Position numbers and translations under genes: made by a program. Under the pieces are notes generated by a model. The model saw nothing but the letters and a program-made list of their open reading frames with translations, did no database searches and was not told the origin of the DNA. DNA of 64,000 nucleotides. Source: Eledone cirrhosa (lineage: Eukaryota). The stretch spans positions 263,934,001 to 263,998,000 of the forward strand of contig OZ024740.1 of assembly GCA_964016885.1 (NCBI GenBank). Reading direction: 5' to 3'. This document shows, piece by piece, positions 1 through 64,000 of the stretch (positions are counted from its first letter, which is position 1; the number at the start of each line of letters is the position of its first letter).

Positions 1-1766
1 TCGACGGACTGCCGCGGCTCTCAACGATCGCAGAGCAATGCTGCGAAAAGCCGATAACAGCCAATGAAATACGGGAAGCGATGTCTGACTGCACGAGGGG
101 TAAATCGCCAGGTTTGGCTGGTCTGCCCTACGAGCTTTATGAGTATATGCCAGACTTGTTCGGCGACCTCTTGGCAGATGTCTGCTGCTACTGGCAGCAA
201 AACGGGAGCATTGCCAGTTTTGTGAGCCGGGGAGCAGTGGCGCTGCTAAGAAAAGACCCGAACAAGGTGGACGTTATAGACAACTTCAGGCCCATAACTC
301 TGCTAAACGCAGAGTTTAAAATTTTGGCCAAATGTTAACAAAGAGATTGGCGCTTGTCGTCGGTGAGCTGGTGGGAGAGGCCATTCCGGACAGATCAATC
401 CACGACAACCACCCTCTCACGCGATACATCATAGAGAGGGTGGTTAAGGAGCCTGACATAAGTGGGACCCTGATTAACTTGGATCAATCTAAAGCATTTG
501 ATAGGGTCAACGATCGGTACCTGGCTGCGGTCCTCGAGGTAGCTTGGCTCCGGGTCCGTTTTTAGTGGCTGGATCGCTGCGATGCACAGCGACATGCTCG
601 ATTGTGAGGGTGAATGGTCACCTGTCGCAGCCTTTCAACTTCATGCGCTCGGTCCGTTAGGGTTTCCCCCTACGTTCCTCTTGTACGTACTGGCCCTCGA
701 GCCGTTACTTCACAAATTGGAGACGATGAGGGGCATCCCACGCGAACTGGAATGCAGGAGATCCGTGTCAGACGATCCATATGCTGTCAACACCAGTTGC
801 GTAGAGGACTAGGCATGCCATGGCTGATGATGCGCAAACATACGCTGAGGCTGCGCCATCTCTGGCGCTTCCTCGACGGTGAACAGGTGTGGTCGCCGTT
901 TGCCAAACGCGCTTTACCCCAGCTCGTCTTCTTGATGGAGCTGCAGTCCTGGATCAGGAAAAGACCGAGGGATAGCGCTTGGAAGCTGGAATGTCTCCAA
1001 GTGCTCACCGCCCTCTACCAGCTGGGCACTAGGATCGGTGTAACATCCACATCGGCGCTCTATAGAGGGCAAGTGGAAGGAAAGAGCGACGACGTTCTCG
1101 GGGAGACCCTGGGCGTCGAAGACCATCAGCTGTTCGCTATCTTCAAGAGAACTTTCAGACCGGCGGCTATGGACAACTTCCAGAAATCCCTGGCTTGGCA
1201 GTGCTACCGAGAAGAGTTGCCGGTTCGGGATACATGCACGGAGGTGTTGTCAGCCGAACCTGTCCGAGATGCGCCCAGGGCGACAAAACCGTCCTGCACG
1301 CACTCGTTCAGTGCCTGAGGATTGCTGACTTGAGAAGCTATATCGAACAGATGCTGTCACGTGTAGGACTGATCCGGTTATCGACTGAGTCAATTGTGCA
1401 GATAGCCCCGTCATCCTCCTTTAAAGAGGAGGAAGGGCAGGCAGTTTTCATCTGCCCGGTGGCCATGCCAAAAGAGATTGTGTGGTGGACAAGGTTGAAA
1501 GGGTTGAAGACGGACACTTTCCTCTCCCTCCAATCCCTGATTAACTTTTTCAAGTTTCACTTGAAGAGGAAAATCAGGGTGGAGAGGCAAGTGCTGTCTT
1601 CTAGTAAGTTTGTTGAAAGGTGGATGAAAGTGGCGAGACTGGGCCGAGTGAACGGCCCACTCTGAGTATGCGCCTGTAGACTGAGGAGTGGGAACACAGA
1701 GGGAGCGCTTGCCCTGGTGGTCAGGGTCACGTGGTCTTTTGTGTGGTTTTCTCCACGAGTGACCCT
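1..1766 (+). mobile_element. Decayed Tx1/L1-clade LINE, copy 1 (ORF2 RT to C-terminal CCHC zinc finger plus start of 3' UTR)
   Basis: Frameshifted RT motifs KSPGLAGLPYELY, NFRPITLLNAEFKILAK, LDQSKAFDRV, LLYVLALEPLL; zinc finger CPRC..TVLHALVQC. The YADD/thumb region is deleted near 770-790. Confidence 0.9.
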
Positions 1767-4700
1767 GAGAAAGGAGAAAACCCCCCTCCTTCCGAAACCG
1801 GCTCCACTGCTACCAGCAACAGGGCAGGCGGCAAGCAGGAAGGATAGGTACGTGGCACCCATACCCACGCCACGGAAATCAAGAACAGCAGCAGCAGTGG
1901 AAGTGTTAACAACAACAACAGTAATACCAACTGCAGCTGCAACAGAGATTCCACTGCAAGCGTCACCAACAAGAACAAGTGAAAGAGTGCAGCTGGTATC
2001 CCTCCCCGACCTCACAGAATCGGGCATGGAGTTTGAGGTGGGAGAGGGATGGCAAAAGGTCGCAAGAAGGCACAACGCAGAACCAGCGCATCGTCACCTT
2101 CGAAAAGGGAGGAAAGTAATGAAAAAAAGGGTAAAGGCTACTGCAAAGAGACTTACAGCAGCAACACCACCAACACCATCACCACCCACACTAGCACCAC
2201 CATCACCACCGGCGGCAACCCCACCGCCAACAACAACAACACCTTCAACAACACCACCACAAGCACCAACATCGCAAACACAACAACAAAACACACACAC
2301 CCAGCAACAACGACAAGAAAATAGCAGAACCACACCCCACCCCCAGAAAAAGAAATGCACAGCAATTTATACACACAACAAGAAACTAATGACTTACATA
2401 ATTGAACACACAGACATTTCACAGCACGACTACATAATACCAGCACCAATCAAAACACCAATGAACATAAGACTGGTAAGAATATCACAGAACAATACAC
2501 AAACATTAAAATGAAATTGCCCAACGCAGTTGGTGATTTCAGAGACCTAGGAGGGACACACAACCGGAGAGTATACTCGGATATACTCACAGAAGATCCG
2601 ACGACCAGCCGAAGGGACGATTCAACGGTCCCTTCACCAGACGGTCAAGGTTAGTGATCCTTTCTCACTTGCTCCGTTCCTCACCCAACATAGCCGTATT
2701 CAGGATCGCAAGTGTAAACGTGCGTGGCTTGAGCCCGGTTTGGAAGCAGGGTCATTTGCTTTACGACCTCAGGTCACTAAACATAGATGTGGTGGCCATC
2801 AGCGAGACGAGAATCTCCGAAACACAAGCCTTCGCACCGATCTTCGACGGTTATGAGATGTACGCATCTCTGAACCGTCCGGGAGCGGGGGGGGGGGGCG
2901 GCGGAGTGGCTGTGTTGTTTCGGAAAGGGTTGTGTCTCGCCATACGGACCATCTTCCTGGACCCAGAAGGTAAGTCGGTGGTGCTGCACGTAAGCGGCAC
3001 CGAAGGCAATGCTTTCAGGCTAGTAGCCGTCTATGCCCCGACAGGGACAAGACGGCAAGATTTCTTTAGACGACTAGAGACCTTTCTTGGAACGACCCGC
3101 TCTTTAGTGTTAGTGGGCGACTGGAACGGTATCTTGGATGCACGCTGGGATTATGTGTGGCTAGTGGATAGGGGATGAGGGTGCAAGAGCCTCACCAACC
3201 TGCTCAGAGGTTTTGAGCTGTCTGACATGTTTCGACTGGATCACCCGAATGTGCCAATGAGGACAGGAACAAACCGCATCGGGTCATCCAGATCGTATCT
3301 CGATAGTATTCTGCAGAAAAATAGATAAGGCTAGTATAAGTTGTCCACAATTTAAAATAGTCGACTACGCACACCACAAATTTGTGATGTGTGGGATCGA
3401 CTTAGACAGACTCCACTGACAAGGACCCGGTTACGGGAAGCTGAACGCGTTTTTCCCGGCGTGCAAAGCATACAGAGACTGGATTAGCGTATTAGTTAAG
3501 CGGGCGTTGACGGGAGCGGTCGTCAACAACAGGTGGTGGTTCGCCCTGAAAAGGGCAATTAAAGTAGAGTCGATTAGGTTTGGCAAAGGACTAGTGATAG
3601 AGGAAAATAGAGTAGAGGGAGAGCTTGTCAGAAATCTAGAGGAGGCGTTTGGGACAGGCATCGCAACCGACTTGCTTGCGGCGAGATTGGCACTAGACCA
3701 ATTCTTCAACGCAAAACACGAAGGCTGCGTTTTCAGAGCTAGAGCGCGCGCTCTGAAACACAAGGGGACAAAAGCCGTCCAATGGGCCCTGGCAGCAGAG
3801 GCTCGACGTGGCAACAAAGCCACAATTCGGTCTTTGTCTGACCAAAACGGGCGCGTGTTGCTTGAACACGAGCAGATGTGTGAAGCTTATCAGCAGCACT
3901 TTGCTGAACTGTTCGGGAGCAGCGGTTGGCCGGATGGGGTATAGACTTCAGTGCATACCTCGATGGACTGCCTTGGCTCTCGACGACCGCAGCACAGTAT
4001 TGCGAAAAGCCAATAACAGCCGGTGAAATACGGGAAGCGATAGCTGACTGCACGAGGAGTAAATCGCCAGGTTTGGATGATCTGCCCTACGAGCTTTATG
4101 CATTTATGCCAGACGTCTACTGCAACTGGCAGCAGAACGGGAGCATTCCTAGTTTTGTGGGCCGGAGAGCGGTGGCGCTGCTGAGAAAAGACTCGAACAC
4201 ACGCACTCGTTCAGTGTCCGATCATTGCTGACTTGTGGAGCTATGTCGAACAGTTGCTGTCGCGTGTAGGACTGATCCAGTTATCGACTGAGTTCATTGT
4301 GCAGATGGTCACGCCGTCTTGCTTAGAAGAGGAAGGGCAGGTGTTTTTCATCTGCCTGGTGGCCATGGCGAGAGAGGTTGTGTGGTGGACAAGTTTGAAA
4401 TGGATAAAGACAGATACTTTCCTCTTCGGCGAATCCCTAACTAGCTTTTTCAATTTTCACTTGAAGAGGAAAATCAGGGTGGAGAGGCAAGTGCTGCCTT
4501 CTAGCAAGTTTGTTGAAAGGTAGGTGAATGTAGCGAGAATGGTCCGAGTGAACGGGACCGCTCTGAATATACGCCTATAGTTTGAGAAATGGAAAAATTA
4601 AGAGAGGGCACTTGCCCTGGTGGTAAAGGTAGCCGTGATCTTTTGTGTCGTTTTCGCCACGAGCAACCCTCGGATTTTTCCCGCCTAGTGGGGAATTTTC

Positions 4701-4862
4701 ATTTTTAATGTTTATATATATATATATGTTTCTATGTCTTTTTCTTTTTCTTTTCTTATATAAATAATAAAAATCTTTACACAAACAAAACCCACATCGT
4801 ACCGTCCTGTGCCGTCTGTAATGTTTTTCTTGATGTCAGCCCTTGTGGCCAATAAAGAAATC
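1767..4862 (+). mobile_element. Decayed Tx1/L1-clade LINE, copy 2 (Pro/Thr-rich upstream region, APE endonuclease, RT deleted, complete 3' end)
   Basis: APE motifs IASVNVRGL, DVVAISETR, LVAVYAP, VLVGDWN (2654-3178). 3960-4198 matches 1-263, then jumps to the match of 1297-1766. Ends gtcagcccttgtggccAATAAAgaaatc + (TTA)n. Confidence 0.85.
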
Positions 4863-4883
4863 TTTATTATTATTATTATTATT

Positions 4884-6553
4884 GTTCTTTGAGTCACAGT
4901 TATCAATGTTAGTTAACTGGAAAGTTTGTTGAAATGAATATCAAGCCACTACCTGCAGCCTCAGATATTCAGGACGTATCGGAGAGTTCTTGCGGTTCCA
5001 AGCAAGCATACCCTTTGAAGTGTTCCAAAAAGCGGGGCTGGACTAATTTTCATTAACCATCCTTGGAAACTCTTGAGATAGTACCTAGTGCGTCTATGAC
5101 AATCGGGACGACCATGACTTCTTGACAGTTCCAAATCCTTTTTACCTCCAACTTTATGTCCTCGCATCGGTTAATTTTCTCCCTCTCCTTTTCTTGCACT
5201 CTCGTGTCAAATGGGCAGGCTACATCTACAATCAGGCACGATCTTTTTTACTTGTCCAAAACCATCAGGTCAGGCTTATTGTATTCTAATTTCTGGTCCG
5301 TCTGTATCCTAAAATCCCATATCACCTTCACCTGATCGTTTTCTATCACCGACTCTGGCTTATGCTCATACCACTTCATAGAATGTGGTAAATTGTTTAC
5401 TTTGCATAGCTGCCAGTGGATCACCCTGCCCATCACATCATGTCTCCAGCCTTTATAGTGAGTCTGGACTAGGTGTTTACACTCGGGTACAATGTGAGCC
5501 ACAGTCTCCTCTCTCTCTCCACAGATCCTACACAGTGGGCTAGCCTCCTACTTGTCAATATGGTGTTTCACTCACTTCGTTCTGAGGGCCTGCTCTTGCG
5601 CAGCTATTAGCATTCCTTCTGTAGCCTTTTTAAGGTCTCCTCTTTTTAACCAGTTCCATGTCTCTGGATCTCTAAATTCAGTTTTCTTAAAGAAGGTACT
5701 ATGAAGGTACTATGAAGGATTATTGTCCTCTCCTTCAGTACAATTTTGAACATTGGCTCCCTACTGTCAGTCACGTATTTGTACAGGTTGTTTTTCTCCA
5801 TCTGAACACAGTCCTCAGATCTATTTAAGTAGAGTCTATCGACATTACTCCTCTTGTGGAAGATGTTGTAGATAGCCAATAGCTTCCTAATCTTCCTATC
5901 CATTTCTTTTTGTTTAGCAACATTCCTCTTCAGAATTCCCGCACTGTACCTAATAATAGGCACAGCTCGGGAATCTACTGCACTTAAGACATTCCTACTA
6001 TTTAGATGTGATTTTAATACGCTCCTTACTCTCCTAATGTACTCAGATTTTATCAATTCCTTCATTTTGTTTGTCCTTAATGTCATCTGCCTCCAGAACA
6101 CCTAAATATTTGTATACCTCCTCAGTGTCAATTTCCTTTATCATCTCACCTGTTGGTACCTAGATTCCGTTGCTTCTGCTAAATTTACCCCTCTTCATCA
6201 CAAGGACTCCACACTAATACCAAATTCCATAGATATATCGTTGCTGAAAATACGGACAGTGTCAACAAGTACATACAACTCCTTCTCACTCTTCCCAAAG
6301 AGTTTAAGATCGTCCATGAAGAGGAGGTTGTTGATGTTAAGCACTCGTTTTCCCAAATGTATCCTGCTCTCACTTTTCGCAATATAACGGTCAGGGGCAT
6401 CAGGGCAAGGACAAACAGCAGAGGGGGCAAGCTATCTCCCTGGAAGATACCTCTCTTGATCTTCACGCCTCCCAAGGATTCTACACCCGATGTTGACTCT
6501 GTTACCCAGGACATCATACTTTTGCTCAACAACTGTGTAATGTTATCTGCCAC
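4884..6553 (-). mobile_element. 5'-truncated, decayed copy of the R4/Dong-like RLE element (family A)
   Basis: GIFQGDSLPPLLFVLALMPL and WDFRIQTD...NKPDL; same 3' UTR as 55861-55934; tail in (TAA)n at 4863-4883; several internal deletions. Confidence 0.93.
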
Positions 6554-6663
6554 CTATTCCTGAATCTAAAGAACACACATGCCAATCTCGAACATGATTG
6601 GACCATTGGAGAAAAACAGACAAACAAACGAGATATCATATGTATGTATATATATATATATAA

Positions 6664-6756
<93 letters not shown>

Positions 6757-6760
<4 letters not shown>

Positions 6761-6973
6761 GTTTCCGTAGGTATGGTTAAGGAAAAGAGAGTGCTCTATG
6801 TAGGCTACAGAGCTTTTTAGTTATGCAATAAACAACATAAGATAAGTATTTCATTTACCAAAGTTTTCACGAAGACAGACGAGCCTGACACAGACGTCTG
6901 TGTCAGGCTTGTCTGCTTTTGTGAAACAGTTGGTAAATGAAATAATTATCTGATGTTGTTTATTGCATAACTA
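6757..6973. repeat. Fold-back palindrome (6818-6973, centre 6895/6896) made from a Penelope pLTR 3' end
   Basis: Near-perfect inverted arms around cagacgtctg; the long arm is similar to 17021-17130; (TA)n on both sides. Confidence 0.85.
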
Positions 6974-7135
6974 TATATATATATTGTTATACTTTGGGAG
7001 GGTCATGTTGCCAATAAGAAACACACGCACCAGTTGCTTTCACTTCAATTTAATTTATTATATATTTATAAATTTACAAATTTATAAATTTCTGGTTGGT
7101 TGGTTCCACAACCAGATAGTTGTTTATATATATAT

Positions 7136-7180
7136 AGTCATAGTTCTTTCGTCACACACTCTGTGACCTCTTCAGTGACT
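7136..7180 (-). ncRNA. Type I hammerhead ribozyme in pLTR
   Basis: Reverse complement of the motif at 8188-8232. Confidence 0.8.
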
Positions 7181-8187
7181 GGGGATTTCTTTCTTCGTTT
7201 CTGTGCCTTTCCTTTCTTCTATCCTACGCCATTTTGTTTGTGTGTGGGTTGCGTGCTCAGTTTGCGCATGCACCACATCCGGGTGTCTGTGTGTGTTTGT
7301 GTTCATTTTTCTATTTTTCTATTTATATTTTTTTTTTATTTGTTTATTTATTTATTTATTTATTTATTGTTGGTTGGTTGTTTGTTCTGTGTGTGTGTGT
7401 GTTTTCATTTTGTCTTGTGTGTGTTTTCATTTTGTGTGTGTTTTCAATTGTAAGTTGTTTGTTCTATGTGTGTGTGTGTTTTCATTTTGTCCTTAATTGT
7501 AAGTTGTGATGTTGCTGTTCCACTCATATTTTCTATTTAATTTTGGTTTTAATTCTTTTATGCTTACTGCCTCTGTAATTTGCCTAAACATTGCGTCTTT
7601 CTTGTGTGTGGATTCTATTTTTATTTCTATGCTCTCTAATTTACCCCTGTGTTCTATCTTAGCATGTTGGTAGAGCACAGATGATTCTTTATTATCTTGG
7701 AGGTCTCGCCAGTGTTCATTTATTCGTTCACCTATACTACGAGATGTCTCACCTATGTACACTATATTTTTGTTTCTACATTGTCCTTCAGTACATCTTA
7801 TGCTATATACTACATTTCTAGTTTTACAGTTAATATGGGGGCTTATTTTACAGGTTATAACCTTATTTCTTATCTATATATGAGGGTCTTTGGAACGGGT
7901 ATGTCTTGCTAATAAGTGTTTTTACGGAGGTACCAGGTCTTTCTACTATCTTAATATTGAGATTATGTTTCTTTAGGGCCCTTCTAAATTTGTAGGCTAA
8001 TTCGCCTCTAGGGGTTGTATTGATGAAAATATTGATGAAATATAAATAGAAAAATAGAAAAATGAACACAAACACACACAGACACCCGGATGTGGCGCAT
8101 GCGCAAACTGAGCACGCAACCCACACACAAACAAAATGGCGTAGGATAGAAGAAAGGAAAGGCACAGAAACGAAGAAAGAAATCCCC

Positions 8188-8232
8188 AGTCACTGAAGAG
8201 GTCACAGAGTGTGTGACGAAAGAACTATGACT
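8188..8232 (+). ncRNA. Type I hammerhead ribozyme in pLTR
   Basis: agtca-CTGAAGA-g-gtcaca/gagtg/tgtgac-GAAA-gaac-TA-tgact: 5-bp stem I, 6-bp stem II, minimal stem III. Confidence 0.8.
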
Positions 8233-8700
8233 ATATATATATAAACAACTATCTGGTTGTGGAACCAACCAACCAACCAGACATTTATAAATTTGTAAAT
8301 TTATAAATATATAATAAATTAAATTGAAGTGAAAGCAACTGGTGCGTGTGTTTCTTATTGGCAACATGACCCTCCCAAAGTATAACAATATCGGTTTCAA
8401 CACACGATTTCAGATAAATAATCTTGCTAAACAAATTCAGAAACGATATATATATATATATATATATATTTATTAAAATAACAGATTAAAGTTTAAGCAA
8501 AGAATCGCTGCTTTCCCCCTTAACGGGATCTTCTGAAACTAACAAAGTCAATCTGTAAACGCGGAACTGGATATTTCAAAAAACGTTGCAACCGGAGGAA
8601 GACAGGAAGACGATACTTTGGTTCGTGGTAACGTTCGCTGGCAAAGAACGGGAAAAAACGAATAATACGTCATTAATAGGAGCGGTAAAAAACATTTACG

Positions 8701-8733
<33 letters not shown>

Positions 8734-8789
8734 TTATGTAAATATATATATATATATATATGCATCAAGACTATTCATCAAAACATTTC

Positions 8790-9310
8790 GAAGTTCCTCA
8801 ATGAACAAAATGTATCTACATTGTGGTGTTAAAAATGGAATAGTGAATAAATTATATTGTGTTGTTTAAAGGAAAAGATTAAGTTTAGGTTATTACCTGT
8901 TCCATTTGAACCCTTGAAGGGACGGCTGATATGTACAGATAATGATGACACTTTCTTCAAAATATGCAGAAGTAAAATAATGTATTCCAAATGGTCATTT
9001 GTCCAAATGGTCATTTGGTGCAAACGTCATCGATGAATGTGGCTTTATAGCCACTTTCAAGATCCAAGAGCAAGTGTATCACATAATTGGACAACTTCAG
9101 CCAATTTCAGAAGAAGAAAACAAATATTCACAACTTATTTTATCAATGATATAAAAACTCAAGCACATAAAAGATATGGAAGAAAAAAAAGAAACTAAGT
9201 ATGAAATCATATTGCAACCAAAATATATGTTACACAAGTAATCAGCTGTTAGGAGTTTCAAATATACCCGAGAAAAACATTGAACGAAATTTGATAATTA
9301 TTTTAACATG
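8790..9310 (+). mobile_element. Decayed Helitron Rep N-terminal fragment
   Basis: Manual translation across frameshifts gives CLHC..KKWNSE..CC, HFLQNM..NNVFQM, GFIATFKIQEQVYHIIGQLQP...KYSQL, which resembles Helitron Rep N-termini. Confidence 0.65.
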
Positions 9311-9423
9311 GGCAACGCTGTGTATTTCTGTTAATATACATACATATATACATATGCATAAGAGTATAGGTATACAAACACACGCATACACTCACACGCA
9401 CGCACATACAAACACACACACAT

Positions 9424-9511
<88 letters not shown>

Positions 9512-9516
9512 TTATG

Positions 9517-9587
<71 letters not shown>

Positions 9588-9589
9588 GA

Positions 9590-10430
9590 GGGATAAATGC
9601 TTCCTCAAGATCCCATAAGTGGGCGAGATAACCGCCGGCGCTATCTGCAGAGCCATAGGAAGAGGGGTCTCGACTTCCAGTTGGCCCACTCGGGACTCTT
9701 CCTGTGGGGATGCCTTCCCAAAAAACGCCATAACACCGGAAATGCGTGCTCCCTCAGCAATTGCCCGATATGCTACTCAGACTGTTGCTTGCGCACATTC
9801 GTCCTGTACAAGATCGAATGGGAGAGGTGCAAGGATTTTACATCGTCAGCACTATCCGACCACTGCATATACGTATTAAGGAGCACGTCAGCACCAGAGC
9901 CTCGTCCTTCCTGAAACACATCGACAAGGGCAGAAACAAGGACAAGACACTCACTGCCACAGTACTAAAGATAAACATTGGCACTCTAAGGGTGAAGGAA
10001 GCTCTCTGGATAAATCGATTAGAGCCTGCAATAAGCTATGGTTGGGGTGGTATAGGTTAAGACACGCGCACACGCACACACACAGAGTTACAGCAACAAT
10101 GATCTAGAACGACTTTTCATTTAGCCCGCGGTTGCGCAGGTCCAACGAATAACCATCAATTTTCAGCAGAATTGTACAACCTGCAACGTTCAACGACGTG
10201 TTTATTTCCTCTTCAGAAAACCACCCTCGTTGATGGGTGCAAATCCAAAATATAGGGACTAATAAATCTTTTAAGGTACACATACTCTGGCATTCTTCCT
10301 CTTTTTCCTCTTTTTTCTTTACACCTTTTATGTTTATTTACGTTTGTTTTTCTTTTCCTTCTATTGCCACTGGATTTCGTTACCAGAAGATTTACCCATC
10401 TGTATTATAGAGGTTTCTAAACCGACAATT
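9590..10430 (+). mobile_element. Penelope-like 3' fragment (GIY-YIG) with pLTR
   Basis: CPIC..., VLYKIE..RCK, FYIVSTIRPLHIRIKEH, LRVKEALWINRLEPAI; decayed hammerhead-like motif at about 10224-10258 followed by AATAAA. Confidence 0.8.
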
Positions 10431-10834
10431 GTTCGTATATACATATATAACAGATGTAGATTATGTTGTATCTAGCAAATTGAAATGCACCCAAAACAAA
10501 TTTTCTGTATATAAAACATGGAATATAGTTGACACCTATATTTATGTATTTATATTATTCATTGCAAATACTCACGAACAGGATTTCTATCAGCTTTTGG
10601 CAGAAAAGAGTTAAAAAGATATTATCTATTATCTTAGGAAGGATAATGATAGTAGTTAAAAGAAGAATAAGTCCAATGTATATCCTCGCCCCCAAAATGA
10701 TATAAAAAATTTCCGAGATATTTTACAAAAGTTACTATTGTTTTAGAAGCACAAAGCATATACAGCACAACATATATTGTTTCTCGTATGTCTTTGCTTG
10801 GATGAAGCATCTGATTACAGAAAAAGAACTACAT

Positions 10835-10963
<129 letters not shown>

Positions 10964-11058
10964 CGATCACATCCACACACAATAAAAAAAATGCACATTT
11001 CTTCCATCATTCTCTCTCTCTGCGCGCTGGCGCACACACACGAATACATGTATACATT

Positions 11059-11095
<37 letters not shown>

Positions 11096-11257
11096 ATATG
11101 CATATATACATGCATATATATATATTTGTATATATATATATATATACATCTTATACATATCAATGTATATATGTATACAGTCACACATACACATACATAT
11201 GCGTACATATACATTCACTCTTTTTCTGAAGCAAATTGTGATTTTGTCGCGGTATCG

Positions 11258-11288
<31 letters not shown>

Positions 11289-11892
11289 CTTATATATATA
11301 TATATGTGTGTGTGTGTGTATGTATCTCTGTGTGTATATGTGTGTGTGTGTATTTATCTGTGTGTGTGTGTGTGTGTGTGTTGGGGTGCGCTGTGTGCGC
11401 TTGTACGGATGTTATATTCTTTAATATGGAGGATTTTGATTTCCCTCATGACATTCACAAGAAATTACATTATTGTTGGTAATGTATGTTTTAGAGAAAT
11501 TTTTACCATGTTATTATTTTTGCAGTATCCTCAAGGAAGTTCAGAATATATATATTGTTTAATTTACTGGTGGTCAGTGTAATAAGCCTTGATGTCTTGT
11601 TAACAATAGATAAAGATGACTAATAAGAAAGCAAGAAGGAGATACGTAGAAATTATAATGAAAAAAATGTACGAAATAGCGAGCACACATGATATCACTT
11701 ACATACCCGAGTGCTGAGTGTGATTCGTCATACAAATTGACACAGAAAATACGTTAATGCGTTCAAGCTCACATGACTTCCAAAATACTGATACTTAGAT
11801 ATTAACACAGAATCAGACACACACACACACATGTATATATATATATATATAAATATATGCATGCACATATACATAAATAAATAAATTAATAA

Positions 11893-11923
<31 letters not shown>

Positions 11924-12006
11924 AGTAGAAGGGGTATTCAATTTGTTGGAAATCCGTCAAATATGAATATGAATGTTTATAACTAATGTGGAGCACTCAA
12001 TAGCTT

Positions 12007-12039
<33 letters not shown>

Positions 12040-12042
<3 letters not shown>

Positions 12043-12802
12043 TATATAAATACATAATCGGAGAAAGCTAATAGCGATAATCCGGCCAAATTCAAACTCA
12101 CTCAACAAACATTAGGAAATACCTGAGTATATTCCAAATTAAACGTTCGGGGTGCTTACTAATTGTATTGTGTGGAAAATTGGCTGTATCATTTCATATG
12201 AGATATATCAAATATATCTCTTCCCAGACGACTAGTTCAACATCAATACAAATCAACATCAATATTTAGCGATAATCGCCATCAGTGCTTGAGGGAGCTG
12301 CTAGGTTGTCAGTCCAGCAGTTCTAAAGACAATCTCACACTGTCTCGAAAATAGGAGGAAGGAGATTACCGCCAAAAAACAATACATGCGCAGGTCAATG
12401 GCTTCTGAAAATAATTCAAACCACGTGCTAGAACTCAATTTGATATGAAAAATAACCATATGTGTACATCGCTTGATGACACACATAGATATTTTCTCGG
12501 GCAAAATAACAGAATGAGATACAAGAACAAACAATCAATATTTATTTTAAAAATAAACAAAGAGAGTCATACCTTATATCGGGAAAGTTCATATCTGTTG
12601 CTCCAAGAGTAAATATATAAATACATAATCGGAGAAAGCTAATAGCGATACTCCGGCCAAATTCCAACTCACTCAACAAACATTAGGAAATAACTGATTA
12701 TATTCCTAATTAAACGTTCGGGGTGCTAACTAATTGTATTGTGTGGAAAATTGGCTGTATCATTTCATATGAGATATATCAAATATATCTCTCCCCAGAC
12801 GA
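12040..12802. repeat. Non-coding direct repeat, about 190 bp repeated at 570-bp spacing
   Basis: atacataatcggagaaagctaatagcgata...cccagacga occurs at about 12050-12231 and 12620-12802. Confidence 0.85.
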
Positions 12803-12995
12803 TTCGTTTCACTATAAGATTTCTATTATTCAAAATATTAATAAATGAAAAATATTCTCATAATCAAAATATATATTTTATTATACATATTTCAAAGGTA
12901 CAATGGTGTTTAAGTACGCTTTCATCAGACAAAATATAAGATTTGGTATGTGATATACCGCTACGGTTTTGATTATTCAATTCCAATATTGGCAG

Positions 12996-13103
<108 letters not shown>

Positions 13104-13116
13104 ATATATGTATATT

Positions 13117-13155
<39 letters not shown>

Positions 13156-13167
13156 ATATAATTATTA

Positions 13168-13250
13168 GAAATGTAAGCTATTGCCGTATTTTATCAGGCT
13201 AAATAATTTCTTTAATTTCTTTAGTCAAAATACGGCGCTAGCTTACATTT
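13168..13250. repeat. Short inverted-repeat (hairpin/MITE-like) element in (TA)n
   Basis: gaaatgtaagcta..gccgtatttt ... aaaatacggc..tagcttacatttc. Confidence 0.7.
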
Positions 13251-13307
13251 CATATATATATATATATATATACATATAGTTATGTAATAAACAACATAAG
13301 GCAATTA

Positions 13308-13366
13308 TTCCATTTACCAGTGGTTTCTTAAAAGCAAAAAATGTTGCTTTCAATCATCAGAATGAA
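13308..13366 (-). ncRNA. Type I hammerhead ribozyme in pLTR
   Basis: ttcatt-CTGATGA-ttgaaagcaa/catttt/ttgcttttaa-GAAA-ccactgg-TA-aatgga; GUA triplet. Confidence 0.85.
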
Positions 13367-15675
13367 AAAAATCGTGGTCTATTTATTGAATTGGATTTTC
13401 AAAAAACAAAAATGCAGTCTATATGAAAGTGAGGCTGGAGAAGGAAGAAGGAAAGGAAAAATAAAATAAAAAGACACATGCAAACATACACACACACACA
13501 CACGATTATAAACACCAACATATATATATACATACACACATACATACACACACACATATACACATATATATGTGTATATATACATACACATACATATACA
13601 CATACATACATACACACATAAATATCAAGATATCCATACATACACATACATATATACAACCACACACATATATATACACATATATATATAGAAATATAAA
13701 TATATATATATATATGCATACACATTCACATACATAGCCATACACACATACATATACATACATACACACAATCATACGTATATACACACGTACATACAAA
13801 CACATACATATACACATATATACATGCATACATATGCATGTACAATATTAGAAAAATATACACACACCTCTACATATTCACAGACGCAAATAAATATAAT
13901 AAAAAATATATATAAAAAATAATAAAGACAAAAGTTGACAGCGATACAGGCAACAAATAAAGATTATTAAAAACTATAGGGGGGGTGGCAAGACTCTTTG
14001 TGTATATACCTAAGGTTTTCATTCGGTTTATGATAAGGTTTATAAGAGGCGGTAAGTAGATCAAGATTAATATCAAAGAAGTTAGCATTGGTAAGGTTCG
14101 TATCTATAGTGATTTTAAGGTTAAGATTAACAAAGGTATTGCTTAAATCTTTACGGAATTTATCAAGGTTATGGCCGTTGGTGGTATGAGAAACTGCCAA
14201 TTCGTCATCACGGTATAAACCGATATTATGGGAAGGAAATTTCTCTTTGAGGGTGTGGAGAAAGAATAATCCTACTAAGTCACACACATCCGCACTGTCA
14301 TATGAACCCATTGCAACATCAAAAGAGTTTTCAGGGTTTGACTTTTTAACCCAAATATTTTCATTAGTAAAGAGTAAAGTTTTTCTAGCATGAAAGATGT
14401 CTTCTTCTAATTTAGAAATATTAATGAAGGGTCTTGCAAACTCTAAGGCATTAGTTAATAAGGAAACAGTAATAGAGGGGTAAAAATCAACAATATCAAA
14501 TTGGGTAAATCTACACTTATTTTTACCTTGTATATTATTAAACCAAGAAAAAACAGAGGAAGTATTTAGCCACTGTGATAGGTCAGTCTTAGTTCTAAAT
14601 TATTAGTTATAAATTATTTTTCTTAAGATTTTTTTACTTGCAAGGCCAACTTAGGATTTAGCCGGGTTAATCAGACTGATTAACTGATACACAAAGAGTC
14701 TTACCACCCCCTATAGTTTTTAATAATCTTATTCCCAACATTAGCAGTAGGATTTCTACCTTATCTTCGTCTATAGACATTTTTAATAAAGCCGCCCCTT
14801 ATTATTAACAAACCCTTAAGAACAGCGGTTTTACTGAAAAAAATTATTATTTACCTACCCCCTAAAACTAACCACAATAACAGGAAAAGGAAAATTATTT
14901 GGTTTACACCCCACTTCTCTCTAACTGTCAAAACTAATGTAGGAAGGAAATTCCTTGAACTCTTAGATAAAAATTTTCCTACTAATCATAGATATTATGA
15001 GATATTTAATAGGAATGCAATTAAGATCAGTTACTCTTGTTGCCCATCTATGAAGTCCAAGATCACCAATTCAAATCATACGAGAACAAATCCAGGATGC
15101 AGTTGCAGGAAGCCGGATGAATGCCCATTGCAGGGCAAATGTAACACCAAATCTGTTGTTTATGAGGCTAAAATAACACCTTTAATCAACACCAGCCAGC
15201 CAGGAGTGAGCGATATGTCGGCATGACCCAGGACAGGTTTTACTCACATGTCGCTTCTTTTAAGCACTCCGATAAACGAACAACAAGGGCCCTCGCAAGT
15301 AAGATATGGGAATTCAAGGATAAAAACATCCCGTACTCTATCGAGTGGTCTATTTTAGACCATTCGAGGGAGTACTAAAGGGGCACAAAGAATTGTTCTT
15401 TGAACTCCTTCTCTGCTCTTTACTTCTACTACGGTTTATTTACCTGCTGAATCCACGTTCTGTACTCTTGTATTCTCTTTCTCCCTTATCTCCCCTTATA
15501 TTAAACCTTTTCCTATGTCATTTCCACCCCCCCCCCTTTTTTTGCCTTACACTTCACATACCAAAATTTATTTTTTATTTTTAGATATTAATTTTTTATA
15601 TAATGGTTTTGTGTGTTTTTATATAATAGCCTCGGAAAAGGCTTGAGATCTGCTGTAGGGTCAGGCTTCTTTCTA

Positions 15676-15771
<96 letters not shown>

Positions 15772-15908
15772 CGTTTTTGTATGTGTGTTTGTATTTCTGT
15801 GGTTGGGTTTTTGTGTGTGTGTGCGTGTGTATGTATATAATGTTATGTGTGTGTGTGTGCTTGTGTGTATATGTCTAATTGTATTAGGGTGTATGTATGT
15901 GTATGTGT

Positions 15909-15984
<76 letters not shown>

Positions 15985-16176
15985 ATATGTGAGTGTGTGT
16001 ATATTTTAGAGTTAAATAAGCTTCATATGAATTATCTAAGAATGAGTTTTACACATATATATATATATGTGTGTGTTTGTATTTGGTTGTGCGTGTTTGT
16101 GATATGTACGTATTGGTATGTGTATAATTGTATGGCTAATTATGTATGTGTGTGTATGTGTATATATATATGTATT

Positions 16177-16235
<59 letters not shown>

Positions 16236-16584
16236 ATGTATATGTGTGTGTATATGTGTGTGTGTATTTATTTTTACGTATGTATGTGTACGTGCATTTG
16301 TGTGTATTGCTTACCACGTGTGTTTTTTCATTTATTTGTTGCCTGTATCGCTGTCAACTTTTGTCTTTATTATTTTTTATATAAATTTTTTCTTATATTT
16401 ATTTGCGTGTGTCAATATGTAGAGGTGTGTGTATATGTTTCTAATATTGTGCATGTATATGTATGCATGTATATATGTGTGTATGTATGTGTTTGTATGT
16501 ACGTGTGTATATACGTATGATTGTGTGCATGTATGTATGTATGTATATGTATGTGTGTATGGCTATGTATGTGAATGTGTATGC

Positions 16585-16616
<32 letters not shown>

Positions 16617-16779
16617 TTCTATATATATGTGTATATATATATATGTGTGGTTGTATATATGTATGTGTATGTATGGATATGTTGATATTTATGTGTGTAT
16701 GTATGTGTATATGTATGTGTATGTATATATATATACACATATATATGTGTATATGTGTGTGTGTATGTATGTATGTGTG

Positions 16780-16833
<54 letters not shown>

Positions 16834-16981
16834 GATGTATATAATCGTGTGTGTGTTTGTGTATGTTTGCATGTGTGTTTTTATTTTATTTTTCCTTTCC
16901 TACTTCCTTCTCCAGCCTCACTTTCATATAGACTGCATTCTTGATTTATAAAATCCAATTCAATAAATAAACCAGGATTTT

Positions 16982-17040
16982 TTCATTCTGATGATTTAAA
17001 GCAACATTCTTTGCTTTTAAGAAACCACTGGTAAATGGAA
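16982..17040 (+). ncRNA. Type I hammerhead ribozyme in pLTR
   Basis: ttcatt-CTGATGA-tttaaagcaa/cattct/ttgcttttaa-GAAA-ccactgg-TA-aatgga. Confidence 0.85.
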
Positions 17041-17153
17041 TACATGCCTTATGTTGTTTATTACATAACTATTAAGCTCTGTTACCTACAAAGAGCACTC
17101 TTTTTTCCTGGACTTTTCCGACGGAATTACTTCATTCATTCATATATACATAT

Positions 17154-17264
<111 letters not shown>

Positions 17265-17349
17265 CATATATGTATATATATAAATAAATATATGCATGCA
17301 CATGCCTATATATATATATACATATATATATATATACATGTATATGTAA

Positions 17350-17701
17350 AAGGTAAACAGAAATAACAACACAATCGGTACAGTATATGGAAGGTATATA
17401 TTATGTTAACGTTTGATATAGCACGAATAGGGTCTTAACGTTTCGGGCGCTAGTCCTTCATCAGAAGAAAGAATGAGAAATAAAATAGATTGAGGGTAAG
17501 AGCGGGATGGAATTGGAAAAAAATTCTTTAGATAAAAATAACAGGTCCATTCATGTTGACATCTCTTGCAAAACTGTTGGTGCTGGCGTTTTGTGTATAA
17601 TTTGTTTTTTTAGAAAAGTGGATGATGGAGCGCGCCTACCTGAAATGGAAAAAGAAAATGTTTTGTAAAATGAGCTATACTTGAACATGTGCGTAAGCAT
17701 G

Positions 17702-17769
<68 letters not shown>

Positions 17770-18985
17770 TGTGTGTGCGTGTGTATGTGCGTGCGTGTGT
17801 GTGTGTGAGTTATTATAGGTCCGTACGAAGCTAAGAAGAAATGTGTGTGTATATGTGAGTGAAAGTGTGTGTGTGCATATAAGTACGAAGCTATCAGCAA
17901 AAGTATGTTAATATAAGGGTGTGTAAAAGCATGTATTAGTTGTAACAGAGAAAGCGACTGGAATCTGGGGGTGTAATAATGGACGGGTTATTAGAGAAAT
18001 TGAGTAGATGAGTTGAGTCCAAGAGGGGAATAGGACCCAAGGCGGTGAATCAGACATTGTTCAGTCCTGGTGCACGAGGCCTGTGATCCATAATGTAAAA
18101 GGACATCCTGCACTGAAACATGTGGGGAAAAATGACCAGGAGAACAGAAATGACGGGCGACAGGAGTATCCAGACCGAGTCGTATGTCCCTCAAATGTTC
18201 GGCAAAACGCTACGCTATACTGTGTCCCGTTTTTCCGATATATAAAGAACTGGAAAGGGAACACTAGAGCGCATAGATAACGTGGAAGTATGTGCAGGTG
18301 AAGGAATGGCGGAGACGGAAAGACCCGTTAGGGCCTGTAAGAGTGGTGAGGGTGGAAATAAAGGGACACGTGTTGCAGCGGGAACGGGAACAAGGATGAG
18401 AGGCGGGTGGAGTTGTGCGAGAGGACGTAAAGGAACTGCGAACCAGGAGGTCATGGAGGTTGTGGGCGCGCTTAAAAGCAGTAATGGGTGCGTTTGGACA
18501 AAAGCGAGAAGTGACGGGGTGAGAAGAGAGGATACGGAAGGGACGAAGGATATATCCCCGGAGTGGTAGGGTGATGGGGTGGTAGGTGAGAGGGAAAGGA
18601 AAACGGGCATTGGGGGGGGGGGGGGGGTGAAGTGAGAGGTCTGTGGTGCGGTCTGTTTCACGGGCGCGGGTGAGAGCAGCTAGGATCAAGGTGGGGGATA
18701 TCCACGCTTGATGAAGCAGGAAGCCATGCGAAGGGAATGGGGTTTCGAAATCGTCGTCCTGGCTACAGAGTCGACGAAGACGTAGGATTGGGATTAGGGT
18801 ATGGAGTGTTTGGTGTGGGTTGGATGGGAGGAGGTGAAGTCGAGATAGGATTGGGAGTCTGTTGGTTTAATGAAGATGGAAGTAGAGAGTATGTGGTGAG
18901 AGTGATTAATAGATAGAGAGATATCTAGAAAAGCGACAGAAGAATCGGAGACGGAGGCAGTGAAATTGAGAGCAGACTCAAGTAG
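17350..18985 (-). mobile_element. 5'-truncated Penelope-like element (RT thumb, Cys linker, GIY-YIG, 3' UTR)
   Basis: VAFLDISL..KPTDSQSYLDFTSSHP; PITAFKRAHNLHDLLVRS; CSRSRCNTCPFI; RDIR..TPVARHF; PLGLN. Confidence 0.9.
17433..17468 (-). ncRNA. Minimal type I hammerhead (dimer-type stem III)
   Basis: tctt-CTGATGA-aggactagcgccc-GAAA-cg-TT-aaga with palindromic ACGT; weak stem II. Confidence 0.65.
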
Positions 18986-19569
18986 CAACGTGCTACAGCA
19001 TTTATTATACATATTTATTATACATATTTCTTCTAGATGTCACTGTGTATATCGCCACTGAATGCCTCTCCTTCGAGATCTTCAAATGATCAATCATACA
19101 TTGTGAGTGTGTGTATGTGTGGATATATTTGTTTTCGGTGCTCACATTTTTGTGTGGGTTGGTGTATACCAAAGAGTATACTTCTCTGTCATATGATTAA
19201 ACTTTAGAACCACTATATGGAACATCAAGGCTGTATGTTACATTTTACAACGTTCATAGAAATGAAATGGAAATTCTGTAGGTTTTTGAATTGTACCTTA
19301 AATTGGAATTACTTTACTTCAGTGCCGTTTTCATGAAAATTCCTCAAAATAAATTAAGCATTTGAGATGAAATCAGTATTTTAATTTAATTCCTTTTTAA
19401 ATAGTCACAATATTATGAGTGCATGTCCTCTAACTCCTGGGGAAATCCTGGGGTCGCCGCAATTATATACGGCATATCTAGGGCATTTTAAACTTGACAG
19501 CCCCTCTTCTACATATCTGCACACAGAAAGTTAGAATGTGAGAGACAGGAAGTGAGGAATATATATGGA

Positions 19570-19732
19570 GGACAAATCGACTCCAGTACATGGCTGGTAC
19601 TTTTTTATCGACCTCGAAATGTTGAAAGACAAGATTGACCTCAGCAAGATTTGAACTCAGGGAGCAAAAGCCAAAACAAATAGAGCAAAGCACCGTCTCC
19701 AACGTTCTAACGACTCTGCCAATTCGGCGCCT
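19570..19732 (-). mobile_element. tRNA-derived SINE
   Basis: On - strand, A-box-like TGGCAGAGTCG and B-box-like GAGTTCAAATC; body similar to 55962-56158. Confidence 0.75.
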
Positions 19733-20476
19733 CACCAGAATAGTATAACGTGCACCAAATAGTTTACAAAAACATCGATGGCTTACTCCCACCAGGAACT
19801 CATAATAATTAATGCTTCAGACGTCAATCTCTTGATATTTCAAACTGCATTTTACGACATACAACCAGAGTGTGCTCAGAAGGTGGATAAAACAAATAGC
19901 TCAGTAATATATTTAAAGTTTATATTTTTTAATCATGGACACTGAGATTATACTTCATCACGTCCAGCTTGATGTTTTGGAAAACAATATGTTCTAATTT
20001 ATATTTCGAGTCTCGGGCGTGTGGGTTTTGTGGATATTGCTGCTATATCTAACACCATGAGCAGAACATTTAAAGAGAATGACGCTTAAACTGATTCAAT
20101 GTTTGATAAAACTTACAAGTATTCGAAATGCGATATTTATATATATTTATATTTATAATCTAGCATGCATTTTAAACATTTGTTAGCCTGTAGAAGAAGA
20201 AAACATTTACAAATAATCATGTCTTTCGATGAAGGTTAATAACTGAGATATATATTTTATTTATTGATAACTTGTAGCTAGGTTATAAATTTAGTATAAC
20301 ATTTATTGATATTATGCTTTCATATAACATATAAGGCATTGTAAGTTTTGAGTTTAGAATTATGCGTATGCCCCGACTACACATCTTACAAGTTAGGCAC
20401 TATAACATTACAACATAGAATCGACTTGACATAGAATATAATCTCGACAACACGCATGTACACACACACGTACACA

Positions 20477-20594
<118 letters not shown>

Positions 20595-23500
20595 CATATT
20601 GTCTTTATACTGCTATATTCAAAATTAGTAGGTGCCAATATTACTTCAAAGATAAATTTGCAGCTAGACTAAAGTCAAGTTTCCTAGTACACACTCTATT
20701 GACAGCGGAAGTATGATGATCAAAGATGACATAGAGAGGCTCAATTTGGGAACTCGAACGATTCATACTATCCAAAGACTATAGTCCCTATATGAATAGT
20801 TCTGAAGAATGTTGCCATAATTCTGTATTGGACATTTTATAATTGTTCGGAATATAAATTGTAAGTTTTTGTTTGAAAAAAATCTCTTTAATTTCTGTAT
20901 TTCTTATTTCTTGCAGATCTACATCATCCAGGTTATGGATTCTGTTACGAGAAAATCTACTGGAAGAAATTGCTTCTAAATCAGACAATATTTTTGTGTT
21001 TTTTTTCTTTGCTGATATCAGCTGCTTAATTGTGATGAAACAATTGTAGTCTATTTCCTTCTTACTATTCCTTATATTTCTTACACGCTCTACAAATTGT
21101 CTAAAAAAAGATTTTGCTGACATAGAATTATATGTGAAACGTAGGTAAAATATGCCACTATTTTATCGACGTAGATAACTCTCTTCAGATTAAATTCAAC
21201 AATTATACACACCCTCGCTCATATAGTATTTGACTGAAGGGAATCAGATTTTCGTCACCAACCTTATGTAGTATACAAGGATAAGTTCATTTGTTATTGT
21301 ACTTTCTTCCCTCTTGTTTATCCAGTTCTTTGGATTTATAGCTAGTGGAATATTGTAATACAATTAGAGTCATTATGACATGGCTGTTGAGACAGCAGAT
21401 AAGATTGAACCAGTTTAACTAGATGTCCATTAACTCTACGTCTGGGCATTACATTGTTATATGTAAAACTATTTGTAATTCATACTGGCTTCTGTATACT
21501 TAATTTGTTTTCTATTCTGCTATAGAACTACGAGAAGAACTAAAAAATCATACTAATAGCACAATCCATCAAGCTCAGCGTTTGTTAATTCTGATGATCT
21601 AAAAGGAACAACGTATATGAAAATGGTGGCATTTTTTTTACAGATATATAGTTGTAGATGTTTCATTATTTTGGAAACGCATTCTGTAAACAAAGTTTGG
21701 AAATGTGTATTTGATCAGATCAAAAAATAAAACATTGTTACAAAAAGAAACAATAATTATTGTTTTTTCTAAAATTATGACAAATCTTTATGTCATTCAG
21801 ATATTACTTTAAGCAATAGGCTAGGATGTGTTTCCTCTATGTGTGATATATCACAATAAAAGTTTAACTTAATCACCATGAGTATTGTTAGGTCTATTAC
21901 TTATGCCAGTGGTTTATCAGAAGGGGTTCATTATCGGCCTTGTCATATTGTTACTATTCAATACAAAACCTGCCAGTTTATCTTCAAAATCCGAGCCTAT
22001 ACATCGGACAGCTGTACAAATGTATGTTTTTTTATAATGTTAAACGTTCTTAGTGGGTACTTTGAAAAGCACCTAGTCAGACAATACCAGTGATTAAACT
22101 CTGCAGGCATCAGATATGTAATGCAACAACAATTGCAGATATGTTTCTTTGCACAAACCTGACTAAAGTCCAAGCTATTGTTATAGCATTAGGAACGTTA
22201 ATGTCCTTGAGAAAAAGCTACTTTTTGAGGTTTATACTTGAAATAAAATATTTCTGAAGTTGTTTACTATATTAACCGTGAGCGAGAACTAACTCCTGAA
22301 ACATTTGCTGAGCTAATTCATACGAAATAACCCATTATTGTTGACAACGTATGACAGAGGAAGAACATACTGCCAATCCTAGAGCATTAAAAGGTGGAAA
22401 CAAATATGTGTATGTTACATTATGTGATACCAAAATAAAAATAAGCAACTACAAAAAGAAAAGAAAAACATGTATTTTGTATAAAATACAATGGCATGGT
22501 TACATTTATATTTCAGCTTTACGAACGTCCATCTGAAATCATTCTATTAAAGAAATCTAAAGCTACATATTTTCTATTATATAAATGAAATTATATAGAA
22601 CAATAAAACGAAAGAATTAACTCTATTTTTGTAAATGGCATTGCACATTTTTCTTCAAGCTTTGGAAAAATATTTAGGTAATGCTAACAATATTGCTGTG
22701 AAAATCATAACAGAATTTTGTCGTAGTTTAGGTATTTTTACATATACAAATATTCGCATACGCACACAAACACACACATACGTATGTATGTATGTTCTTC
22801 AGTTTTCATAAATTCATAAGTTTTACGAATAGAGTAGGTTTGTAACATAAACACAAGTCTCTTTCATTAGAATTTAGACATCAACTAGGTAAATATGTAT
22901 GCATGTCTACCTGCGTGCGTGTGTGTGTTTGTCTTTGTGAGTGTGTGTGCATGTATGGAGATTGTTGTATGTGTGTATGTCTTGAGTTATACGTGTGCAC
23001 GTGCATATTTGTTGTATCATGTGTATATGCAGTTATTACAGGTAGCATTTTCGGAATGTTATACATATTTTTAGAGTTCCATTAATGGATTGTACTTGTA
23101 CCTTCTTAATTAGGCGTATTTTGTCTGTTTCAGTGAAGCCTAGATTCTCAGGATTTGTGCTGAGGCAGTTAGTAACTTATCCTAGAGTCCCAATAATCAT
23201 AGGTATAAGTCTGAAGATATAGTCATGGTTGAGTAACAGCAGATTTCTCATTAGTTCTGCATGTATGCATGTATGCATGTATGTATGGCATTATTTACGG
23301 TAATCATTTTAGAAAAATGAGCTATGCTAAGAAATTCATCTGACATTATTCTGATGAATTTCAGACATAATTTTGATCCCATTAAATAAAACCTATGATT
23401 CCGTGTCTGCGATATATATCAACGTAATTAGATCAATATAAAATATATATTTAGTACAAAGCATATATCTTTGAAGATTTAGAGGAAACTAAGATAGATA

Positions 23501-23767
23501 AAAGTAGTGTCTTTGCATTAGAAGCCTTATCTTAGTACGAATGAATTCTGAGGTTAAACATCTTTCAAATATACTTCCATCACCCAGAGGGGGTATTTAA
23601 ATTATAATTCATAATTAGGAAACCTATCAGACGTTTCTAAATATGTATGTACGTATGTATGTATGTATGCATGTATGTATGTATTTATGTATGAATGTAT
23701 GTATGTGTGCATGTATGTATGCATGTATGTATGTATTCATGCATGTTATGTATATAGGTACGTATGC

Positions 23768-23950
23768 ATACGAGGTTTGTCCACGAAGTAAAGGTAGTGA
23801 TGTTTTATTTAAATGTATATTAGATGCACATGATATTACAAGATATCTCCTTCAACATATGACCCTTCGGAAGTCATCCAGCGGTTCCGACGTATTTCCA
23901 TTGATTGTAGCAGTACGAAATGTATCATGTGAAATAGTATGAGATTGTGG
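23768..23950. mobile_element. Possible Tc1/mariner end fragment
   Basis: Begins TA-CGAGGTTTGTCC, resembling mariner TIRs; no partner TIR found. Confidence 0.3.
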
Positions 23951-24414
23951 ACGATTGATATCAGTATCTAGGTATATTCATTCACACACCCACCCACACC
24001 CACACACACACGCATACATACACACACACCCACACATACATCATTTAATTTCGTTGAATTTTAGACTTTACAAAGAAAACATGACCAGTATTCAAACGCT
24101 ATTTGAAAATGTTTCGTTTATTATAATACATATTGCCAAAATAGTGTTGATATTATTAAGTAAAGTCTATAAAAACGTTTTTCAATATATATTAGGTGGG
24201 TTGTTTTCTCACTTTCAGTAACACACTCAGGTTCTATAGGATAGTATTTTGAAGCAGCTATCATTTTTTCTTAAATAATTTTGATAATATATGGAGATTT
24301 TAGCAAATGTCTATAGGCAAATAATTATTTAGCTTTTCTGTCTTGGGAAGGCGAATATGTACACCATAATAATATAGAGTACTACAACTGAGTAAGTGTA
24401 AGTCTAAAGAATTG

Positions 24415-24469
<55 letters not shown>

Positions 24470-24632
24470 TTTATGTCCAATTGGTGTTTTGAATAGTTCT
24501 TATTAAACCTCAATCTTATTTCTCTTCCCGTCTCAAATCTTTAGTTAAAAACTACATTTCCTCTATTCAGGGAGAAGGGGGTCTTTCCTTTTGTTGATTT
24601 TAAACTATATATCTATATCTATACATATATAA

Positions 24633-24720
<88 letters not shown>

Positions 24721-25813
24721 TGAGAGAGAGAGAGAAAAAGGTGAAACAAAGATAGAACGAGTGAGTGAGATTTACAATTTTTCTTTATCAGATACAAATT
24801 TTCATTGTCTGGATATTTGCATATTAATCGAGGGTGAAATTTTTTCTCACACTGCCTCTAATGTTCACGTACATCTTGTTCTGGTACTGTATTATTTTAT
24901 AATACTTTTCGATTCACATTGCACGGTGTCACTGTTCTTTCTCTATCACATTACCAAACAATTTGCGTTCAGGGCTGTTTCCTTTTTTAGTTTCAATCGT
25001 CGGTTCGAATATGCATTCTCACTATGATTTCGTTCTTTAAACAAATATCTATGTATACACAGATACATATATTCTCATACCTACCCGACATGCAATATTA
25101 TATAATTGTAATATTCAACCTCGGTCTAACACTCTATCAATAGAATTTCTTTTTTACTTATATTTTACCTATCTGATATTTTATATAAATACAGTCTTAC
25201 ACATGCATATTTTAAAATATATACTATTGCCTTATAAATATCCAAGACATGGAGCGCAGAGGACAGGAACAACAGAAAAAACAACGGAAAATACAGACCT
25301 TCTCCTCAGTCAACTTCTGGAAATCACTATGGATTCAGTTAATCAAGCCCAATACTGCGATAGTCTTGTGTTTACTCGACAATACACGGTATTCAGGTAA
25401 TTGAAATAGCACCTACTTTCTTTAACATAATATTTATTATTTTATCGAGAAAAATGTCATTCTGCATCATTTATATATTTCCTAAGATTGTTAGTGTTGT
25501 AAGTGACATAGATCTCCTCATAGCCTAGACTTGTCATTTAGTCTCAATGAAAATGTACCTCTGCTTCAATAGTGTCCCTATAATTATTAATAAATATATT
25601 ATTTTGACATTTTACTCCAAAAATATTAGAAGATGAGAGACACATTCCTTTAAATATGTATGGCTTTAAACATTTAGGTGTAGGTGGGTGTAACGAAAAT
25701 CTAAAAAAAGAAAATAGATTTACTATAAGAAATACATTATCCTAACGAATCAAATCATAAGAGATATGACTCGGAAATTTCATTGCGGACTTGAAATTTC
25801 ATTGCAATATCTT

Positions 25814-26140
25814 GATGTACCCAATACTTTCACATGGACTCCGTGAGAGAAGAGTTTGATAATATTTCAAACCAACTCTTATGGTAAAAGCATGAGAAGG
25901 TGAACTCTAGTTATCCTACGTTCTGAGAAGGAATAATGGGTGTTGAACAACTGGAATTGTATGCAGAAGCATTTCAGAAATATATTATTTTATAGAATAC
26001 TTGATACAGAAGAATGTGATGCACCGAATACTTTCGCAGGTATTCCACGAGTAAATAGTTTGATAATATTGCAAGCTGATTCTTATAGAAAAGGCAGGAG
26101 CAGGTTGAACTCTTGTCAGCCTACGTTTTGGGAATGAATG
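25814..26140. repeat. Diverged tandem duplication, about 120 bp at 204-bp spacing
   Basis: gatgtacccaatactttc..agtttgataatatt..gaactct..cctacgtt at 25814 and gatgcaccgaatactttc.. at 26018. Confidence 0.7.
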
Positions 26141-27117
26141 ATGTGTATAGAACGACTGTGTTTGGAGCTGCAAATAGACTTGTATGCAGGAGCATTAATA
26201 TTTTATGTCTCATCAAAGCAATGTAGAGTGTCAGATTTTTTAGTTTTGGAAACTAGTTTATGGCTCTGAAGACAAAATTTGACAGTGATTTACCAATATC
26301 CTGAACTAGTATTTGGTGTCCCACTATGAAACATTGCGATTAAAATTGTATGAACACACCTATCAGATGCAAAGCTCAGACGAATTAAGTAAGCTACGCA
26401 TATAAGAGTGCACTCCCATTGATTGGAATAAAAAAGCTTCACAGCCTAGCGACTGGTGATAATATAAGTATACATATTCAAAATTCACGAAGGGACGTGA
26501 ATCTGTTTGCAATAGAATACAGGAATATAATAATAATTACTTAGTGACGGGGTAGTAAAAGAATGCAAACAGATACACACGCACATAATTTGGAGGAGAG
26601 AAAAGACATAAAGACGCATATTCATGCACAGACACACATACACACATGCATGCAGTTGCCAAACACATAAACATTTGGAAATAGCTGTAGCTAGAAACAC
26701 CCACACAGACACAAGCGGACCCACATGGGGAAGCGACGTACACATCAGAAAAAGACAAGATAGAGTAAATACAAGAGAAGAATACAGAGGAATCAAAGAA
26801 GAGCAAGTATAAATATTGAGGTCACAGGAAGTGCGAACAAGCAGCTTTTACACTTATAGACGACATTAAACAAATATTCGCTTACTAAACTAACCGCATA
26901 ATGGATTAATGTCCTAACTAATGATAAAACTCAAGTAAATTTAAAATTGTACGTCGGTTGTTAGTGGCAGTACGAGCCTCGCAATTTATAAAAATTGTTG
27001 TAGAAATATCGTATACTTTTTTCTCAAGAATACTATATCAAGGACCCACTGGACAATACATACATACACACACTCACACACGCACACATACATACACACA
27101 CACACACATACACACAT

Positions 27118-27177
<60 letters not shown>

Positions 27178-27351
27178 ATATATATATATATACATGTGTG
27201 TGTGTGTGTATGTATAGTGACAAAGGAGAGGGAATTAAAATGAAAACACAAAGATAAACTTGAATGCAAACACTACAAAAGAGGGAAAGGGCAATAAAGA
27301 CATAAAAGAATGGGAAATAGGGTATTCAATAATTTGTACCAATATCGTATA

Positions 27352-27401
<50 letters not shown>

Positions 27402-27404
27402 TTA

Positions 27405-27942
27405 GATTCTGTGAGCTAATTAATTGTAAATGACTCTTTGAGTGTATACTCTAAATATAATATATTACTGCTCCCTCGGGTGAGCTAATTTTTAATCCCA
27501 TATAAACGGCTGTTATTTCTAGCGCCATGAGTATGAGATAGGCTAGTGAGCTGGAAGAAACGAGTGCAAAAGCTCGTGCGTTTGTGCTCGTAAACCAGAC
27601 CTTCAACATTTTTTCGAGGTGAAGTAACCTAATTTTTCTGGGTACCTATTGATAAGCACAGAAAATTGATTATTTCTCTTTTATACCATCGTTTGCGAAA
27701 CCTATTTTGATTTTGAGGTTCAGATTGATCTGCGGAAAAGGTTTGAATTTTAAAATTAAAATTTGTCTAGGTACCACGGCTATTTGCCAATATGAGTTTG
27801 TGTATATTGATTTATTATTTTTTAAATCGATACAGGCAGGCTATATTTATTTGAATTAGTTTGTTTCATTCTAGCTAACTTTTGTCTTTTACTATGCAAA
27901 CACTTAGGTGTTTATCATATATTAATTTATATTAACTTGTAT
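27405..27942 (+). mobile_element. Near-monomer of the 545-bp hammerhead-containing repeat (retrozyme-like), between (TA)n tracts
   Basis: Diverged reverse-complement homologue of 35818-36885. Confidence 0.75.
27641..27775 (+). ncRNA. Type I hammerhead with variant UUGAUAA (U3-A8) core and long stem III
   Basis: ggtaccta-TTGATAA-gca...tgc-GAAA-c[long hairpin]g-TC-taggtacc; 8-bp stem I; GUC triplet at 27765-27767. Confidence 0.7.
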
Positions 27943-28033
27943 ATATATATATACATATATATATAAATATGTGTGTATGTATGTATCTATCTCTTTCTCT
28001 CTCTCTCCCTCACTCACACTCTCTCTCTCTCTC

Positions 28034-28073
<40 letters not shown>

Positions 28074-28346
28074 CATATATACATATGAGAATAAGTTAGA
28101 AGATAGTTAGAAAAGTTCCGTGTAATTTATTATGCGCATTTCAAAAACAAGTATCATCCAGCGACGATATTTGCGTTCTCATCCGATAAAATAGGGAGAC
28201 ATGATATGAAGCTTAAAAAAGACACTTGTGAGCAAAGTAGTGTCTAATTACTTCTCATATATACTCCAGTTCAATAGACTGTTGAATGCTACTTATCCGA
28301 TATTTGCATTGCTTTATTGTGCCACAATAAAACCCACCTCCTACAT

Positions 28347-28475
<129 letters not shown>

Positions 28476-28519
28476 GACGTAAAGTAAGAAAATTATAAAA
28501 ATTAACTTACTAAAATATC

Positions 28520-28599
28520 ACTCCTACTAATTAGTTTCTGAAAGGGAATAAACATGGTTTCCGAATGGAACATGGAGAATACCTTTCGTCATCAGGAGT
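28520..28599 (-). ncRNA. Type I hammerhead in a solo pLTR-like repeat (about 28472-28870)
   Basis: actc-CTGATGA-cgaaagg...cctttca-GAAA-ctaattag-TA-ggagt; palindromic stem III ACTAATTAGT. Confidence 0.75.
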
Positions 28600-28928
28600 C
28601 AATTCTCAGCTAGGTTCCCAGGCGATGCGTGGACACAGGGAACTTATACAAAAATAATTCAGTGGATGGAAAAAAGCAAGCGAGGACTAAATTCCAGGAC
28701 ATTGAAAAAATCACTTCCTACTTGGTCGGTGGCAAATTCAAAAGAATCAATCACGTGACATCGAGGTTAATCAGTGAGGAGTGGGTGTTAATAAGACAGT
28801 AGCCGGACTATTAATATGAACTATAGTAGTAGTTTTGGCAAATTTTTGCTCGACAAAATAATTTGGAGATAATTATAAAGAATTAGTATATCTACCAACA
28901 TATATATACAGATGCATACCTATGCTAG

Positions 28929-29068
<140 letters not shown>

Positions 29069-29146
29069 TACAAGCATACATACACATATGTTTATGTATG
29101 TAAATATATATATATGTACACACACACACACATACATATGTATATA

Positions 29147-29743
29147 TCCTGTGTCAGTGATGAACAAAAAGATGACGTGGTTGCCTCAACACTGTACGGC
29201 GTAATTCGGGCTGTTTGTTTTTTTACAAACAAACAAACCGTGCATTATAATAAATGTTCGGTAAACCAATACGTGCATATATATATATGTGTGGATATAT
29301 GTATTTATATACATACTACTGTACGTCTGTATACATATATGTATGTACGTATACATACATACTTACATTTAAGTAAGTACCGTACTAAGAGTGAGAAATG
29401 AAATTTCGTTTCATTCAATTCCATTTATCGTTCAAGGTGTGCCCGGCCGACTGAACTCACTCGATATGCAAATTAGGCTGCTCAGCCGTTAATATGCATG
29501 AGGAAATTATATACTTTCAGACGTTCAACCAACTGGCAGGAAGGTATACGATGCTGACGATAGCTAATAAGCTTGAAACTAGTACATCGTTCCTGTGTCA
29601 GTGTTGAAGAAAAAGGTGACGTGGTTGCCTAAACACTGTACGGCGTAATTCGGGCTGTTGGTTTATTTACAATCAAACAAACCGAGCATTATAATAAATG
29701 TTCGGTAAACCGATACGTGCATATATATGTGTGTGCATGTATG

Positions 29744-29818
<75 letters not shown>

Positions 29819-29924
29819 GCTACTGTACGTCTGTATACATATATGTATGTACGTATACATACATACATACTTACATTTAAGTAAGTGCCGTACTAAGAGT
29901 GAGAAATGAAATTTCGTTTCATTC
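29147..29924 (+). mobile_element. 444-bp non-coding tandem repeat (about 1.6 units) with one hammerhead; retrozyme-like
   Basis: tcctgtgtcagtg...gaaatttcgtttcattc starts at 29147 and 29591; the hammerhead is at the unit junction; flanked by microsatellites. Confidence 0.75.
29548..29590 (+). ncRNA. Minimal type I hammerhead ribozyme
   Basis: acgatg-CTGACGA-t-agct/aata/agct-t-GAAA-ctag-TA-catcgt; palindromic ACTAGT; GUA triplet; stem I extends (cagga/tcctg). Confidence 0.85.
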
Positions 29925-29992
<68 letters not shown>

Positions 29993-30273
29993 TTGTGAGC
30001 GTGTGTATGTGTGTATTGTCACGTGGGTCCTTACTATAGTATAGTTGAGAAAAAAGCAAACGATATTTCTACAGATGTACACAGGAAGTTGATTATATCC
30101 GCAATCAATTTTTCGGCACATTTCAGATTCCTTTCACAGAAATTGATCTATTAGCAAAAGAAGCGGATATGGGAACAATATGAAATATCATTGAATTGAT
30201 TAAGGCATTGCTTGCGAAGCGATATCGAACAACAAACGCAAATATACATAGACACAAGCATACATTCGTAAAT

Positions 30274-30330
<57 letters not shown>

Positions 30331-30383
30331 ATTATACATGTATATACAAGTGTGTGTGCTAGTGTACAGGTATATATGTATGC

Positions 30384-30452
<69 letters not shown>

Positions 30453-30532
30453 TATATATGCATAGGTATATACCTAGACACTACCACACATACATGTATA
30501 TAAATACACACACATACACGCTCACACACACG

Positions 30533-30597
<65 letters not shown>

Positions 30598-30782
30598 CAA
30601 TTGAGGAATTGAGGAAAGTTGGTTGATCAGATGATCCACTGGCTTTAGTCTTAAAAAGACCTGAAGCACTCTACGACTTGTATTCCTTAAAATATTATCA
30701 ATATGGATATGGTATCAAGCGGAATGACAATATTATAAGAGAGACAGTTTTAATGTACATCCTTTTTTTATATAATATAATC

Positions 30783-30837
<55 letters not shown>

Positions 30838-31119
30838 TTTATTTATCATATGTAATCCTGTTATACGTATTTCGAAGACGTCAAAGTAACTGCATTATAA
30901 CTTTTTTGGTGTTTTTGTTTTTGATCTGCTACTAGAGTTATCAACATTGTTGCAGCAACCCACTCCAGGTTTAGTGATCATGCTAAAGTGTAGGTTGAGG
31001 TTGAGCTTAATATTTACGGAGATTGCTAACTATATAATCTCAGGAAAGATATTTCAGGCATACAAGTATAAAATAGATCAGAGCGTTTGTTATTTACCTG
31101 GTGTCTCCTATTAATAACG

Positions 31120-34100
31120 TGTAGAACGCCAGTTGCGCAAAGACGTACGAAAGAGAACCTCTATTAAGAGAACTTGCAGGAGATCCGGAATTTTCTGGCA
31201 GCTCCGCCAGGCACATTTTCATGTGTGGCATTGAGAGCCAAATTCATAAAGCGGACATCCGTGTCTCAACTGCAACGAATGGATCAACTGTTTTACTCAG
31301 AAGAGTTAGGGGACAAGTTGCCGTCAGGTTACTTAAAACGCTTAAAGCAACTGTTGGGGAATATACCATGGAGCCGGCCATCCTAACACAACTGTTCCTA
31401 CAAAAGTTGCCGCCAACCACTCGCAGCATTTGGGCGGCTATTAAAGCCCCCCCCCCCCACCCAATCGAGGGTTTGGTGGATTCAGGCGACGGAATAATGA
31501 ACGCAGCCGCGCCATTGACATGTGTGGCCCAGGAACACACACCCACTCACTAGAAAGCGCTTTTTCTTCATTTTTTCTTCATCCTTTCCTCTTTCCTCTT
31601 CCTCGCCGGCTCTGGAGGCTCGGGTGGAAAAGCAAGATGCACATATGAGCACACTTATGGCTCAAATGCAACTACAGACTCGCACTACGCTCTCCTCGGC
31701 GTACTTTCCTGCAGCACCCGCAATATAGGAGTTGTACCCGGATGACCCATATGCTCGTACCACCTTGAATTCGGCGGAAGTTTCCGTAGATGCCTCTTGC
31801 CCGGTTCTTTGCGGAGGGAATCTCGTTATGTCCCGATAAATGACGTGGCCAAGCAGTAACGGCGGCAACAACAACTCGGTCTTTCAAAGCTAGACACCTG
31901 TTTCATATTAGTGACCGATCCACCAGTGTTCGGTTTCTGGTGGACAGAGTGGGTGGGGGAGATTAGCATTATAACATCTGCCATGGTGCCTGACAGTAGG
32001 AAACCCACATCATTTTTTCTTCAGGTTGTGAAACAATCTCCCTTCCCTACGTTCTGAGAAAAGCCCCTAACCCTGGCTCTGAGGCTCAGCTGATTTATCC
32101 AGTGGGATTTTGTCATCAACAAGTTACCGATTCTGATCCTAGAAACGGATTTCCTTCATCATTTCGGTGTACTGGTTGACGGTAAACACAACAGATTGGT
32201 TGATGTTACCACTGGCTTCAATGTGCAGGGTATCAGCGTTAGGGCACCCTCCCTCGGCCATGTTTTCGTGAACCAATGCAGTCCGGCAGATTCGATGCAA
32301 TTCTACGCAGGCACACCCTGAAATCAAGTTCCCAATGTTTAACAGTCGACCCCTGATTCACAGTGCTAGGCATCATATCGTGACCGAGGGCATTCCGGTT
32401 TCTTCTAAACCTGGGTGACTAGCCCCTGATCACATTATGATCGCTAAACCAGAGATCGATCATATGATGGAACTGGGCATTGTTTGTCCACCCAGTAGCA
32501 TTGGTCATCACCTCTGCACCTGGTTCCCAAGAAATCTGCACGTGACTGGCGACTATGTAGGGAATATAGGCTTCTTAACACACGCACAAAATCCGATAAG
32601 TATACTCTGCTTCACATACAGGACTTCTCTGTTACTCTACATCAAGTCAGGGTCTTTTCTAAAATCAACCTCGTGTGGGCGTACAACCAGATTGCTATTG
32701 AACGGGGTGACATTCCGAAAAATGCCATTATGACTCCTTTCGGCCTCTTCGAGTTGCTTAGGATAGCCATTCGGTTTGCACAAAGCTACATCAACGTTCC
32801 AGAATTTCATCAACACAGTAGTACGTAGTTTACCCTTCCTCTACATGTATATTGATATGCTTGTAGCCAGCACGTGAAGAACACGAAAGGCACATACAAC
32901 TGCTTTTTGAGCGTTTTTCTCAGTTTGGTGTCATCAACCCTGGTAAATGCAATTTCGACGTTTCTTCACTTGATTTTCACGCACACCGCATCGACAAACA
33001 AGGAAGCTGTTCTCTCTACGACAAGGCTAAGTTGATTTTATATTGCTCCATTTCTACGTCCCTGAGGAAAGTACGTGAATTCTTCTGATTCATAAATGTT
33101 TAGCGTTGCTTCATTCTGTGCAGAGCTTCTCCACGGCGGTGGTGCAAACGGAATGACCAGTTTATCAATGTTGGTGATGTACAAACAGTTACCATTCTTA
33201 ATGTCAAGGGGGCCTTGGCAAAGGCTACAATATTGGTTCATCCCAAACCCGACGCACCGTCCTGTTTGTTCGTCGATGCGTCGGATGTTGGGGACGGTGG
33301 CGTCCTTCAACGATGTATAGACGATTTCTTTCTTCTCTAGGATCTTCACAAACCGGCTGAAACGAAGTACAGCGTAACTCAATGTGAGACATTTCTGGCA
33401 CATGTTAAATGGTTCTGTGTTCCCTATTAACCTCTCACGTACGCTTTATAGTCAAAGCCTGCAGCCACACACCTAGAGAAATGAGCCAACTGGATTATAT
33501 ATTCCAGTATACTACGGATATTCACCATATTAAGGGTTCAGATAACCCTACAACCGACACGATTTCTCGCGCGCACATAGGTGCACTGCACACCTCTATT
33601 TCCATCAGTCTCCGAGATGTTACCACCGTCCAACAAACGGACGTGAAGCTCCTCAACCTCCGAAATTCTTCTTGTTATTCTTCCTTGTCTTCCAGACTCC
33701 TTCCTCTACCCTCTTCTTCCGGTCGTATTTGGTGTTATGTATCTACGGATCACGAACTCCACTACGTACATATAAAGCATTGACGTTCGGTTTTCTTCTG
33801 CTCTGCAAAATCTATCGCATCCTGGTGCCAAATACCCACCCGCCCCCTTGTCAGTGTTGCAATCATCTTTTTATCCGTGTGGACAGATTCGGTCGGTTGT
33901 CTGAAACTATTCCCCTGCCTTACACCTCAGCCGAAATGGTTGCCAAGGTGCTAGTTCAGCATTGTATTTCGGTTTATGGAACACCTTCTACCATCACAAC
34001 GAAAAGAGGGGGTTATTTCGAATCGAAGCTCTTTAACGAATTACACACCTCCTAAGTTGTAACCGAAGACGTACAACGGTTTATCACCCTGCAGCTAACA

Positions 34101-34720
34101 GCATGCTGGACACGGTTCCATAGGCAATTAAAATCTGCTCTTAGAGCTTATATCAAGAACAGCAAATGGTTGGAAATCTCACCCATTATGCTTCTTGGAA
34201 TTCGCTCCAACGTAAAAGAAGGACATGGTTTTATGCCAACTGAGCTGGTTTATGACACGACCTTAGTATTACCCGGGCAAAAGGTTGCACCTGATTCTCA
34301 ACAACGCGCGGATCCAGCGAACTACATCCATCGTCTGCGGATCTATATGACAAACCTGCAATCCGTTGCCCCTCAACCTCAAAGTGTCGCTACTCAAGTT
34401 CCATCTTACATACAAAATTGGACACTCGTTTTTGTCAGAAGGGACACTATCAAAGGTATTTTAGAACCACCACAATTTGGGCCCTACCAAGTACTCAACA
34501 GAACAGCCACGCATTTAATTTTTGAAATTTATAAAATAAAGCAAGTGGGATGCCGTTAGTGACGGCCGACTAAAATAAGCCCACGTACACTTCAAAGTAA
34601 GTTCACCATCCAACCAGTTTAACCCAGAATAAACGCTCCCATCAACTGGTAATCCTAACTCTATGCCAAAAACTAACACCAGCTCCGGTCGAGGGGTGTC
34701 CTAGCCACCATGCTATGTAT
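31120..34720 (+). mobile_element. Heavily decayed Ty3/gypsy LTR retrotransposon internal region (CsRn1/Kabuki-like gag; PR, RT, RNase H, IN)
   Basis: EELGDKLPS..LKRLKQL, LFLQKLP; EIDHMMELGIV; TPFGLFE, MYID; SQLDYIFQYTTDIHHIKGSDN; YGTPSTITT; MLLGIRS; PPQFGPYQVL. No LTRs recognised. Confidence 0.85.
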
Positions 34721-34794
34721 AATATTTCGGGTATCTTTCGTCATCATATCTCTAATTTGTCCATTTTTTATTTATTTCATTTATTGATTTATTT

Positions 34795-34930
34795 TAGTAT
34801 CGTTAATGTATTTTGTTTTGTTTTTCTCATTTCTGATCGTAACTTGAGCTGATCGATTGTGAAACGCGCTTCACGTTTGAATATAAATTTATTGATGTTA
34901 ACTGTATACTTCGTTTGTTCTTATCATATA
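34795..34930 (+). repeat. Dispersed repeat of about 135 bp, second copy at 42311-42445
   Basis: ttagtatcgttaatgtattttg...cttatcatatata is shared; both copies end in (TA)n. Confidence 0.8.
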
Positions 34931-34989
34931 TATATAAATATATATATATATCAAGAGATGTCAACATGAATCGGCCTGTTATTTTTATC

Positions 34990-35179
34990 TAAAGAGATTT
35001 TTTCCAATTATAACTCGCCCCTCCCCTCAATCTGTCTTATTCTCATTCTTTCTTCTGATGAAGGACTAGTTTCCAAAACGTTAAAACATTCTTCCTGCTA
35101 TTTCAAGCGTTAGCCTAATATATTCCTTCCGTATACTGTACCGATTGTGTTGTTATTTCTGTTGACCATTTACATATAT

Positions 35180-35180
<1 letters not shown>
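34990..35180 (+). repeat. Solo Penelope pLTR fragment with mutated hammerhead (35051-35085)
   Basis: Homologous to 17360-17520 (-); CTGATGA-aggactagtttcc-AAAAcgtt (GAAA changed to AAAA). Confidence 0.7.
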
Positions 35181-35276
<96 letters not shown>

Positions 35277-35428
35277 AATTAATATCTAGTAACATATATA
35301 TACATACACATGCATATCAATGATAGCAAATATATAGGTTTTGTCTTAGTAACATTGTGGTTCAATGCATGGGGTTGCAGAACAATAATCGCTTTGCCTG
35401 GAAACTTAGCTGAGAATAGACTTCCCTA

Positions 35429-35509
35429 ACTCCCTGACGACGGAATGTTTCTCTATATCTTCTTCGGAAAATATATTTACTCCATTCCAGAAACTAATTA
35501 GTTGGAAGT
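35429..35509 (+). ncRNA. Type I hammerhead, paralogue of 28520-28599
   Basis: actcc-CTGACGA-cggaatg...cattcca-GAAA-ctaattag-TT-ggaagt. Confidence 0.75.
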
Positions 35510-35554
35510 GATATTTTAGTAAGTAAGTTAATTTTATAATTTTCTTATTTTACG

Positions 35555-35603
<49 letters not shown>

Positions 35604-35658
35604 ATATATATGTATATATATATATATATGTATGTATATATATGTATATATATATATG

Positions 35659-35769
<111 letters not shown>

Positions 35770-35770
35770 G

Positions 35771-35801
<31 letters not shown>

Positions 35802-35817
35802 GTATATGTATATATAT

Positions 35818-37062
35818 ATTATATTATATTTAGAGTTATAAACTCAAACAGTGCTTTACAATTAATTAGCTCAAAGAAAGAAGCATTTCTGAGCCGTGAA
35901 ATACAAGTTAATATAAATTAATATATGATAAACACATAAGTGGTTGTATTGTAAATGACCAAGTTAGCTAGAATGAAATATACTAATTAAAATAAATATA
36001 GTTTGCCTGTCTCGATTTAACATAATAAATCAATAAAAACAAACCCATATTGGCAATATCCGTGATACCTGGACAAATTTTAATTGCAAAATCTAAACCT
36101 GTTCCGCAGACAAATTTAAATTTCAAAACCCAAATAAGTTTCGCAACGATAGTATAAAAAAGTGAAAGATTCCATTTTCTGTGTTCATCAACAGGTATCC
36201 AGAAAATTAGGATGTTTCACCTCGAAATATTTTTGGAGGTCTGGTGTACAAGCTCTAACGCACGTAGTTTTCCAGCTCACTAGCTATCCCCATACTCATG
36301 GTGCTAGAAATAACAGCCGTTTATATGGAATTAAAATTTAGCTCAACAAAAGGAGCCGTAATATTATATTATATTTAGAGTTATAAACTCAAACAGTCCT
36401 TTACAATTAATTAGCTCAAAGAAAGAAGCATTTCTGAGCCGTGAAATACAAGTTAATATAAATTAATTTATAATAAACACATAAGTGTTTGTATTGTAAA
36501 TGACCAAGTTAGCTAGAATGAAATACACTAATTAAAATAAATATAGTTTGCCTGTCTCGATTTAAAATAATAAATCAATAAAAACAAACCCATATTGGCA
36601 ATAACCGTGATACCTGGACAAATTTATATTTCAAAATCCAAACCTGTTCCGCAGATAAATTTAAATTTCTAAACCCAAATAAGTTTCGCAACGATAGTAT
36701 AAAAAAGTAAAAGATTCCAAATAATTTCGGAGGTCTGGTGTACAAGCGCTAACGCACGTGGTTTTGCAGCTCACTAGCTATCCCCATACTCATGGTGCTA
36801 GAAATAACAGTTGTTTATATGGGATTAAAATTTAGCTCAACAAAAGGAGCAGTAATATTATATTATATTTAAGAGTTATAAACTTAAATTTGTCCAGGTA
36901 TCACGGTTATTGCCAATATGGGTTTGTTTATATTGATTTATTATTTTAAATCGAGAGAGGCAAACTATATTTATTTTAATTAGTATATTTCATTCTAGCT
37001 AACTTGGTCATTTACAATACAAACACTTATGTGTTTATCATATATTGATTTATATTAACTTG
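35818..37062 (-). mobile_element. 545-bp tandem repeat (2 units and the start of a third) plus an inverted segment (36886-37062); retrozyme-like
   Basis: atattatattt(a)agagttataaact recurs at 35821, 36366 and about 36859; unit 2 has a deletion near 36720; (TA)n flanks. Confidence 0.8.
36064..36199 (-). ncRNA. Type I hammerhead with UUGAUGA core and long stem III
   Basis: gatacctg-TTGATGA-...tgc-GAAA-c[hairpin aaatttaaatttgt/acaggtttagattt]g-TC-caggtatc. Confidence 0.65.
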
Positions 37063-37157
37063 TATATGTATATATATATGTATATGTATGTATATATATG
37101 TGTGTGTGTGTGTATATACACACTCACACACATATATATATACATGCACACACACAT

Positions 37158-37207
<50 letters not shown>

Positions 37208-37252
37208 GAACACATACATGCACACACACACGCACTCACACACATATATATC

Positions 37253-37644
37253 TATAAGTTAAAACAATGATATAAAAATTGAAATAAAAAATCAAGTCAT
37301 TAGAGATATTCTTCGCTGCTTTACGATCGTTTCTAGATGGTGATAATACATTGTAGCTATACTCTGTAATTGATATATGTATGTTTGCAAACTATGAGAT
37401 AAAGAGAATATTTATTACATGCATATCATCAGCTGTTTTCAAAAGCTGCTTTTGAAAACAGCTGATGATATGCATGTAAGTAAATATTCACTTTATCTGA
37501 TAGTTTGTAAACATACATAGATCAATTAACAGAGTATAGTTACAGTGTATTATCACCATCTAGAAACGATCGTAAAGCAGTGAAGTTTATCTCTAATGAC
37601 TTGATTTTTTATTTAATTTTTTTATTTCATTGTTTTAACTTATA
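37253..37644. repeat. About 390-bp fold-back palindrome, centre 37447
   Basis: Arms of about 195 bp around caaaagc-t-gcttttg. Confidence 0.92.
37446..37580 (+). ncRNA. Type I hammerhead-like motif with UUGAAAA (U3-A8) core and long stem II; mirrored on the - strand in the left arm
   Basis: ctgctt-TTGAAAA-cagctgatgata...tatcaccatcta-GAAA-cgatcg-TA-aagcag; palindromic ACGATCGT; GUA triplet. Confidence 0.6.
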
Positions 37645-38026
37645 TCATGACTCTGTTTTCCTTTTAATGTTTTATTGTTTTCCGAGATTTATCTTAACCT
37701 ACAACATTTTTAACATATGGATTACATCGAGTTCTTCATGCAGAATAGACCCCACAACTTACTGTGGATACCTCTGTATATATATATATATGTGTGTGTG
37801 AATGCATGTATAGTATATTTAGCAATATACCGTTTAAAATATAAATTAAATGCGAGGAAACGAAAGTAAGACGACAGGAATTACTGCGTAGTTTGTTCAT
37901 ATTTTTAATGAAATTCATAAACCTGCCCTTTGATTGTTGTTTAAGTCATCTTAGCAATATAGTTCATGTTTATGATTTTAACTCCTAAAACACATATTCA
38001 CAAGGAATATATTATAAATACATGTT

Positions 38027-38075
<49 letters not shown>

Positions 38076-38173
38076 TAAAATAAATATTTGCTCTACGGTT
38101 CTTATATATTTGATATATATTTATCCTTATCGAGCTCTCTTTGGATTTTAGTCTTCAAATTTATTATTATTAC

Positions 38174-38228
<55 letters not shown>

Positions 38229-38329
38229 ATATATGTATATATATATATATTTATATACTTATATATATATGTGTGTGTGTGTGAGCATGTGTGTGTATAC
38301 ATATATATATATGTGTATATATTCTACTT

Positions 38330-42230
<3,901 letters not shown>

Positions 42231-42446
42231 TTGTGTGTGTGTGTGTGTACATGTAAACATATATACATACATGCATACATACATATATACATATTCATAC
42301 ATATTTATGTTAGTATCGTTAATGTATTTTGTTTTGTTTTTCTCTTTTCTGATCGTAACTTGAGTTGATCGATTGTGAAATGCGCTTCACGTTTGAATAT
42401 AAATATATTGATGTTATCATACTTCGTTTCTTCTTATCATATATAA

Positions 42447-42536
<90 letters not shown>

Positions 42537-43104
42537 ATTTATTGACTGAAATTCAATTTATTGACTGAAATTCATCGGAACTACGATTTCATTTTCATTG
42601 AAACTCATTAGCAATATGATCCCAATTTATATCTGACAAATTATCCAATAAATCCTGTTTAGTTTACCTCACGATGATTACTATTCAACCGTCATACATA
42701 GTTTCCAGCTGTTTTTAATTTACAGTTTGTTTATCACATTAGTATTGTAAATATCTGAATTTGAATTTTTAATTATCGCCTAAATATCTGAGACAGCTGA
42801 ATTCTTAATCCGTTTTCCAACTTGTTGTTGGTGCAGTGGTTCAAATCACATAAAACTATGTTGGTTTCACTGCCTTGACACGTAACGATCACCGTTTACG
42901 CCATTAATATATGAAGTGCCATGTGATGTGGTTAGTCTCACTACGCTAGCAGCTGCAATACTGTGCTATGAATGAGGTTTTTTTTGTTACCAATTAAAGC
43001 TATTGGACTAAAGTGTCATATAAGGCATAACCGTAAAAAATGGACCGAGAAGAGTATTAAACACTGCAAAGTCGATATGTGACAGTAGAGTCTATCATTC
43101 CATC

Positions 43105-43138
<34 letters not shown>

Positions 43139-43140
43139 AT

Positions 43141-43178
<38 letters not shown>

Positions 43179-44826
43179 ATGTATGTGTGTATTTCTGCAT
43201 ATGTGTGTTTCTGTATGTGTATGTGTGTGTACTTTTCTTAATTTTTTTATTCCTTTTGATTTATCAGAGTTTATTTCCTCTTTTTTACTTTTTAAATTTA
43301 TTATTATTATGTTTTTTTTTTTGTTTTTTTTTAAAACACCCGGACGTGTGGAAAATAATTTTTGTCAACTAATTGAAAACAATTCACCGTCACTTACCTT
43401 TCTCATCCCCGTCATATTTATCATCTTAATGTTTTGTCATACAGCAGAGCTGCCAATCTCTAAAAACCCAAACGGGGAATACAATGAAAAAAGGTGCCCC
43501 AAAAGAGGGAGAAATGAGATAAAAGGGGGAGATTTTGTGTTTTGAAAGCTATTTCACGAAAAACGTCTCTTTTCACCCCAAAATGGGTGGAAGATCACCT
43601 CGTTGGAGTTGACAACCTCATATATCTCTTTATATGACATTTCAACATGCTATAGATTCAATAACTCGGAATAATATAATTATAAAGCAATGTCGAATTC
43701 AAAGATTACTTGCAGAAATATTTTTCGTAACTATAAAAGGAAATTATTATGGTCAATTAATTCCCGAAATATCAAAAATGCAAATATTAATCCTCCTTCA
43801 ATATTTCCTGCTCAAGACCATATCTGATATGAAGTATTTTGCGAAAAATATTTTCACAGATATGGATATTAAAAGATGTGTTTACAAGAGTAGGCACAGA
43901 AGAGAAAATATTTATTTTAAAAAAAAACATACATAAACAAGAAGGAAACATACACTAAATCAAAACCTATAAAATTAATATATTTTACATTAATTGTAAC
44001 ATTATCGCATATAATTTACTTTTTCCAAAAATTTCATTGATTAAATTTCCTTGGAAAAATTTCTGTTCCCTGATTTAAAAGTGTCGAAAATAATTATTAA
44101 TAAACAATGCATAAAAATAAAGGAGCAAACAATATTTATCATTACCATGAATGCTTTGTTTGCTAATTGAGAATTTAATAACATTCTCTTAAGAAACTAG
44201 ACACAATTTTGATCATTTTTGTTTGATAGCCGATAATTAGAATGGTAGGTTTCAGTGGGAACACAAACACGGAATTCCAAAAATAAAATGTTATTTTGTC
44301 CAAGATATCAGTGTGATATTCGATATGTCACTTTGTTTTTAAAGAAGAGCTGGGGATACACCCAGACAGATTTTTAAAAAATGAAGTATCACAGATCAAA
44401 TCAGATTTAATTAATATGAAATTTTCATCGATAAAACTAGAGTTGAGGGTAGGAGAAAAAGGAATGTAAATAATTGTAAAATTAATAATAAAAAAAAAAA
44501 ATAACAGTTTGAAAGCAACTTTAGGATAATATCTAACATAATTTTTTCTGTTCCAATAAAACTGATGTATATCGAATTTAAATTTGATTGCAATATATTA
44601 TAATGGAACATTTAAATATTATTTATGCATCATATATACGCACATATACAAACATTCTAATATTTTGTGCGCACTATTGGAGATGGATGGATAGGGGAAT
44701 TATCACAAATATCTACTTAATGATACGTAAAAATTCAAAAAGTATTATATAGCCACCTACATTACGATATCTTTTTTTATTACATCTACAACAGGCAGGT
44801 ATATTCTTATTTTTATTCGTAAGCGG

Positions 44827-44930
<104 letters not shown>

Positions 44931-44943
44931 ATGTGTATGTGTC

Positions 44944-44976
<33 letters not shown>

Positions 44977-44996
44977 ATATATATGTGTGTGTGTGA

Positions 44997-45032
<36 letters not shown>

Positions 45033-45034
<2 letters not shown>

Positions 45035-45230
45035 CGAAGGAAATGTGGTAAGGAACTAGGTGGACCATAACGCACCAAAGTACTCAATAATTAGGGTAGT
45101 AGAGTGGATAATAGGAACAAGTAGGACCCGACGGCTGAGCTGAAGCCGTTTCGACGGCTAATTCTGGACTCTGGAGTCCAGAATTAGTCGTCGAAACGGC
45201 TTGAGCTCAGCCGTCGGGTTCCTACTCGTT

Positions 45231-45235
<5 letters not shown>
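45033..45235. repeat. Fold-back palindrome (45111-45235) containing the 3' half of a hammerhead
   Basis: Centre ggactc-tg-gagtcc; arm reads gtcgtc-GAAA-cggct/tgagctc/agccg-TC-ggg; (TA)n on both sides. Confidence 0.85.
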
Positions 45236-45295
<60 letters not shown>

Positions 45296-45654
45296 CAAAA
45301 TAAGATGCTGACGTTACATATATCGTTTAATCATAATAATTATTTCCACGGTTCTCTATGCAAACGAAAGGTCCTTCATGCATTTGCGGTTGATTATGAG
45401 AGTGGTTTCTTCAGATGAAAATCGATATATTTGATATGTCGCTGGCAGGAAAACACACATCCTAATGCATGTGCGCCCAGCATACATAGGAGTTCCTTGA
45501 AGCGTTTGCCAGCCGTCGTGTTTGTTAGAAAAAGCTATCAACGAAAAAAGACGAAAAGAAGGAAGAACTGTGTGCAACCAAATCCCAGTAGACAGTTGAA
45601 GCAATAAATGGGGCTCTGAGGGAGGTGGGGTATATAGTTAGTTGACAACCACCT

Positions 45655-46175
45655 ATAGACAACAACAACAATAACAACAACAATGAGAGCTACAACAACA
45701 ATGACAATAACATTAAAACGCCGACCAAAGTTGTCCACACTGGTCGCAATAGTCGTAGTGATACCACCACCCTATTGACATCAACAACTAAAACAACAGC
45801 TACAGTAAAACACTTACAACGACAACAACAGTAACAAACGACAACAACAGGAAAAACACAGATCAGCGTCGTGTATGCAGGTCGTAGTCGTCACAGTGAC
45901 GGTACCACGTAGTCGACCGTAAACAGCGATAACGCCAAAGCAATAAAAAGGCGTTTAGAGGTAGGTGGTAACTATCACCATGACCATAAATAGTAACGAT
46001 AACAATGGCAACGACAACGCCCATCACCCCCACCGTTCGTCGCAGTAGTGGTGATATCATCTATGTCAGTATCAAACCATCAACAACAACAACAAAAACA
46101 ACACCAGTGATGACCCCATCACGGCGACGGCGGCAACAGGAAAAGAGCCACAGCATAAACTAACCACAATAGTAG
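45655..46175 (+). repeat. Degenerate (CAA/CRN)n low-complexity region
   Basis: Interrupted acaacaaca runs. Confidence 0.6.
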
Positions 46176-46219
46176 TCTGATGAAAGAAGGAAGTGAAAAT
46201 GGGATAGAAACATAGATGG

Positions 46220-46850
46220 GTATTTATATATATAAACAAATACATTCCGTGTTAATGCAATCCTCTCTATCTTTGTAAGGCACACGGCCAGCAACGATCT
46301 TAGCATTCAGTCTCAACCACAGTGGCAATAATACTATTAAAAGGGTTGTTAGGCCATGGAAGATAATTACGGAAAGCAAAAATAGGGACAGGAACAAATA
46401 GAAGAAACGAGAACACATATAGAGAATACAATAATAAAAGAACGGGACAAAAATACATAAAAAACAACAGTAGGTATATAAACAGAGGAATAGGAAACAA
46501 AGGGCAAGAAACAAGTACACATAGAGACTACAGGTGTGCAAACAAGATATCCAAGGTTCACCTGACGCTGGGGTTGCCGCGTGGCCATGCCCGGCTTCCA
46601 CGGACAAGTTTGCAAAAGTCTTCAACTAACACAACTACGTTGCTAGTCTGTACAGTTTGAGGAAGGTTCCAGAAGATCTGTGGAGGCAGCTGCTGGAGAG
46701 GTTACTCCTTTTATTGATAGCTTGAGCTCTCCTCTTGATTATTTCCATAATCTCGATGACACACAAATCGCACAAGTTATGTCCACCCCCTCTGTAGGGT
46801 TGGGCCGAGGTATATATGCATACGGAGATATAATTCAATGACAAAGCTTT
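46220..46850 (-). mobile_element. Penelope-like C-terminal fragment and 3' UTR
   Basis: AQPYRGGGHNLCDLC..EII..INKRSNLSSSCLHR..GTFLKLY, similar to 40489-40752. Confidence 0.7.
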
Positions 46851-46949
46851 CCTCATTTAAGTTAACACAAATACAGTAATGCTGAAATATGTAGCTAGAT
46901 AACAAATATTTGTTATAATAGATCAGTCAACAGGGAGACAATCCACACG

Positions 46950-47900
46950 GAGCAATCAGAAACAAATCAAATTCCAAGTGCTAACCAATGAGTCCGAACA
47001 TGGAAGAGCCGAACTACCATTGTCATCACCCCCATCTCTCTCGCCCTCCACATCTCTCTGTATTATGAACAAATGGGGTTCCACGTGCTGGCCGCCCCAC
47101 AGCCCCGGCGGACGGAATGGAGAAGGCGTTTCCCCAGACGATGAAGAGGGAGATGCGCTGCAAGAGCCATTCCATCTCGCGAGGCTCACACCTGCGGCTG
47201 GCCAGCTGATCTCCTATGGTTGTTAGTAGGGAGTTTGCTCTAGAGCAAAGGACACAAGACGTCGTCAATGCCATGGGCACGACCGCAAACCTGTCGAAGA
47301 GTGACAGGTAGTTGGGGAGTTTGCCCTCCTCAGCCCTGGGTTATACGCAGAATGCACCAGGTTGCGGCTGGAAAAAGTGTCACTACAAGGGGCATCCTGC
47401 AAGGGGCACCACCGAGCGGGAAGATGGCCATACCGTCTGGCTTTATACCTCCCCCTCGCTCCAGACGCACATGCTCGAGCTGGGAGAGGAAGCCTGCAGC
47501 ATCCAGTCCATGCTTTATGACCTCGATGAGAGCAGCATGGCCTGGAAGGTGGCCGGTACTGTAGCGACAGGAAAGTGGGTGGAGACCGAAAGACTCTACG
47601 TTGGATCCACAGTGATATTTGTGTGGCTCGCAGATCCGGAGGCCAACCCTCAGGGAAACGCCGATGAGCAGGCTATCGTTGTATAGCTGCGTTCCAGTGC
47701 AGAAGGAAGGTAAGGAGCCAGCCACCACTGTGGAGTTTGAAGGCCGCGCTAAAACAGGCAAGGTGGTGCTGGTCGAGCTGGCACGTTAGCCTGTCCGAGG
47801 CCAGGTTGCACTGAGTGGCATCCCAAATACTTTGGGGGGACTTGATGTCAGCAAGCGGAGATGGAGGTGGGATGTCTACTGGACTAAGTTCCAGTCGATC
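46950..47900 (-). mobile_element. CRE-clade-like non-LTR retrotransposon 3' fragment (zinc knuckle + RLE)
   Basis: VSLRVGLRICEPHKYHCG...GLHPLSC...KPDGMAIFP; EWLLQRISLFIVWGNAFSI. Confidence 0.75.
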
Positions 47901-48544
47901 CCATCCACTTTGACAACACCAAATAGCACCGTGTCATTTTTTGGTAAGGTGCGTTTCCGCTGAAGTTAGTATCCTCTCACTTCACTTAATAGTATATGAC
48001 TGTTCTAAAATTACTTTATACTAGCTAATGCAATGTGGCTGATGTTCAACTGATACTTTGTTTTTACCCTGTTGTGCTTTTATATTTTTTAAGAGCATTC
48101 TCGACTGTTTTGAAAGACAAACCATCATTCATGAAAACTACGAACTTTCATGATAAATCGCGCACAATTGTTTTGGATTTACAAAACATGAGTTTTCATG
48201 AGAGAAAGAAGGGAGAAATAGAATGCAAACTAGGAAGAAAAAGAGGGGTAAATAGATTTTGAAAACGATTATTGTTATGCATTGTGGAACAAACATACAA
48301 ATACACAGACATTTGTAAACATTATATTGATAATATATACATGTATGCGTGTCTATATATTATACACATATGTTGGTAACATCTATATATGTAGATAAAC
48401 GTTCTACGTTATCTTTATATATGTAAGAAGGTTGTTAACTATGGGTATATATGAAGGCACTTCGTTAATAACTTAGTGTATATGGACCTCCTGCTATATG
48501 TCTTTCTGTGTAATATTCATCATTGTTAGACAAAATGTCTTACT

Positions 48545-48760
48545 GCTGAATCTCCATAAAAATTACATTTAAGGGTACACATGTTTGTGTGTAGAATCCT
48601 TATCCTTATCGCACGCAGGGTTATGCTGTATTTCCCTGAGAATTACATTTAAGGGGGCACAAGTTGAATCTCCCTGAGAATTATGTTTAAGCGTACATAT
48701 GAATCTCTCTGAGAATTACATTTATGTGTACATATGCTGAATCTCCCTGAGAATTTACGA
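48545..48760 (+). repeat. Minisatellite, unit about 35-40 bp
   Basis: About five copies of (tgctg)aatctccctgagaattacatttaagggtacaca. Confidence 0.8.
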
Positions 48761-49387
48761 ATTTAAATATATACATGTATACACACATGTATAAATATAT
48801 TTGTACATACGCAAACACATGTATAATTCAAAATGAGTATATGATAGTTATTGGGAAATAGATTAAATTAATCTTGAAAAATATTTTAACAATATCCCAT
48901 CGCTTCTTCGTAATATTATAAAAATATCGGGAAAAAATTGATTAAAGTTAAGTGAAATACAGTGAAAAAAACAAAAGACAGAGAGATAGATCCTGAGGAG
49001 CGGTTTCAGACAATACTTTAATTATTACCAATGTATACAGGATTTAGTGTAATTGCCGGTCAACTAACGAATAAACAAACAAACTTCCTATTTATATCGT
49101 ATACAGATAATATTACACATCTAGAAAAATAATAAATTGTGCAGTTTATTTATGATAAAAACTGTATAAACATGATAATGTTTACACTAGCAATAATAGT
49201 TTGGTCAATTATATAGTCTATTGCAATATAATTATCGAACAGAAAACAAAAATGGAATGGATATGAGGAACTCGATCAGAATCGGGCGTTTACCCATGCC
49301 AATATGGAGGCGGACACAGAACACACATACAAATACACAGAACACACACATACACATATATATTCATTTTATTAAGGCTATATGGTG

Positions 49388-49438
49388 ACACCTCTTACCC
49401 TGGAGTTTCGCCTGTTTATCACAGAGTCATCAAAAATG
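49388..49438 (-). ncRNA. Decayed type I hammerhead with an inverted partial copy at 49443-49466
   Basis: acattt-TTGATGA-c-tctgt/gataa/acagg-c-GAAA-ctccaggg-TA-agaggtgt, followed by AATAAA. Confidence 0.55.
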
Positions 49439-49556
49439 TAGCCTGTGATAGACAGGCGATACTCCATATTTACAAGATTCTCTATTTAGCGTTAATAAAA
49501 TAAATTTGAATGTTCTGCTTCGGTATTGAGTACTCTTTTCTCTAAACCATATAGTA

Positions 49557-49822
49557 TTAGAAAAGGAAACACAAACAAGAGAAAGACATTTTCCCTTCAT
49601 CAGTTGTCTACTACGGGACACAGATCTTTCAGCGCATTATAGACAATACATCTACCCGTAGTGCGCCTTTTTTTCGTCTTTTCTTTCCCTCATAACTTGT
49701 TGATAATAAGTTAGGGCGCGCTACGGATAGATGTATTGTCCATGATACGCTGAAACGTCTGTGACCCGTAGTAAACAACCGATGATGGGAAAATGTCTAT
49801 CTCTTTTTTTCCCCTTTTCTAA
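49557..49822. repeat. Inverted repeat, arms about 110 bp, spacer about 45 bp
   Basis: ttagaaaagg..gacattttccc..cgtagtgcgcc / gggcgcgctacg..gggaaaatgtc..ccttttctaa. Confidence 0.8.
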
Positions 49823-49876
49823 CACTCATTATCAGTAACCACACAGCCTCGTCCCTCTCGATTTATATATATATAC

Positions 49877-50180
49877 TTCGTTTTTGAATTTTTTTTTGGC
49901 AAGATTTCTTATCTGAAAACGTGTGTTGAAACAGATATAGTTATACTTTGGGAGGGTCAGGCTGCCAATAAAAACACATGCACCTGTTGGTTTTCACTTC
50001 AATTTAATATACATTTCCTATTGGTTGGTTTGTTGGTTGGTTGTTTATATATTGTCAAAGCTCTTCGTCTCACATTTTGTGAACTCCTCAGTCACTATTT
50101 TTTTAGTTAATGTTTTTCCTTTGTTCTGTCCTAGAACATCTTTTTGTGTGTTGTGTGCTGTGTGCTTAGTTTGCGCATAA
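49877..50180 (-). repeat. Solo Penelope pLTR of the 6981/8391 family with decayed hammerhead (50053-50096)
   Basis: Shares gttatactttgggagggtc..ttcacttcaatttaat; - strand reads CTGAGGA-gttcacaaaatgtgagac-GAAgagct. Confidence 0.8.
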
Positions 50181-50220
50181 GGAAGTATAAGTTAACATTA
50201 CATAATTTACTTTTTTCATT

Positions 50221-50279
50221 ACTGTTGTATATTTTTGGGTGATAGCCACAAGTCACCAGCTATGACCTCTTCAGACAGT
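50221..50279 (-). ncRNA. Decayed hammerhead, paralogue of 42027-42081
   Basis: actgt-CTGAAGA-ggtcatagc...gctatcacc-CAAAAAtataca-acagt (GAAA lost). Confidence 0.65.
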
Positions 50280-50490
50280 CAGAAGCAACACATAGAAAAC
50301 ATAAAGTTTTTCTTGTAGAAAAAAAATAATATCAGAGAAAATTAAATTTTTAACGGTTATTTTTATGACATGTTGACATATACCTCTTGTTTATAAATTT
50401 ACTCCGGAGTTAACAGACCCTCTTGTGGCTTTCCTTTAGTGCTCTACCATGCATACTGGAGTGTTGGTGATAAATCAACACATAATCTGA

Positions 50491-50560
<70 letters not shown>

Positions 50561-50614
50561 TAGACCACCCGTGACCCGTTGGATCACGTTCACTTTAAAA
50601 TAATTTTTAAATAA

Positions 50615-51630
50615 CGTTGAACAAGTGAGGTCTCTTTTTGTGAAACTGTCCTTTCCGCAGCTCGTCCCTTTGATTGAGCTGCAGTTCTGAGACATATAGA
50701 GAGCGAGAGAGGGCCCCTGGCATCTGGAATGTTGCCATGTCCTCACTGCTCTCAGCTAGGTGGGAAATGCAGTCAGTGAAATTTCCACAATCGAGTTCTA
50801 TAGAGGAATAGTGGTGAGCAAGTACGACGTCGCACTCAGTGAGGCTCTTGTCATCGATGAAATCGAAATGACCCTTAATGTTCCGGATAATTTTCGAGCC
50901 AGGGATAGAATAACTTCCAGGAATTACTCACTTGTCAGTGTTAGCAGAGGACTCTGCCAATTTGAGATAAACTCTACTGGCACGGAATTTCTGCCAGGCG
51001 GACATTAGCGAGATGCGCGCACTACGACGAAAGCGTTTTGTACTCACTCTTCCAGTGTCCCTGCATTACTGACTTGTGGATTTATGTTGAACAAATCTTA
51101 TCGCGTGTTGTATAATGTTATCGCGTGTTGTATGGATCCACCAATCGACCGAGTTCATTGTGAGGTTAGCCCCGCCGGGAAGAGCAGGCAGTTTTCCATT
51201 CTCTGGTGGGGGTAGCGAAAGAAATTGCGTGGTGGACCATGTTGAAAGCACTGAAAATCGACAGTTATCTATTCAACCAATAGCTCATCAACTTTTTCAA
51301 CTTATACTTAGAACGGAAGATATGGGTGGGGAGAGAACTACTGCTTCTAGTACATTTGCTAAAGGGTGGGTGAATGTGGCGAGAATAGCACGTAGGAATG
51401 GGGCTACTGTGAGCATGTGCCTGTATGCTGGTTGTTTTGAGGAGGAGAAGGGAGCGCTAACCGGGTTGCCTCCAAACGTCGGGATGTTCAGGATTGGTGA
51501 GGTAGCTGAGTCCCCCCTATTACGGAATTTATTTCATTGTTAATTGTTTTGATAATATTTTTCCTCAATTTTATGTAAACCGCCACACTCCCTGCCTTTG
51601 TATTTTCCCCTATATGTCGGCTCTTGTGTT
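50615..51630 (+). mobile_element. Old Tx1/L1-clade 3' fragment
   Basis: Diverged match to 880-1680 (cagctcgtc..gagctgcag; tttgctaaagggtgggtgaatgtggcgaga). Confidence 0.75.
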
Positions 51631-51914
51631 TTCATGTCAACGTTCCAGCAGCTGTTACGTGACATCCGGCTGAAAATTTGGAGCGTGCTCCGTTTAATCT
51701 TCTTAAAAATAAATGTTTAACAAGGTTCAAAAATTTGGGCCCAAGGCGCAATTTACGGGGTCACCATAACACAATGCAATGTGTGGGGACCTATGAACAA
51801 TTTGTACCAAATATATAACAATAAAAGCAAAGTAAATACTTGTGAATCAACAAAACTTAAGAAACGACACTCATGTACGTTTCACAGTTCAAACAACAAA
51901 TATAGTAATAATAA

Positions 51915-52205
51915 TTGTTTCTATTTTTGGCACAAGGCCAGCAAATACCCAGTGCATTACTGGTACTTTATTTCATCGACCCCGTCAGGATGAAAAGCAA
52001 AGTTAACCTTGTAATAATCAGTTCTATTATAGGAACAAGGCCAGAAATTTTCGGGAGTGGAAAGTCGATTAAATCGACCTCAGTGCATTACTGGTGCTTT
52101 ATTTTGTCGACCCCGAAAAATTTAAACTCAGTTCCTAAAGGGGCGAAACTATTTGCTGGAAAGCATGATGTCCGACGCTATACCGATACTGCCAATCCAT
52201 CCCAC
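51915..52205 (-). mobile_element. Two tandem tRNA-derived SINE pieces
   Basis: ggcacaaggccagcaa..cagtgcattactggtac..tcgacccc repeated; head ..actgccaatccatccc. Confidence 0.75.
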
Positions 52206-52208
52206 TAA

Positions 52209-52210
<2 letters not shown>

Positions 52211-52289
<79 letters not shown>
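52211..52289 (+). repeat. (TAA)n target tract 5' of the RLE element
   Basis: Perfect trinucleotide run. Confidence 0.95.
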
Positions 52290-55200
52290 GGGGCCCTTTC
52301 TGCCCGTGTGTTTGTTTGTTTATGTGTGTCCGTATACAGCGTGGTGATAATGCCACACAAGGGCCAAGTGGGATGGCGGATCCACAGATGGCTATGTAAA
52401 CATACATTCGCCAATCCTCGATAAGAGTGTTTAAATATCGAACATAAACAGTTCGAATAACGGTGAAATGGAGACTAGAACGTCATGTGACAGACTCTCA
52501 CCCAACAGGTGCCCCCTGGCTCAGCAGCAGGAACCTGACTGTCAACCAAATACTGCTGATGTTGGAGGAAGAAGAAGAAGGAAAGGGGCCAGAACCAACT
52601 GGACGAAAGAATTGAATAGAACTGTTATGCAATGCTACCTGAAAAGTAACCCCAAGGAGAGGGGCTACAGGAGACGGATGCATAACATCTGGAACGAGAT
52701 TGGTTTATTTAAATTAGATGAACAAAAATTGGCCGGGCAGGCTCGGGTAATAAGAACTAATGGGTGGATAAGCGAGCTGGAACTGGAGGAACTGAGCAGA
52801 GAGAATGGCTTGGAGATGGCGGGTGTAGTATGCCAGACAAGCGAGCCGGCGGGAAATGAAGGTGAGGAGGTCCTGAGAACGGAGGAACCACCCGAAGCAG
52901 ACAATGATCTGAATACTGAGATAAATAATACCTGGAACAGAGATACGGCCACTGAGGAGATGAATGCTGACGGGCTAGGACAAGATTCGGTTGACATCCT
53001 AAATTTAGTGGTAGATGAGTTGAACAATGATAGTGGGAGACCTATGAACCTAAGATTTGTAGACAGGAAAAAGTTAAAAGAAACAACAGCTAAGGTAAAC
53101 AAAGTCATCCCATACCTTGAGGCGAGGAGTCTTCACCAGTGCAACAATATCCTCAAAGCAACAGCAAATACGGTGAGGAAACTACTTGGTATAAAAGCGA
53201 GAGGAAACAACAGACAAGAAAGAGCAGAGCCGTGGTGGAAGAAGCGACTGAGTGGGCAAATCGGGGAAATGAGAAATGACATAGGAAAGCTTGAGTCACT
53301 ACTGAATGGGACACTAAAAAACATAGGCACTAAAAATAGACTGGAAATAAAATACAAAACTAGGAGTAAAAAGCTAAATATTATCATAGAGGAATTGAAG
53401 CAACGCATTGTAGCAAAGAGTGCCAATATCAGGCGATACGAGAACAGAGTCAGTCAGTATAAACAGAACCGCATGTTCGACAACAACCAGAAGATGCTGC
53501 TTGGACAGCTTGAGGGGAAAGAAAGAGGCAACGACTTGATGCCTGGGGCGGAACAAGCTAAAACATTCTGGAGAGGAATATGGGAGCAGGATGTTAGACA
53601 CAATGCCCAGGCAGGGTGGATTGAGACAGTACAGAGGGAGATCGGTGAGCAGGCACAGCAACAGACTGATTTGAGTATCACAGTTGAAACTCTTAAGGGG
53701 CAAGCCAAAAAACTAACCAACTGGAAATCACCAGGCCCAGATGGTGTGCAGGGGTATTGGATTAAACATTTAACATCCCTCCACCCGAAGCTGACGGCCA
53801 TGTTCAATGACTGCTTGGTGTCGGGTGAGGTGCCAGAGTGGTTGACAAAAGGTACCACAGTTCTGATAATGAAAGACCGAATCAAGGGTAATGATGTTAC
53901 CAACTATAGACCTATCACATGTCTGCCCGTAATGTGGAAACTGTTGACGAGCATTGTGTCTGAGGAAATCTACCATCACCTCCACACAAACAACTTGTTG
54001 CCGGACGAACAGAAAGGATGCCGAAAGAAGTCACGTGGTACAAAGGACCAGTTGCTTATTGATAAGATGGTAATGGGGAATTGCAGGAGGAGACACACTG
54101 ATCTTGCCATGGGATGGATAGACTACAGAAAGGCATTTGACATGGTGCCTCATTCCTGGATCACCAAAAGCCTGGAGATCTTCAGTGTGGCAGATAACAT
54201 CAGACAGTTGCTGGGCAGGAGTATGGGGTCCTGGGAGACAGAGTTGACATCAACTGGAGTATCCTTGGGAAGCGTGAAGATCAAGAGAGGTATCTTCCAG
54301 GGAGATAGCCTGTCCCCTCTGTTGTTTGTCCTTGCCCTGATGCCCTTGACCATTATGCTGCGAAAAGTGAGAGCAGGATACAAGTTGGGAAGGGGAGAGC
54401 TTACCATCAATCACCTCCTCTTCATGGACGATCTTAAGCTCTTCGGGAAAAGTGAGAAGGAGTTGGATGTGCTTGTTGACACTGTCCGTATTTTCAGCAG
54501 TGATATATGTATGCAGTTTGGTATTGGTAAATGTGGAGTCATTGTGATGAGGAGGGGTAGGTTGAGCAGAAGTAACGGGATCCAGATACCAACAGGTGAG
54601 ATGATAAAGGAAATTGACTCTGAGGAAGGATACAAGTATTTGGGCGTTCTGGAGGCTGATGGCATAAAGAACAAAAAAATGAAGGAATTGTTAAGAACTG
54701 AATACATTCGGAGAGTAAGGAGCGTATTGAAGTCACATCTGAACAGCAGAAATGCCATAAGCGCAGTAAATTCCCGAGCTGTGTCTATTATTAGGTACAG
54801 TGCGGGAATTCTGAGATGGAATGTTGCTGAACAAAAAGAAATGGATAGGAAGACTAGGAAGCTATTGACTATCTACAACATGTTCCACAAGAGGAGTGAT
54901 GTCGATAGACTCTACCTAAGGAGATCTGAGGGTGGAAGAGGTCTTATCAGCATAGAGGACTGTGTTCAGATGGAGAAAAACAACCTATACAAATACGTGA
55001 CCTATAGTAAGGAGCCAATGCTCAGAGCTGTACTGAAGGAGGGGACAGTAGGCCAGGGGATATCCAAGGAGGAAATAACATCAAGGAGGAAGAGCAGCCT
55101 TAAGGGAAAATCCCTTCATAGTACCTTCTTTGAGAAAACTGAATTTAGAGATCCACAGACATGGAACTGGTTGAGAAGAGGAGACCTCAAAAAGGCTACA

Positions 55201-55934
55201 GAAGTAATGCTAATGGCTGCGCGGGAGCAGGCCCTCAAAACGAAGTGGTTGAAGCACCATATCTACAAGGAGGAGGCTAGCCCACTGTGCAGGATCTGTG
55301 GAGAGAGAGAGGAGACTGTGGCTCACATTGTGTCCGAGTGTAAACACCTAGCCCAGACCCACTATAAGGGCTGGAGACACGATGTGATGGGCAGGGTGAT
55401 CCACTGGCACCTGTGCAAAGTAAACAATCTACCACATTCTGAGAAATGGTATGAGCATAGGCCAGAGGCGGTGATGGAGAACAGTCAGGTGAAGGTGCTG
55501 TGGGATTTTAGGATACAGACGGACAAAAAACTGGAACACAATAGACCTGACCTGGTGGTTGTGGACAAAGAAAAAAGATCGTGCCTGATTGTGGATGTGG
55601 CCTGCCCGTTCGACACGAGAGTGCAGGAGAAGGAGAGGGAGAAAATTAACCGATACCAGGACCTAAAGTGGGAGGTGAAAAGGATTTGGAACTGCCATGA
55701 AGTCAAAGTGATCCCGATTGTCATAGGCGCACTGGGGACTATCTCCAAAGGTTTCCAGGGATGGTTAAAGAAAATCGGCCCCTTCACGCTTTTTGGAACG
55801 CTTCAAAAGGCATGCTTGCTTGGAACGGCAAGAACCCTCCGATACGTCCTGAATATCTGAGGCTGCAGGTAGTGGCTTGATATTCAATCCAACGGACTTT
55901 CCAGTTAACCAACATCAATGACTGAGATTCAAGG
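52290..55934 (+). mobile_element. Full-length R4/Dong-like RLE non-LTR retrotransposon (family A)
   Basis: About 180-bp 5' UTR, single intact ORF, 74-bp 3' UTR, (TAA)n on both sides as known for Dong elements. Confidence 0.93.
52468..55860 (+). CDS. Reverse transcriptase / CCHC zinc knuckle / restriction-like endonuclease polyprotein (1130 aa)
   Basis: KSPGPDG, NYRPITCL, IDYRKAFDMVPH, GIFQGDSLSP, FMDD, YKYLG, GGRGL; CRIC..ETVAHIVSEC; RHD, RPDL..DV..EKINRY. Confidence 0.97.
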   Translation: METRTSCDRLSPNRCPLAQQQEPDCQPNTADVGGRRRRKGARTNWTKELNRTVMQCYLKSNPKERGYRRRMHNIWNEIGLFKLDEQKLAGQARVIRTNGWISELELEELSRENGLEMAGVVCQTSEPAGNEGEEVLRTEEPPEADNDLNTEINNTWNRDTATEEMNADGLGQDSVDILNLVVDELNNDSGRPMNLRFVDRKKLKETTAKVNKVIPYLEARSLHQCNNILKATANTVRKLLGIKARGNNRQERAEPWWKKRLSGQIGEMRNDIGKLESLLNGTLKNIGTKNRLEIKYKTRSKKLNIIIEELKQRIVAKSANIRRYENRVSQYKQNRMFDNNQKMLLGQLEGKERGNDLMPGAEQAKTFWRGIWEQDVRHNAQAGWIETVQREIGEQAQQQTDLSITVETLKGQAKKLTNWKSPGPDGVQGYWIKHLTSLHPKLTAMFNDCLVSGEVPEWLTKGTTVLIMKDRIKGNDVTNYRPITCLPVMWKLLTSIVSEEIYHHLHTNNLLPDEQKGCRKKSRGTKDQLLIDKMVMGNCRRRHTDLAMGWIDYRKAFDMVPHSWITKSLEIFSVADNIRQLLGRSMGSWETELTSTGVSLGSVKIKRGIFQGDSLSPLLFVLALMPLTIMLRKVRAGYKLGRGELTINHLLFMDDLKLFGKSEKELDVLVDTVRIFSSDICMQFGIGKCGVIVMRRGRLSRSNGIQIPTGEMIKEIDSEEGYKYLGVLEADGIKNKKMKELLRTEYIRRVRSVLKSHLNSRNAISAVNSRAVSIIRYSAGILRWNVAEQKEMDRKTRKLLTIYNMFHKRSDVDRLYLRRSEGGRGLISIEDCVQMEKNNLYKYVTYSKEPMLRAVLKEGTVGQGISKEEITSRRKSSLKGKSLHSTFFEKTEFRDPQTWNWLRRGDLKKATEVMLMAAREQALKTKWLKHHIYKEEASPLCRICGEREETVAHIVSECKHLAQTHYKGWRHDVMGRVIHWHLCKVNNLPHSEKWYEHRPEAVMENSQVKVLWDFRIQTDKKLEHNRPDLVVVDKEKRSCLIVDVACPFDTRVQEKEREKINRYQDLKWEVKRIWNCHEVKVIPIVIGALGTISKGFQGWLKKIGPFTLFGTLQKACLLGTARTLRYVLNI

Positions 55935-55961
55935 AATAATAATAATAATAATAATAATAAT

Positions 55962-56158
55962 TGTTTCTACTTTAGGCACAAGGCCAGCAATTACCCAGTG
56001 CATTACTGGTACTTTATTTTATCGACCCCGTAAGGATGAAAGGCAAAGTCAACCTCGGCGGGATTTGAACTCAGACTGTAAAGAATGGCAAGGGCCGTAA
56101 CTCTATACGTCAAAGCATGGCGTCCGACCCTCTCCCAATACTGCCAATCCACCGCCCT
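55962..56158 (-). mobile_element. tRNA-derived SINE between (TAA)n tracts
   Basis: A-box-like TGGCAGTATTGG and B-box-like GAGTTCAAATCC on - strand; (TTA)n tail. Confidence 0.8.
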
Positions 56159-56190
56159 TATAATAGTAATAATAATAATAATAATAATAA

Positions 56191-58630
56191 CAGTTGAACA
56201 GTTGCGCTTGGCTCTAAGAAAAACCAGCAAATGGAAATCCCCAGGAAAAGACAAAATACAAAACTTTTGGATAAATGCCTTCACAGAGTCTCATGAGCTG
56301 TTAGCCCAACTTTACAATGAAATAGTTAAGGAGCCAGAAAAGATACCATCATGACTAGTTAACGGCATTACATTCCTGCTTCCGAAGAATGATGAGACAA
56401 ACAATCCCAAAAATTACAGACCGATAACTTGCTTGACCACAACGTATAACATTTTAACATCAGTCCTAACTGAATACACATATGACCACCTGATAACAAA
56501 TGACCTATTTCCCATTGAGCAGAAAGGGTGTAAACGAGGCTCATATGGCTGTAAGGATCAGCTTCTGGTTAACAAAATGATACTGGAAGATTGTCATAAT
56601 AGACACAAAAATCTATCGATTGCTTGGGTAGATTATAAAAAAGCATTCGATAGTTTGCCACACAGTTGGATTGAAAAATGTTTAGAGATTTTCAAAATAT
56701 CCCCCGTTGTCAGGAGGTTTTTGTTATTCAGTATGAAGACATGGAAAACGACACTCCTTTTGAATAGTGAAACAAAATCACTGGAAGCTGGAGATGTTAA
56801 TATTAATTGTGGAATTTTTCAGGGTGACTCTTTATCACCGCTTTTATTCTGCATCGCACTTATACAATTAAGTAAAATGCTCAATGAAACAAAACATGGA
56901 TATAAAGTCTATGACAAAACCATTAATCACTTGTTCTACATGGATGACCTGAAACTATTTGCAAAAAATGATGAACAATTGCAAAGGCTATTATCCACTG
57001 TGGAGCAGTTCATTGATGACATTAAAATGGAGTTTGGACTAGATAAATGCGCCAAAGCAACGTTCACCAGAGGAAAGCTGCTGAAGAGTTCAGACATTAA
57101 TCTTGATCGGGGGAACGTGATAATAGAACTTGATCAAGAAAAAACTTACAAATATCTAGGTGTTTGTGAAGGAGACGGAATCAAGCACTCGACAATGAGG
57201 GAAAGGATAAGGAAGGAATGTTACCGCAGAGTAAGAGCAATCTTAAGAACGGAATTGAATGCAAGGAATAGGATCGATGCCATAAACAAGCTTGCCATAC
57301 CAGTAGTAACCTACAGTTACAATGTCATCAACTGGTCAAGCACAGAGATCCGTAGGCTCGATACAAAAATTCGAAAATTCTTAACCATGCACAGAATGCA
57401 TCACCTTGAGGCAGATATAGATAGAACATATCTCCCTAGTAAAGAAGGAGGACGTGGGTTAATCCAGTTAGACATTGCATTGAAAACTGCAACAATTGGA
57501 TTATCTACATACCTAAGGGAATCACATGATTGGATGATCAAACTCGTTTTGAAACACGAAAGCATCAAAAGATCATATTCCATTACAAAAGATGCACAAA
57601 GATACAGTAATGGACTACAAATTTCAGAAGTCCCATTTACTGCTGAAATGGAAAACACAGCAAAAGCAAAGCAGGTAAAAGTAACTGCAAAGAAAGAACT
57701 GCTACAGAAACTGGCTAAGAAATAAAAAGAAAAGCCTCTGTATGGAAAATACCCAGAGCGAGCTAACAGTCCTGATGTTGACAAAACTTTAACCCATCAG
57801 TGTTTGGCATCTTCTGGACTGAAATCGGAGACTGAAGGACTGATTATATCAGCACAAGATCAGTGTCTGCCAACAAAAAATTACCAAGCCAACATAATAA
57901 AAAATGGATGCAGCCCATTATGCCGTGTATGCAAAAAACAACCAGAGGCCATTGACCATATAATTTCAATGTACAGTCCTATAGCTCCAACCGAATACCT
58001 AAACAGGCATGACAGATCTGCACAATACATACATTGGATAATGTGTAAGCATTTTGACCTGCCCCATCAAAAGAATTGGTGGGAGCATCAACCACCTCCC
58101 ATACTTGAAAAGGATCACGTCTCAATCTTGTGGAACTTTAGCATCCAAACAGACCGAAAATAGATGCAAATAGACCTGATATAATATTGAGGGACTTTAA
58201 AAAAAGGGTATGCCTGCTAATTGATATGTCTGTTCCAATAGACAAGAATGTATCTATAAAAACATTTGAAAAATTGAGCAAGTATAAGGACCTGGAGATA
58301 GAAATTGGAAAAATGTGGACATTGAGAACTAAAACAATACCAGTGGTTGTGGGCGCTCTGGGAATGATACCTAAGGGGTCTAATGATTACTTATCGCAAA
58401 TCCCAGGAAACCCGCGTATAGGAGAAATACAAAAGATAGTACTAATGGGAACTGCCCATATACTAAGGAAGATTCTGTCAATATAAGTACATCACAAGTC
58501 TAAACACTAAAGATGCATGTGTGAGTATGTGTGTTCTTTCTTGAACATGGCGGACCTTGTTGTCTCTTGAGGTCACTGGTTGTGACATGGTGATAACTCG
58601 TATGAACATAAAGCAAGATAAATGCAACTG
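56191..58630 (+). mobile_element. 5'-truncated RLE non-LTR element, second R4/Dong-like family (B), with stop codons
   Basis: KWKSPGKD, VDYKKAFD, GIFQGDSLSP, FYMDD, CRVC..EAIDHII, RHD, RPD, IDMSVP..EKLSKYKDL; (TAA)n on both sides. Confidence 0.93.
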
Positions 58631-58663
58631 TAATAATAATAATAATAATGATGATGATGATGG

Positions 58664-58760
58664 TGATTTCTTTATTGGCTGCAACAGCCGACATGTAGGT
58701 GACAGTAAATAATACTAGGACTGTGGGATTTTACAGGAAAATCGAATGAAAACAGTATAA
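58664..58760 (-). mobile_element. Short Tx1/L1-type 3' end
   Basis: - strand reads atgtcggctgttgcagccAATAAAgaaatc, like 4833-4862. Confidence 0.6.
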
Positions 58761-58896
58761 CAATAAATTGTACTAGCAGAAAAACCGCCTAACAGGCAGT
58801 TTTCTGCTAGCATGTGTAGTGTGCATATTGGTATTATACGCAAATATATATGCATATAGATATATGTAAATTGAAAAGTAAATTCACAATATCTTC

Positions 58897-59522
58897 TTCA
58901 CCCACTTATTTCTGAGAGGGCAGAGTCCTTCTCAAACACTCCTTCCAGCGTGTCTGTCAGTAGCAAACATCTGTAACTGATCCAGCTGGATCCCAAAGCG
59001 TGACCAGCCAAGCTCATGGATTTTATCCAACTATCTTGCTCAGGGTCTACCTCTGGGTCTCTTGCCGGTTGGTTTTGCCTGTAAAATGTGTCCAGCGATT
59101 CTTTACTGAGACATTCTAACCACATGCTTATAATATCGGAGTTGTGATCTCTCAATTCGGAGAAGAAGCGGCTCTACCAGGAGTGACTCTCTGGTCTCTG
59201 AGTCATGCACTTTATCGAGTTAAGTTACTCTAAAGACCCTTCGGAGGAATCCCATTTCTGCCGCTTTTATTTGCAATTGGTCATTACTCAAGATTCATGA
59301 TACTCGGTAAGAGTTGGCAGGAATACCAGGAAGACAGCAAGTTTGGCTTTTACACCCACCCCACTTCATCTGATTGCTGAGGCTGGCGCTTTACTGCATC
59401 AGCTTTTGCAATTCTTGCACTTAATTCAGTTTCCTGCATTCCATCACTCATGAACACGGCTCCAAGATACGTGTACCTCTCCAACTGCTTCAGTAGAACT
59501 CCATTCACATGTATATAAATCT
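58897..59522 (-). mobile_element. RTE-clade LINE 3' fragment
   Basis: IHVNGVLLKQLERYTYLGAVF..ELSARIAKA; downstream RPRGRP-like segment. Confidence 0.7.
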
Positions 59523-59759
59523 TAAGGACTTCTGTCCACCCGTCCATCACGCAATGTGTATGTGTGTTTGCGTGAATGTATGTGCGTGTAAAAGGAAGGA
59601 AATAGATACACACATGTATGTCTATAACTTAAAAACAGACACACAAAAACACACGTCTCTAATTTAAGAACGCCGACAAACTCACGCGCGTGCACATACA
59701 CACACTGTCTTGTTACCACTCAAGAGCTTTGGCCCGTGCAAACCTCCCCTCAATTTTGG

Positions 59760-60357
59760 AACCGTCTGGGTTATCCTGAATTGATGAGACCTTGACGGTC
59801 TTACTCTGTGCTCCTGGTCACTGTGCTCCTGGGACGTTACAGTCAGTGACTCTTTTGCGTCTTCCCACATCCTGGATGCAGCGGTAAGGGCGAGAGCTAC
59901 AGCATCCGCAGCTGAACGGAACAAAATTCTAAGATACCGTGTTCTGTCAGATAAATACATATCCAGCCTGTGGCGTTCGAAACGTTTGGGGGAGTCGGGC
60001 TGCTGACAGCGAGGTTCTTATCTTCACTGGCTGCTCGCCAAACAGACGTAACTGGTGATGCTTGTGAGGGCACTTGGTTGTTCCAACACCTCAGCCTCGC
60101 CATTACCCCAAGTAACGCTGCGAGCGTGTTGGCTGCCTCAAAAATTACTAGAGAGGTTTCCCAGTGCTCCTCGCTATATTGCTATCTTTTGCGCTGGTAG
60201 CGGCTCGTTTTTCCACCCCTTTCGTCTGCATTTTGTTCTATGGGGTCTAAAATGTGGGTATTACGTGCCTGTGTATTTTTTCTCTTACTTTTTTTCCTTT
60301 CCCTTTCCATGTATATATTATATTTGTTAGTGTTTTCGTTCTGAGTTAAAAAAAAAA
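59760..60357 (+). mobile_element. CRE-clade-like RLE 3' fragment with poly(A)
   Basis: WDVTVSD, PVAFETFGG, WLFQHLSLAI..NAASVL; A10 at 60348. Confidence 0.7.
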
Positions 60358-62014
60358 GAGCGTGATTATAGTTTTATACTCATACATATAGATGTCAGCG
60401 TGTAGAAAGTCATAATCTCTCTATCTCTCGCATCACACACTCTCTCTTTCTATATATATGGTAGTTGAAGTAGTGGTGGTGGCGACGATATACCGGAAGT
60501 GCAACTTTGAAAAGAAGTGAATTTGAAATTATTTATTTTTACGAAATTATTTTTTATTTACGAAATTGAGTACATAAATTATGTAATATTCATTAATTAT
60601 TTATTCAAAGTAATCCAACTTATTTTACAAACGGGATAAAAAACCCCGCACACCTTCCTTTAGATAATAACATTCCCCAATAGGAGGAGTACCACCTAGG
60701 TAAGAGTCAGGATCCCCACCAATCTTAAACCACTCGAGTATCGAAGAGCATCCTGGTGGACGTCTATCTCCTCTCTCAATCAACCTGCCTACAGTGGAAT
60801 GGCGTATGTTTTGTTCATAAGAACTTTATATAGGACCTCCATGACTGGCGTGGAAAAGCGAGGATATAACAAGTATCATGCATTGACACATGTTGGAAGT
60901 AGCACATAAAGATATAGAGATATCTTCGAATCGTTGAAGTGTATAATTTCTGTAAAAGAGCGCCTGATCTTTCAGTTGGTTTTTATAATCTATTAACTCG
61001 TAGAAAGAGATTAGAGTAGAAACGTTTCGGACCGTACGGAAATATGTACAGAAGCGGAACGTATTTCGTATGCAGGGAGATGAGTGTCCACTTTGATAAA
61101 TGATCAGATGAGACCACGTTAAAACAATATGTAATTGTCTGTTGAACATGTTAAATACTTTTTTCCTCTGCATCCAGCATTTAAGCCTTCATAAACAAAG
61201 GTATATACAAAATCAAGCAATAATACAGTATTGATAGCCATGTAAGCGATTTTAAATTCGTGATGTTTATTCAATACTAACTAAATAGCGGCACACATTT
61301 GATTCTTAATATGCAAATACAATTCTAAATAAAAACATTTACTGCTTGAACATTCAAGAATAATGAGAATATTATAAAACAAACAAAATAAAATAAATCG
61401 AAAATGAAAGAAAATACATAAACAATTACCTTTGGAAATAATGGCGGAAAAATACTTTTATATTTAAACAACCACGTTTCTTAACGACATATTCTTGCCG
61501 CAAGCTAAAACGCAATAAATGATTCAACAGACATGTCTCTCGAAGCAACGTTTCAGTGTAGATGAGACGATGTAGATCAGGACGAAGGAGAATAAGACGC
61601 AAAATAACACTTACAACAAGAATCACTATACTAAGACAATAATAGCAACAGCAATAACATCATCATCACCACAGCAATAACAACAACAATAATAGATGGT
61701 AAAGTTGTACTTATTTTGCAATTTTCGATTCTTATATTACTAAAACCGAAATGAGCAATCTAAGTGTGCCTCTGAGGAAAATGGCTGCTACAGATAAAAT
61801 AAATTTTCCATTTAAATTGATTTCGAGTTAAACTTAAAACAAAAGTTAGTACGGTCTCACCTCCAGATGATTATGCTCGGATTAGATAATTCACACTCTA
61901 TTCCGAACACCAAAGATAAAACATTGCCTCAGAGGCTCATTCCTATGAACTGAACTTCATTTAAACATTATTATTGTTGCTTATGTTGTTCCTATTGTTA
62001 TTATTGTTGTTATT

Positions 62015-63032
62015 ACTCTTTGAGTCTCAGTCATTGATGTTAGTTAACTGGAAAGTTTGTTGAAATAAATATCAAGCCACTACCTGCAGCCTCAGATATT
62101 CAGGACGTATCGGAGGGTTCTTGCAGTTCCCAGCAAGCATGCCTTTTGAAGCGTTCCAAAAAGCATGAAGGGGCCAATTTTCTTTAACCATCCCTGGAAA
62201 CTTTTTGAGATAGTCCCTAGTGCGCCTATGACAATCGGGATCACTTTGACTTCATGGCAGTACCAAATCCTTTTTACCTCCCATTTTAAGTCCTGATATC
62301 AGTTAATATTCTCCCTCCCCTTCTCTTGCACTCTCGTGTCGAATGGCCGGGAAACATCCACAATCAGGCACGATCTTTTTTCTTTGTCCACAACCACCAG
62401 GTCTGGTCTATTGTGTTCCAGTTTCTTGTCCGTCTGTATCCTAAAATCCCACAACACCTTCACCTGATCGTTTTCTATCACCGCCTCTGGCTTATGCTCA
62501 TACCACTTCTCAGAATGTGGTAAATTGTTTACTTTGAATAGGTGCCAGTGGATCACCCTGCCCATCACATCATGTCTCCAGCCCTTATAGTGAGTCTGGG
62601 CTAGGTGTTACACTCGGATACAATGTGAGCCATAGTCTCCTCTCTCTCTCCACAGATCCTGCACAGTGGGCTAGCCGCCTCCTTGTAAATATGGTGTTTC
62701 AACCACTTCGTTTTGAGGGCCTGCTCCTGCGCAGCCATTAACATTCCTTCTGTAGCCTTTTTGAGGTCTCCTCTTCTCAACCAGTTCCATGTCTCTGGAT
62801 CTCTAAATTCAGTTTTCTCAAAGAAGGTACTATGAAGGGATTTTTTCCTGTAGGCTGCTCTTTGTCCTTGATGTTATTTGCTCCTTGGACATCCCCTGGC
62901 CTATTGTCCCCTCCTTCAGTACAGTTCTGAGCATTGGCTCCTTACTATCAGTCACGTATTTGTGTAGGTTGTTTTTCTCCCCATCTGAACTTAGTCCTCT
63001 ATGCTGATAAGACCTCTTCCACCCTCAGATCC
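62015..63032 (-). mobile_element. 5'-truncated family A RLE copy
   Basis: Matches about 54920-55934; degenerate (TAA/CAA)n tail. Confidence 0.93.
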
Positions 63033-63076
<44 letters not shown>

Positions 63077-63088
63077 GTTATTGTTATT

Positions 63089-64000
63089 CCTTGAATCTCA
63101 GTCATTGATGTTGGTTAACTGGAAAGTCCGTTGGATTGAATATCAAGCCACTACATGCAGCCTCAGATATTCAGGACGTATCGGAGGGTTCTTGCCGTTC
63201 CAAGCAAGCATGCCTTTTGAAGCGTTCCAAAAAGCGTGAAGGGGCCGATTTTCTTTAACCATCCCTGGAAACCTTTGGAGATAGTCCCCAGTGCGCCTAT
63301 GACAATCGGGATCACTTTGACTTCATGGCAGTTCCAAATCCTTTTCACCTCCCACTTTAGGTCCTGGTATCGGTTAATTTTCTCCCTCTCCTTCTCCTGC
63401 ACTCTCGTGTCGAACGGGCAGGCCACATCCACAGTCAGGCACGATCTTTTTTCTTTGTCCACAACCACCAGGTCAGGTCTATTGTGTTCCAGTTTTTTGT
63501 CCGTCTGTATCCTAAAATCCCACAGCACCTTCACCTGACTGTTCTCCATCACCGCCTCTGGCCTATGCTCATACCATTTCTCAGAATGTGGTAGATTGTT
63601 TACTTTGCACAGGTGCCAGTGGATCACCCTGCCCATCACATCGTGTCTCCAGCCCTTATAGTGGGTCTGGGCTAGGTGTTTACACTCGGACACAATGTGA
63701 GCCACAGTCTCCTCTCTCTCTCCACAGATCCTGCACAGTGGGCTAGCCTCCTCCTTGTAGATATGGTGCTTCAACCACTTCGTTTTGAGGGCCTGCTCCT
63801 GCGCAGCCATTAGCATTACTTCTGTAGCCTTTTTGAGGTCTCCTCTTCTCAACCAGTTCCATGTCTGTGGATCTCTAAATTCAGTTTTCTCAAAGAAGGT
63901 ACTATGAAGGGATTTTCCCTTAAGGCTGCTCTTCCTCCTTGATGTTATTTCCTCCTTGGATATCCCCTGGCCTACTGTCCCCTCCTTCAGTACAGCTCTG
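63089..64000 (-). mobile_element. Family A RLE copy, almost identical to the full-length element; runs off the window
   Basis: ORF 63163-63852 differs at two residues from the C-terminus of 52468-55860; (TAA)n tail at 63033-63088. Confidence 0.96.

Follow-up and report, generated by a model that had tools for sequence, protein, structure and literature searches.

A non-LTR retrozyme family in Eledone cirrhosa with Penelope-type insertion junctions

A short non-coding tandem repeat with a hammerhead motif lies in the 64,000-nt stretch of the Eledone cirrhosa genome analysed here (hereafter the window; contig OZ024740.1, positions 263,934,001 to 263,998,000), which raises the question of what kind of element it is and how it was inserted. 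The original prediction had read it as a retrozyme, that is, the cDNA of a self-cleaved RNA, probably mobilised by a Penelope reverse transcriptase, on the ground that its 5' boundary sits at a ribozyme cleavage site.

The window copy and its hammerhead

The window copy comprises 1.6 units flanked by TA-rich microsatellites (Table 1). The predicted 444-nt period holds as the spacing from 29147 to 29591, but the tandem is limited to these 1.6 units and to one hammerhead. The two units are identical at 257 of 275 aligned nucleotides (93.5%). As proposed, the copy begins 6 nt past the equivalent of the cut, at unit position 7; its 3' end lies at about 29929, compared with the 29924 given earlier, and a similarly short 3' end on (TC)n was found at two other loci (L041 and L043). 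No target-site duplication was discernible around the copy (flanks 28932..29146 and 29928..29986). The predicted lack of an ORF was borne out, the longest frame being microsatellite read-through of at most 65 aa. With a single hammerhead, release of a monomer from this copy on its own is impossible, and the copy falls outside the 'active' definition of a recent study of Xenopus retrozymes (10.64898/2026.07.22.740005). It is a decayed member of a family of non-coding hammerhead repeats.

Table 1. Features of the window copy and its flanks (positions in the window).
Feature	Position	Strand	Remarks
5' flank: (AT)n, (AG)n, low-complexity DNA	28932..29146	.	
Unit 1, 5'-truncated	29147..29584	+	Unit positions 7-442, numbered from the predicted cut
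Small hairpin with site A (unit position ~229)	29361..29378	+	Site A at 29371; second copy 29879
Hairpin, then site B (unit position 286)	29395..29428	+	Site B at 29428; second hairpin copy 29903-29924
Minimal type I hammerhead, predicted	29548..29590	+	Stem I 29548-53 with 29585-90; core 29554-60; stem II 29561-74; GAAA 29575-78
Palindromic ACTAGT (29578-83) and cleavage nucleotide	29578..29584	+	Predicted intermolecular stem III; predicted cut 29584/29585
Unit 2, partial	29585..29929	+	Unit positions 1-279; ends on (TC)n, 7 nt before site B
(TA)n expansion	29740..29815	.	Within the long self-complementary microsatellite hairpin of unit 2
(TC)n to (TA)n run at the 3' junction, putative target	29928..29986	.	

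The hammerhead itself stands as it had been called, a clean minimal motif of type I with a palindromic ACTAGT. Its parts are stem I (ACGATG/CATCGT), the core CTGACGA, stem II (AGCT/AGCT on a U.U base) and GAAA. A strict scan returned 2 hammerhead motifs in the window, whereas 200 dinucleotide shuffles of it gave none. Searches of Rfam at gathering and E-value thresholds detected no hammerhead family, and the only matches were microsatellite-driven ones to miRNAs. The variable pair of stem I was A:T in 143 of 256 motifs, G:T in 63, T:G in 44 and another combination in 6, a count that is uninformative about the remaining motif positions, as these were fixed by the search pattern. Subfamily changes in the hammerhead sit at tolerated places, namely core position 7, loop II and one stem I pair. 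In a sister family at 60% identity (famY), stems I and II have been replaced wholesale by other pairing sequences, and the ACTAGT palindrome and the circle fold are kept; a third family carries the palindrome ACGCGT instead. Judging from this variation, the hammerhead appears to be under selection, its variants preserving the fold.

Loop III has only 2 nt and cannot close within a monomer. Together with the palindrome kept in two other families, this anatomy supports a model in which cleavage would occur as a dimer through the palindromic stem III. The double hammerhead has a predicted energy of -20.2 kcal/mol, compared with twice -7.1 for the single form, and parts of PMC4209133 treat dimer cleavage of minimal palindromic hammerheads as established.

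A large dispersed family with a fixed unit

The 43-nt hammerhead motif has 29,147 matches in the genome at no more than 3 mismatches (control 0), a lower bound on the size of the family, and a 39-nt core has 1,916 exact matches (control 0). By simple arithmetic, the family occupies roughly at least 13 Mb of the 3.0-Gb genome. Its copies are dispersed over at least 12 contigs, with a median segment length of 371 nt. Complete monomers (n = 82, sister family included) measure 420-530 nt and form several subfamilies that are 6-18% apart, in addition to famY at about 40%. The unit is a non-coding head-to-tail repeat with no LTR or primer-binding site. Since 147 of 294 segments cross site B, one of the two 3' ends described below, and continue into the same sequence, the unit is a fixed monomer, and this junction past site B is constant and also conserved in famY. 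The circular consensus has a predicted fold of -147 compared with -100 +/- 6 for 60 shuffles (z -8), a difference inflated by the self-complementary microsatellites. Two-sided changes were seen at 21 of 117 predicted consensus pairs, and the conserved predicted fold pairs both ends of the monomer.

The proposed retrozyme identity is supported by the non-coding fixed unit, the tens of thousands of dispersed copies, the structure-preserving variation and the lack of a consistent coding link. As far as sequence can tell, the element is a non-LTR retrozyme, with all the testable features of one. In the parts of Cervera and de la Pena (2020) that describe metazoan non-LTR retrozymes (PMC7229834), these share with our family a non-coding tandem unit, a type I hammerhead with a weak palindromic stem III, low GC content, a highly self-paired predicted circle and thousands of copies, and axolotl HHR_Amex2 has the same U.U at the base of stem II. 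Their units are shorter (about 170-400 nt, compared with 420-510 nt here), and inverted arms or fixed internal 3' ends, both present in our family, do not appear in those passages; a further difference is that our case showed no target-site duplication. The class is thus known, and the family described here is a new, very large member of it with unusually clear mobilisation junctions.

The sister family famY (L163:1950-2330; L184-L213; L334-L383) has a unit of 464-484 nt and 4,933 exact hammerheads, and its copies are 97-99% identical and form arrays of at least 20 units. A third retrozyme-like family (L133, L134 and L173, overlapping or separate loci) has a 310-nt unit unrelated in sequence, a hammerhead with a U.U-based stem II, and head-to-head arms with two ends. 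Pieces of the unit were also present in contigs from three sequencing runs of unrecorded kind, which have no bearing on expression: 8652 in run X1, and 5-6 diverged ones in runs X4 and X5, which come from two other organisms and consist of few contigs at low depth. One contig among the latter pieces has an opposite-strand joint.

Variable 5' ends and 3' ends fixed at two sites

The start of the window copy near the cut did not prove to be a family trait. Among 101 copies picked by unit positions 8-24 alone, and hence without regard to the hammerhead, 93 have the full motif upstream, 2 span the cut and 1 has a diverged hammerhead. The other 5 all belong to inverted arms and begin at positions 440-4, compared with about 2 expected by arithmetic from a mean arm of about 450 nt. 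In 87 loci chosen by an exact hammerhead, a set biased in favour of read-through, 4 of the 148 5' ends fall no more than 12 nt from the cut, compared with 8 expected. The small excess in the first set may mean that some templates were cut linear RNA. The 5' ends are scattered, and the informative boundary is the 3' end.

For the end statistics we omitted the first 30 loci, which had been chosen by similarity, and removed long arrays and duplicates (23 loci). Of the 291 segments in the 168 loci, 121 have their end at site A (about unit position 229) and 119 have it at site B (286), with the remaining 51 ending at other points, so that 240 stop at one of two points 57 nt apart, the 'tail'. In the first 87 loci, a (TA)n run abuts 53 of the 63 ends at A and 52 of the 60 at B, compared with 4 of 23 other ends. 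Both sites lie in or after a small hairpin and themselves end in UUUA or UUAU, in similar contexts (CAUUUA or UUUAU after the hairpin) that could pair with a TA primer, and the putative reverse-transcription starts at A and B show microhomology of 2-4 nt of TA. famY keeps both sites, at 228-233 and 302.

Head-to-head pairs of arms were frequent (90 in the 168 loci). Leaving aside 33 in which an end matches neither site or falls outside the locus, 57 have both ends fixed, and 53 of these combine A with B (3 A/A, 1 B/B; p 3e-12). The same rule is followed by 11 of 12 pairs in famY. It also holds in a young coding Penelope-like family, whose two ends lie about 97 nt apart, for 12 of 13 resolved pairs among 30 loci, the far end being unconfirmed in two.

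Fixed ends, A/B arms and TA targets are the Penelope 'tail' signature. Passages of PMC8557442 describe Penelope-like elements as 5'-truncated, with an inverted copy, a tail at one end and TA targets. The anole enzyme cuts both strands and extends them, and its two internal start sites correspond to the tail seen in the genome (PMC11167929). We therefore consider it likely that this non-LTR retrozyme, with its variable 5' ends and its 3' ends fixed at two sites beside TA runs, owes its insertion to a Penelope-like reverse transcriptase-endonuclease acting in trans and priming on both strands of the target. The mobiliser named in the original prediction is thus probably right, on the strength of the 3' junctions and A/B arms, but the reason given, the 5' boundary, was wrong. 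The asymmetric tail was already known qualitatively for coding elements; what is useful here is the junction evidence for mobilisation of a retrozyme. More generally, the A/B rule (53/57, 11/12 and 12/13) constrains how Penelope-like elements insert.

According to the relevant part of PMC8557442, the tail arises after priming, when the endonuclease resolves an intermediate, and the A/B asymmetry would then not reflect two start sites. The anole enzyme indeed shows no strand difference in start site in vitro (PMC11167929). We regard this as unlikely for our family, however, since genomic ends map onto the two start sites measured in the same work, and sites A and B are alike in context and in their ability to pair with a TA primer.

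A satellite derived from a terminal repeat and spread at the DNA level, by local amplification or a Helitron-type rolling circle, could also be envisaged. Local amplification is visible in some arrays, and the microsatellite cores and 3' hairpins are reminiscent of non-autonomous Helentrons. A satellite model has been proposed in 10.64898/2026.07.22.740005. It leaves unexplained the dispersal over at least 12 contigs with a median segment of 371 nt, the head-to-head A/B arms, copies that are truncated at random on the 5' side yet end at fixed 3' points on the ribozyme strand, and selection for RNA structure. End mapping largely refutes this explanation, which we find barely credible.

Endonuclease-positive Penelope-like elements, as described in parts of PMC8557442, PMC11167929 and PMC4209133, share with our family 5' truncation, partial tandems, an inverted 5' copy, an optional tail at one end, TA-microsatellite targets, a minimal palindromic hammerhead and two internal start sites. 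Their tail is 30-40 nt long, compared with 57 here, about 70 in famY and about 97 in the coding family mentioned above, and our unit differs in having no ORF and start sites 229 and 286 nt past the cut. Non-autonomous Chlamys elements such as MRC1 are likewise non-coding passengers inserted head-to-tail, but in the passages of PMC8557442 that deal with them they resemble an autonomous partner at the 3' end, and no such partner was found here.

Coding partner and template

A consistent coding linkage was not found, with a direct junction at only 1 of 108 free 5' ends. Penelope-like coding sequence lies within 1.2 kb of 7 of these ends; in five cases it has the opposite orientation, in one it is 700 nt off behind a TA run, and at L168 it is joined directly. 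The other 107 ends have no in-line coding junction and no common flank save unit sequence or the tails of other elements. Three Penelope-like families inspected (30 loci each) share no DNA with the unit, and neither flank comparison and tblastn for a coding partner nor the other hammerhead families in the flanks of the loci revealed any that does. The reverse transcriptase and GIY-YIG endonuclease ORF that would mark an autonomous element is absent between the repeats. Pfam gave no name to any of the four coding fragments, which we take to be Penelope-like from characteristic motifs and from the similarity among them.

In L168 (L168:1228-2600), a Penelope-like endonuclease region is joined directly to the retrozyme, and the A/B rule is obeyed across both elements. 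The coding piece belongs to the young coding family for which the rule was scored above; the inverted arm ends at the B site of that family, and the sense arm runs on into retrozyme sequence that stops at site A. The arrangement is consistent with a template switch during a single insertion, or with a second insertion that came later and involved a deletion. A separate, very young autonomous Penelope-like family (L214-L243, e.g. L226) has about 90 identical endonuclease-region matches, open frames of 785 aa and a hammerhead-like motif with an atypical stem III.

Every insertion mark is Penelope-like, and the L168 copy touches an endonuclease-coding piece, as might be expected if the family came from an ordinary coding Penelope-like element, its copies being truncated terminal repeats and the ORF having escaped sampling. 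Against this, the element at L168 has a 3' region unrelated to the retrozyme unit in its other 29 loci, 107 of 108 free 5' ends carry no in-line coding junction, and the constant sequence after site B, conserved in famY, does not look like random truncation. We therefore hold terminal repeats to be a very unlikely origin.

Mobilisation of a separate RNA in trans raises the question of its template. Between opposite arms, 347 of 376 subfamily-diagnostic sites agree (92%, compared with 68% between loci); between successive units, 523 of 561 do (93%). Rare variants are common to arms and to successive units at 14% and 10%, respectively, against about 1%; this allele comparison takes in similarity-picked loci, and one locus supplies 19 of the 43 shared rare variants. 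This pattern suggests a single template for each insertion, its alleles recurring in both arms. One famY insertion carries 6 + 12 = 18 identical units of its own haplotype over both arms, with an A end on one and a B end on the other. Arm lengths showed no pile-up at one full turn, which a circular template might give (2x2 table, p 1.0).

Some arrays have been amplified locally. L276 contains a local duplication, L284 a higher-order pattern of period 4, and L366 a period-3 variant in one arm that is absent from the other; long identical arrays are therefore no proof of rolling-circle copying. For L276, a reading of its alternating array as copied from a dimer circle was rejected, as its unit 2 is a mosaic that unequal exchange accounts for. 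Higher-order repeats of periods 2, 3, 4 and 6 occur inside young retrozyme arrays (L284, L276, L366 and L279) and represent the birth of satellites from a retroelement in progress.

These observations bear on whether circles take part at all. The same element and enzyme could have used an uncut linear multimer transcribed from a genomic array, with a slow or protein-gated hammerhead and no role for circles in insertion. This would account equally well for the shared alleles and for read-through of the cut, source arrays of 4-17 or more units exist, and the anole enzyme uses uncut RNA as its dominant substrate in vitro (PMC11167929). Six B arms stop at site A, after 53-63 nt, as in twin priming on one RNA strand, a weak signal given that about 4 were expected. 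The 18 identical units, on the other hand, would require a 20-unit uncut transcript of a homogeneous source, both monomer ends are paired in the conserved fold, and related animal retrozymes accumulate as circles according to sections of PMC7229834. We regard a linear template as possible, if somewhat doubtful, and lean slightly towards a circular RNA as the predicted template.

With a circular template, transcription of arrays would be followed by pairing of two hammerheads through the ACUAGU palindrome and by cleavage. The monomer of 420-510 nt would fold into a closed, branched form and probably be ligated to a circle. A putative Penelope-like protein would cut (TA)n and start cDNA at site A or B, where the 3' ends are found. 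Often, as the arm pattern suggests, priming would occur at A for one target strand and at B for the other, with a single template allele copied from both, and the resulting cDNAs would be joined head to head. Synthesis would pass the cut site and stop at random, leaving the partial tandems observed, and some arrays may later expand in place through unequal exchange, as seen at L276.

More tentatively, it is quite possible that a dimer of the enzyme holds one retrozyme circle at the two hairpin-flanked start sites, primes one strand with each subunit and copies round the circle in both arms. If true, this would be genomic proof that Penelope-like machinery mobilises animal retrozyme circles without shared sequence; the 'tail on one end only' would reflect a fixed division of labour between the two subunits, and L168 would be a caught template switch that names the partner family.

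Penelope-like elements have been proposed as mobilisers of retrozymes in parts of PMC7229834 and PMC7761336. These, as well as the Xenopus work, state the mobilising enzyme and the circle as template to be open questions. In Xenopus (Li, Clavereau, Pollet, bioRxiv 10.64898/2026.07.22.740005), retrozymes likewise co-occur with Penelope-like elements, mix monomers and multimers and amplify locally. Against the reading given here, only 1 of 9 retrozyme dimers from Xenopus cleaved in vitro. The evidence there is co-distribution and terminal-repeat homology, with the mechanism left open, whereas ours consists of Penelope-type junctions with no homologous coding element found. A word search of the main text of that study gave no sign that tails, inverted arms or start sites are discussed, and our literature searches, whose scope largely excluded subscription papers, found no end-mapping of retrozyme insertions. 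The E. cirrhosa genome holds three retrozyme families together with young intact Penelope-like families, some with near-identical recent copies. As these coexist and the predicted start sites are exact, the questions of enzyme and template are testable with the in vitro assay of PMC11167929.

The window contains several other elements. At 13308-14599 (-) and 16331-17140 (+) lies a Penelope-like insertion with head-to-head arms that contains a reverse-transcriptase fragment; each arm has a hammerhead, and the tail occurs on one arm only. A second head-to-head insertion, at 7093-8390, has arms that are 98% complementary and carries hammerheads at 7180 (-) and 8188 (+) together with an endonuclease fragment. 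Two solitary hammerheads, at 12872-12938 (-) and 42027-42081 (+), belong to families also present in flanking DNA at other loci. Finally, an open 1141-aa non-LTR reverse-transcriptase frame (RVT_1, zf-RVT) at 52435-55860 (+) has a 99% identical inverted 3' copy at 63062-64000, and this element looks recently active.

Follow-up and report, generated by a model that had tools for sequence, protein, structure and literature searches.

The window analysed here is a 64,000-nt stretch of Eledone cirrhosa contig OZ024740.1 (positions 263,934,001 to 263,998,000, forward strand). At 37253-37644 it contains a palindrome that consists of two head-to-head terminal repeats (pLTRs) of an endonuclease-bearing (EN+) Penelope-like element (PLE). 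The insertion is a stub without an ORF, and TA-rich microsatellite adjoins both of its ends. The following features were assigned, the hammerhead motif of the right arm from the sequence, the family pairing table and the fold:

37060 to 37252: TA/TG/CA microsatellite of the left flank, likely target
37253 to 37446, minus strand: left arm, inverted pLTR copy from G(-4) of stem I to the short 3′ end of the family
37315 to 37446, minus strand: type I hammerhead motif of the left arm, core at 37442-37436, 4 native stem I pairs left
between 37322 and 37321, minus strand: predicted cut of the left arm
37446 to 37447: head-to-head junction, 2-3 nt inside the modal 5′ end of the family (first A of stem I)
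37447 to 37777, plus strand: right arm, pLTR copy from T(-5) of stem I to the long 3′ end of the family, 91% identity to copy L015 (320 nt)
37447 to 37581, plus strand: type I hammerhead motif of the right arm
37447 to 37451 and 37575 to 37579, plus strand: stem I of the right arm
37452 to 37458, plus strand: core U3-A9 of the right arm
37459 to 37562, plus strand: stem II of the right arm
37563 to 37566, plus strand: G12-A15.1 of the right arm
37566 to 37573, plus strand: palindromic stem III of the right arm
between 37574 and 37575, plus strand: predicted cut of the right arm
37645 to 37777, plus strand: one-sided tail of about 133 nt, which extends the right arm past the limit given in an earlier note on this DNA
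37778 to 37800: (TA)n/(TG)n microsatellite of the right flank, likely target

The palindrome described in the earlier note was borne out, as 183 of 198 aligned columns were identical between the arms (37253-37446 on the minus strand and 37447-37644 on the plus strand). The differences comprise 4 transitions, 6 transversions and 5 gap columns, corresponding to about 8% divergence around a centre at 37447, and the computed fold of the whole hairpin with both arms had a minimum free energy (MFE) of -265 kcal/mol. The back-to-back U3-A8 hammerhead motifs were likewise recovered: from the centre outward both arms carry a partial stem I, the core TTGAAAA, a long imperfect stem II, GAAA, the palindromic stem III ACGATCGT, A17 and AAGCAG, and the GUA triplet is present in both. 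The limits were corrected at two places. The right arm had been taken to start with ctgctt; its C (37446) is a base of the left arm, the family reading ATTGCTT there, and with this assignment 5 native stem I pairs remain in the right arm and 4 in the left. The end at 37644 does not hold for the right arm, in which the family sequence goes on to 37777, and the left arm has the short family end. In the full-length copy L133 the tail sequence of 37645-37777 leads into the 5′ leader of the ORF.

For the identification of the family a 21-nt anchor was used, which matched the genome exactly at least 1,663 times, while its reversed control had no match. Going upstream in longer copies, the 3′ UTR is followed by a GIY-YIG domain with a CxC..CPLxGxC linker and then by an RT with GLYRDD. 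L133 is a full-length broken copy with the order pLTR, pieces of the RT/GIY-YIG ORF, 3′ UTR, and pLTR with an inverted copy; its ORF is flanked by pLTRs, and in both L133 and L123 the GLYRDD RT and CxC..CPLxGxC/YIG pieces sit between pLTR copies. The family ORF pieces matched GIY-YIG in Pfam with E=0.0014, under the curated cut-off, and those of L133 were 34-46% identical to an intact-looking PLE-type ORF that belongs to another family. The latter ORF (L135:4703-7234) has 844 aa and is nested in a copy of the PLE family of the window; a Pfam search of this ORF gave no match. A non-LTR retrozyme was rejected as the source of the repeats, which are arranged head-to-head instead of head-to-tail and represent the pLTR of a coding element. 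A special status of the ribozyme variant or the palindrome at the locus was not supported: U3-A8 occurs family-wide and dozens of like insertions are present; the window locus is an aged, ordinary, protein-less stub, of which the layout and the ribozyme variant were both already known.

Several further repeats were observed in the window. A degraded PLE-type ORF at 38404-40737 (plus strand) belongs to a different family; its assignment to the same family was rejected, as there was no DNA match to L133 and the protein identity was 28-61%. About 1.3 kb past this ORF, a canonical C3-G8 type I hammerhead (CTGAAGA, stem III TATATA) at 42027-42081 (plus strand) ends in (TA)n and is probably its 3′ pLTR. 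A PLE-type RT/endonuclease remnant in two inverted pieces (13982-15193) lies within an inverted repeat of about 1 kb (12998-13961/16331-17335). At 35816-37065 a partial tandem and inverted repeat with PLE-like layout ends in (TA)n and has a further copy at 27407-27942; no hammerhead core was found in the repeat at 35816-37065. LINE-type RT ORFs (Pfam RVT_1) are located at 52435-55860 and 56355-57725, and the window holds an inverted copy of 99.5% identity (63062-64000) as well as an older one (4864-6553). Additionally, four more short palindromes were noted (6818-6973, 13129-13286, 45111-45235 and 49553-49826).

The hammerhead core was analysed in two sets of family copies. The 3′-anchored sample comprised the first 100 listed anchor matches, all on one contig (C1), of which 74 reach stem I. 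U3 and A8 were each present in 73 of these 74 copies, and N7 was A in 47, C in 24 and U in 3. This core frequency decides against the decay of a CTGAAGA consensus, the outcome named in the earlier note as refuting its reading, since none of the 74 copies has C3 or G8. The larger set included all 218 distinct fetched copies with a whole motif and is biased by motif searches; here the 3-8 pair was U-A in 216 copies, and the GUA triplet is present. Among the 24 polymorphic sites of the 218 copies, 16 are in the loop, 5 in stem II pairs, 2 in unpaired positions and only one, N7, in the core. The variable stem II pairs mostly stay paired, as at 13-103 with G-U in 103, G-C in 68, A-U in 32 and A.C in 6 of the 218 copies. 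Stems I and II pair in most copies and their variants are pair-neutral. This pattern of variation fits selection in source elements; judged from the sequences, selection on the hammerhead is likely to have acted in active source elements and not at the window locus, where both arms have the rare A.C at stem II 13-103, A at position 61 and a shortened stem I.

At its base, stem II has C.A in place of a pair in 204 of the 218 copies, with the first G-C pair two positions further out, and the family therefore lacks the G10.1-C11.1 pair closing stem II. From this departure from the conserved G10.1-C11.1, weak cleavage is predicted. Folding gave pair probabilities of 0.66-0.99 for stem I and of about 0 for stem III as a monomer, so that a dimer would be required for stem III. 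The fold of the motif only had -26.5 kcal/mol with a z of -1.57. In an Rfam scan hammerheads were absent among the best 150 of 153 matches, which contained only microRNA-like hairpin noise. An internal CTGATGA (37462-37468) was rejected as a second core, as it is CTGGTGA in most copies and its position lies within stem II. The loop of stem II contains a GTAAGT splice-donor consensus (37476-37481), and several AG acceptors are found in 37459-37563; splicing at these sites could shorten or destroy the hammerhead. An analogous effect of splicing on the hammerhead is known for the intron of the D. virilis Penelope. Over part of one family copy no splice joint was seen (three runs, contigs only, one sample), an outcome that says nothing about splicing.

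The 5′ ends of the family pile up at the front of stem I. In the 3′-anchored sample 30 of the 100 copies end within the 12 nt from -9 to +2 of U3, 9 of them exactly at -7, the first A of stem I. Among the other 70 copies, 18 end within the next 106 nt and 52 reach farther upstream, which means that other templates exist. Both arms end at -7 in 12 loci, and a G adjoins one arm in 10 of these. The spacers of the 12 loci are a single C or G (8), GG (1), TTG (1), AATT (1) or none (1), and some of them are ambiguous due to a second subfamily with native C at -8. In the subfamily with native T at -8, the non-native base before -7 was G in 33, C in 26 and A in 18 of 77 copies by hand count, whereby the enrichment of C (26/77) is partly native to the second subfamily. 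Inspection of 30 of the 77 copies yielded 26 true truncations (12 G, 9 C and 5 A). The G at truncations is untemplated in at least 5 cases and templated by the inverted arm in 5 of 12. An extra untemplated G at full-length L1 5′ ends has been interpreted as a copy of the cap (PMC4859970), and an internal promoter is described in the pLTR of the D. virilis Penelope (PMC2377424). The cluster of 5′ ends together with the extra G suggests that a capped RNA starts at the first base of stem I. The bases around -7 also resemble an initiator motif.

A second, smaller group of ends coincides with the predicted ribozyme cut site. A non-native base immediately ahead of the predicted scissile bond was present in 33 listed matches; 30 of these were examined, and 12 of the 30 started exactly at the bond, with one ambiguous. 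Two control positions analysed in the same way yielded 2 starts among 30 examined copies at -4 (36 listed) and 5 among 30 at +4 (52 listed). The excess had p=0.006 against the control four bases upstream and, after scaling, a non-significant p=0.26 against the downstream one, the p-values being optimistic because the sampled copies are related and two arms of one insertion are not independent. Excluded by eye were L223 and L227 (upstream extensions of 5 and 12 nt), L219 (ambiguous) as well as L266 and L298 (internal deletions); L276, which reads as a cut-site start with a substitution, was placed in neither group. In 15 palindromes with nearby junctions, the loci of which overlap those of the cut-site set, 8 of 30 arms (5 loci) end exactly at the bond, with both arms doing so in three loci, and 2 more are compatible with bond ends. 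Three further loci (G000:C2:372341150, C5:26984196 and C7:49884623) are centred on the stem III 8-mer, which is the predicted site of dimer pairing. G precedes 3 of the 12 cut-site ends, compared to 12 G and 5 A at -7 (p=0.051). These starts suggest cleavage by the ribozyme in vivo. A published report of genomic cut-site starts was not found in a search with little coverage of subscription journals. Priming on stem I by a cDNA end produced at the cut site was rejected as a general cause, as it explains few junctions (2 matches and L111).

Both groups of ends might instead have arisen without any RNA end, the pile-up at stem I by a structural pause or template switch of the RT or by resolution of a DNA cruciform, and the ends at the cut site by a similar pause. 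Such an origin would account for the location of both hotspots at the edges of stem I, the stem with the pair probabilities given above, and for the scatter of the stem I 5′ ends across about 12 nt. Microhomology moreover shapes junctions, as seen in the 3 of 15 palindromes centred on the 8-mer and in three junctions in which a cut-site end is joined to the core via a shared TGCTT (L111 and two matches). However, the mode is the single base -7 with an excess of G directly before it, an RT that has arrived at -7 has already copied the entire motif, and the flanking bases resemble an initiator. Pausing is hence regarded as a rather unlikely explanation, and RNA 5′ ends are preferred.

The inverted junctions allow a second comparison. 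All fetched loci yielded 90 head-to-head junction rows, in which two loci are counted twice and some may be duplicated segments. Among the 75 classifiable rows, 72 combine a long and a short 3′ end, 2 are long-long and one is short-short; 15 further rows were unclassed. In 11 rows (10 loci) the arms have no shared sequence, usually because a tail-only inverted arm is joined to a short-ended arm that reaches stem I. The earlier note had placed a fold at the start of stem I. Its position stood, the junction there being non-random (30/100 copies), and the fold-back origin did not, in view of the 72 of 75 rows with unequal 3′ ends and the 10 non-overlapping loci. In a fold-back, a cDNA or antisense template would fold near stem I and be copied back, and the endonuclease would later trim one arm to the short end; self-priming on an antisense template was proposed earlier for PLE junction palindromes (PMC3846280). 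The window arms do share the rare states A.C at 13-103 and A at 61, and in 10 of the 12 G-junction loci the arms align over at least 50 nt at 83-99%. Shared variants are equally expected when one RNA serves as template for both arms, and a single folded cDNA cannot produce arms without shared sequence. Fold-back is thus held to be improbable, and the junctions favour two primings for the inverted insertions. Two primings on one RNA would explain the long and short rule, the shared arm variants and the layout in the window alike.

Retention of the palindrome as a functional locus, either as a 195-bp dsRNA hairpin for small RNAs or editing or as a ribozyme switch, is considered highly improbable: the MFE of -265 kcal/mol and small RNAs from PLE copies in rotifers (PMC3846280) speak for it, but the arms have diverged by about 8%, including 6 transversions and 5 gap columns, without the excess of A-to-G changes that editing would leave, no sign of function was seen, dozens of like insertions are present in the genome, and in a read-through transcript the arm pairing far outweighs the motif fold (-26.5 kcal/mol), so that the hairpin would bury the ribozyme.

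The window insertion is made up of two head-to-head pLTR pieces, and these were, with good probability, reverse-transcribed from element RNA with the two cut strands of a TA-microsatellite target as primers. One strand would have primed at the far start site in the tail and the other at the near start site, and both cDNAs would have run to the 5′ end of the RNA, likely its capped start on the first A of stem I. The cDNA ends would then have been joined with a loss of 2-3 nt from each. Since both copies would have reached the RNA 5′ end, the template at the window locus would have been uncut RNA. For a minority of the family templates, cleavage by the ribozyme may have occurred before copying, giving copies that start at the predicted scissile bond. 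A wider reading is advanced tentatively and with less than even confidence: the genome would record both RNA 5′ ends, namely the cap, on the hammerhead's first base, and the ribozyme cut, 129 nt downstream of it; the hammerhead with U3-A8 and C.A closure would be active and serve as a self-decapping switch heading the PLE mRNA; and the long and short rule would reflect two primings on one RNA at tail-bounding sites.

The insertion agrees with EN+ PLE insertions described in PMC8557442 and PMC3846280 in its head-to-head pLTRs, inverted 5′-truncated copy, one-sided tail and (TA)n target, and the RT with C-terminal GIY-YIG and, upstream of it, the Zn-finger-like CxC..CPLxGxC linker is like that of Neptune/Nematis. 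In contrast to these EN+ PLEs, the tail has about 133 nt instead of 30-40 nt, and the junctions gather at two points, the first base of stem I and the predicted cut. U3-A8 hammerheads and opposite-strand pairs are already published for PLEs; PMC4209133 reports U3-A8 from about 1,300 S. mansoni PLE motifs and opposite-strand pairs 100-700 bp apart. The minimal hammerheads of Schistosoma mansoni Cercyon described there share the U3-A8 covariation, type I topology, palindromic stem III and opposite-strand pairs. The family differs from them in a stem II of about 17 bp with a loop of about 65 nt, and in a stem II base of C.A followed by A-U/G.U, whereas Cercyon has one unpaired base and G10.1-C11.1. 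In its proposed mechanism the family resembles PAc (Poseidon, Anolis; PMC11167929): with this PLE protein in vitro, both strands are nicked and extended, synthesis begins at two internal tail-bounding sites, and the RNA used is mainly uncut. Unlike PAc, for which no reads ended at the ribozyme cut site, some genomic copies here begin exactly there. Twin priming of L1 (PMC4859970) resembles the family in the two-priming inversion and the extra G at full-length 5′ ends, and differs from it in that the family would use fixed priming sites set by the element itself, with arms whose overlap can be complete and then gives a palindrome.

The origin of the inverted ends of PLEs and the cleavage of their hammerheads in vivo are called open questions in PMC8557442 and PMC11167929. 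On both, this family of more than 1,600 copies yields base-precise predictions, namely that the RNA starts on the first base of stem I, that a 5′-OH lies at the scissile bond, and that each insertion has a long and a short arm. The value lies in the statistics of the family, as the window locus itself is ordinary. As far as can be read from the genome, the break points of the family hint at the mechanism of insertion, and the ribozyme may cut in the cell.

Follow-up and report, generated by a model that had tools for sequence, protein, structure and literature searches.

A palindromic repeat family in (TA)n microsatellites of Eledone cirrhosa that shares the architecture of PLE insertions

The palindrome at positions 45,033 to 45,235 of the analysed window (64,000 nt of the Eledone cirrhosa assembly GCA_964016885.1, contig OZ024740.1, positions 263,934,001 to 263,998,000) is a member of a dispersed, non-coding repeat family of about 200 bp with more than 10,000 copies in the 3.0-Gb genome, and not the one-off product of a local event as first read. 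Our preferred reading, which we hold at about even odds, is that this family is a non-autonomous passenger of a (TA)n-targeting Penelope-like element (PLE) with reverse transcriptase and GIY-YIG domains, the two arms of the palindrome being built anew at each insertion. Two parts of the initial annotation fit with such an origin: a fold-back during reverse transcription, which we infer in kind, and the link to PLEs, for which shared architecture argues. By contrast, its proposed trigger at a hammerhead stem II, its CUGANGA-bearing parent and the pure snap-back of a single cDNA did not stand.

At the window locus, a 120-base palindrome with arms of about 59 nt is joined on one side to a 78-base tail, and (TA)n flanks either end (Table 1). 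Repeat detection placed the arms at 45126-45171 and 45174-45219 (46 nt, 96% complementary, separated by a 2 nt gap), and a BLAST comparison of the unit with the window returned its self-inverted match at 91.3% identity over 127 nt. Folded as RNA, the 120 nt reach -106.6 kcal/mol, as compared with -37.75 +/- 3.97 kcal/mol for 200 shuffled sequences (z -17.3), none of which (0/200) equalled it. The palindrome is therefore real, with the one-sided tail and the (TA)n borders that had been described for it. The matches to Rfam models around the element at E <= 10 are hairpin or microsatellite look-alikes (mir-1258 and mir-297, for example), all of them below the gathering score.

Table 1. Features of the palindromic element and its flanks, in window coordinates.
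Feature	Position	Strand	Remarks
Left (TA)n microsatellite	44952..45033	.	TRF row; borders the tailed (L) end, as target or as junction repeat
Single extra A	45034		Between left (TA)n and tail
Tail, 78 nt, one side only	45035..45112	-	Conserved in every aligned family copy
Tailed (L) arm	45113..45171	-	Minus strand bears GAAA-hairpin-GUC at 45130-45152
Centre 'tg', 2 bases outside both arms	45172..45173	.	Hypervariable position among copies
Untailed (S) arm	45174..45232	+	Terminates GTTCC/(TA)n; the tailed arm there goes on with TATTA (proximal 'S' end)
Hammerhead-like 3' half	45193..45215	+	GAAA, 6-bp stem acggct/agccgt, 7-nt loop, GTC; without CUGANGA partner
Right (TA)n microsatellite, untailed end	45233..45294	.	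TRF row

A 198-nt query drew 6,088 first-look candidates from the genome, 40 of which were scored. Thirty-nine of these, the window copy included, match the query over 193 or more of its 198 bases (93-100% identity), and the fortieth spans bases 30-198. Exact-anchor patterns, on which all family counts are based, recovered 14,822 palindromic cores and 10,403 tailed/untailed copies; the detailed sample was taken from the first 50 Mb of one chromosome. Homology among the dispersed copies ends at (TA)n. TA repeats, either a pre-existing target or co-transported, were present on both sides in all 30 similarity-fetched copies, each of which also has (TA)n plus A before CGAAGG, and at least three TA units plus A were found at the tailed end in 74 of the 80 copies of a consecutive sample.

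The outer ends of the family are fixed, with two alternative 3' ends that lie 78 nt apart: a long one (L), ..CCTTCG/TTA(TA)n, and a short one (S), ..GTTCC/(TA)n, which falls at an internal TATTA. We read the minus strand of the window as the RNA sense because the 3' ends of the PLE comparators described below abut (TA)n, and by this analogy the outer end of the tail (..CCTTCG/TTA(TA)n) would be the distal, L 3' end of that strand. Genome-wide, the fold-backs comprise 10,403 LS, 104 LL and 81 SS copies, so that more than 98% combine one tailed with one untailed end and the LL and SS forms contribute about 1% each; if ends were chosen independently at the single-copy ratio of 11:5, LS would be expected in about 43%. 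No extension of the tail into a longer parent was found in the genome: the L end is followed by a base other than T at only 118 sites with no common continuation, nearly all of these being one-base variants of (TA)n and the remainder sharing nothing. The possibility that the tail derives from the arm, as a third copy that has decayed, was rejected, as the best match (AGGAACCAGGTGGACC against AGGAACGAGTAGGACC) agrees at 13 of 16 positions and 32 of 300 shuffles score as well.

Arms and centres were compared across 80 copies, taken from the loci of the first 79 LS matches on C1 together with one further match. Four polymorphic arm positions give 135 variant cells, and in 128 of these, some of them transversions (G>C, T>A), both arms carry the change; at the remaining positions 6 cells are symmetric as against about 112 that are one-armed. 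Arms differ at 1.5 of 52 positions within a copy, compared with 3.4 of 52 between copies. It is the mirroring of the subfamily-diagnostic substitutions that leads us to infer, from these alignments, that both arms are re-made from one template at every insertion. The turn point itself is copy-specific, with 48 different centres among 64 parsed copies; it slides along ..AATTCTGGACT.., and recurrent centre types are common to different subfamilies.

The family also includes copies with a single arm. On the forward strand, 811 matches end no more than 14 nt after AATTC and are joined to (TA)5, compared with 92 single-armed matches in the next window outwards, where the anchor excludes about 40% of copies. 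Sixteen single-armed copies were fetched (11 tailed, 5 untailed), and in none of the 16 is an inverted arm directly adjacent; the untailed, S-type copies end at (TA)n-AGGAAC. Single-armed copies begin roughly 19 nt before GAAA, near ..AGTCCAG and beside (TA)n, and lack CUGANGA. Ends that fall at the turn point, combined with the use of both 3' ends, suggest a template that has one arm and two sites at which synthesis can start.

Two other families in the same genome have (TA)n junctions, two 3' ends and LS head-to-head pairs in common with the palindrome family. The first is an autonomous PLE, whose 938-aa ORF scores 28.3 bits for GIY-YIG, above the cut-off of 22.6, and 28.0 bits (E 2.1e-6) for RVT_1, slightly below the Pfam cut-off of 29.6. 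Its 3' ends, too, are of two kinds, separated by 67 nt, with 6,789 junctions to (TA)n counted for L and 3,038 for S, and its head-to-head neighbours within 5 kb comprise 27 LS, 2 LL and 0 SS pairs (100 L and 46 S ends, C1 0-47.6 Mb). An Rfam search of ten loci of this element (L160-L169) returned no hammerhead at E <= 0.01. The second family carries a true hammerhead (RF00163), above the cut-off in 18 of 74 scored candidates; short and long ends are found here likewise, the complete hammerhead lying 62 and about 162 nt upstream of the two. Among twelve of its loci (L031-L042), L031 and L037 are perfect fold-backs of the LS type and L033 is an LS pair of unequal arms; no PLE ORF was found in the twelve.

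At the level of sequence, the palindrome family has no detectable similarity to either comparator: its local score against the terminal region of the autonomous PLE is 29, as compared with 24.9 +/- 3.9 for shuffles (56 of 300 as good), and against the 3' region of the hammerhead family it is 19, as compared with 22.5 for shuffles. Mobilisation by the autonomous PLE is thus proposed from shared architecture only. The twelve best GIY-YIG loci (L082-L093) were also considered as relatives and set aside, since they have no similarity to the element and no (TA)n-bounded ends were seen in them.

A purified PLE protein was found to cleave and extend both target strands; it is predicted to be a dimer and initiates reverse transcription at two neighbouring internal sites, with the stretch between them forming the 'tail' (Frangieh et al. 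2024, PMC11167929). Two 3' ends are expected from two such start sites. Under the passenger model that we prefer, the template would be an RNA with one arm, about 137 nt long (5'-AGUCCAG..arm..tail-3'), that terminates within or beside UA repeats. The two (TA)n target strands would be cut, and each would serve as primer for a cDNA on this RNA; the cDNA begun at the distal start site would give the tailed end and that begun at the proximal start site the untailed end. The cDNAs may sometimes gain a few untemplated A's, and a template switch near the RNA 5' end would then join the two head to head, so that the product would consist of tail, arm and inverted arm with a copy-specific centre. For two cDNAs to be made on the same stretch of RNA, either strand displacement or two RNAs from one source would be needed, and the single-armed RNA would have to come from loci that are mostly palindromic. 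The length of the tail counts against this model: it is 78 nt in the family, whereas published tails measure 30-40 bp and that of the PLE in this genome 67 nt. Moreover, in vitro work on a PLE found no start-site difference between the strands (Frangieh et al. 2024, PMC11167929), so that this work does not explain a strict coupling of one L with one S end. More tentatively, and with somewhat less than even confidence, the copies may be viewed as a natural record of PLE integration, in which a dimeric enzyme would cut both (TA)n strands and use one start site per strand on a single RNA, hence the LS ends and the fresh centre.

It has also been proposed that PLE inverted repeats arise by self-priming, as set out in the relevant part of Arkhipova et al. 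2013 (PMC3846280), so that the initial annotation's suggestion of self-priming as the source of inverted pLTRs was already in print. Were self-priming in cis to take place at each insertion of the palindrome family, a distal-primed cDNA would reach the RNA 5' end, fold back and copy itself until it halted at the proximal site, where it would be joined to (TA)n via the internal TATTA. Such a process would also account for the mirrored diagnostic substitutions, the copy-specific centres and the fixed LS form. In addition, unpaired central bases extend the tailed arm in about 28 of the 80 sampled copies and the untailed arm in about 12 (counted by eye), a bias that leans towards snap-back from a tailed cDNA in some events. 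Bases added to the untailed arm are, however, impossible in a copy of a tailed cDNA, and yet these are what the latter centres (about 12 of 80) hold; a further 8 of 80 are loopless perfect palindromes. Centres of the form GGACT-A(m)T(n)-AGTCC, found in 10 of the 80 copies, point the same way: in five of the ten m and n are unequal (A3T2, A3T4, A4T7, A0T4, A0T1), as would be expected of two separately A-tailed ends, and two of these ten copies have runs of at least 16 A or 18 T.

A fold-back of the autonomous PLE (L165) is also difficult to reconcile with self-priming. Of its 2-kb arms, the untailed one reaches 27 nt further at the centre whereas the tail sits on the other, and therefore neither can have been copied from its partner. 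Furthermore, no reason has been stated for a halt exactly at the proximal site, and full snap-backs would lead to LL or SS forms, each of which makes up about 1%. Pure snap-back of one cDNA, as originally envisaged, can thus not generate the commonest form by itself, and it cannot generate L165 at all. Overall, we hold self-priming in cis to be an unlikely explanation for the family, if one that still deserves some weight.

The palindrome might instead be inherited whole, if a full palindromic transcript together with its UA repeats were copied end to end, hairpin mismatch correction equalised the arms, and the tip mutated fast by slippage or hairpin processing. Palindrome tips are indeed hot spots. 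The constant LS form would then call for no coupling rule, and (TA)n on either side could guide both junctions by homology. Set against this, single-armed copies favour the usual turn point (811 vs 92) and have both 3' ends (11 L and 5 S of 16). The 48 centres of the 64 parsed copies differ by indels of up to about 20 nt, yet the arms differ at just 1.5 of 52 positions. Identical centre types recur across subfamilies, and some LL and SS copies combine arms of different subfamilies. Inheritance of the whole palindrome therefore appears improbable to us.

The CUGANGA box 5' of helix II is a conserved motif of the hammerhead ribozyme. In a specific form of the model from the initial annotation, the cDNA of a founder PLE or retrozyme with a hammerhead would have snapped back once on stem II; the resulting palindrome would then have spread, and the motif would be the relic of a ribozyme that lost its CUGANGA half where the cDNA turned. 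The annotation's description of the 3'-half motif was accurate, as this is found on both arms, mirrored across the strands, with no CUGANGA 5' of either: GAAA (45193-45196), the stem (45196-45201 / 45209-45214) and GTC (45213-45215) agree with the GAAA box, a helix III closed by A15.1-U16.1 and the NUH triplet. That the motif is intact on both arms speaks for such a founder, as does a divergent subfamily that keeps GAAAC-GGCC..AGCC-GTT (L081). The motif precedes the proximal end by 17 nt and the distal end by 98 nt, which is comparable to the distances in the sister hammerhead family (62 and about 162 nt), and in the published element PLE hammerheads lie near the start sites (PMC11167929).

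Nevertheless, CUGANGA is absent from both strands of the window element, and a genome-wide search for CTGANGA 6-36 nt upstream of the family's GAAAC-stem-GTC gave only 19 scattered matches, every one in a different context, and no copy was found to carry the box in a consistent place. The non-palindromic copies that were predicted as parents do exist, but they begin roughly 19 nt before GAAA, at ..CTGGAC(T) beside (TA)n, without CUGANGA. The longest arms go on as ..CATTT(T)-AGTCCAG.., which provides no partner for stem II. Within one RNA, the sole partner of the ..GCCGTC strand for a helix II hairpin is the opposite arm of the palindrome, and single-armed copies have none. The single-arm RNA of the window copy folds no better than its shuffles (z -0.10). 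In its MFE structure the acggct/agccgt stem gives way to a competing hairpin in which GCCG..CGGC pair around a UCGAAA loop.

The half-motif (GAAA plus a hairpin of at least 6 bp closed by A-U, plus H) occurs seven times in the window, twice in the palindrome and five times elsewhere, and 1.45 occurrences are expected by chance per dinucleotide-shuffled 64-kb window (29 in 20 shuffles). Rfam detected no hammerhead in the 64-kb window at the gathering score and none at E <= 10 in 44950-45350, nor were other ribozymes found in the window; similarity to the hammerhead family is likewise missing from the alignment reported above. Finally, the comparator fold-backs turn at other places, about 2 kb in for the autonomous PLE and 45-55 nt upstream of the complete ribozyme for the true-hammerhead family. 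The outcome for the hammerhead as the cause of the turn is negative, and a founder event on stem II is, in our assessment, very unlikely. Because the catalytic CUGANGA box is absent, the template is predicted to be non-cleaving; to judge from its sequence, the hammerhead-like half is probably not a working ribozyme, and GAAA-hairpin-GUC may be either a relic of a pLTR hammerhead or a product of chance.

Although the copies are short, numerous and palindromic with TA on both sides, we regard it as most improbable that they are a DNA transposon of the MITE or foldback kind, Tc1/mariner-like in its TA target duplication and with a preference for TA repeats, since the outer ends, CGAAGGAAATG.. and ..CTACTCGTTCC, are not mutual inverted repeats, the alternative ends are 78 nt apart, LL, SS and single-armed forms occur, the centres are copy-specific and in some cases carry A/T runs, and the element with RT and GIY-YIG as well as the hammerhead family have the same architecture. 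The palindrome is confined to one side of the unit, and of the fixed TIRs/TSDs of a DNA transposon, which the initial annotation had named as grounds for abandoning its model, the TIRs are missing from the outer ends, a TA target duplication being unreadable because the flanks are TA repeats.

How PLEs make tandem or inverted repeats and how they choose microsatellites is named as an open question in a section of Craig et al. 2021 (PMC8557442). Together, the palindrome family and the autonomous element supply insertion products by the thousand, short and readable in full, from which three rules can be measured: a pair of start sites, near-obligatory LS pairing, and single-source arms with a variable join. 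These rules are directly testable with the published in vitro system. A coupling of more than 98% LS was not found stated in the PLE literature cited here (PMC8557442 and PMC3846280, both in excerpt, and PMC11167929). Likewise, we found no description in the open-access literature of a palindromic, hammerhead-less PLE passenger in TA repeats, and one file of the supplement to Craig et al. 2021 (PMC8557442) contains 0 occurrences of three GAAAC-stem words of the family. If the copies do record PLE integration, the family would be the first SINE-like fold-back parasite of a PLE to be described that has no hammerhead, and the obligatory L-S pairing would be a sequence-level rule so far absent from in vitro work. 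It also follows that short palindromic repeats in TA flanks that look like MITEs can be retro-copies, which bears on repeat annotation and on the origin of (TA)n-rich genomes.

Among known systems, PLE insertions resemble the palindrome family in their head-to-head inverted copies, an optional extension at only one end, two 3' ends and insertion into microsatellites; according to Craig et al. 2021 (PMC8557442), they often come with a 5'-truncated, inverted copy next to them and, on one side, a tail of 30-40 bp. The palindrome family differs from them in having neither an ORF nor a pLTR, in its unit of about 200 bp and its tail of 78 nt instead of 30-40 bp, and in having neither a complete hammerhead nor detectable similarity to the autonomous element. 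For Hydra-clade PLEs, the same source reports insertion into (TA)n and canonical hammerheads (Craig et al. 2021, PMC8557442). The PLE of this genome is likewise (TA)n-associated, whereas Rfam detects no hammerhead in its loci L160-L169 (E <= 0.01).

For animal non-LTR retrozymes, derivation from PLEs as non-autonomous elements has been put forward (Li, Clavereau, Pollet 2026, bioRxiv 10.64898/2026.07.22.740005). Like the palindrome family under our preferred model, they would be short non-coding passengers of PLE machinery with hammerhead-related sequence, but they are arranged in tandem, their hammerheads are complete and active, and they have circular RNAs, whereas the palindrome family is dispersed, palindromic and without CUGANGA. 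In the case of L1, 5' inversions reportedly arise by twin priming, an idea said to go back to Ostertag and Kazazian in 2001. The proposed likeness is that both target strands would prime a cDNA on the element RNA and that the cDNAs would be joined inside the insertion; in L1, however, twin priming inverts one part of the element, whereas in the palindrome family both cDNAs would span the same stretch and so yield a true palindrome. Lastly, MITEs and foldback DNA transposons are similarly small, abundant and hairpin-forming with TA at their ends, whereas the palindrome family has outer ends that are not inverted repeats, alternative ends and single-armed forms, and centres that show signs of reverse transcription.

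The palindrome in the window is a member of a repeat family rather than a single event. A similarity search with its 198-nt unit against its own 3.0-Gb genome gave 6,088 first-look candidates; 39 of 40 scored places, the window itself included, matched over at least 193 of 198 bases at 93-100% identity, and the fortieth covered positions 30-198. Exact-anchor patterns, whose genome-wide counts are lower bounds, found 14,822 palindromic cores and 10,403 copies that carry a tail at one end and run into (TA)n at the opposite end. Homology between loci ends at the (TA)n flanks, and unbiased support for both flanks comes from 30 similarity-fetched copies, in all of which '(TA)n A' borders the tail and (TA)n the opposite end. 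The 120-nt palindrome has a predicted RNA folding energy of -106.6 kcal/mol, whereas 200 shuffled sequences gave -37.75 +/- 3.97 (z -17.3).

Features of the window copy, neighbouring open frames and autonomous Penelope-like element (PLE) loci (window positions unless a chromosome is named)
Feature	Position	Strand	Description
Tail	45035-45112		78 nt; sequence reading, repeat search
Palindrome arms	45113-45171 and 45174-45232		~59 nt each, 2-nt centre between
(TA)n	both flanks of 45035-45232		sequence and tandem repeat rows
Non-LTR retrotransposon open frame	52435-55860	+	1,141 aa, RVT_1 and weak zf-RVT
Non-LTR retrotransposon open frame	56355-57725	+	456 aa, RVT_1
Non-LTR retrotransposon open frame	2537-3178	+	213 aa, Exo_endo_phos endonuclease
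Autonomous PLE locus L161	C1:145.87 Mb		same genome (G000)
Autonomous PLE locus L162	C5:100.72 Mb		same genome (G000)
Autonomous PLE locus L165	C1:438.61 Mb		same genome (G000)
Autonomous PLE locus L168	C1:172.78 Mb		same genome (G000)
Autonomous PLE locus L169	C4:348.64 Mb		same genome (G000)

Repeats make up most of the window, and around the element long arrays of (TA)n and (TG)n recur at intervals of a few hundred bases (42132-42222, 42439-42530, 43124-43230 and 44850-44952); loci fetched elsewhere in the genome are also rich in (TA)n. At one of these (L011, C13:42167940-42171138) the flanks of the copy outside (TA)n are mutual inverted repeats, ..CGTAAAAACGATGGTGTGTG(TA)n on one side and (TA)nCACACACCATCGTTTTTACG.. 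on the other, and the element may lie inside a second palindromic repeat, at its microsatellite centre. A tRNA-like, SINE-looking repeat (..GAGTTCAAATCCCGCCGAGGT.. and ..GGGTAATTGCTGGCCTTGTGCC.. at L005, L007, L035 and L084) terminates in or beside (TA)n and often adjoins families described here. At L169 (~6075-6200), a palindromic-family copy begins in the (TA)n run that terminates an autonomous PLE copy, one microsatellite thus being common to different elements.

Arms and centres were read in 80 copies from one chromosome arm, namely the first 79 tailed/untailed copies listed, all on C1 at 0.57-49.3 Mb, and one more, selected with a pattern that itself demands the right-hand (TA)n. Four polymorphic arm positions define subfamilies, and at these diagnostic positions the same change stands in both arms in 128 of 135 variant cells, transversions included; the remaining arm positions hold 6 symmetric cells versus about 112 one-armed. 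Arms differ at 1.5 of 52 positions within a copy and at 3.4 of 52 between copies. The centre, unlike the arms, differs in nearly every copy: eight are fully palindromic with no unpaired base, eight have a single base at the centre, 50 leave 2-29 bases unpaired and 14 were unparsed, while a second parser gave 48 distinct strings in the 64 centres it read, the recurrent ones spanning several subfamilies. The turn point shifts along ..AATTCTGGACT.., some centres show several switch-like duplications, and ten of the 80 read GGACT-A(m)T(n)-AGTCC, with m≠n in five and runs of at least 16 A or 18 T in two. Judged by eye, the unpaired central bases extend the tailed arm more often (about 28 copies) than the untailed one (about 12). 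On inspection of the same copies, long centres (GGACTAAA..TTTAGTCC) tend to go with subfamily A, which has GGGT at the four diagnostic positions, and subfamily B (CAAT) mostly has short ones turning at CTG..GGAC.

The family also has single-armed copies with either of two alternative 3' ends, a long tailed end (L) and a short untailed one (S). An arm stopping at most 14 nt past AATTC and joined straight to (TA)5 was matched 811 times on the forward strand (on the reverse strand 2,298 times, a figure raised by overlaps between matches); the next window outwards gave 92 matches with an anchor that excludes about 40% of copies. None of 16 fetched single-armed places has an abutting inverted arm, and 11 are tailed and five end at the untailed site. 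These copies start in the turn region at ..CTGGAC(T), which adjoins (TA)n and lies about 19 nt 5' of GAAA; the longest arms run on as ..CATTT(T)AGTCCAG... Beyond the tailed end, 118 places gave no consistent continuation. In the fold-backs the two ends are coupled: exact anchors found 10,403 LS, 104 LL and 81 SS pairs, at least three of 50 listed SS sites being unclean copies. LS makes up 98%, against about 43% expected if ends were chosen independently at the single-copy ratio of 11:5. Some LL and SS copies combine arms from different subfamilies.

Two further families in this genome were compared. GIY-YIG candidates number more than 10,000, all 150 scored exceeding the Pfam cut-off, and the family at the five tabulated loci, with a 938-aa RT and GIY-YIG frame, bears the features expected of an autonomous PLE. 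Its 3' ends meet (TA)n at an internal TATATA immediately ahead of the start of the ORF or at a site 67 nt upstream (6,789 long and 3,038 short junctions). On C1 at 0-47.6 Mb, where 100 long and 46 short ends were compared, head-to-head neighbours within 5 kb were 27 LS, 2 LL and 0 SS, mostly spanning 131-364 nt as mini fold-backs. No hammerhead was detected in these loci by Rfam at E <= 0.01. A second, non-coding family (12 loci, L031-L042; e.g. C4:309200894-309200938) contains a genuine hammerhead ribozyme of the minimal type-I form (RF00163, 35-38 bits; of 74 scored candidates, 18 exceed the cut-off) and has two alternative 3' ends about 100 nt apart, each adjoining (TA)n. Two of its loci (L031, L037) are tail-arm/arm fold-backs with a complete ribozyme per arm, and L033 is an unequal long-short pair whose inverted copy halts ~1-3 nt upstream of the GTC cleavage triplet.

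We favour, at about an even chance, insertion of two cDNAs from a single-armed RNA. A template of ~137 nt would be primed by both strands of the (TA)n target, one per start site, and the two cDNAs, at times A-tailed, would meet head to head close to the RNA 5' end. The main rival, which we regard as unlikely, is a cis snap-back in which one cDNA folds on itself and halts at the proximal site. The excess of centres extending the tailed arm speaks for it, but centres extending the untailed arm, loop-less centres and the A(m)T(n) joins argue against it, as does the PLE fold-back at L165, where, of two 2-kb arms, the untailed one extends 27 nt further at the centre and the other bears the tail, so that neither can have served as template for its partner. 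Inheritance of the whole palindrome, with hairpin correction keeping the arms alike, ranks below these two readings and seems improbable. Slightly more so is a single founder snap-back at a hammerhead; the turn at stem II proposed in the initial annotation does not agree with the true-hammerhead fold-backs L031 and L037, whose turn lies 45-55 nt upstream of the ribozyme. A DNA transposon ranks lowest and is very improbable.

The half-motif on which that annotation built is indeed present in both arms, where GAAA, a hairpin (6-bp stem, 7-nt loop) and GTC follow one another outwards from the centre. The non-palindromic parent it predicted has a counterpart in the single-armed forms, but the CUGANGA core expected there is missing: none precedes the half-motif in either arm of the window copy, none occurs in the fetched single-armed copies, and a direct genome pattern for a core-bearing parent gave only 19 scattered matches. 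Rfam searches gave no hammerhead reaching the gathering score anywhere in the window, and none around the element at E <= 10. Since the present template has no catalytic CUGANGA box, the motif would not be expected to cleave. Alone it is weak evidence: GAAA followed by a hairpin of at least 6 bp closed by A-U and H occurs seven times in the window (two being the palindrome's), against 1.45 per shuffled window (29 in 20 shuffles). Whether or not the proposed insertion mechanism holds, the motif may, at somewhat under even chance, be a hammerhead relic: it is placed just upstream of both ends, and a divergent subfamily (L081) has kept it. Against this stand the chance rate, the absence of any resemblance to the family with true hammerheads, and the minimum-free-energy fold of the single-arm RNA of the window copy, which takes the competing hairpin GCCG-UCGAAA-CGGC. 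In the DNA, GCCGTCGAAACGGC (45186-45199, mirrored at 45146-45159) forms this small hairpin, GCCG/CGGC around TCGAAA, which partly coincides with the 'stem III' hairpin and competes with it. The first stem of the right arm reads GTCGTC.

Several of these features have precedents among PLEs. Craig et al. 2021 (PMC8557442) describe insertions with adjacent inverted 5'-truncated copies and a 30-40-bp tail at one end, a microsatellite bias with the Hydra clade inserting into (TA)n, and an origin of tandem and inverted structures termed unexplained. Self-priming is already in print, having been inferred from palindromes at inverted junctions by Arkhipova et al. 2013 (PMC3846280). According to Frangieh et al. 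2024 (PMC11167929), purified PLE protein, predicted to dimerise, cleaves and extends both target strands, reverse transcription begins at two adjacent internal sites whose interval equals the tail, and insertion in vitro proceeds without need for hammerhead cleavage. We found no description of a palindromic, hammerhead-less PLE passenger of this kind in the open-access literature searched. The palindromic family has no sequence similarity to the autonomous PLE or the hammerhead family, yet both have the same two end types and LS fold-backs, and this shared architecture suggests the autonomous PLE as its probable partner.
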